Virus record (IMG/VR): IMGVR_UViG_3300035212_000658
Location: 1 to 27,989 of that record
Origin: a virus
Taxonomy: Duplodnaviria > Caudoviricetes
Length of the DNA stretch: 27,989 nt
Strand: one strand, 5' to 3'
Both the position numbers and the translations under genes were made by a program. Within the stretch, counting starts at the first letter, position 1; each line of letters opens with the position of its first letter. Under the pieces are notes generated by a model that was not told the DNA's origin, searched no databases, and saw nothing but the letters and a program-made list of their open reading frames with translations. Positions 1 to 27,989 of this stretch are shown here, one piece after another.

Positions 1-2
1 AA

Positions 3-125
3 ACACGTCAACTGCACCGAGAATGCGAAGAAGGGCGCAAAGGGTTAGAAGTGAAAGTTGACGGCCTTCGGAACGAAATGATACGAATGGAGACGATTAT
101 TAGGAAACACATTAAAGCAGACTAA
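3..125 (+). CDS. 3' end of a hypothetical protein (partial, ...NEMIRMETIIRKHIKAD*)
   Basis: Frame 3 is open from the window edge to TAA 123-125, which overlaps the next ATG (TAATG). Confidence 0.6.
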   Translation, partial: TRQLHRECEEGRKGLEVKVDGLRNEMIRMETIIRKHIKAD

Positions 126-238
126 TGGCTAAAATCATCGTAGGGGGCAAATTCAAGCCCCGTGTTAAGCGCAAATTGAGAAGGCATAGTAAGTATCGGG
201 CGAAGGGATTTAAGGCGTACAGGGGGCAAGGAAGATAA
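125..238 (+). CDS. 37-aa very basic peptide ending YRGQGR (phage small basic protein)
   Basis: Manual translation gives MAKIIVGGKFKPRVKRKLRRHSKYRAKGFKAYRGQGR. It is TAATG-coupled to the upstream ORF. The C-terminal YRGQG motif is recalled from small phage proteins. Too short for the ORF track. Confidence 0.75.
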   Translation: MAKIIVGGKFKPRVKRKLRRHSKYRAKGFKAYRGQGR

Positions 239-241
239 TAC

Positions 242-249
242 TATATTTG
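242..249 (+). promoter_or_regulatory. Bacteroidota -7 promoter box (TATATTTG)
   Basis: Matches TAnnTTTG and lies 4 nt before ATG 254. Confidence 0.6.
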
Positions 250-253
250 TCGC

Positions 254-1261
254 ATGGCATTATCGGGCGAAGTCGTAAAGGAAGCATTAGCCAAATGGCC
301 TGACTTGCCATCGCTTACATTAGCCCGTAAGTTGCATGAAGATAACCCCGAAGTATTTACAAGCGTTGGGGCTGCAAGGTGTTCAATTCGCTACTATCGC
401 GGCACACATGGCAAAGTAAGCAGAAAGCAAAGGAAACTCGAAAAACCACAACCAGCAATGCAAGCAACCGCAATGGGAATACCGAATCCTTTCTACTTAC
501 CCGAAAGCGATGAAGTAGAATGGGAACCGTACATCATACCGCCATCGGTAACGCGGTTACTTATCCTTTCAGATATACACATCCCATACCACAACGTTAA
601 CGCGATTACGTTAGCCCTTCAATACGGCAAGGATAGGAACGTGAACGGCATAATGTTAAACGGGGATATTCTCGATTTTTACGGGCTGTCTACATTTGAG
701 AAAGACCCAAGAAAAAGACGGTTTTCTGCAGAGTTAGAAATGGGTAGGCAGTTCCTTTCAATACTCCGTAAAGAGTTTGACGGTGTGCCAATCTATTACA
801 AGCTTGGCAACCATGAGGAAAGATACGAACGCTATTTGCGAATCAAAGCGCCCGAACTTTTGGACGTTGCCGAATTTAGGATGGACGTTCTTTTGAAGTT
901 TGGCGAAATTGGAGTTGAGTTAATAGACGACAAACGCATTATCAAATTTGGCAATTTAAACATTATGCACGGCCACGAATTTGGCAAGTCGGTATTTAGC
1001 CCTGTTAACCCAGCACGTGGGCTATACATGAGGGGCAAAGAGAATTGCATAGCTGGGCATAATCACCAAACAAGCAGCCACGTTGAACCAAGCATGAACG
1101 GCTATGTGGTCAACACGTGGTCTACAGGATGCCTTTGTGAGCTGCACCCTTCCTATATGCCCATCAACAAATGGAATCTTGGATTTGCCTATGCCGAACG
1201 CGAACAAGATAACGGGTTTACAGTTCACAATCATACCATCATTAAGGGCAAAATTCGATGA
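254..1261 (+). CDS. Calcineurin-like metallophosphoesterase with N-terminal extension
   Basis: Motifs SDIH, GDILD, GNHE, HGH and GHNH occur in canonical order. Confidence 0.9.
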   Translation: MALSGEVVKEALAKWPDLPSLTLARKLHEDNPEVFTSVGAARCSIRYYRGTHGKVSRKQRKLEKPQPAMQATAMGIPNPFYLPESDEVEWEPYIIPPSVTRLLILSDIHIPYHNVNAITLALQYGKDRNVNGIMLNGDILDFYGLSTFEKDPRKRRFSAELEMGRQFLSILRKEFDGVPIYYKLGNHEERYERYLRIKAPELLDVAEFRMDVLLKFGEIGVELIDDKRIIKFGNLNIMHGHEFGKSVFSPVNPARGLYMRGKENCIAGHNHQTSSHVEPSMNGYVVNTWSTGCLCELHPSYMPINKWNLGFAYAEREQDNGFTVHNHTIIKGKIR

Positions 1262-1458
1262 GCCTACGCTTTGAGCAGCAAGCATCTTTGCTAATCACAC
1301 GGGAGTTTTTGCTCGACCTACTGAATACCAGCACACGACCAAAGACCGTTAAGGACTTAAAGGAACGGGCGCGAAGGTGTCTAAGGCACTACCCACCATT
1401 GGATGTGGATGGCAGTCCTATCTTTTCCAGGGACGGATTTGGGCGCGATGCGAAATAA
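1258..1458 (+). CDS. Small conserved phage protein (BPSL0761-like)
   Basis: The TREFLLDL...RARRCLRHYP pattern resembles that family from recall. ATGA overlap with the upstream gene. Confidence 0.6.
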   Translation: MSLRFEQQASLLITREFLLDLLNTSTRPKTVKDLKERARRCLRHYPPLDVDGSPIFSRDGFGRDAK

Positions 1459-1467
1459 ATAGGCGCG

Positions 1468-1688
1468 AAGTCAGGGTATAGGCTTACTTTTTAGCGGTAA
1501 AAGTCAACTTATAGGCTTACTTTTTAGGTTGCAAATTGAAACCCTTTCAAATGTCCGCTAATTTCGGACGGTTAATCATACCTTAACGGGTATACAAGCG
1601 GCTAATGTAGCGGATTTCATGCGGTTTATGACGTTATCGGGTATAAATATGCGTTCATTATTTATGCGTGTTCATATTTTGTGAACGC
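1468..1688. repeat. Cluster of short imperfect palindromes, including a direct repeat AAGTCAnnnTATAGGCTTACTTTTTAG (x2)
   Basis: Repeat copies start at 1468 and 1501. Inverted repeats at 1527-1543, 1536-1550, 1553-1569, 1578-1593, about 1625-1647 and 1666-1688. Confidence 0.75.
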
Positions 1689-1692
1689 TTAG

Positions 1693-1700
1693 TATATTTG
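1693..1700 (+). promoter_or_regulatory. -7 promoter box for small RNA 1 (TATATTTG)
   Basis: TAnnTTTG directly upstream of a structured non-coding unit. Confidence 0.65.
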
Positions 1701-1704
1701 TGGC

Positions 1705-1806
1705 AACAGTACCCGAACGCATACCGTCAGAACTGCGTACCAGTCATGGGTCGTTTACTTAGCCCGTTGTAAGGTTTGTGGTTATCCTTGCAACGGGTTT
1801 CTTTTT
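1705..1806 (+). ncRNA. Putative small RNA 1 (bulged hairpin plus 14-bp terminator hairpin)
   Basis: Stems ACCC/GGGT (1711-14/1748-51), ACGCA/TGCGT (1717-21/1734-38) and AGCCCGTTGTAAGG/CCTTGCAACGGGTT (1761-74/1786-99), then a T-run. Ends are approximate. Confidence 0.7.
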
Positions 1807-1813
1807 ATCTTTG
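1806..1813 (+). promoter_or_regulatory. -7 promoter box for small RNA 2 (TATCTTTG)
   Basis: TAnnTTTG at the same distance from the second unit as in unit 1. Confidence 0.6.
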
Positions 1814-1817
1814 CGCC

Positions 1818-1911
1818 AATCAAACCCGACACGCCTCTGACCTAAGCGCACTTTGTCGGGTCGTTTCAGCCAGTCGTAAGGTTTGTGGTTATCCTTGCGG
1901 CTGGCTTTGTT
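1818..1911 (+). ncRNA. Putative small RNA 2 (paralog of small RNA 1)
   Basis: Stems ACCCGACA/TGTCGGGT (1824-31/1854-61), CGC/GCG and AGCCAGTCGTAAGG/CCTTGCGGCTGGCT (1868-81/1893-1906). The 23-nt GTAAGGTTTGTGGTTATCCTTGC is identical to unit 1, with compensatory changes in the outer stem. Confidence 0.7.
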
Positions 1912-2036
1912 AATTCCTTAAACCGAGTTTGTTAATTCATAGCAAGTCAAACCGCGCTATACTTCAACTACTTAGCCCTGTTCCTGTTAATTGTTCAAAG
2001 CGCACCAGTTAGGTAGTGTACTGCACCACCTCCGTT

Positions 2037-2107
2037 ATTTAGAATCATTCTAAATTAGATTTATTTTTCATTGCTTTGTTGTAGTAACGAAATTACGTGT
2101 ATATTTG
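2037..2107 (+). promoter_or_regulatory. Early promoter A with Fur-box-like palindrome
   Basis: ATTTAGAATCATTCTAAAT at 2037-2055 is a perfect 9-1-9 palindrome. TTG at 2079-81 and TATATTTG at 2100-2107. Confidence 0.7.
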
Positions 2108-2129
2108 TCGCACATTAAAACCAAACCAC

Positions 2130-2384
2130 ATGACCTACTCACTCCAACAACTTGAGAACGCTATTCACGTAGCTAATTTCAAAAAAAATGACGACTGGCA
2201 AATAATCGTATCAGGCTCGGACATTTTGCACGCCAAATGTTCCGCTATCATTAAAGTCAGCAGCGTTCAGCTTGGCACGTTAGCCCGCGCAATGCAAGTC
2301 AACTGCGAAGAAAACGATGGCGTTTACTCGCTAACCTTTGAACATAACACAAACCAAGTAATCTTTCAAACCATAATCTTATGA
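2130..2384 (+). CDS. Hypothetical protein (84 aa; start re-assigned to ATG 2130)
   Basis: The track start at 2097 overlaps the promoter. ATG 2130 follows the leader AAAACCAAACCAC. Confidence 0.7.
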   Translation: MTYSLQQLENAIHVANFKKNDDWQIIVSGSDILHAKCSAIIKVSSVQLGTLARAMQVNCEENDGVYSLTFEHNTNQVIFQTIIL

Positions 2385-2914
2385 AAACCAGCGAATCAAT
2401 TAAAGAAATAGCCGTTGCCCTACACAAGTTTCACGGCCTAATGGGTAAGGTTGGAAAGGATGCCGTTAACCCACACTTCAAGAACAAGTACGCATCTTTG
2501 AGCAATATCATAGAAGCCACCACACCACACTTAAACGCGGTCGGGCTATCTGTTATTCAGTTACCTACAGAAAGCGGCTTAGAAACAATGCTAATGCACA
2601 CATCGGGCGAATACATTAGTAGCGTATCACTAACGCCATGTAAAGATGCAAGCAATCCACAGGCATTGGGGTCGGCTTTGACATACGCTAAACGTTACGC
2701 ATACGCTGGGCTATTGAATCTAAACATAGACGAAGACGATGATGCGCAAAGGGCAACGGTAGCACCAATCAAAGTGAAGCCCGAATTAACGCCATCGCAC
2801 CCAAAGTGGGAAGCCGCAAAGAAAGCCGTAAGCGAAGGCAGCACCACCGTAGCCGATATTGAAAAAGCCTATACACTAACCGCAGCGAACGCTGAATTAC
2901 TTACATCGAAATGA
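2381..2914 (+). CDS. erf: ERF-family single-strand annealing recombinase
   Basis: NPHFKNKYASL and GSALTYAKRY...DEDDDA signature motifs. Confidence 0.9.
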   Translation: MKTSESIKEIAVALHKFHGLMGKVGKDAVNPHFKNKYASLSNIIEATTPHLNAVGLSVIQLPTESGLETMLMHTSGEYISSVSLTPCKDASNPQALGSALTYAKRYAYAGLLNLNIDEDDDAQRATVAPIKVKPELTPSHPKWEAAKKAVSEGSTTVADIEKAYTLTAANAELLTSK

Positions 2915-3399
2915 GCAAATCACTTTACCACATCGAACAGGAATATCTTGACCTTGCAAACCAACTGGAGCAAGGCGAACTAACAGCGGAATTAGAAACC
3001 GCTTTGGCCATTAACCAATCGGAGCTGCAAGGTAAGGCCATAGCCTATGCCTACGTTATTAAAGATGCGCTTGCAACCGTAGACATTATAGATGCGGAGA
3101 TAACCCGTCTAATGGCACGTAAGAAAGCGGAGCAAGCCAAATCCGAAAAGCTAAAGGAAACGATAAGCAACGCCATGCAGTTCTACGGGATTACGGAGGT
3201 CAAGAGCGAATTGGTTAAACTATCCTTTCGCAAGTCAAAACAGACCGTTGGAAGTAGCGAAGGACTGGACAAAGAATTTCTAACTGTGAAGCCCGAAAGT
3301 TACAGCCCGAATCTAACCGCCATCAAAGCGGCTATTGAGGAAGGGCGCGAAGTCAAAGGGTATCAAGTTTTGGAGAAACTTAGTTTGCAAATCAAATGA
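2911..3399 (+). CDS. Siphovirus Gp157-family protein
   Basis: SLYHIEQEY N-terminus, a coiled coil, LSFRKS and PNLTAIKAAIEEGREVKG. Adjacent to ERF. Confidence 0.85.
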   Translation: MSKSLYHIEQEYLDLANQLEQGELTAELETALAINQSELQGKAIAYAYVIKDALATVDIIDAEITRLMARKKAEQAKSEKLKETISNAMQFYGITEVKSELVKLSFRKSKQTVGSSEGLDKEFLTVKPESYSPNLTAIKAAIEEGREVKGYQVLEKLSLQIK

Positions 3400-3527
3400 G
3401 TTACTCAACAGAAACCGTAGGCCGTCCATTTCCTCGTCAATGGATTATTGGCAAGAAATTAGTAGACGAGCAATTTGAAACGAAAAAAATAGTAAATTCG
3501 CAAAAACAAAACAAACCATGCAAGTAG
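3396..3527 (+). CDS. Possible 43-aa hypothetical protein
   Basis: ATGA-coupled ORF MSYSTETVGRPFPRQWII... fills the gap between genes. No recognisable motif. Confidence 0.3.
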   Translation: MSYSTETVGRPFPRQWIIGKKLVDEQFETKKIVNSQKQNKPCK

Positions 3528-3865
3528 AAGGTAAAGTGGCTCACATCGGGCAAACAGAAACAGTAGGAGCAAACGGATTCACCAAGCGGCTATTAGTGGT
3601 CGACACTGGTGCGCAATACGATGCACTAACTCCAATCGAATTTAAGAAAGATAAGGTTGCCTTATTGGACAACTTAAAGGTTGGGCAAACCGTCAAAGTA
3701 TCAATCAATCTTGGCGGTCGAGAATATAGCGGCAAGTACTACCCAAGCATTACGGGTTGGAAGATTGACACAATAGCCGCTACGCTTTCTAGGGTTGCAA
3801 GTACTCCGATGGCAACGCAAGCACCCGTATATGTGGATGACTTAACCGATGAATTACCTTTCTAA
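3518..3865 (+). CDS. DUF3127-type OB-fold single-stranded DNA-binding protein
   Basis: MQVEGKV...GFTKRLLVV...INLGGREY..KYYPSITGWKI, with an acidic SSB-like tail DELPF. Confidence 0.85.
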   Translation: MQVEGKVAHIGQTETVGANGFTKRLLVVDTGAQYDALTPIEFKKDKVALLDNLKVGQTVKVSINLGGREYSGKYYPSITGWKIDTIAATLSRVASTPMATQAPVYVDDLTDELPF

Positions 3866-4272
3866 TGCCAGTACTATCCAACAAAAGCCGCGAACGGCTT
3901 GTAGGAATTAAACCCGTGTTAATCGAGATTATTGAACGGGCGATAATTGACACGCCAATAGACTTCGGCATTCCTCCTGACGGGGGATTGCGTACTGCCT
4001 ACCGTCAAAACCAACTATACGCTAAAGGTCGCACCGAAGCTGGTCAAATCATTACATGGGTTGACGGGATGAAGAAACGCTCACGCCACCAAGACGGAGA
4101 TGCCTTTGACATTTACGCATTTGTAGATGGCAAGGCAAGTTGGGATCCTAAACATTACGAACCAATAGCCCGACATTTACAAGGAATTGCGTGGGTGGAA
4201 TTTGGCGTGGTACTGGAGTGGGGCGGTGATTGGACTAAGCGCGATTTACCACATTTCGAAATCAAGAAATGA
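3865..4272 (+). CDS. Endolysin, peptidase M15 (L-Ala-D-Glu peptidase-like)
   Basis: GLRT..RQNQLYAKGRT, SRHQDGDAFD and WGGDW..RDLPHFE zinc-binding motifs. Confidence 0.9.
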   Translation: MPVLSNKSRERLVGIKPVLIEIIERAIIDTPIDFGIPPDGGLRTAYRQNQLYAKGRTEAGQIITWVDGMKKRSRHQDGDAFDIYAFVDGKASWDPKHYEPIARHLQGIAWVEFGVVLEWGGDWTKRDLPHFEIKK

Positions 4273-4571
4273 CACCCGAACGATATTTTACACTCGCCTT
4301 AATCATTGCGGTGGCCATCCTTAGTTGGATTGCATTCGGTAACCCATCGAATGAAGTGCCAGCAATAGACCCCGAAACGTACAGGATAGAAGAACGGCAA
4401 CGGATTAGGGATTTGGAGGTAATACCAGCGCAGATGGCGTTGGATAGCGTGGTGAAATTGTTGGAGTTAAAGCCGACCATTCGCTACGTTAGGGCGAAGA
4501 AACAAACGGAACAACGAGCGGAATTGAGTGATAGTTTGCAGGCGGTTCTACTCCTTAACAGATTGAAATGA
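4269..4571 (+). CDS. Membrane-anchored protein, possible lysis accessory
   Basis: N-terminal hydrophobic helix followed by a helical soluble part. Coupled to the endolysin. Confidence 0.55.
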   Translation: MTPERYFTLALIIAVAILSWIAFGNPSNEVPAIDPETYRIEERQRIRDLEVIPAQMALDSVVKLLELKPTIRYVRAKKQTEQRAELSDSLQAVLLLNRLK

Positions 4572-4936
4572 AAACCCTTATACTCCTATTCATACCCTTC
4601 GCATCCATTGCCCAAGTTCACTTAAACGCTACACAAGTGCGCTTGGTCAACACGCTACTGGATGAACGGGAGCAGCTAATCGAAGCCAGCACAGAGGTGC
4701 AAGAGTGGCGTGATGTATACTATGAATGCGACCGATTAAGCGCGATTCAGGATAGCAGCATAGTGGAATTGAAACTACTCGCAGAACTTCACACTAAACG
4801 GTCGGCAGCCTTTGAGAAGCTAAACGCAAAGGAACGAGTTAAGTCACAAAGACGGGCGCGGACGGCTTGGATACTGGGCGCGGTCGTGGTAATTGAAACG
4901 GTCATCATTACCGTAGTAGCCGCAACCTTTCGCTAA
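4568..4936 (+). CDS. Signal peptide, coiled coil and C-terminal TM protein; possible lysis accessory
   Basis: MKTLILLFIPFASIA signal-like start and C-terminal WILGAVVVIETVIITVVAATF. Confidence 0.55.
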   Translation: MKTLILLFIPFASIAQVHLNATQVRLVNTLLDEREQLIEASTEVQEWRDVYYECDRLSAIQDSSIVELKLLAELHTKRSAAFEKLNAKERVKSQRRARTAWILGAVVVIETVIITVVAATFR

Positions 4937-4940
4937 CCTT

Positions 4941-4999
4941 ATTTAGAATCGTTCTAAATTACGTTTGGCGTTGTGGTAACGAATAAAAGTATATATTTG
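4941..4999 (+). promoter_or_regulatory. Early promoter B with Fur-box-like palindrome
   Basis: ATTTAGAATCGTTCTAAAT at 4941-4959, TTG at 4971-73 and TATATTTG at 4992-4999. Shares TTGTRGTAACGAA and GCACATTAAA with promoter A. Confidence 0.7.
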
Positions 5000-5021
5000 C
5001 AGCACATTAAACCACATCAAA

Positions 5022-5213
5022 ATGAGAACATCACACGTCCTTTCGCTACTTCGTTCGGGTAGTTATTCCAAGCAATCAATTGCGTTGCTTGTAGGTCAGC
5101 AAATGGGTCGCAAATGGAGTATATCAGTTATTGAATCCGACCTTAAATACCTAAAGAAAATCTACCACGTTGAACAGGATGGTAATTTGTACACGATAAT
5201 TAACCAAGACTAA
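5022..5213 (+). CDS. Small putative winged-helix DNA-binding protein
   Basis: 63 aa with a helix-helix-helix-hairpin-like pattern (SKQSIALLVG...SISVIESDLKYL...VEQDGNLYTI). First gene after promoter B. Confidence 0.5.
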   Translation: MRTSHVLSLLRSGSYSKQSIALLVGQQMGRKWSISVIESDLKYLKKIYHVEQDGNLYTIINQD

Positions 5214-5225
5214 AACCAAACCACA

Positions 5226-5555
5226 ATGGAAACCAAAATGAAAGATTGCCCTGATTGCGAAGAAGGAAAGTATTATGTTGATACAAGCAGACAATGTACT
5301 AAGACCCCGTGGCAAGAATGCTGCGGAGGTTGCGGCTACGAGGTAACGTGCGAAACTTGCAACGGCACGGGTGAAATTGAAGATGAAGATGACATATTCA
5401 GCGTTGGTAACAAGTTCAAGTACTTAGGGCTGGATGCAATAGTGACCAATGTAGAATTTAGTATATACAGCGGCATCACATACACAATCCTTGTGGAATG
5501 CAGCGGTGTTGAATTAAAAGTAAATGCATTAAGTGAAACCCTTAAAAACCGCTAA
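5226..5555 (+). CDS. Cys-rich zinc-finger protein (DnaJ-like CxxCxGxG repeats)
   Basis: CPDCEEG, ECCGGC and CETCNGTG. Confidence 0.65.
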   Translation: METKMKDCPDCEEGKYYVDTSRQCTKTPWQECCGGCGYEVTCETCNGTGEIEDEDDIFSVGNKFKYLGLDAIVTNVEFSIYSGITYTILVECSGVELKVNALSETLKNR

Positions 5556-5557
5556 TT

Positions 5558-5767
5558 ATGACATTCGAGAAAACAGTACAAGTCTGGGGCATCACGTTAC
5601 AGGTGCAAGGCAATTATGAAAGCGAGAAAGCAACACGCGACACACCGTCATACTTTGAGTGCGAAGTTTACAGCGTACATTCGGAGGACGGCCAAGATAT
5701 AACCGACATCGTTTCAGATAGGGCTATGTCGATAATTGAAAACCGATTAGCCGAAATACTGCCATGA
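5558..5767 (+). CDS. Hypothetical acidic protein
   Basis: 69-aa ORF in a tightly packed run. Confidence 0.65.
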   Translation: MTFEKTVQVWGITLQVQGNYESEKATRDTPSYFECEVYSVHSEDGQDITDIVSDRAMSIIENRLAEILP

Positions 5768-5922
5768 GGTCGCTATTCCTAACTTATTACCTTGCTTGCC
5801 TTCTATGCCCAATAATAGCATACGAGCCGCACGTATGCAAGGAAACGCATGAGATACCAATGCACGTTAAATTGTTCACCGTTGGGCAGCAAAGAATGTT
5901 CTATAACGACATAATGAAATGA
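5764..5922 (+). CDS. Hypothetical 52-aa protein with hydrophobic N-terminus
   Basis: Manual translation MRSLFLTYYLACLLCPIIAYEPHVCKE..., with ATGA overlap. Confidence 0.5.
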   Translation: MRSLFLTYYLACLLCPIIAYEPHVCKETHEIPMHVKLFTVGQQRMFYNDIMK

Positions 5923-5944
5923 CTCAAACCGAACGATTGAAAGA

Positions 5945-5972
5945 AGCCCTTGCATTTAGTTGTGAGGGCTTG
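5945..5972. terminator. Hairpin AAGCCCT...AGGGCTT, possible terminator or processing site
   Basis: 7-bp inverted repeat at the end of the gene run. No strong T-tract. Confidence 0.35.
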
Positions 5973-5992
5973 CATAATTGAAAACTATTTAC

Positions 5993-6000
5993 TACATTTG
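5993..6000 (+). promoter_or_regulatory. -7 promoter box (TACATTTG) for the replication operon
   Basis: TAnnTTTG followed by a 143-nt untranslated leader. Confidence 0.65.
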
Positions 6001-6004
6001 CACC

Positions 6005-6128
6005 GTTCGGAGTTAGACGCCCGAATGTAAAACGATATGATTCACACATTAAACATCTTGCAAGGGTAAAAACATTACGGGCGGCCATGTCGCGTCTGTA
6101 ATTACTGTGCGTCTACACAGCCCTTGCA
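6005..6128 (+). ncRNA. Structured 5' leader RNA of the primase gene
   Basis: Hairpin at 6005-6026 and a multi-stem domain closed by TGCAAGGG/CCCTTGCA. Loop complementarity TAGACGC/GCGTCTA. Confidence 0.6.
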
Positions 6129-6143
6129 TCTTTGTTATCTCAA

Positions 6144-8342
6144 ATGAGTAAAATTAGCCTATTCAAAAAGCTACCGTTAAAAGGTCAGCCGCATATCTGC
6201 GATGAACTAATGACAATGTTTGATTTTTTTAGTGCCGTTAAGTATGGCCAATGGAAAGACCAAGTTATTGCAATTCGTGGAATTGAAGATAAAAATACTC
6301 GCGATAGGGCTAAGTTAAACCTTCCATCTGTTACCATCGCTGGCACGTTTCGAGAAAGGAAAGGCGAATTACTTATTGAGCATAGCGGTTTTTTAGCGGT
6401 GGACATCGATAAGTTTAGCGACAAAACTGAATTGCTGGCCGATGCCTATACTCATGCGTTATTCTATTCTGCAAGTGGAAAAGGTCTTGTTTGCGTAGTA
6501 AAAGTAAACCCCGAAAAGCACAAAGAAAGCTATGCGTGGTTATCTAATTACTACTTTACAACTTACGGGATTGTAGTTGATGAAGCACCTAAGAACGTAG
6601 CATCATTGCGTTTTGTTTCATACGACCCCGAAATTTTTATAAACGAAAAGAGTAAAAAGTCAGGAGTAAAAGCCGAAAGCCGCGCCAAAATTCAAAGTAT
6701 TCCAGTTGTTTGTCCTCCGTCAGTTGCTGGTGAAATGTGTCAAGAGGTCAAATCATTGGGTATTGATATTGCACCTGACTACGAAAGCTACTTGCGATTA
6801 GGGTTATCGGTTGCGGCTGGCTTTGGTGAGGACGGGCGTTCCATGTTTCATGCGTTGTGTTTTGCTTCGCCAAAATATGATTCAAGTCAGGCCGACCGCA
6901 AATATACCGAATGCCTAAAGACCGCGCCCCGTTCAAAGGTTGGTGTTGGTACGTTCTATTGGATGTTAAAGCAAGTTGGCATCCATGCCCCAAAAACCAA
7001 TAGCCGTTCGGTGCAAGTTGCCGCGATGGGTAAACGTGCTGGCCGACAAATTGAAGGGGTTGTGCAGCAACTTGTAGAAATTGACGGGCTAAGTCAGGAA
7101 CAGGCCATGTCGGTTGCCAAAGAGGTTTATAGCCGCGATGACATAGACCTTCGCAAAGTTTCGAGCGACCCCGAAAACTTAATTGAAGGGGTTATGGAAT
7201 GGATACGTCAAAACCATCCAATCCGTAAAAATGCCATCACTCAAAAGCTGGAAGAAAACGGGCAAGAGGTAAGCAAAGAAAGGCTAAACAGTATCTATTT
7301 GCGTGGCCGCCTAATGTTTAACACTAAGGATGTAACATTTGATTTAATTGAACGGGTTATATTTTCAGATTTTACGCACGAATTTAATCCCATAAACGAA
7401 TATATTGACCATAACCGATACCGAAATGGGAAAGGTCAACTGGACGCACTATGCAAAACGATTGCAACGGATAGCCCACACTCCGAAATCTTTATTCGCA
7501 AATGGTGTTTAGGATGGATTGCAGCATTAAACGGCCATCCTGTTAGGTCGGTTTTGACTTTAGTAGGTGGGCAAAATACAGGAAAGACCGAATGGTTTAG
7601 ACGGTTACCACCTTCGCCACTTCGCAAGTATTATGCAGAATCAAAGTTGGATGCTGGCAAGGATGATGATATTCTAATGTGTCAAAAGCTATGGGTTATG
7701 GATGATGAAATGGGGGGCAAGTCTAAACAGGATGAAAAGCGTTTCAAAGAACTTACATCCAAGTCGACTTTTAGCCTTCGCGCACCTTATGGCCGACATA
7801 ATGAAGATTACAAGCGTTTAGCGATACTTTGCGGAACTTCAAATGAAGAAGATGTAATTAACGACCCGACAGGAAACACGCGAATACTGCCTGTGAGGGT
7901 GCAAAGTATAAACCATGAAGCGTACAATTCAATTGATAAGGACGAACTATTTATGGAATGTGTACGTGCTTATGAAAGTGGTGAAAGCTGGCAGTTAAGT
8001 CGCGAAGAACTTGCGCTATTGGATGCGGTAGGTAGCGAATTTGAAACAACACCATACGAACGTGAATTGATTTTGTCAAACATTTCACTACCAAGAGCGG
8101 GGGCTTATACGTCTTTTTGTACGGCAACCGAAATAAAAGACCTTATCGAAAGCAGAACAAAGCAAAAGATTTTTAGCATGAAGCGGTTTGGCATGGAGTT
8201 AAAAAAGGTGTTTGGTAAGCCTGTTGCAAAGCGTATAAACGGTTTTCCATGTAAGGTTTACGAAATATTAAAGATGGATGATAATCATCCTACTACACGT
8301 GAAAGCCGTGCTACCATTGAGATTGACGATGAACCGTTCTAA
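6144..8342 (+). CDS. Primase-helicase (BT4734-like N domain, PriCT-2-like, VirE/VapE P-loop domain)
   Basis: KLNLPSVTIAGTF, HSGFLAVDID, SASGKGL, LRFVSYDP, Walker A GGQNTGKT, Walker B MDDE, RAPYGR and DPTGNTR. ATG 6144 preferred over TTG 6132. Confidence 0.9.
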   Translation: MSKISLFKKLPLKGQPHICDELMTMFDFFSAVKYGQWKDQVIAIRGIEDKNTRDRAKLNLPSVTIAGTFRERKGELLIEHSGFLAVDIDKFSDKTELLADAYTHALFYSASGKGLVCVVKVNPEKHKESYAWLSNYYFTTYGIVVDEAPKNVASLRFVSYDPEIFINEKSKKSGVKAESRAKIQSIPVVCPPSVAGEMCQEVKSLGIDIAPDYESYLRLGLSVAAGFGEDGRSMFHALCFASPKYDSSQADRKYTECLKTAPRSKVGVGTFYWMLKQVGIHAPKTNSRSVQVAAMGKRAGRQIEGVVQQLVEIDGLSQEQAMSVAKEVYSRDDIDLRKVSSDPENLIEGVMEWIRQNHPIRKNAITQKLEENGQEVSKERLNSIYLRGRLMFNTKDVTFDLIERVIFSDFTHEFNPINEYIDHNRYRNGKGQLDALCKTIATDSPHSEIFIRKWCLGWIAALNGHPVRSVLTLVGGQNTGKTEWFRRLPPSPLRKYYAESKLDAGKDDDILMCQKLWVMDDEMGGKSKQDEKRFKELTSKSTFSLRAPYGRHNEDYKRLAILCGTSNEEDVINDPTGNTRILPVRVQSINHEAYNSIDKDELFMECVRAYESGESWQLSREELALLDAVGSEFETTPYERELILSNISLPRAGAYTSFCTATEIKDLIESRTKQKIFSMKRFGMELKKVFGKPVAKRINGFPCKVYEILKMDDNHPTTRESRATIEIDDEPF

Positions 8343-8551
8343 ATGTAGTAGGAAGAAACCAATAATAAAGCGATGTTCTAGAAAAACGAAAAAAAATAAT
8401 TTCAAAAAAATAATTTCATCACTCATTATAATATATACACTTTCTTCCTACTACATCCTACTACAAGTGCTGAAAGCCACAGCCACACTAAGAAAAAGTG
8501 TAGTAGGAAGAAAAAATTTTACCCTACTACATCCTACTACATCCTACTACA
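8288..8551. repeat. Iteron array, putative replication origin
   Basis: 10-mer TCCTACTACA at 8288, 8446, 8456, 8522 (C variant), 8532 and 8542, and inverted at 8344 and 8499, around an AT-rich tract. Confidence 0.8.
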
Positions 8552-8554
8552 CGC

Positions 8555-10006
8555 ATGATAAACCTAAGACCATACCAACACGAATCAATTAAACAACTCC
8601 GCGAAGGGTTCAAGTCAGCACGTAGGCAAGTTTTATGCTTGCCAACTGGCGCGGGCAAAACGGTTGTGTTTTCCGAAATGGCTCGACTTGCTGCATCTAA
8701 GGGGACTCAAACGCTGGTCTTAACTGATAGGCTTGAACTATTTGACCAAACATTTAAGAGCCTTTCGAGGGTAGGCATAATTTGCCAACGTATCGAAGCA
8801 AAGGGTAATAAGCGATTTGATACCCGAGCGATGGTAAGCGTTGGAATGGTTGAAACCGTTAAGCGAAGATTTGCGAAAGGAATAATGGAGGGGTTTGAGC
8901 CTAAGTTAATCGTTATTGATGAAGCGCATAAGGGCAACTTTAACGCAATACTTGAAGCGTGGCCGAATGCTATGGTAATTGGTGCAACGGCAACCCCAGT
9001 AGGCAAACACTTTTACAAGTACTATTCGAGCATTGTTCAAAACATCGACATACCCGAACTAATTGAACAAGGGTTTTTGATGCCTTGCAAACCTTACCAA
9101 ATGCAAGATGATTTAAGTGACCTCAAAACAGTAGCGGGGGAATATACCGATGACAGTCTTTATAGTCACTTTAACTCACAACGTTTATTCGATGGCGTTA
9201 TTTCAGAATGGCAAAAGCTGGCCAAAGGAAAAAAGACGTTAGTGTTTAACGTTAACATCCAACACGCAAATAATATGACAAAGGCGTTTAACGATGCTGG
9301 CATATTTTCGGAGTGCGTTACAAGCGAAACATCAAAGGAAGATAGATCGCGTATTTTGAGGGCGTTTTCGATGGGGTTAATTCCTGTTCTAAACAATTGC
9401 GGAATACTTACAACGGGCTACGATGAACCAAGCATCGAATGTATAATTATGAATCGGGCAACTAAAAGCCTACCGTTGTGGCTGCAATGTTGCGGACGAG
9501 GTTCGAGGTTATGCGATGAAATTGGTAAGGAGCAGTTTATCGTTTTGGATTTTGGGCTAAACCATAACGAGCATGGAATGTGGAGCGAAGCCCGAAAGTG
9601 GCAAATTGCACCACCAAAGAAAAAAAAGAAGATGGAAGCCGCACCCGTAAAAGAATGCCCAAAGTGTAACGCCTTGGTGTTTGCATCTGCTCGAACTTGC
9701 CGCTATTGTGAACACGTTTTTCCATTTGAAGCTAAGGAATTAAGTCAGGGCAGTATGGTTGAAATCGGGGTGCGTGTTCCTGTTCAATTGGAAGGCCGAA
9801 AGATTAGCAGCCTTAGTATAGACGAATTGATTATTTTGGAACACTCAAAGGCTTACAAGGCATCGTTTATATGGCGTGTAATTAGAAGCAAGGGAAAAGA
9901 AACGATAAGAGAATACGCGGCCAAAAAAAAGCATTCAAGTGGCTGGGCATGGCGGCAAGAAAAGGACATAGATAATTCATCATTCAAAGATTACATACTA
10001 AAATGA
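8555..10006 (+). CDS. SF2 DEAH-box helicase with C-terminal zinc ribbon
   Basis: LRPYQ, PTGAGKT, DEAH, TATP, TTGYDEP, QCCGRGSR and CPKC...CRYC. Confidence 0.92.
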   Translation: MINLRPYQHESIKQLREGFKSARRQVLCLPTGAGKTVVFSEMARLAASKGTQTLVLTDRLELFDQTFKSLSRVGIICQRIEAKGNKRFDTRAMVSVGMVETVKRRFAKGIMEGFEPKLIVIDEAHKGNFNAILEAWPNAMVIGATATPVGKHFYKYYSSIVQNIDIPELIEQGFLMPCKPYQMQDDLSDLKTVAGEYTDDSLYSHFNSQRLFDGVISEWQKLAKGKKTLVFNVNIQHANNMTKAFNDAGIFSECVTSETSKEDRSRILRAFSMGLIPVLNNCGILTTGYDEPSIECIIMNRATKSLPLWLQCCGRGSRLCDEIGKEQFIVLDFGLNHNEHGMWSEARKWQIAPPKKKKKMEAAPVKECPKCNALVFASARTCRYCEHVFPFEAKELSQGSMVEIGVRVPVQLEGRKISSLSIDELIILEHSKAYKASFIWRVIRSKGKETIREYAAKKKHSSGWAWRQEKDIDNSSFKDYILK

Positions 10007-10341
10007 AAACAGAATCCTACATTCAATCGGAATGCGTACGCTGGCTATGGAACGAACGACCAGAAACAAGGGGTAAACTTTTCGAGGTCAACAATAATCC
10101 ACTAAACAAAATAGACGGGGCGCGAAGAAAAGCGATGGGTATGGTAGCTGGCGTGTCAGATTTGATTTACCTCCGTGATGGGTTGCCGCCTTTGTGCATA
10201 GAGATGAAAGATGAAACAGGCAAGCAATCACAGGCGCAAAAGGACTGGCAAGCAATAGCCGAATCAACAGGCGCAGAATACGTTATCATTCGCAGCCTTG
10301 AAGAGTTTCAAACTTTATTTTCACTTTTGTCACATTCATGA
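10003..10341 (+). CDS. VRR-NUC domain nuclease
   Basis: ESYIQ, GMVAGVSDL, IEMK..TGKQSQAQKDW and IIRSLEEF. Confidence 0.88.
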   Translation: MKTESYIQSECVRWLWNERPETRGKLFEVNNNPLNKIDGARRKAMGMVAGVSDLIYLRDGLPPLCIEMKDETGKQSQAQKDWQAIAESTGAEYVIIRSLEEFQTLFSLLSHS

Positions 10342-10363
10342 TAACTACCAACTAATTTACCCG

Positions 10364-10371
10364 TATATTTG
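10364..10371 (+). promoter_or_regulatory. -7 promoter box (TATATTTG)
   Basis: TAnnTTTG located 43 nt before ATG 10415. Confidence 0.6.
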
Positions 10372-10414
10372 TCAGGTCAAAAGGAACAAACCTAAGACGT
10401 TAAAAACCGCTAAG

Positions 10415-10678
10415 ATGAATTTACAATTTGAAATCGGAAAAACTTACAGAGGAGGAAGTGGATGTGGAGAGTGTGCAATAACAATAGTTAAAAGAACCGA
10501 GCAGACGGTTTGGGTTAAAACTTCAATGCACGAAAGCAAAGCCTGTAGAGTAAATACAAAATGGCATCACAAAGGTGCTGAAATGATTAAATACATGAGC
10601 TGGTATGCTGACCCGATTGACGAATATACAGAGGAGCAGCAGATTAAAGATTTGTATTATGCCGCCTACAATCGGTAA
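10415..10678 (+). CDS. Hypothetical protein (87 aa; start re-assigned to 10415)
   Basis: MNLQFEIGKTY...ITIVKRTEQTVWV. The longer track ORF overlaps VRR-NUC and a promoter. Confidence 0.7.
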   Translation: MNLQFEIGKTYRGGSGCGECAITIVKRTEQTVWVKTSMHESKACRVNTKWHHKGAEMIKYMSWYADPIDEYTEEQQIKDLYYAAYNR

Positions 10679-10686
10679 ATAAAACA

Positions 10687-10710
10687 GGGGAGGGTGTAAA
10701 AGCCCTTCCC
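10687..10710 (+). terminator. GC-rich hairpin GGGGAGGGT-GTAAA-AGCCCTTCCC
   Basis: Inverted repeat directly after stop 10678, with a weak T-tail. Confidence 0.5.
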
Positions 10711-10718
10711 ATTTAATT

Positions 10719-10904
10719 ATGCAAACACTCAAAGACATTACCGACCCAAAACACGGAAGCTACAAGGTTGGCGTGCCATTCCAACATGGCAACGGCAACG
10801 TGTACGAAATACACGGCTACAACATTAAACATCAATGCCATAGTCTACTGAATGTAGGCACAGGAAAATTTGAAGTAATGAATGATAACGAAATAACCAA
10901 ATGA
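10719..10904 (+). CDS. Hypothetical protein
   Basis: 61-aa ORF coupled to the next gene. Confidence 0.6.
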   Translation: MQTLKDITDPKHGSYKVGVPFQHGNGNVYEIHGYNIKHQCHSLLNVGTGKFEVMNDNEITK

Positions 10905-11323
10905 CACCATACCAACGCACAGAAATTTATAAGATACTGCAAGCCCACCACGACCTAATCGGAGTGGATAAAGTTTCCGTATCATTGCTAATGAATGCTT
11001 TTAACAACTTAACCCGATTTAGGAAGGTGGAGGATAAGGTATTTGAAGCGGTAAAGTATATCGCTGGAATAGACAAAGATGAAATTACAAGCTATCAAAA
11101 GAAAGCCGATATTATTACGGTGAAATTTATAGCCTGTTCAATCCTGCGTGACGAGGGTTATACTTTGCGAGATATTGGATGTGCTATTCATGTAACCCAT
11201 GCAACGGTAATACACGCCCTTAAACAAGACGAGTTCAGATACAAAACCTACACAGACTACCGCGAACTAAAAAATGCAATAGTTGCAAGGTATAACCAAA
11301 TAAATACTAATTTAGCCAAATGA
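10901..11323 (+). CDS. DnaA C-terminal-like (TrpR-type) HTH protein
   Basis: GYTLRDIGCAIHVTHATVIHA resembles the DnaA domain IV pattern SLxxIGxxFxxDHTTVxHA. Confidence 0.7.
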   Translation: MTPYQRTEIYKILQAHHDLIGVDKVSVSLLMNAFNNLTRFRKVEDKVFEAVKYIAGIDKDEITSYQKKADIITVKFIACSILRDEGYTLRDIGCAIHVTHATVIHALKQDEFRYKTYTDYRELKNAIVARYNQINTNLAK

Positions 11324-11535
11324 AAAGAGGACGCAAAAAATACGCCTATGCTGCAACCAAGCATGGACACCAACCAATCCAATTTGAGGGCAGTCTAAAG
11401 GACTTTGCACGTATGGTTGGAGCAACGGCACACGTAACTGCATTTAGGATCTTCCCATGTCAGGTTAACGGATGGGATTGCAGTAGAATTCAGTACGTTC
11501 AAAAGTGGGTTAAAACAGAAACCGATAACGATTAA
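11320..11535 (+). CDS. Hypothetical basic protein
   Basis: 71-aa ORF with ATGA overlap. Confidence 0.55.
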   Translation: MKRGRKKYAYAATKHGHQPIQFEGSLKDFARMVGATAHVTAFRIFPCQVNGWDCSRIQYVQKWVKTETDND

Positions 11536-11538
11536 ACC

Positions 11539-11856
11539 ATGCACCCAATAATTCTACTCATTCCAATTTCAGTAGCCGCAATTGCTTCGATTATTGCGGT
11601 AGTTCAACGGCTGGAAATTGATAGCCTTAAACGGAAACAACACCAATTGAGAAAGGCAAATGATGAATTGACCTTTACCGCAAACGTGGCTAAGTTTGGA
11701 AACAGCGAACTAAAGAAGTTACTCGAATCGTCAAACCTAGCCATCAAATCTTTGGAGTTTAAGTGCAAGGAAAGCAGACAAGACTATAAAGACCTGATTG
11801 CAATGCCAAGACGTGAACGGGATGCTTTGATTAAGGAATTGAGGGCTAAAAATTAA
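11539..11856 (+). CDS. N-terminal TM plus coiled-coil protein
   Basis: Hydrophobic first 23 aa followed by a heptad pattern. Confidence 0.6.
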   Translation: MHPIILLIPISVAAIASIIAVVQRLEIDSLKRKQHQLRKANDELTFTANVAKFGNSELKKLLESSNLAIKSLEFKCKESRQDYKDLIAMPRRERDALIKELRAKN

Positions 11857-11857
11857 G

Positions 11858-11865
11858 TACCTTTG
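11858..11865 (+). promoter_or_regulatory. -7 promoter box (TACCTTTG)
   Basis: TAnnTTTG 6 nt before ATG 11872. Confidence 0.5.
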
Positions 11866-11871
11866 TAAAAT

Positions 11872-12390
11872 ATGAAAACAGAAACTGTAAAAATATCGGA
11901 GGTTAAAAGCAACCCCAACAACCCAAGAATTATCAAAGACGATAAGTTCAAGAAGCTTGTTGAATCTGTTAAGACGTTTCCTGAAATGCTAAACATTCGC
12001 CCTATTGTAGTAAATAGCGACATGGTGGTGCTTGGTGGTAATATGCGGTTACGTGCTTGTAAAGAAGCTGGTTTGAAGGAAATACCGATAATCAAAGCCG
12101 ACACGTTAACGCCCGAACAGCAAAGCGAGTTTATCATTAAAGACAACGTAAGCGGTGGAGAATGGGATTGGGATATGCTTGCGAATGAATGGAACGCGGA
12201 GGAGTTGGATGCGTGGGGGTTGGATGTGCCTGTTTTCGCTGGCGAGGACGAGGGCAACTTTGATGATGAGGGTATAGACGGAAAAAGCCAGTACGGGGTG
12301 ATTGTAATGTGCGAAAGCGAGGGTAACCAAGAAAGCGTTTTTAGGGATTTACAGGGTATGGGTTACGAGTGTAAAGTTGTCGTTACATGA
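11872..12390 (+). CDS. ParB N-terminal (ParB/Srx) domain protein with a small C-terminal domain
   Basis: NPNNPRII...KLVESVKTFPEML..RPIVV...VLGGNMRLRAC...IIKDNV..GEWD. Confidence 0.88.
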   Translation: MKTETVKISEVKSNPNNPRIIKDDKFKKLVESVKTFPEMLNIRPIVVNSDMVVLGGNMRLRACKEAGLKEIPIIKADTLTPEQQSEFIIKDNVSGGEWDWDMLANEWNAEELDAWGLDVPVFAGEDEGNFDDEGIDGKSQYGVIVMCESEGNQESVFRDLQGMGYECKVVVT

Positions 12391-13082
12391 TAATAAAAGT
12401 TAGGAATAAAACGGGGGAGTTTACGGGCTACAGGGCATCCCGAGTAAAAAGCCTATTTAACGCGGAGAGCGGGTCGGAGTTTAACCTCGATGCTAACCTA
12501 CCAATCGAGGGAATGGATTGGCAAATAGGGCTAATTGTGGGCGCAAGCGGAAGCGGTAAAACCTCAATCGGAAAAGCACTTTTTGGGGGCGGTAAAATTG
12601 TGGACTTATACGCTGGCTGGGATAACAACATCCCGATAGTTGAGGCAATAAGCCCCGATGGGGACTTTAACTCGGTTACGGGTTGCCTTGCAAATGTCGG
12701 GCTTGGTGACGTACCGAGTTGGCTTAGGCCGTTCAGCGCGTTAAGCAACGGGCAGCAGTTTAGGGCGGGGCTTGCAAGGCTTATATCCGATGCGCCTGAT
12801 GAGGTTATCGTGGATGAGTTCACCTCCGTAATTGATAGGCAAATTGCTAAAATAGGCGCGATGGCTTTTGCTAAGGGGTGGCGAAGGAATAAAGGTAAAA
12901 AGGTCGTTTTGCTTGCGTGTCACTATGATATTATCGAATGGCTACAGCCCGATTGGGTATTTGATACGGGAACGGGCGAACTAAAAAAAGGGAACAGCTC
13001 GAGCCAAGACCAAGCTTCGAGTTGGAAATTCGGAAGGTCAACCAATCTTACTGGCGATATTTTAAGCCGCATTACTATTTAG
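12387..13082 (+). CDS. ABC-type ATPase (N-terminal part of a frameshift fusion with the GNAT)
   Basis: Walker A GASGSGKT, signature LSNGQ, Walker B VIVDEF and H-loop CHYD. No transmembrane partner. Confidence 0.88.
   Translation: MIIKVRNKTGEFTGYRASRVKSLFNAESGSEFNLDANLPIEGMDWQIGLIVGASGSGKTSIGKALFGGGKIVDLYAGWDNNIPIVEAISPDGDFNSVTGCLANVGLGDVPSWLRPFSALSNGQQFRAGLARLISDAPDEVIVDEFTSVIDRQIAKIGAMAFAKGWRRNKGKKVVLLACHYDIIEWLQPDWVFDTGTGELKKGNSSSQDQASSWKFGRSTNLTGDILSRITI
12983..13024 (+). other. Putative programmed -1 frameshift signal
   Basis: In-frame A_AAA_AAA at 12983-12989, a 5-nt spacer, then hairpin CAGCTCGAGC/GCTTCGAGTTG at 12995-13024. Confidence 0.7.
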
Positions 13083-13501
13083 ATTTACCCATGCCCCCAG
13101 CGGCAGAGTACTTTATCGGTACGGTTGACGGTGAGTTGGTTTGTCATTTAGCGGTTGGTTGTATGTTTCAAAACGATGCCTACAGGGCAACAAGATTGGT
13201 GGTTATGCCCGAATGGCAAGGCGCGGGGGTCGGAACAAGGTTTTTGGAGTACGTGGCCGAATACCATAAAAAAGGCTTAGGCCGATGCGCCAAAAAATTA
13301 CCGTGCATGTTTCATACATCGCATCCACAACTAATCGGATATTTACAAAAATCAAAAAAATGGGTACTAAAAAGCCAGCAATTACACGGTAACAAATCAA
13401 GAATTAAAATGCAAATCGGTTCGCCATCTGGGGGAACTAAAAAATTTATGGGCGGCCACTTTCGGGCGGTGCAAGGCTTCAAGTACATAGGCGATAAATG
13501 A
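12989..13501 (+). CDS. GNAT-family acyltransferase (-1 frame, open upstream of the track TTG 13022)
   Basis: RPSFELEIR..WRYFKPHYYL and TRLVVMPEWQGAGVG (GNAT motif A), plus HTSHP. Confidence 0.85.
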   Translation, partial: REQLEPRPSFELEIRKVNQSYWRYFKPHYYLDLPMPPAAEYFIGTVDGELVCHLAVGCMFQNDAYRATRLVVMPEWQGAGVGTRFLEYVAEYHKKGLGRCAKKLPCMFHTSHPQLIGYLQKSKKWVLKSQQLHGNKSRIKMQIGSPSGGTKKFMGGHFRAVQGFKYIGDK

Positions 13502-14208
13502 CGCACGAATTTTACCAAGACGAGAAAAAGCTGCGGGTTTTTATTAGCGGTCAAAAGTATTTTGGGGGGCTAATACTCCGAGAGATGCTAAAGAACCCGC
13601 TCGTTGACGTGGTAGGCGTTTGCTGCCCATTAGACGACACGCATATTGGAAAGGCCGCAGTACTTAACGGGATACCAATGGTGGCGGCTGGGTCGCTTAA
13701 CGTGGATACAATGCCCGAAAACGTGGACTTGGGTATCACCGCACATTCATTTGATTACATAGGCAAGAAAACGCGTTACAAGGCGAAACTTGGATGGATT
13801 GGATACCACCCGAGCCTATTACCAAGACATAGAGGGCGCTCGTCTATTGAGTGGGCAATAAAGATGCACGACTTTGTAACAGGCGGCACAACCTTTTGGC
13901 TTAACTCGGGTATTGATAGGGGCGACATAATTGCACAGGAGGTTGTATGGATAGACCCGAAGCTATTTAGCGTGGACGTAAAAAAGGCGGCTAAGGCGTT
14001 ATGGGAGGGCGAACTTCAAGACGTAGGCGTTAGGCTTATTAATCAAACGGTGGCCGACATAATCGCTGGGCGTGGCAAAAGAACACCCCAACAAAATAAA
14101 TTTAGTACCTTTGAGCCGAGCCTAAAAGTTAACGACATTTACCGCCCAGATGCGCTAATGATTGAACATAGGCCATCGGATAAAACAGCGAACTTACAGC
14201 GTGGCTAA
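13498..14208 (+). CDS. N10-formyl-THF-dependent formyltransferase (Fmt/PurN superfamily)
   Basis: YHPSLLPRHRGRSSIEWAI and GGTTFWLNSGIDRGDIIAQ. Lacks the Fmt C-terminal tRNA-binding domain. Confidence 0.9.
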   Translation: MTHEFYQDEKKLRVFISGQKYFGGLILREMLKNPLVDVVGVCCPLDDTHIGKAAVLNGIPMVAAGSLNVDTMPENVDLGITAHSFDYIGKKTRYKAKLGWIGYHPSLLPRHRGRSSIEWAIKMHDFVTGGTTFWLNSGIDRGDIIAQEVVWIDPKLFSVDVKKAAKALWEGELQDVGVRLINQTVADIIAGRGKRTPQQNKFSTFEPSLKVNDIYRPDALMIEHRPSDKTANLQRG

Positions 14209-14524
14209 TCCCCAAAACATAGAGAAGCATAAATTTCCAAAGGGACAGACGGGAAACCCCAACGGTCGACCTCGTAAGTTGCCCGAGTTGGACAAACTCT
14301 TGGCCGATGTATTGGGCGAAGAAAAGGACGGGATAAGCGCAGCAGAAGCGATATTAAAGGCGTTGAGATTAAAGGCCGCAAAGGGTGACGTGAGGGCTAT
14401 TGAAGTGATGTTAGACCGAGCGTATGGAAAGCCAAAGCAAACAATAAGCGCGGATGTTACGCAATCAATAACTATCCTAAACATCGACCCGTTAGATGAT
14501 TCAATCGACAACGGCACTACGTAA
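14201..14524 (+). CDS. terS: Terminase small subunit (DUF5681-like motif)
   Basis: FPKGQTGNPNGRP, AAKGDVRAI and LDRAYGKPKQ. Directly upstream of TerL. GTG 14201 is the likely start. Confidence 0.75.
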   Translation: MANPQNIEKHKFPKGQTGNPNGRPRKLPELDKLLADVLGEEKDGISAAEAILKALRLKAAKGDVRAIEVMLDRAYGKPKQTISADVTQSITILNIDPLDDSIDNGTT

Positions 14525-15686
14525 AATAGCTGGGCTAAAGAAACGCATCAAAGTAATTCGGGGCGGTCAAGGAGCAGGCAAAACAATAAGCGTACTAATC
14601 CTGCTGATTAACCATGCGGCAAGCAAGCCTGACAAAGAGATTCTAATCATAAGCGCGGAGTTGACCAAGATGCGCTTGACTGTGATTAAGGACTTTGTGA
14701 AGGTGATGAAGATGGCAGGCATTTACGATGAAAGGCGGTTTATAGCTGGCACTCTTTACAGATTTGCAAACGGTTCTTTCATCAAATTCATAGGGCTGGA
14801 TAAGCAGGATGTCGGCAAGGGATTACGCTCAGACATTGTCTATTTTAATGAGGTTAACAAATGCGACTCAGAAAGTTACAGGCAAGTTGCTACAAGGGCT
14901 GGCAAGGTAATTAGCGATTACAATCCTGATGCTAAATTCTTTATTGATACAGAGGTAATAGGCCGCGAGGATTGCGACTTTTTGCAGCTAACATTTGAGG
15001 ATAACGAACTGCTTGGAATAGATGAGCGTAACGAAATACTCAACTACAAGCGTTTGGGCTATAATGAGGATGGCAGCGTTAAAAATAGCTATTGGGCGAA
15101 CATTTGGCGTGTGTATGGACTGGGCGAAGTTGGGGCATTGCAAGGCGTGGTATTCAGCGACTGGAGCGAAATAGATTCAGTTCCACCTAGCGCAAAAATG
15201 GTAGGATTTGGAATGGATTTTGGATATACGAACGACCCGACCACCTGCATTGTGGCCTATGAATACAACGGCCAAAGAATATACGATGAGTTGATTTACC
15301 AAACAGGGCTGCTAAATGGTGACATTGCGGCCTTACTCAAATCAAACGGAATAAGCAAACAGGACAAGGGCTATGCTGACTGCGCAGACCCCAAAAGCAT
15401 TGATGAAATTAACCGCTACGGATTCAATCTAAAGCCTGTAACCAAAGGCGCGGATAGTATTGCTTTCGGGATTAGCATCATGCAAGGGCAGCCGTTTCAA
15501 GTTACGAAAAGAAGCGCAAATATCAAAAAGGAATTGAACGCTTATTGCTGGGATACCGATAAGGACGGCAATACAATCAACAAGCCTATTGATGCCCACA
15601 ACCACGCTATTGATGCCATGCGATACGTTGAGATGATGCTAACCATCAAACCATCATTCAAGCCATTTAGAGCGATCCAATTTTGA
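14496..15686 (+). CDS. terL: Terminase large subunit (PBSX/SPP1-like)
   Basis: RGGQGAGKT, YFNE, DYNP, GMDFGYTNDPT, ADCADPKSI and HAIDAMRY. Confidence 0.93.
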   Translation: MIQSTTALRKIAGLKKRIKVIRGGQGAGKTISVLILLINHAASKPDKEILIISAELTKMRLTVIKDFVKVMKMAGIYDERRFIAGTLYRFANGSFIKFIGLDKQDVGKGLRSDIVYFNEVNKCDSESYRQVATRAGKVISDYNPDAKFFIDTEVIGREDCDFLQLTFEDNELLGIDERNEILNYKRLGYNEDGSVKNSYWANIWRVYGLGEVGALQGVVFSDWSEIDSVPPSAKMVGFGMDFGYTNDPTTCIVAYEYNGQRIYDELIYQTGLLNGDIAALLKSNGISKQDKGYADCADPKSIDEINRYGFNLKPVTKGADSIAFGISIMQGQPFQVTKRSANIKKELNAYCWDTDKDGNTINKPIDAHNHAIDAMRYVEMMLTIKPSFKPFRAIQF

Positions 15687-16399
15687 AAACAGCAATAACT
15701 ATAAACGGCCAGCCTGTTAACATTCCTGCCCAGTGGGAGGACATAACACTAAAGCAAGCGATTCAATTACATTCAGCTAAAACAGATGCCGAAATACTTG
15801 CGGCCGTTAGTGGCCTAGACTTTGAGGTGTGCGAAAACATTAGACCAATGCAACTTGCCGCAATAGTGTGGCCTATTAACGCACTAGGTGAGATGCCTAG
15901 CCTAGATGAATGGACACTATCACTTCCAAAACCTAAATCATTAGGCAGTATGGAATTTGCACGAAAGGTAAACGTGGAAGGGCTGGCAAGATTGAAGATA
16001 ATTGATACCGAACTAATCGGCCGAACGGTTGCTATTTACTGTGCAAATGATATAGACGACAAAGATATTGAGGACTGCTATTTACGCCTTCTGAATGAGC
16101 CGTTTATTGCCGTTGCCGCTGCTGGTCAATACATATCTAGCCAACTTGCCGAGATGTCAAAGGCTGAGGCTGCAATCAAGCCTGCGGAATACGAAAGCGA
16201 AGAATGGCAAGCTGGCATTTCTGACTTCAAAAAATATGGTACTTTTGGACTGGTTAGAGGCATATCTTTACGCCACCATTGTAGTGATGAAGATGTATAC
16301 CGTTGGAGTTATAATAAGGTGCTTTTGGAGTTGCAATATGCAGCAGATGAAAACGCTTACCAAAGGAAGTTGAACAAGATTTTGAACAAGAAGAAATGA
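15683..16399 (+). CDS. Hypothetical morphogenesis protein (possible tail assembly chaperone)
   Basis: IPAQWEDITLKQ start. Position follows TerL in a structural run. Confidence 0.55.
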   Translation: MKTAITINGQPVNIPAQWEDITLKQAIQLHSAKTDAEILAAVSGLDFEVCENIRPMQLAAIVWPINALGEMPSLDEWTLSLPKPKSLGSMEFARKVNVEGLARLKIIDTELIGRTVAIYCANDIDDKDIEDCYLRLLNEPFIAVAAAGQYISSQLAEMSKAEAAIKPAEYESEEWQAGISDFKKYGTFGLVRGISLRHHCSDEDVYRWSYNKVLLELQYAADENAYQRKLNKILNKKK

Positions 16400-16848
16400 G
16401 CAGTATTGTCAGCATAATTGAAGCGGTAGTTTTGGACTTAACTCCGAAGCCCGATTTCATACACGGGTTCAAATCATGGGCAAATCTAAAGGCAGATGAA
16501 AAGAGGTTTCCATGTGTGATACTTGTTGAGCCGATTACGAGCGATGATAACTTTAGGCAGGGGGGATTGGTAGATAGCACATATCCGTTATTTATGCTAT
16601 TTCTAGATCGTACAGAATTGGCATACACACCTGAGCAGCATCGTGTTACAATAGATGCAATGCGTGATTTACGCAGGCAGTTCGTTCTCAAATTAAAGGC
16701 AGCCAAAAATGTGTATGGTGAGCATATTTTTAAGTCAATTGACAACGTGAAAACTACCGACACGTTTAACGAATTGGATGCCAACGCATCGGGCATATTT
16801 ATGACATTCACAGCAACACCACTAAACTCAGACAGCGTATGCGTGTAA
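16396..16848 (+). CDS. Putative tail terminator/completion protein
   Basis: 150 aa with RFPCVIL and DTFNELDANASG patterns. Size and position fit. Confidence 0.5.
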   Translation: MSSIVSIIEAVVLDLTPKPDFIHGFKSWANLKADEKRFPCVILVEPITSDDNFRQGGLVDSTYPLFMLFLDRTELAYTPEQHRVTIDAMRDLRRQFVLKLKAAKNVYGEHIFKSIDNVKTTDTFNELDANASGIFMTFTATPLNSDSVCV

Positions 16849-17198
16849 CACATTCAAAGCAAGGCGGCAAATCAAATAGCAAAAAGAAGCTAAAGGATTT
16901 TGAGGCCGCAAAAGTTAAGGCCGTTAGTATGGTTATGCGTAACGTGGCAGAAGAAGCGCGAAAAATCGAGATGGAGGCGGTTAGGCAAGTTCTAGAATCA
17001 TATCTAAACAGGCCGTTAATCCAAAGCGATGTGCAGAAGATAGGGCGAATTGCTATGCCTAATGGTTACGTGCTGACTTATGGCAATAAACCACTAGGCG
17101 AAATTCAACGCGAAACGCACAAAGACCCGAAGGCTGAAGAGAATTATCGCATTACCTTTACAGCCTACGAAGATGAGCATACAGAAACCCCTTCTTGA
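16839..17198 (+). CDS. Hypothetical protein
   Basis: 119-aa ORF overlapping both neighbours. Confidence 0.55.
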   Translation: MRVTHSKQGGKSNSKKKLKDFEAAKVKAVSMVMRNVAEEARKIEMEAVRQVLESYLNRPLIQSDVQKIGRIAMPNGYVLTYGNKPLGEIQRETHKDPKAEENYRITFTAYEDEHTETPS

Positions 17199-17634
17199 GC
17201 AACTAGGCAAGACCTTAGTAGGGCAATTTCGGGCGAATATAGCACCGATGAAAGCAAGCGGCCGCACTAGCGACAGCATACACTACGTGGCGACCGAAAA
17301 CACTTTAGAGGTGTTGGCATTGCGAAGTATTGGGACAGCTGAATATGGAAGGAAGCCAACAAGACAAGGAGCAGAAGCTGGCGACCCGACACTATTTGAA
17401 GCCATCAAAGAGTGGGCTAAAATACGTGGCATAGTTACCAATTTGGACGACAAAGCACAGCTAGGTATTGTTTACGCCATCACTAAGCACATTCATAAGA
17501 ACGGATGGAAAACCAAGCTAACCAAGCCGCTTTCATCTGTTACGGATAACCTAGACATTGATGCGTTAATTAAGCCTTTGGTCGTGTATCAAATGACTCA
17601 GTTCAAAAGCGGTATAATCAAAGAATTACAATGA
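17173..17634 (+). CDS. Putative neck/tail completion protein (HK97 gp10-like)
   Basis: ASGRTSDSI, EYGRKP, AIKEWAKIRGI and YAITKHIHKNG. Confidence 0.6.
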   Translation: MSIQKPLLEQLGKTLVGQFRANIAPMKASGRTSDSIHYVATENTLEVLALRSIGTAEYGRKPTRQGAEAGDPTLFEAIKEWAKIRGIVTNLDDKAQLGIVYAITKHIHKNGWKTKLTKPLSSVTDNLDIDALIKPLVVYQMTQFKSGIIKELQ

Positions 17635-18698
17635 GTTTTCTAATAACACGCAAGCCCGAAAAGCTATTTGCATCATCGGTAAAGTTCTCAAGATGGACAG
17701 CCCTTGCGAACCCGTATCTTTTTGAATTAACCCGAAAGGATTACGGGGTTAACTCTACAGGAATACGTCCAGCATACCACCCAACTAAGCCAACCGTAAG
17801 AACTACAGGCGACCCGATTACCGTACCTGTAGTTGTTTTAGCTGGTGACAGGATATACGTTAACAGCGGAGTGTATCAGGGCATTTATACTGTTTTTAGC
17901 GTAACGAATGAATACATCGTTTTAGATACTCCTTACATTGGCGTAGGTGGCACTGGATGGGTTAACCTAGTGGATAGGCTGCAGAACTTCAAAGCGTATA
18001 TTAAAATATACGATGGCGTTACCAATGTGCTGATAGATGAGTTAAGACTTTCGCCCGATAGCACTGGGCTACTAATTGCGGACGTATCGGGCATATTGCG
18101 CAAACAGTTGAACACTACAGCCGACCCAACTCAGACGACAATCAACAAAGCGAATAAAGGTATTTCGGGGTCGTTTAGAATTGGATATGGAGCATCTTGG
18201 CTATACGTAAGCGAAGAAATAACTACGGATGTCACGTCACCTGAGGTAATTGTTAAAGAAAAGTACTACTGGCTTTCTGCTGCGAAACAGATAGATGGAA
18301 ACATTGCTCTAGGCATGAGTGGAATCGGTCAAAACCTAAAAGAATTTGTGCCTAAAAACTTGGCAAGTTCTGAGGCTAAGTTCTTAACGATGTTTGAGCG
18401 GCCTACCTATTTCGATGGGTTTCCGTTTTTCCTTTCGTTTATTTACGATGAAGATTTTGACGGTATTACGCTCGAACGCCATCAACAAGATGCCGACATA
18501 AACGGTGTTGACGTAGGTGCGGAAACAGATAATACCTTAATCGTTAGCCAAAAGCATTACGTGAATAACATGATACTTCGCGCCCCGAATGCTGGCACAA
18601 AAATCATTAAGGCATGGCTTGAAGATGGCCCAGCTGAAACAGATGGGTATATTGGAGTGGGAGGCATACCAATCGGAGGGGCATCTAAATACAATTAA
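17631..18698 (+). CDS. Putative tail structural protein
   Basis: Beta-rich 355-aa ORF in the tail module. Confidence 0.6.
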   Translation: MSFLITRKPEKLFASSVKFSRWTALANPYLFELTRKDYGVNSTGIRPAYHPTKPTVRTTGDPITVPVVVLAGDRIYVNSGVYQGIYTVFSVTNEYIVLDTPYIGVGGTGWVNLVDRLQNFKAYIKIYDGVTNVLIDELRLSPDSTGLLIADVSGILRKQLNTTADPTQTTINKANKGISGSFRIGYGASWLYVSEEITTDVTSPEVIVKEKYYWLSAAKQIDGNIALGMSGIGQNLKEFVPKNLASSEAKFLTMFERPTYFDGFPFFLSFIYDEDFDGITLERHQQDADINGVDVGAETDNTLIVSQKHYVNNMILRAPNAGTKIIKAWLEDGPAETDGYIGVGGIPIGGASKYN

Positions 18699-18699
18699 A

Positions 18700-19137
18700 A
18701 TGATAGTTACAGAAATCAAAGAAATAGATTACCTAGATTGCATACCTCAGAATCCATTGCAATTAATGTGGCTAAATTCACTCGGTGGCATGGATACTTG
18801 GGTATTTTCAAGGCATCAAGAGTTCAGCGCGAGCGTTTCAGACGTTGACCAATTCGAGCCTGTTGTAAATTATCTACAAATTGCCAATTCAAACCAAAAA
18901 GTACTGAATAAGGAATTGCTATACGTTCTCAATTTAGGATATGAGCAACTGAATACGCAGCAAGTTTTTGGAATTAGCCAAATTCTTTCATCGGCATTGG
19001 TATACGCTAATTTTGAAGGCTACTTCGTGCAAGTTATCGTAAAGGCTGGCAGCTACAAGATATTTGACACGGGCGAAAGCAGGCATAAATTAGAATTTGA
19101 CATTATATTTCCTAAGCAATATACATCCAGCCTGTGA
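18700..19137 (+). CDS. Putative distal-tail-like protein (start re-assigned to ATG 18700)
   Basis: WLNSLGGMDTWVF motif recalled from Bacteroidota phage tail proteins. ATG is 1 nt after the upstream stop. Confidence 0.6.
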   Translation: MIVTEIKEIDYLDCIPQNPLQLMWLNSLGGMDTWVFSRHQEFSASVSDVDQFEPVVNYLQIANSNQKVLNKELLYVLNLGYEQLNTQQVFGISQILSSALVYANFEGYFVQVIVKAGSYKIFDTGESRHKLEFDIIFPKQYTSSL

Positions 19138-21128
19138 GCAATTTAATCATAAAGATTGGCGACAGACCGCTAGACTTAAATAGTGGTGAAACTATTGCGC
19201 TGACAAGGCAAGCGGCAAAGGTTGGCGACTTCGTGGCCGTTATGGCCGATGGCACTAACGAGGTGACTATACCTTTGACCGCGAACAACAAGGCGGTGTT
19301 GGATAATGCCCACATATTCGGGACGGATAGCCTAATCCCGTATCGGAGGACGGATGCAACAATGATTCAAGAGGGTTATGAAACAATCACAAACGGTTAT
19401 TCAATCGTTAAAAGTTCGGCTAACAATTTCAGCCTGCAAATTGTGGGAGGTAACGGAGGCTTTTTTGACCTTATACGGAATTTGAATTTAAGGCAATTGG
19501 ACTTAGTGGAGTATAGTCACTTTTGGACAAACCTAAATGCCTTTGACAATCGCAATAATACAGATGGATACGTTTACGCGGTCTTTGAGCAGAGTGATTT
19601 GGAGGGAGTTGATTCAACTATGCGAACGTATGGCACAAATTTATACGCGGTTCAAACAGCTAGGCTGCTGCCATCATTCCACGTTAAAACTTTAATTGGT
19701 AAAATCTTTGCGGAGCAGGGTTATACCTTCGTAACCGACTTAGTTGCTGAGGACATTTACAATAATCTAATTGTGTTTAATGGCAAGCCTGACCGAGGTG
19801 AGGATATGAGCCATCATTTGTGTACGGTGGTAAATGATGTAGATTTATTCCCTTTATTTTCGGGAAATTGGTTATTTCAATATACATCTGTTATTAACGG
19901 AACATTATATACCAGTGATGCTGAGTTTAATAGTAGGCTGCCTTTATATTCACCAAATGCAAGTGACGCGGGATTTACATTAACCGACCCATGTACTGTT
20001 ACCGTTGAATTTCAGTTGATTATAGGTTTTGCATACTATTTACTTAACACCGATTTTACCATAAATGTTGAGGCCACAACCGTTGATGGGATTACTGTTT
20101 ATAATAGCAACACAATTACGGTTAATGCCTACGAGTACACGCCACCATATGATGGCGAAGTAACGTTAAATTTCACCATGACTTTTGACGTTGGCGATTT
20201 TAATGGATTGATATTATTTAGGCCAGCAGTTTTGTATAATCCAAATACGGGATTTTACATCAAAGCTGGCAGCAGCTACACCGTTACAAATGCGGTTATG
20301 CTTGCCAATACAGATATAACTACATCGTTTCCAAACAACTATTTTAACGGCCTTGTCCCCGTTCCTGACATGAAACAAGGCGACTTCCTTAAAGACTTGT
20401 CAAAGGTATTTCAATGGATTTACGATGTGAATGAGGTGACTAAGGTGGTAACTGCTAGGCGTTATGATTCGGTGCAGGAAAACATACCAACGGCCATTGA
20501 TTTGAGCGACCATATTGACGTCCGAAAGCAAAAGATAACGTACGGGATTGATGGCTTTGCTCAAACCAATTCGCTGGCATACAAGCCCGATGACATTACA
20601 AGCTATGATGCTATTGGTTATATCAATGTAGATGACCAAACATTAAAGGCCGAAAGCAAATATGTCGAGGTTTCATTATTTGCGGCTACTTCTACCCGTC
20701 AAAGGTTTGATTCAGTTGCCGCGCCTTACGTACCGATATTTGATGTCGATGTAATGCCCAATAATGCAATTACTCACAGATTGCTATTGACCAAAAGAGT
20801 AGATCCTTTTCCGTACAACGTGAATTTTAACAGGGATGCAAGTGATTACCCAACGGACGATTTGACATTTGCATATTTTGCTGAGGCTGGCAATTTAGAT
20901 AGCTTGGATTTTCCTAACCTAATAAACCGCTTTTATCAAACGGTAATGGCGATAACCTATCGGGGCAAAACTCTCGAATGCTTAATGAATCTGAAAATTT
21001 CAGACGTTGTAAATTATAACCCGTTTATTCCCGTTTACATATCACAGCATGGCAGCTATTTCTACTGGCAAAAGGTGAGCAACTACGTAAAAGATAAATT
21101 AACCAAATGCACGTTTATACGCTTATAA
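19134..21128 (+). CDS. Putative tail tip / baseplate hub protein
   Basis: 664 aa with TIPLTANN, PSFHVKTLIGKIF, VPDMKQGDFLKDL and a C-terminal PVYISQHGSYFY..KVSNY. Adjacent to the tape measure. Confidence 0.65.
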   Translation: MSNLIIKIGDRPLDLNSGETIALTRQAAKVGDFVAVMADGTNEVTIPLTANNKAVLDNAHIFGTDSLIPYRRTDATMIQEGYETITNGYSIVKSSANNFSLQIVGGNGGFFDLIRNLNLRQLDLVEYSHFWTNLNAFDNRNNTDGYVYAVFEQSDLEGVDSTMRTYGTNLYAVQTARLLPSFHVKTLIGKIFAEQGYTFVTDLVAEDIYNNLIVFNGKPDRGEDMSHHLCTVVNDVDLFPLFSGNWLFQYTSVINGTLYTSDAEFNSRLPLYSPNASDAGFTLTDPCTVTVEFQLIIGFAYYLLNTDFTINVEATTVDGITVYNSNTITVNAYEYTPPYDGEVTLNFTMTFDVGDFNGLILFRPAVLYNPNTGFYIKAGSSYTVTNAVMLANTDITTSFPNNYFNGLVPVPDMKQGDFLKDLSKVFQWIYDVNEVTKVVTARRYDSVQENIPTAIDLSDHIDVRKQKITYGIDGFAQTNSLAYKPDDITSYDAIGYINVDDQTLKAESKYVEVSLFAATSTRQRFDSVAAPYVPIFDVDVMPNNAITHRLLLTKRVDPFPYNVNFNRDASDYPTDDLTFAYFAEAGNLDSLDFPNLINRFYQTVMAITYRGKTLECLMNLKISDVVNYNPFIPVYISQHGSYFYWQKVSNYVKDKLTKCTFIRL

Positions 21129-21129
21129 G

Positions 21130-23730
21130 ATGGCAACTGAAAAATATGAAGTACTTGTTAGCATTGGCATTGATTCAAAGGTCGTACAAGACAGCATTGC
21201 CAATGCGGATAGGCTAACTGCTGAAATCACTAAACTTCGCGAAGCACAAAAGGCAAGCGGTGTTCAAGATGCGGAAACTACGGCCGCAATTAAGGCGTTA
21301 ACCCAAGAACGTAGCCGTGACCTTCGTGTGGTGCAACAGGCCAACACGCTGGCATCGGAAACGGTCAAAGGGCAAGAAAGACTAAAGGCCGAGTTGTCGC
21401 TCCTAACGGTGCAATATAACAACCTAACAACAGCAGAGCAAAAGACTACTGAAAGCGGCCAAAAGATGGGTGCGAGGATTCGCGCCCTGAGTGACGAATT
21501 GAAGGCAAACGAAAGCGCGGTAGGCAATAACGCTCGCAATGTGGGCAATTATACCGATTCGATAAAGGAAGCCTTGGTATCAATTACTGGTGCTGTTCCT
21601 GGACTGAAAGGATTTAAGGGCGGACTGGATGGCGTGACTAATGGATTCAAAGCGGCTGGCGGTGGTGTTAAGGGTTTCGGAGCGGCTTTGATGTCATTGG
21701 GGTTGCCTTTAATAGTTGCAGGAGTTACGGCTTTAATCGGAGTATTCAAAGCCTTTAAGCCTGTAGCTGATGCGGTGGAGAATGCGGTTACAGCAGTTAA
21801 AGCGGCCTTTGGGGCGTTAATATCGGGCGGCTCAATTACGGAAGCAGTACGCCAGTCAAGAGAATTACTTGAGGTGCAGCGAGATTTGGAGGACACGCAA
21901 AAGGCGTTTGCAATTTCGGCACAAAAATATGGCAACGAAATCGCAAAGCTAATAGTTGCATCAAAAGACCGTACTAAAACAGACCAAGAGCGGCTTGCAA
22001 TAGTTGCCAAAGCAAACAAATTAGAGGAGGAGTATTTTAACGCATCGGTTGCAAGAATTGACAAGGAATTATCTGCTCGTGAAAGTGAATTTATGCGTAA
22101 AAACAAAATCACAAAAGCGGAACTGCAACTACTTGCAGAGGGTACTTCTAAACAGGCTCTTGCATTGCGTGAACGATTGGAAAAGGGTGCAGAATATAGC
22201 GAAGAAGAATTGGCTCAGGTTCAAGATTTACTTGTTGAACGTGCTAAATTGGAGGGCGAAAGCCTTGTTTTGCAAGAGAAACTTGCAAACCGAACAAACC
22301 AACTTGCTGGCGATATGGAAAAGGACAGGCAAGCTGAGGCCGACAAAATCGCAGCGGCTACCGAAAAGGCAAATGAGGCAAGGCAAAAAGAATTAGAGAA
22401 AAAAGAAGCCATACAGGCTAAAGAATTAGAGGATGCCAAAAAGCAAGCGGACGAATTAAGGAAAATCGCTGACGACTTTATGCGGTCGCAGATGTCGGAA
22501 ACGGATAGGCAACTTTTGGAAATAGGCGAAAAGGCTAATGTACTAAAGGCTGCTGGTGTTGAAGAAGTTGCCATAACCAAATTCATAAACGATGAAGTAA
22601 AAAAGATTGAAGACACCGCAAGAGCAGAAAAGCTGGCAAAGGATGGCGAGGCGTTTACTAAGCAAATCGAACTGCTAGGGCTACAAGAGCAAATTGAAGT
22701 ACAAGCGGCTGAAACATCCATTAAAAACGAAAAGGAATTAACCGATGCAAAGGCTAAAATAGCACTTGATTATCTATCGAAGAAGCTTGCCATCATGGAA
22801 CAAATGGCAATGTTGGATGGGATTGCAACTGCTGAAGAAATCGCAAACCTTAAACTAGTTGAAGGCGAAATAAAACGCATTACAGAAGGGCTGGCAAATC
22901 CTGAGGTTGAACCGCCTACGTTGGGCAAGATGCTAGGCCTTACGGAACAGGACATAGAAGATATTCAACTTGCTATGGAGGTGGTTAATGGCTTGCTAGC
23001 AACAGCAATGGCAGCAACTCAGGCATCTGCCGACAATAGGCTTGCTCAAATTGATGCTCAGTCAAATGCTGAAATACAGGCCATAAACAACAGCACGCTT
23101 TCGGAGGAAGAAAAGCAAAAAAAGATAAAAACAATAGAGCAAAAGGCCGCGAGGGATAAATACAAAATTGAATTAGAACAGTTCAAAATTGCTCAGGCAT
23201 TACAGATAGCAATGGCAATAGCCAACACGGCTACAGCTGTAATGGCGCAGCTATCCAATCCAACACCTTACGCGGGATTTGTACTTGCTGCGCTTGCTGG
23301 TGTCACGGGAGCGGCTCAAATAGCGATGATTGCAAGCCAACAGCCACCGCCACCGCCTGCATTTGCATCGGGTGGATTTGTGTCGGGCGCTGGTAGTGGA
23401 ACAAGTGATTCAATTCCTGCTATGCTTTCAAATGGCGAAAGCGTAAATAATGCGGAAACGACTAGACGGTTTGCTCCGCTACTTTCATCTTTGAATGCGG
23501 CTGGTGGTGGTGTTGATTGGTATCGTGGCGAAGGCTTTGCATCGGGCGGTTTGGTGCGTAAATTTGCAACGGGTGGCGTTGCAATGTCCAGTTCTTCGAT
23601 GATTCGGGACAATCAACAAGTGGCAATGATGGCAGCCCAAATGAGTATGTCACAGCCTGTTTTAGTGATTGAAGAATTTCAAAGCGTACAGGGTAGGCAA
23701 GTTAGAACCGAGCAGAATCTACAACTATGA
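21130..23730 (+). CDS. Tail tape measure protein
   Basis: 866 aa, Ala/Glu/Lys-rich coiled coil, RNVGNY, hydrophobic Gly/Ala segments, FASGG x2/FATGG and GTSDSIPAMLSNGESV. Confidence 0.88.
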   Translation: MATEKYEVLVSIGIDSKVVQDSIANADRLTAEITKLREAQKASGVQDAETTAAIKALTQERSRDLRVVQQANTLASETVKGQERLKAELSLLTVQYNNLTTAEQKTTESGQKMGARIRALSDELKANESAVGNNARNVGNYTDSIKEALVSITGAVPGLKGFKGGLDGVTNGFKAAGGGVKGFGAALMSLGLPLIVAGVTALIGVFKAFKPVADAVENAVTAVKAAFGALISGGSITEAVRQSRELLEVQRDLEDTQKAFAISAQKYGNEIAKLIVASKDRTKTDQERLAIVAKANKLEEEYFNASVARIDKELSARESEFMRKNKITKAELQLLAEGTSKQALALRERLEKGAEYSEEELAQVQDLLVERAKLEGESLVLQEKLANRTNQLAGDMEKDRQAEADKIAAATEKANEARQKELEKKEAIQAKELEDAKKQADELRKIADDFMRSQMSETDRQLLEIGEKANVLKAAGVEEVAITKFINDEVKKIEDTARAEKLAKDGEAFTKQIELLGLQEQIEVQAAETSIKNEKELTDAKAKIALDYLSKKLAIMEQMAMLDGIATAEEIANLKLVEGEIKRITEGLANPEVEPPTLGKMLGLTEQDIEDIQLAMEVVNGLLATAMAATQASADNRLAQIDAQSNAEIQAINNSTLSEEEKQKKIKTIEQKAARDKYKIELEQFKIAQALQIAMAIANTATAVMAQLSNPTPYAGFVLAALAGVTGAAQIAMIASQQPPPPPAFASGGFVSGAGSGTSDSIPAMLSNGESVNNAETTRRFAPLLSSLNAAGGGVDWYRGEGFASGGLVRKFATGGVAMSSSSMIRDNQQVAMMAAQMSMSQPVLVIEEFQSVQGRQVRTEQNLQL

Positions 23731-23963
23731 ATGAACTAATTTTAGAACTTGACAAAAGCGGTCAATTGTTTGAACTATTCAAAGGCGGCTTTATATCTTG
23801 GACGGTGCTAAGGGATAAGGATATTTACCTCACCTATTTAGCCCATCGACAAACTGGATTAAATAAGACGCAAGCGGTCAAAAGAACGGCCGACCAATTT
23901 GACTTAAGCGACAACGTTGTATGGGTGGCTTTGCGTAAAATGAGCGCACCAATAAACGAATAG
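23727..23963 (+). CDS. Small HTH-like protein
   Basis: KTQAVKRTADQFDLSDNVVWVALRKM helix-turn-helix pattern. Confidence 0.55.
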   Translation: MNELILELDKSGQLFELFKGGFISWTVLRDKDIYLTYLAHRQTGLNKTQAVKRTADQFDLSDNVVWVALRKMSAPINE

Positions 23964-24000
23964 TAAAAGCCTGTTTTGCCGTGTGGAATTTTGCCGCCAC

Positions 24001-25089
24001 ATGGAAGCGCACATTTACATCGAAGGTCAAATTGGTTCATCTTACAAAGAAGATGGAACGGTAGACGTTAGTGGTGTTGAATTGCAAGACGTTATTTCTC
24101 AGGTTCGCAGAAATGCTGATGCCGAAAAGATTACTTGCCATATTACCAGTCAGGGCGGCTCAGTGGACTCAGGTCGCAAAATAGCCCAATACCTCGCATC
24201 ACTTCCCAATGTGCATACGCTAGCTGAGGTTCAATGCGCTTCTATTGCTACGGAGATTCACTTGGCCGTACCTATTGAACGCAGGAAGGTAGCGGCAGGA
24301 ACGTCCTACCTTATTCACCAGCCTATGTTCTCATTTCAGCGCGGCATCGCATTGAACAAAGACGAATTGGCAAGTATGTCAACTGAAATAGGACATACTC
24401 AGGCCGAAATGGTGAGCAACTACGCAAAGGCTACAGGAATGGATAAGACCGCTCTTGAATTGCTTATGCAACAAGAAACAGCGTTAACCCCTGAGCAATG
24501 CGTGGAGTTTGGGTTCGCTTCTGAAATCGTAACAAATGCAACCGTAGCGGTTGCCCTAATTAAACCAAAACAATCAACTGAAATCATGGCAACATTGAAA
24601 GAAGAAATCGCAGCAATGCGCATTCAAATCGCTTCGCTAATCGCGGGCAAACCTGTTAAAGCAGTATCATTAGATCTAACCACAATCGAGGGCGTTCCTG
24701 TAGTCGTAGTGACTGAGGAAGATATGCCTAAAGTTGGTGATGCGGTTATTGATGCTGAGGGCAATCCAGTACCCGATGCAACTCATAATTTCGAAGGGTT
24801 ACAAGTAGTTACCGTTGATGGTGTTATTACTGAAATCATCGAAGTAGAGGTAGTTGACGTTGAGGCATTAGCTTCTGAATTGGCTACTTTGAAAGCAGAA
24901 CGCGAAGCAGAACAAACTGCATTTGCTGAATTGCAAAAGGAATTTGCTCAAGTGGCAAAATTGCAATCTACTTACAAACCAGCAGCACAACAAGTGGCTT
25001 TCAAAAAGCAAGTAGTTGATTCTGCAAAAGAGGTTTCAAGTTACTCAACAATTAAAGAAGCCCTTGCCGCGCGTAAGGCTAAAAAATAA
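24001..25089 (+). CDS. ClpP-type prohead protease fused to a scaffold-like domain
   Basis: IYIEGQIG, ITSQGGSV, CASIAT (Ser), LIHQP (His) and FGFASEI, with an acidic/coiled-coil C-terminus. ATG 24001 preferred. Confidence 0.88.
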   Translation: MEAHIYIEGQIGSSYKEDGTVDVSGVELQDVISQVRRNADAEKITCHITSQGGSVDSGRKIAQYLASLPNVHTLAEVQCASIATEIHLAVPIERRKVAAGTSYLIHQPMFSFQRGIALNKDELASMSTEIGHTQAEMVSNYAKATGMDKTALELLMQQETALTPEQCVEFGFASEIVTNATVAVALIKPKQSTEIMATLKEEIAAMRIQIASLIAGKPVKAVSLDLTTIEGVPVVVVTEEDMPKVGDAVIDAEGNPVPDATHNFEGLQVVTVDGVITEIIEVEVVDVEALASELATLKAEREAEQTAFAELQKEFAQVAKLQSTYKPAAQQVAFKKQVVDSAKEVSSYSTIKEALAARKAKK

Positions 25090-25118
25090 TAACTAACCAA
25101 TCAAACAAATCAAATCAA

Positions 25119-26222
25119 ATGGCAATCCTTAACCCAGCAGACTTAGCCTTTAATGGCGAAGAAATAAAAGCCCTTTCTGAGGGTATCATGGAGGACGTGT
25201 ACGCGAAACCCGCGATGACCGAATTCCTTACTATCTACACAGGCATCAAAGCAAAGAAGCAAATCGCTTTTCTTGGAATTTTGTCAGGTTTGGTAGGACA
25301 AAAACACGATACTTCTAGCTGTTCTCCAATAGAGAATGATGCGGCTATCGAAAACACAGAAAAGTTTTGGGAGCCTGCTTACATCGATGACCGTTTTAGC
25401 GAGTGTTTTGATAACCTACTTGAAACCTTCTTTGTTTACGGTTTGAAAAATGGTGTTCAAAAGGGAGACCTTACCAATACTGACTTCGCTCTTTTCTTTG
25501 TTGAGCGTTACCAAGATGCTATTGCTGAAATGTTCCACCGTCTTGTATGGTTTGGTGACACAGCAGCAGATGACACCGCTGGTGGTGGTATATTTGTAAC
25601 GGCTGGTTTCGTTGCCAAGCGTTGGGATGCTTTCGATGGTATTTGGAAACAATTGTTTGCAATCGTTACCGCTACTCCAGCACGTAGAACTAGCGACTTG
25701 ACTACCAAAAATGCACAGTCTACTTTTGCATTGCAAGCGTTCAATTCAACGGATACAACTAACCGAGTTGTAACCAATACGCTTCAAAACTTGGTATTCA
25801 ATTCTGATTTCCGTCTACGCGACAAGGCTGATAAAATCATCATCGTTACTCAGTCAGTAGCTGACCAATATGTACGCGAATTGGAAGCTGGTGCAAACAA
25901 CGGTCTTTCTGTAGCATTCGAGTACATTCAAGACGGGGTGATGGTAATTAAGCGCATGGGTGTTACTATCTACGCTTATAGCTTTTGGGATCGCATGATT
26001 CAAGGCTACCAACGTAATGCTGCAAGTGAGTTGAACTACTACCTTCCACACCGCGCTTTGTTGACTACTAAAGCTAACATTGCTTTCGGAACAGAAGAAG
26101 AAGGTACGCTTTCAGAAGTAGACGTTTTTGTTGACAAAAAAGACAAGAAAACATACTTTGACTTTGGTGCTAACTTAGACGCAAAAGTGTTGCAAGACTA
26201 CTTGGTTCAAGTTGCTTATTAG
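25119..26222 (+). CDS. Major capsid protein
   Basis: 367 aa directly after the protease, with an A-rich leader and the RLVWFGD...FDGIWKQL pattern. Confidence 0.8.
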   Translation: MAILNPADLAFNGEEIKALSEGIMEDVYAKPAMTEFLTIYTGIKAKKQIAFLGILSGLVGQKHDTSSCSPIENDAAIENTEKFWEPAYIDDRFSECFDNLLETFFVYGLKNGVQKGDLTNTDFALFFVERYQDAIAEMFHRLVWFGDTAADDTAGGGIFVTAGFVAKRWDAFDGIWKQLFAIVTATPARRTSDLTTKNAQSTFALQAFNSTDTTNRVVTNTLQNLVFNSDFRLRDKADKIIIVTQSVADQYVRELEAGANNGLSVAFEYIQDGVMVIKRMGVTIYAYSFWDRMIQGYQRNAASELNYYLPHRALLTTKANIAFGTEEEGTLSEVDVFVDKKDKKTYFDFGANLDAKVLQDYLVQVAY

Positions 26223-26246
26223 TATTAACCTTTAACAAAAGAAATC

Positions 26247-26822
26247 ATGCCAATTTGCGATAATATCACAGCAGGAATAGCCTATGATTGCGCATATCCT
26301 CCGACAGGGGGTGTGAACGATAGGCTTATCCTTTTGAACTATGCCGATATTGACGGTAATGTTACTTATGATAACACTAACCCGATAATTGTTACCAACA
26401 TCACGCTCACAGCCCCAGCAGTTGGGTATGAGTACGAAGGTGTAAACAACTCAAATGAGCCACGTTCGGCAATGGTTAAAGGCCGTTACGTTAACGGATA
26501 TGACCATGAGGTGAGATTCAAATGCTTTGACAATAGCCCAGATGCAAAATTGCAACTAGGCAAATTAGACGGGGCGTTGGTAGTGGCAATAGTTCAGAAT
26601 AACAGGAAGGGACTAGACGGTAATTCAGCTTTTGAAATCTACGGTCTTGAAACAGGACTTCGGTTACAGGAATTGGAGCGTATTTTAGCCGATGCTGAAA
26701 CACAAGGTGCATATAACCTTTTGATTCGCAACGATGAAATTAGCCGCCCTTCAAGTTTGCCGCACACATTGTGGGATACCGATTATGCTACTACTCTTGC
26801 GCTGGTAAACGGCCTAGTGTAA
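26247..26822 (+). CDS. Putative major tail (tube) protein
   Basis: CDNITAGIAYDC...GGV start and FEIYGLETGL. 191 aa, co-transcribed with the capsid up to a terminator. Confidence 0.65.
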   Translation: MPICDNITAGIAYDCAYPPTGGVNDRLILLNYADIDGNVTYDNTNPIIVTNITLTAPAVGYEYEGVNNSNEPRSAMVKGRYVNGYDHEVRFKCFDNSPDAKLQLGKLDGALVVAIVQNNRKGLDGNSAFEIYGLETGLRLQELERILADAETQGAYNLLIRNDEISRPSSLPHTLWDTDYATTLALVNGLV

Positions 26823-26838
26823 TCTAATCAATTGAAAT

Positions 26839-26882
26839 AAAAAAAGGCGGTGCGCGTGGAAACATGACACCGCTTTTTTTTT
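26839..26882 (+). terminator. Rho-independent terminator (potentially bidirectional)
   Basis: A-run, GCGGTG...GAAA loop...CACCGC, then T9. Confidence 0.85.
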
Positions 26883-26895
26883 GTAAATTCGCAGC

Positions 26896-27435
26896 ATGAC
26901 ACCACTAGAATTAAAAGCATTACTCGAAGAGGTCAGCCCTTTAGTTGTTGTCCCCAAAGGTCAAATTGATAAGTCGCACCCAGTTGTGGTGAAATTCCTA
27001 GCGGTTCACAAAGAATTAACGGGAAAAAAGGTAGGGCATGGAACTTGTCAAAGTTGCATATTGGATGCTTTATTTGAATTAAAGGGGCTAACCGAAACAC
27101 AGTTAAAATTGATGACGATGGAACGCAAATACAAACTAAAACCGAATGCGCTGGTTTACTTTAATCACGCTCATTATACGGTCGCAAACATTACTGACGA
27201 TGTAGCTATAGAGATGGTAAAAGCCAACTCAGGACATTCACGCTCATTTGTAAATGGCGAGGCTTTGCTTGCCGAATTAGATGGCGTTGAAAAGCCAAAG
27301 GGTAAAAGAGGTAGAAAGGCTAAGGTAGTTGCGCCCGAAATTACCGAAACCGTAACGGAGGAAGTAACGGATGTTAACGCTGATAATCAATCGGGCGAAG
27401 TTGCCGAAACTATAACTACGAAGGTTACTGAATAA
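26896..27435 (+). CDS. Hypothetical protein with CxxC and a low-complexity acidic tail
   Basis: GTCQSC, KPKGKRGRK and a Glu/Thr-rich C-terminus. Confidence 0.65.
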   Translation: MTPLELKALLEEVSPLVVVPKGQIDKSHPVVVKFLAVHKELTGKKVGHGTCQSCILDALFELKGLTETQLKLMTMERKYKLKPNALVYFNHAHYTVANITDDVAIEMVKANSGHSRSFVNGEALLAELDGVEKPKGKRGRKAKVVAPEITETVTEEVTDVNADNQSGEVAETITTKVTE

Positions 27436-27989
27436 TGAGAATCAACATCGCCAAGATTCAAAAGCGCATAATTCGTAGGGACGACAAGTCTTTAGGCATT
27501 ATCAACTATGACATTGATAACGCATATCCTCAAAGGGTTGTGGACATTGTTAACGGGTCGGGCGTTGCGATCACTTGCATTGACATCTATTTCAAATTCA
27601 TCAACGGCACAGGCTTTGCCGATGCTGCTTTAGGCGCAACGGTGGTAGATGGCGACCGATTAACCGCTGACAAGTTGCTTCGCAGATGTGCCTATGATTT
27701 CGCGATGCATGGAGGGTTTGCTATCCATAAAAATTACGACATAACAGGAAAGGAAACAACTTCTAGCCATGTTCCTTTTTCGCATTGTAGAATAGGAATT
27801 GATAGGGAAAGAAAGCCCGATTCAATTGCGGTCTATAATGACTGGGGGCGCGAAATTGACAAGCGAATAGATAAAGCAAAGATTGACTTTATAGAACTTT
27901 ACAATCCCGACCCCGAAATAGTCAAAAAGCAAATAGAAACGGCTGGTGGAATTGAATACTACAAAGGTCAAATCTATTATCACGGGGCT
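27435..27989 (+). CDS. Portal protein, 5' part (runs off the window)
   Basis: Manual translation MRINIAKIQKR...YDIDNAYPQ...FINGTGF...DFAMHGGFAI...HVPFSHCRIG...VYNDW is open to the window end and TAATG-coupled. The pattern resembles Bacteroidota phage portals. Confidence 0.75.
   Translation, partial: MRINIAKIQKRIIRRDDKSLGIINYDIDNAYPQRVVDIVNGSGVAITCIDIYFKFINGTGFADAALGATVVDGDRLTADKLLRRCAYDFAMHGGFAIHKNYDITGKETTSSHVPFSHCRIGIDRERKPDSIAVYNDWGREIDKRIDKAKIDFIELYNPDPEIVKKQIETAGGIEYYKGQIYYHGA

Follow-up and report, generated by a model that had tools for sequence, protein, structure and literature searches.

The locus examined here raises the question of what two structured small RNAs, each behind its own promoter, could do for the phage that carries them. 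The window (the whole stretch of DNA analysed, 27,989 nt) is a virus record, 76% complete, containing genes for Erf, a Gam-like protein, SSB, primase, helicase, terminase and tail proteins.

Layout and gene setting of the cassette

Two small-RNA units are located in a non-coding stretch 5′ of the first gene of the replication/recombination block. Their features are as follows.

1693..1700, plus strand: −7 promoter element of Bacteroidota type, unit 1 (TATATTTG), 4 nt 5′ of the motif
1703..1760, plus strand: antitoxin-type hairpin of unit 1, predicted class A AbiF leader, with AACAGTAC head
1711-1714/1748-1751, plus strand: outer stem of unit 1
1717-1721/1734-1738, plus strand: inner stem of unit 1
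1722-1733, plus strand: loop of unit 1 (TACCGTCAGAAC)
1726..1731, plus strand: GTCAGA, stretch of the unit 1 loop complementary to the unit 2 loop
1739-1747, plus strand: 3′ bulge of unit 1
1761..1806, plus strand: terminator-like 14-bp hairpin and U-tract of unit 1 (hairpin 1761-1799, loop 1775-1785)
1806..1813, plus strand: −7 promoter element of unit 2 (TATCTTTG), overlapping the U-tract of unit 1
1825..1861, plus strand: predicted abiF motif (RF03085 type) of unit 2, outer and inner stem
1835-1845, plus strand: loop of unit 2 (CTCTGACCTAA)
1836..1841, plus strand: TCTGAC, reverse complement of 1726-1731
1849-1854, plus strand: CACTTT bulge of unit 2
1868..1911, plus strand: terminator-like 14-bp hairpin of unit 2 (hairpin 1868-1906, weak U-tract)

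A sequence-only reading had described two units with promoter elements, hairpins, a 23-nt core and loop 6-mers, and all of these were located where it had placed them, the first hairpins spanning 1711-1751 in unit 1 and 1823-1861 in unit 2. Its view of the units as two conserved structured small-RNA genes with Bacteroidota-type promoters was borne out, and the stems covary. The term paralogous, which it applied to the pair, is well backed for the terminator hairpin only; the first hairpins belong to two loop classes on one scaffold.

The identical cassette was found in G010, a complete terminal-repeat virus record that is a twin of the window. The cassette was also present in G017 and G018, records with a different gene context, which points to exchange between phages. 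When cultured phages were searched for the cassette, 11 weak matches were obtained and none was real. A search of the window for tRNA and tmRNA genes detected none.

Several other features of the window were recorded. Upstream of unit 1, at 1468-1527 and 1580-1645, there are direct repeats (27 nt with a spacing of 33, and 15 nt with a spacing of 51) that occur in varying combinations in relatives and are possibly an origin or a protein-binding array. The region 1912-2060 consists of short modules shuffled among relatives, including two TTTGTTAATTC repeats, GTGCAC-type inverted repeats and the palindrome ATTTAGAAT-C-ATTCTAAAT at 2037-2055; these modules are possible operator or decoy sites. Two consecutive ORFs, 12387-13501 and 13498-14208, correspond to the two halves of a single PHROG family (phrog_11143); a gene resembling phosphoribosylglycinamide formyltransferase is also present.

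Unit 2 resembles the abiF motif

The sequence-only reading had found no assignable RNA family for either unit, and this did not hold. A comparison with Rfam gave no match in the window at the gathering threshold; below the threshold, unit 2 matched abiF (RF03085) with 32.7 bits against a gathering score of 37 (E 6.3e-4 in a permissive scan and 5.5e-6 within the genome). The alignment covers all 37 positions of the abiF model with every pair kept, and the unit has the abiF layout, namely an outer stem, a 3-bp inner stem, an 11-nt loop with CCUCU, and a 3′ bulge. Several natural leaders 5′ of Abi genes likewise score 29–37 bits on the abiF model. Unit 2 folds better than its shuffled versions (z −3.78). 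Judged by these features, unit 2 is an abiF motif lying just under the Rfam threshold.

The loop-and-bulge pattern of unit 2 was found in at least 120 viral stretches (about 170 estimated), and an outer stem of at least 5 bp was present in 44 of 65 distinct contexts among the matches listed. Changes on both sides of the pair were observed for 7 of 9 pairs in an abiF-type set of 24 full sequences (the window, 21 viral copies and two bacterial leaders). Annotated Abi genes in Hymenobacter (L363) and on a Pseudomonadaceae plasmid (L517) have leaders similar to unit 2, that of L517 with a CACACTT bulge 5′ of its Abi gene; the unit 2 of a relative also matched the Hymenobacter Abi-gene leader by blastn, weakly (H76, E 7).

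Two other settings of the motif were observed. In many related records, viral or from mobile elements (L037, L039, L046, L052, L062, L070, L072, L108 and kin), a lone abiF motif stands ahead of structured cassettes that vary, with Abi_2 absent in the 3 records tested. In L068, an orphan abiF copy immediately follows an ORF at 1038-1454 with an Acb2/Tad1-like hairpin domain, which belongs to a known anti-defence family; the arrangement is consistent with an anti-defence cluster.

Unit 1 represents a second class of AbiF leader

Unit 1 had no match to Rfam abiF (RF03085) up to E 10 and no other Rfam match. Its identity came from the genes that follow its loop in other genomes. Viral sequence yielded 80 stretches with the unit 1 loop, of which 43 are distinct, and most of these have an AAYAGTAY head and a variable stem; metagenomes yielded 120 stretches (92 distinct, of which 80 pass the stem filter). 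In bacterial-looking contigs, a gene starts within approximately 20–30 nt 3′ of the motif. Pfam Abi_2 was detected in 15 of 30 downstream ORFs tested; these ORFs were picked from 51 candidates (92 distinct metagenome contexts) with a preference for long or Abi-like ones, so the figure is not a rate. The other genes found 3′ of bacterial-looking copies encode type I HsdR (2), glycosyltransferase (2) and DUF1016 (1). In cultured Prevotella nigrescens and Chryseobacterium shandongense, the leader precedes annotated Abi genes; otherwise, its natural context was drawn from metagenomes and plasmids. Model R1, constructed from 18 Abi_2-adjacent leaders only, identified window positions 1703-1760 at 36.8 bits (E 1.6e-5). 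We refer to the class defined in this analysis by model R1 and the unit 1 loop as the class A AbiF leader.

The proteins adjacent to class A leaders retain the HEPN R-N-x-x-x-H motif, and their sole match among solved structures was PbAbiF (8VZ6, E 4e-43). In a protein tree, 12 Bacteroidota class A members formed one branch (support 100/97). A second protein branch carries the class A loop as well (L366), with a similar loop in L516, and a single clade for all class A loops was rejected (p-AU 0.003); this second branch makes the rule of one loop class per toxin clade approximate only. In L366 and L516, which are from two Gammaproteobacteria, the related loop sits on a bulged abiF scaffold 5′ of Abi genes, indicating that units 1 and 2 are variants of one scaffold. 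The Rfam abiF model itself detected 0 of 5 and 0 of 4 class A loci in two scans.

Across 38 class A sequences, both partners vary in 9 of 10 pairs, among them the A-U/U-A pair that closes the loop; this count, like the others given here, takes the sequences as independent despite kinship. Loop variants in phages mirror natural ones, with GTAAGA occurring in both L019 and P. nigrescens. Unit 1 as a whole folds better than its shuffles (z −2.48), its first hairpin alone being unstable (z +0.70). Its 9-nt 3′ bulge is absent in Bacteroidota class A leaders and is similar to the bulge in the abiF leader of B. fragilis; for this reason, unit 1 may not fit a class A toxin. Taken on its sequence, unit 1 is a second AbiF leader class, found 5′ of Bacteroidota Abi_2/AbiF genes and missed by Rfam.

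A scan of bacterial genomes with a phage-biased loop variant gave 7 matches, mostly in reading frames and none with the AACAGTAC head, which were set aside as chance; model R1 produced one partial, weak match among them. In eight loci (L213, L246, L248, L255, L288, L295, L324 and L358), a conserved GAATAGCCYAAGKYATAAG element lies 3′ of the class A motif, in some of them near a tRNA-like sequence. In L260, L308 and L325, the class A leader is directly 5′ of a type I restriction HsdR gene or an HsdR-like start with no Abi gene between, and L308 additionally has an abiF motif; these are orphan leaders in defence islands.

Promoters and terminator-like hairpins

The promoters in the window match the Bacteroidota consensus, TTTG/TANNTTTG, as it is given in the available part of PMC6847099. 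No TTTG element at −33 spacing was seen by eye for unit 1, and a sigma-70 scan is uninformative for promoters of this type. The 4-nt spacing between promoter element and motif in unit 1 is that of 7 of 19 natural AbiF leaders, which suggests that promoter and leader were captured together. Some natural class A leaders (Prevotella and similar contigs L269, L284, L319, L360, L368 and L370) have an extra 5′ hairpin that puts the promoter element approximately 40–50 nt upstream.

Both 14-bp hairpins have 11-nt loops, TTTGTGGTTAT, and share an identical 23-nt core (1769-1791 in unit 1 and 1876-1898 in unit 2) enclosed by outer stems that differ. They fold well above shuffled sequences (z −6.55 and −6.61), with 0 of 200 shuffles as good. 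A terminator scan of the window, whose loop limit is 3–8 nt against the 11-nt loops here, returned 0 sites. Searches with the terminator loop gave 90 distinct viral matches, 19 of which have the stem, and 14 of the 19 are from the window's cassette. The loop may also represent a third antitoxin class, for which no natural context was found, 2 plasmid matches being attributed to chance. A near-identical hairpin loop, GGTTTGTGGTTAT, occurs in unrelated phages (L379 at 701-720 on the minus strand, L008 and L011), the L379 copy being a 12-bp terminator at a gene end.

The phage copies lack the toxin gene and retain their stems

The window (76% complete) has no Abi_2 gene. None was found in 48 virus records carrying the motifs, including 18 near-complete ones (≥90%), G010 among them; both positive controls of the search were found. 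Of 95 ORFs listed nearby, 78 were tested and gave no match to Abi_2. Both units can thus be described, at the level of sequence, as AbiF-type antitoxin RNA motifs without the toxin gene.

Class A and abiF copies occur in many phage lineages. Many phages stack several hairpins of mixed classes, either between one promoter and one terminator or as separate units. Among 18 phage-only class A copies, 7 of 9 pairs change on both sides, with 29 cells of such double changes compared with 10.8 in shuffles. These orphan copies in phages are under selection, with stems kept via compensatory changes. Variable stems together with fixed loops and bulges, the loop conservation being partly built in by the search patterns, are the pattern expected of an AbiF-binding RNA.

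Further modules were noted in the arrays, with an abiF-like scaffold, a CACACTT bulge and a long loop containing GGATT-[hairpin]-GGTCG. The GGATT/GGACT module is also found inside terminator stems, and these are likely to be more decoy classes. Loci with GGATT modules are L158, L165, L171, L201, L228 and L232 (3′ of the match) and L021, L023, L028 and L299.

A probable role as decoy antitoxins

RNAs with the abiF motif act in trans in Prevotellaceae and Clostridioides difficile, where they bind and block the dimeric AbiF. The available text of PMC12737573 and PMC13064643 describes how the motif binds and blocks the AbiF HEPN dimer, the bulge contacting the active site, and that of bioRxiv 10.1101/2025.04.15.648962 and PMC12373285 describes RCd22 as neutralising AbiF in trans and tolerating compensatory stem changes. 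Copies of the AbiF leader without the AbiF gene are therefore likely to be decoy antidotes that keep a host self-destruct enzyme off. Weighing the whole analysis, we consider it probable that units 1 and 2 are decoy antitoxins silencing host AbiF, two classes side by side, like the pseudo-ToxI of phage phiTE.

By this mechanism, the phage would have captured promoter and leader from host AbiF operons and added a closing terminator hairpin. Both RNAs would be made early from the host-type promoters and replace the host antitoxin lost in takeover, the antitoxin being supplied in trans, as in phiTE with pseudo-ToxI. The class A leader would act as an antitoxin like the abiF motif, and the two units would bind and silence two different host AbiF (Abi_2, HEPN RNase) toxins. 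Both classes would be maintained because loops and bulges differ among AbiF clades. In addition, the terminator loop common to the two units may have an antisense function on early leaders of the phage.

Two other explanations bear on the same observations. The units could be neutral relics of captured AbiF operons that lost the toxin and were kept as promoters and terminators only, and bacterial-looking contigs do exist in which the class A leader stands before broken or missing Abi genes (L282, L302, L316, L260 and L308). The double changes that keep the phage-only stems are difficult to reconcile with this, as are the many phage lineages, the mixed-class arrays and the dedicated terminators that were added; the relic explanation was already disfavoured and is very improbable. 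Alternatively, the hairpins could act as decoys for another RNA-binding HEPN defence, Cas13-like or related, or for toxins of co-resident mobile elements, and not for an anti-phage AbiF. AbiF is described as a Cas13 ancestor in the available text of PMC12737573, AbiF may also be an addiction module (Saunier et al., as far as accessible), and phage RNA mimics of CRISPR repeats exist (PMC10651486, available part). Against it, the gene 3′ of bacterial-looking copies, where identifiable, was mostly Abi_2 (15) and never Cas13, and none of the CRISPR repeat families matched units 1 or 2. This alternative is highly unlikely. Likenesses to the Cas13b repeat, T-box/tRNA-CCA and the phi29 pRNA were compared via Rfam only and dropped upon the Abi_2 link.

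Decoy antitoxins aimed at AbiF remain the preferred reading. It can be extended: phages of Bacteroidota may keep mix-and-match RNA arrays covering several AbiF clades, and in this lineage the 5′ hairpin may neutralise host AbiF and the 3′ loop may base-pair with early leaders of the phage itself, so that counter-defence is tied to early-gene timing, with a loop-loop kiss perhaps joining both decoys as a bivalent inhibitor. Taken in full, this extension is rather unlikely.

Complementarity between the two first loops

The 6-mers GTCAGA (1726-1731) and TCTGAC (1836-1841) are exact reverse complements. The sequence-only reading took them to form a kissing-loop heterodimer of the two RNAs, or an intramolecular kiss on read-through. 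Such a heterodimer, if functional, would possibly be a bivalent inhibitor. In shuffled loops, a 6-bp Watson-Crick run appeared in 0.46% and one of at least 5 bp in 2.5%, before allowing for other noticeable loop pairs. The predicted loop duplex has −8.7 kcal/mol, with a cofold gain of about −6.6. Within the lineage, 14 of 16 pairs (the window's cassette counted twice) keep at least 5 consecutive pairs including G-U; however, the sixth loop position is mismatched in 9 of the 16, and in the two-class arrays of other lineages the complementarity was at most 4 bp in all nine pairs (three of the nine being close kin). As for covariation between the loops, one double change was found at the sixth pair, which is G-C in the window and U-A in G018, but true pairs were no better than re-paired ones (4 Watson-Crick at position 6 versus 2.5 on random re-pairing, p 0.21).

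The distribution of the two loop sequences is also relevant. Of 16 paired unit 1 copies, 12 contain TCAGA, compared with 0 of 5 solo ones (Fisher p 0.006, the copies being related and not independent). On the other hand, unit 1 stands without unit 2 in five members of the lineage. TCAGA also occurs naturally as the loop in 9 of 19 bacterial leaders, and a CCTCTGA partner was found near none of these. Of 17 viral abiF copies that bear the stem and contain CTCTGA, 13 lack a unit 1 motif in the available surrounding sequence (4 of the 13 loci being short). Each half of the kiss is explained by AbiF-leader mimicry alone. The kiss is not the best explanation and a functional heterodimer is unlikely, though a kiss confined to this one lineage may exist.

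A candidate antisense role for the terminator loop

The UUUGUGGUUAU loop of the terminator-like hairpins may pair with AACCACA leaders of the phage's promoter-proximal, likely early, genes and dampen their translation, as an added or even the main function. Such a role is compatible with the decoy reading. The candidate targets in the window are as follows.

2124..2130, plus strand: AACCACA in the leader of the first downstream gene (ATG 2130)
5010..5016, plus strand: AACCACA in the promoter-proximal leader of the ORF at 5022
5219..5225, plus strand: AACCACA directly 5′ of ATG 5226

Among 41 starts tested, the leader at 5226 gave the best duplex (−10.4 kcal/mol). Of the AACCACA sites on the plus strand, 3 of 5 in the window and 26 of 57 across 11 records (the window and G010, its twin, both counted) are no more than 22 nt from a start codon, start regions making up approximately 3% of the DNA. 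With G010 left out, it was present in 10 of 37 promoter-proximal leaders and 9 of 670 other phage leaders; these 19 compare with an expectation of 3.1 when the leaders are shuffled (at most 11 in 1000 shuffles), and AACCACA ranked top of all 35 7-mers of the same composition. All these counts come from related records and are not independent. The full 11-nt complement, ATAACCACAAA, is in the leader of several relatives. In G017 and G018, which have the cassette without AACCACA leaders, the 3′ half of the terminator loop has drifted, yet TTTGTGG persists there despite the missing targets. Further points weigh against an antisense role: the duplexes in the window are only 7–8 bp (−9.5 to −10.4 kcal/mol), loop and leader showed no matched change, start regions in Bacteroidota are in any case rich in A (PMC6847099, available part), and an unanchored 13-mer search was not significant (16 versus 10.3, with 7 of 100 shuffles as high). 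The sequence evidence leaves an antisense role possible, though somewhat doubtful.

Comparison with known systems and implications

The antitoxins AbiFr and RCd22 (abiF, RF03085; PDB 8VZ6; PMC12373285, as far as its text was available) have the same scaffold as the units, likewise right behind a promoter: an outer stem, a short inner stem, an 11–12-nt loop, a 3′ bulge and a U-rich tail. Two tandem motifs occur both here and in RCd22. In the AbiF type III toxin-antitoxin system, Abi_2 is downstream of the RNA, whereas the phage cassette has no Abi_2, and each phage motif has its own promoter and terminator. The name RbiF for the RNA was found in 0 papers; AbiFr appears in a review, in the part available.

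Phage RNA mimicry of a type III antitoxin is already known. According to the available text of Blower et al. 2012 (PMC3475682), pseudo-ToxI of phiTE, directed against ToxIN, is likewise a phage-encoded, toxin-less copy of a type III RNA antitoxin, of a kind that would counteract abortive infection in trans. There, the toxin is ToxN and the RNA consists of pseudoknot repeats that expanded in the laboratory; here, the toxin would be the HEPN protein AbiF and the RNAs are hairpins in stable genes bounded by promoter and terminator, found in many wild lineages and in mixed-class arrays. Racrs, the RNA anti-CRISPRs (PMC10651486, available part), are likewise solitary phage decoys of the RNA element of a defence system; they mimic CRISPR repeats, while the units here mimic AbiF leaders.

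Orphan phage abiF RNAs are also in print without a confirmed function. An orphan abiF sRNA in cyanophage S-CREM1 and those of three other phages in Rfam likewise represent the abiF motif in phages; the accessible portions of PMC9964418 and PMC12197685 leave their role unconfirmed and draw no tie to AbiF neutralisation. In comparison with what those portions contain, the present analysis adds a second leader class, the absence of the toxin at the level of whole records and mixed arrays. A search of the accessible literature retrieved no paper proposing or testing phage AbiF decoys or describing the class A leader, and in the papers covered there was no report that class A proteins act against phages or are neutralised by RNA. 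The word abiF is absent from the main text of PMC5737381, and no AbiF phage decoy appears in the available part of a 2026 editorial on counter-defence (PMC13728456).

If the decoy reading is true, it would give a function to orphan phage abiF RNAs that have so far been unexplained. Type III antitoxin RNA mimicry, previously known from laboratory escape mutants of one phage, would then be a widespread natural counter-defence against AbiF, a proposed Cas13 ancestor. The class A leader, missed by Rfam, can be used to find AbiF systems and decoys, and the loop and bulge variants form a ready panel on how AbiF clades read their RNAs. The abundance of the decoys would also be indirect evidence of AbiF acting against phages in aquatic Bacteroidota.

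Follow-up and report, generated by a model that had tools for sequence, protein, structure and literature searches.

In a bacteriophage sequence of 27,989 nt (the window, which is the whole 28-kb virus record), the central gene of a late cassette likely yields two products, a short ABC ATPase and a long ATPase-GNAT protein, by a −1 slip, while relatives in which the gene is unsplit likely reach the same pair by the opposite slip. The cassette is real and widespread and belongs to a previously predicted family; its formyl branch and the family-wide two-way recoding appear to be new. We tentatively propose that the cassette, with its two-product, −1-slipping central gene, is a late-acting system by which the phage adds formyl groups to a base in its own DNA.

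The same sequence occurs in lake-water metagenomes. The gene order is siphovirus-like, running from recombination and primase/helicase genes through the cassette to the terminase, the tape measure and a Clp-type protease. Since the nearest named relatives of the window in the ATPase tree are Bacteroidota prophages, a Bacteroidota host is likely, judging from sequence relatedness. As an earlier sequence-only reading had described, four overlapping ORFs on the plus strand run into a small-terminase-like ORF and then TerL (Table 1), and ATGA overlaps mark both the ParB/ATPase and the GNAT/formyltransferase (Fmt) junctions. Scans for promoters (3 versus 5.3) and terminators (3 versus 3.7) gave results at chance level, and no tRNA genes were found in the window.

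Table 1. The cassette, its predicted recoding signals and its downstream neighbours, in window positions
Feature	Position	Strand	Remarks
ParB-N protein, 172 aa	11872..12390	+	PF02195 at residues 4-78, E 2e-8; lacks the DNA-binding middle domain
ParB C-terminal domain, ~40 aa	12262..12390	+	PHROG 28816
ABC ATPase, short product	12387..13082	+	PF00005; 201 aa plus a 30-aa zero-frame tail ending I-x-I
Slippery heptamer A_AAA_AAA	12983..12989	+	predicted −1 shift site
3′ RNA hairpin	12995..13024	+	predicted shift stimulator; 12995-13003 pairs with 13016-13024
GNAT domain, −1 frame	12990..13501	+	PF13508/PF00583; C-terminal half of the predicted ATPase-GNAT
Formyltransferase-fold protein, 236 aa	13498..14208	+	PF00551, E 8e-17; FDH-hydrolase-like
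Small-terminase-like protein	14201..14524	+	DUF5681; probably starts at GTG 14201; a neighbour that the cassette does not require
Terminase large subunit TerL	14496..15686	+	neighbour

The four ORFs and their overlaps are indeed there, but those of the ATPase and the GNAT are not two independent genes: they are the halves of a single family, PHROG 11143 (357 positions long), read in frames 0 and −1: the ATPase half covers positions 3-197 (E 3e-83) and the GNAT half positions 195-351 (E 6e-47), so that the two matches are contiguous across the −1 site and are joined only if the slip occurs. A recoding site inside the ATPase-GNAT was absent from the earlier reading. Cultured relatives carry the ATPase-GNAT as a single ORF of 364-409 aa. 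Across 288 sequences Walker A is kept in 287, the signature in 287, Walker B in 288 and the switch His in 263, and all four motifs are intact in the window ATPase. A full-length fold search yielded only ABC nucleotide-binding domains (NBDs), the closest being those of transporters and not Rad50/SMC. The family, whose members we gathered by word and pattern searches, counts 5687 proteins among 7999 candidates scored and is present in cultured phages that infect Gordonia, Burkholderia thailandensis and Lactococcus, among others; Tenacibaculum phage pT24 provides a 42% match to the window ATPase. The labels that GenBank gives to homologs ('PurN', 'tRNA-methyltransferase', 'ABC iron transporter') were rejected on cut-offs and context.

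At the junction, frame 0 passes into frame −1 across seven adenines, and the hairpin begins 5 nt after the heptamer. The frame break is not an assembly error, since contigs from three of four other sequencing runs cross it without a difference or a gap; among the pieces listed for the fourth run, none crosses it. Among the best 80 of 427 IMG/VR relatives, two of them identical to the window, the GNAT lies in the −1 frame in 76, in frame in 2 and in +1 in 1, with one locus cut off. An in-frame A_AAA_AAN heptamer, conforming to the X_XXY_YYZ pattern of −1 frameshift sites, is conserved in all 66 distinct junctions, in A runs of 6 (2 junctions), 7 (21), 9 (10), 10 (29) or 11 (4), never 8. Further analysis was carried out on 62 distinct −1 junctions, 19 of 81 rows having been dropped as duplicates, other frames or N. 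Over these 62, the structure 3′ of the site is stronger in short A runs than in long ones (−13.1 versus −6.6 kcal/mol, p 4e-10). The two classes also differ in GC content (0.51 versus 0.44), and the gap shrinks when measured against synonymous recoding (z −1.8 versus −0.9, p 0.024). The window hairpin is not unusual against dinucleotide shuffles (z −0.73) and reaches z −2.3 against synonymous recoding; in the latter comparison GC-rich A7 members score near 0, and in A9-A11 members the hairpin is weak. A set of 13 selected A7 sequences has 116 of the 117 cells of the 9-bp stem paired and compensatory change in three of the nine pairs, whereas slid controls are at most 50% paired; this selected set thus has a covarying stem at the 5-8 nt distance of a −1 stimulatory structure.

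According to passages in PMC5009743, polymerase slippage sets in at nine or more A, and in E. coli the heptamer A_AAA_AAA promotes shifting less strongly than A_AAA_AAG does, which counts against the window site. By run length and predicted structure, A7 with its hairpin fits ribosomal shifting and runs of nine or more A fit polymerase slippage. Separate translation of the GNAT from TTG 13022 was considered and rejected for want of a conserved start: 35 of the 62 distinct −1 junctions hold no start codon for it. A −1 arrangement is also present in the distant P335-type clade (Lactococcus phage P335, Streptococcus prophages), in 65 of 80 loci, at sites that are T-, C- or A-rich; the tail there ends in III or ITI, the same as in the window clade.

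The recurrence of the break bears on whether the split, instead of being programmed recoding, might come from a sequencing error, mark a pseudogene or work as a phase-variable on/off switch. A9-A11 runs in 39 of 62 junctions and another frame in 3 of 80 loci speak for this explanation, and DNA-level slippage fits such members. However, the window itself has only A7 plus a hairpin and the contigs of other runs agree on it; 76 of 80 close loci show the break again, as do 65 of 80 P335-type loci at different sequences; and the in-frame genes keep the mirror frame open (see below). We regard this explanation as very improbable.

In all 62 distinct −1 junctions the zero frame stays open for about 30 codons past the −1 site and ends at the same stop, which overlaps the Leu codon of the GNAT motif HYYL; simulated recoding gives an earlier stop 75% of the time and a stop at the shared codon 10% of the time (0.10 per junction). 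The mirror image is seen in 210 in-frame genes: along the 26 codons that lead up to the shared stop, their +1 frame contains 0 stops (159 expected), and control ratios are 0.72-1.23 in 11 other stretches and 0.78-1.08 in the other frame. The shared stop itself is present in 201 of the 210 (96 expected), the other 9 lacking a stop at the conserved codon. Dereplication below 75% identity leaves 55 genes, again with 0 stops (37 expected) and with the shared stop in 51. By clade, the +1 frame is open from the linker to the shared stop in 73/73 GTDB genes (9.6 expected), 49/49 P12024S-type (9.7), 11/11 P335-type (2.5), 18/24 Jace-type (3.7) and 8/9 annotated genes (1.9); genes with HYM or HYI were dropped from these per-clade counts and are included in the 210-gene test.

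Candidate slip sites accompany the open frame. A CTT, GTT, CCC or CAT codon able to re-pair at +1 is found in 42 of the 55 dereplicated in-frame linkers, and 30 of these 42 are preceded by a purine-rich SD-like word, a count made with no chance control; the remaining linkers have an A run (4) or neither type of site (9). Leu codons of the linker are CTT in 28 of 38 cases, compared with 18% gene-wide, and the putative slip sites of the in-frame relatives resemble that of prfB. At the I-x-I end of the tail, Ile occupies position −3 in 50 of 55 and position −1 in 53 of 55 sequences, where codon usage predicts 30 and 33; by this comparison, the last residues of the short-form tail are under selection. 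In a quick IQ-TREE phylogeny of the ATPase (116 rows), the −1 forms lie among +1 forms and have arisen within the Fmt clade and, independently, in that of P335. The open second frame, the shared stop and the slip sites together make it likely that the family produces both a short ATPase and a long ATPase-GNAT, and we consider it highly probable that the recoding is real. We infer that the family depends on both the tailed short ATPase and the long enzyme, the simplest arrangement being an asymmetric ABC dimer of the two.

The sequence-only reading had made its case dependent on linkage of the formyltransferase to the GNAT in other genomes, and the neighbourhood survey bears this out. Where enough downstream DNA is available, the formyltransferase follows the ATPase-GNAT in all 67 close loci and in 64 of 72 GTDB loci, the latter a set found with motifs of the window clade and hence biased; in one natural triple fusion (P0031) the ATPase, GNAT and Fmt domains form one protein. 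In the reverse direction, 21 of 25 GenBank phage records with this formyltransferase also hold the ATPase. All Fmt-linked rows fall in one clade of the quick ATPase tree (SH-aLRT 100; 40/42 rows), and the GNAT motif GGH[FLY]RA, which reads GGHFRA in the window, goes together with Fmt (130 with both, 175 with neither, 9 discordant). Because motif and Fmt form one clade, their association counts as one evolutionary event and not as 130. Nor is Fmt essential to the core, given that 8 of the 72 GTDB loci and whole clades do without it (0/71 P335-type, 0/70 P12024S-type and 1/40 Jace-type loci have it).

These same absences, from 71/71 P335-type loci, 70/70 P12024S-type loci and 8 loci of its own clade, count for an alternative in which DNA is acetylated from host acetyl-CoA in all clades and Fmt is an accessory, handling folate or formate or acting as a proofreading hydrolase, with no formyl mark; the FDH domain is indeed also termed a hydrolase. 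The near-perfect linkage of Fmt within its clade, its ATGA coupling, the triple fusion and the clade-specific GNAT C-terminus all argue against an accessory role, and we judge this alternative improbable.

As to what the formyltransferase might do, its six best PDB matches all belong to the FDH hydrolase domain (E 6e-13 to 4e-12), and Met-tRNA formyltransferase comes behind them (E 7e-8); HypX was not among the PDB matches. It scores 61.5 bits against the 201.5-bit cut-off of the Met-tRNA Fmt equivalog and 32 bits against the 150.1 of PurN (GAR transformylase), the label given by PHROG. PF00551 is its sole match, the C-terminal domain of Met-tRNA formyltransferase being absent, and a search of the ESM Atlas yielded only formyltransferase clusters. 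H104, S106 and D140 align with H106, S108 and D142 of FDH, reproducing the FDH/HypX-type triad, and [YF]HPS is present in 140 of 142 formyltransferases. The His-Ser-Asp triad is unspecific for thiol acceptors, being common to the amine-formylating Fmt and ArnA. An Asn two residues before the His, which plays a role in amine formyltransferases, was found in 0 of 140. PMC6802093 describes, in the part bearing on these enzymes, how the FDH domain formylates a phosphopantetheine thiol, and puts forward that HypX makes formyl-CoA in the FDH way, formyl-CoA formation by HypX being a proposal only. In the sister (Jace) clade the slot of Fmt holds a family III CoA-transferase (19/40) and an aspartate decarboxylase (15/40), and 10 of 71 P335-type loci hold an ASCH protein. 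An ASCH protein is known to hydrolyse N4-acylcytidines. Taken together, the FDH-like Fmt, the two enzymes in its slot and the ASCH protein make the accessory genes of the cassette look like an acyl-CoA supply, as far as homology can tell.

The GNAT domain points the same way. Of 301 GNATs, 293 retain the acyl-CoA loop QGxGx[GA], which reads QGxGxG in the window, and a confident structure model (pLDDT 88.5, with low confidence at residues 131-159) matches ordinary acyl-CoA GNATs such as RimI (Z 14.2, rmsd 2.7 over 131 residues). The best structural matches are protein and small-molecule acetyltransferases, e.g. RimI and SpeG; these neighbours in fold say nothing for DNA as the substrate. The Mom profile PF25680 does not match the window GNAT and matches 1 of 92 GNAT homologs weakly (E 0.0025), and Mom was absent among the matches listed in two structure searches with the model, which does not speak to structural closeness either way.

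These results revise the order of events suggested earlier, in which the GNAT aminoacylates and Fmt formylates the resulting amine: that order fits less well than one in which Fmt makes the acyl donor, because of the conserved acyl-CoA loop, the single Mom match among 92 and the FDH-like nature of Fmt. In its fullest form, the aminoacyl-first scheme has the GNAT aminoacylating a base in the manner of Mom and Fmt N-formylating either the aminoacyl donor or the amine left free, a step that would at the same time prevent a Mom-type rearrangement. It has the precedent that Mom is a GNAT glycylating adenine N6 from Gly-tRNA (as related in a section of PMC13219725). Amines are the substrate of most Fmt-fold enzymes, and the weak Mom match of one homolog also favours it. 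Against it stand the retained acyl-CoA loop and the missing Mom match of the window protein, an Fmt without the Met-tRNA formyltransferase C-terminal domain and far below its bit-score cut-off, the missing Asn and the CoA-handling genes in sister clades, and we consider it quite improbable. If DNA is the substrate, a route through formyl-CoA is the one we moderately favour.

Coupling of the cassette to the terminase, also claimed from the sequence, turns out to be optional. ParB-N lies upstream in 42 of 73 close loci; where it is absent, the ParB tail domain occurs alone in the same slot as an ORF of 41-55 aa, and ParB or its tail domain is translationally coupled to the ATPase. The five TerL queries used detected TerL downstream in 27 of 33 close loci that have ParB-N and in 1 of 6 that lack it; of 31 records lacking ParB-N, 25 end within 3 kb. 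In phiE255, Komp_PAO1_1 and Porphyromonas phages the cassette stands behind the tail genes, which in Mu-like phages is the mom slot, and it opens with an ORF of 42-54 aa that equals the tail of ParB. By gene order, then, both ParB-N and an adjacent terminase are optional, and what the loci have in common is the late slot together with the 40-aa ParB tail domain rather than the terminase. Phage ParBs that lack a DNA-binding domain serve as activators of DNA-modifying dioxygenases (per the relevant portion of PMC13229309). Modelling the short ATPase in complex with the 42-aa tail domain of ParB gave a score of 0.00 (mark 0.32), which says nothing for or against contact between them.

Modification of DNA, the leading prediction for this family, had been published before (a passage of PMC7824862 gives it), so that the sequence-only reading agrees with the literature here; the chemistry is a predicted one. 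The published prediction, the position behind the tail genes in Mu-like phages, the precedent of ParB-N as an activator and the basic GNAT half (pI 9.6) speak for DNA. The acceptor could instead be a protein or RNA, such as a host protein, a tRNA or a virion protein, with the same enzymes and recoding. The GNAT fold is closest to RimI, Naa and other protein acetyltransferases, GNAT profile matches to the RNA acetyltransferase NAT10 exist although they are weak (E 0.004), the ABC domain is transporter-like, and members of the P12024S clade have the gene amid replication genes, with no ParB-N. A late position by the terminase or behind the tail genes, the ParB-N partner and the published DNA prediction count against such an acceptor, which we hold to be somewhat unlikely; DNA is, on the whole, the probable substrate.

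The mechanism that we propose for DNA formylation would run as follows. Ribosomes would slip at A7 to give a 231-aa ATPase and an ATPase-GNAT of ~371 aa that pair as an asymmetric ABC dimer. The Fmt-fold enzyme would move the formyl group of 10-formyl-THF onto the CoA thiol, and the GNAT would hand it on from formyl-CoA to an exocyclic amine, for which N4 of cytosine is the most likely candidate. Turnover of ATP during transfer would either clamp the DNA or open it, the ParB protein or the free tail domain may activate the enzyme, and the formyl mark would protect the DNA of progeny against restriction. Chemical lability, both of formyl-CoA and of N-formyl amides on bases, counts against the proposal. 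Cytosine N4 is favoured as the acceptor because acyl groups on adenine N6 are reported to be unstable (in a passage of PMC13219725). The recoding rests on strong comparative statistics, and the DNA-formylation chemistry is what we infer. The whole chain, in which phage-made formyl-CoA and an asymmetric ABC dimer of recoded products lead to an N-formylated DNA base and +1 slips, −1 slips and polymerase slippage are interchangeable, is rather doubtful as a unit.

Since the family is large and has members in cultured phages, the 2013 prediction is directly testable by nucleoside mass spectrometry, and expression of the cassette would require the native slip site. Databases annotate the genes of this family as broken pairs or plain fusions, each of which misses one product. 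If the proposal is true, a formylated base adds new chemistry to phage DNA modification, as a new natural DNA base and a new use for formyl-CoA, and the family is a rare case of +1 and −1 mechanisms being swapped with outputs unchanged. A literature search with most subscription journals outside its scope found no paper on the formyltransferase branch, experiments or recoding. No GNAT case appears in the main text of the GeneTack survey (PMC3711429) or in the first 300,000 characters of PMC5009743; passages of PMC10853773 and PMC12839542 do not cover the ATPase-GNAT system.

The closest known system is the GNAT coupled to an ABC ATPase that Iyer et al. predicted in 2013 to acylate a DNA base, described as uncharacterised in the pertinent passage of PMC7824862: it is the same two-domain, phage-borne family, with an exemplar in Tenacibaculum phage pT24. 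The window clade differs in adding an FDH-like formyltransferase and in making the fusion by recoding, neither of which is named in that passage. Mom of phage Mu likewise has a GNAT fold and is a late phage gene, and it is a single protein that uses Gly-tRNA and has an HTH-like insertion (PMC13219725, in part). The window GNAT, unlike Mom, keeps the loop for acyl-CoA, has an ABC ATPase as its partner domain and does not match the Mom profile. TmcA, an enzyme acting on RNA, has an ATPase of the helicase type. What TmcA/NAT10 share with the proposed enzyme is an ATP-driven GNAT that acylates a base amine (N4-acetylcytidine) from acyl-CoA (PMC13219725, same part), whereas the window ATPase is an ABC NBD and the similarity is weak and at the level of motifs. 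The hydrolase domain of FDH/ALDH1L1, which gives the best matches, and the N-domain of HypX share with the window Fmt the His-Ser-Asp spacing and transfer formyl to a pantetheine thiol (PMC6802093, in part); unlike them, the window protein stands alone at 236 aa, with no ACP or dehydrogenase partner. ParB-dependent phage T-dioxygenases also place a ParB without a DNA-binding domain beside a DNA-modifying enzyme (PMC13229309, in part), but the enzyme differs, and in our family ParB-N is dispensable and only the 40-aa tail domain is kept. Finally, dnaX makes a short and a long ATPase (tau/gamma) from one gene by −1 frameshift, transcriptional slippage or a reversed layout, and prfB combines an SD with a CUU_U +1 site (both in passages of PMC5009743). 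In contrast to dnaX and prfB, the short form here has a conserved 30-aa tail read from an overlapping frame, and a single phage family switches between +1 and −1 layouts.

Members of the ATPase-GNAT family differ in what lies directly 3′ of the gene. At the loci of the sister clade around phage Jace, this position is taken by an aspartate decarboxylase (PanD) in 15 of 40 cases and by a short family III CoA-transferase in 19 of 40. The presence of these two enzymes behind ATPase-GNAT suggests that the acyl donor of the Jace-type clade is a different one; beta-alanyl-CoA or some other acyl-CoA is possible.

In one part of the Fmt-type clade, to which the window belongs, the 220–240 aa formyltransferase with a GYHPS motif is replaced by a second, shorter subtype (155–170 aa, IFHPS motif; loci L008, L016, L082 and L137). 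The relative protein P0031 (540 aa) is an ATPase-GNAT-formyltransferase fusion, and locus L103 likely encodes a second one, since its GNAT frame spans 335 codons.

The phage pT24 record has an in-frame TGA within the GNAT half, and one stop of this kind was likewise noted at each of L109, L161, L166, L263, L363, L365 and L379. At the ASCH-associated −1 type loci, the GenBank annotation cuts the GNAT short and names the ATPase half as an ABC iron transporter. Among loci L231–L255, some genes are in frame and have nine consecutive A in the linker, and others in the same subclade are of the −1 type with A8–A9 runs; slippage here seems to serve both directions.

At L162 and 10 more GTDB loci, which are Mu-like Bacteroidales prophages, a reverse transcriptase is encoded just 5′ of the cassette and likely belongs to a diversity-generating retroelement. 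In the window, a protein with a DnaA-type C-terminal helix-turn-helix, a possible late regulator, is encoded a short way upstream of the cassette.

Features at relative loci (L numbers) and in the window
Feature	Coordinates	Remarks
Sister-clade locus of phage Jace	L091:4565-5676	further sister-clade loci L338-L378
ASCH-domain gene behind −1 type gene	L174:3496-3873	also L175, L176, L180-L203; Streptococcus and Oenococcus phages
pT24, in-frame TGA in GNAT half	L086:3465-4637	
Likely triple fusion	L103:1842-2846	
Reverse transcriptase	L162:3414-4952	10 more GTDB loci
Calcineurin-like metallophosphoesterase	window 254-1261	left end of record
Stretch without any ORF of 60 aa	window 1459-2096	~640 bp, after metallophosphoesterase
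DnaA C-terminal helix-turn-helix protein	window 10901-11323
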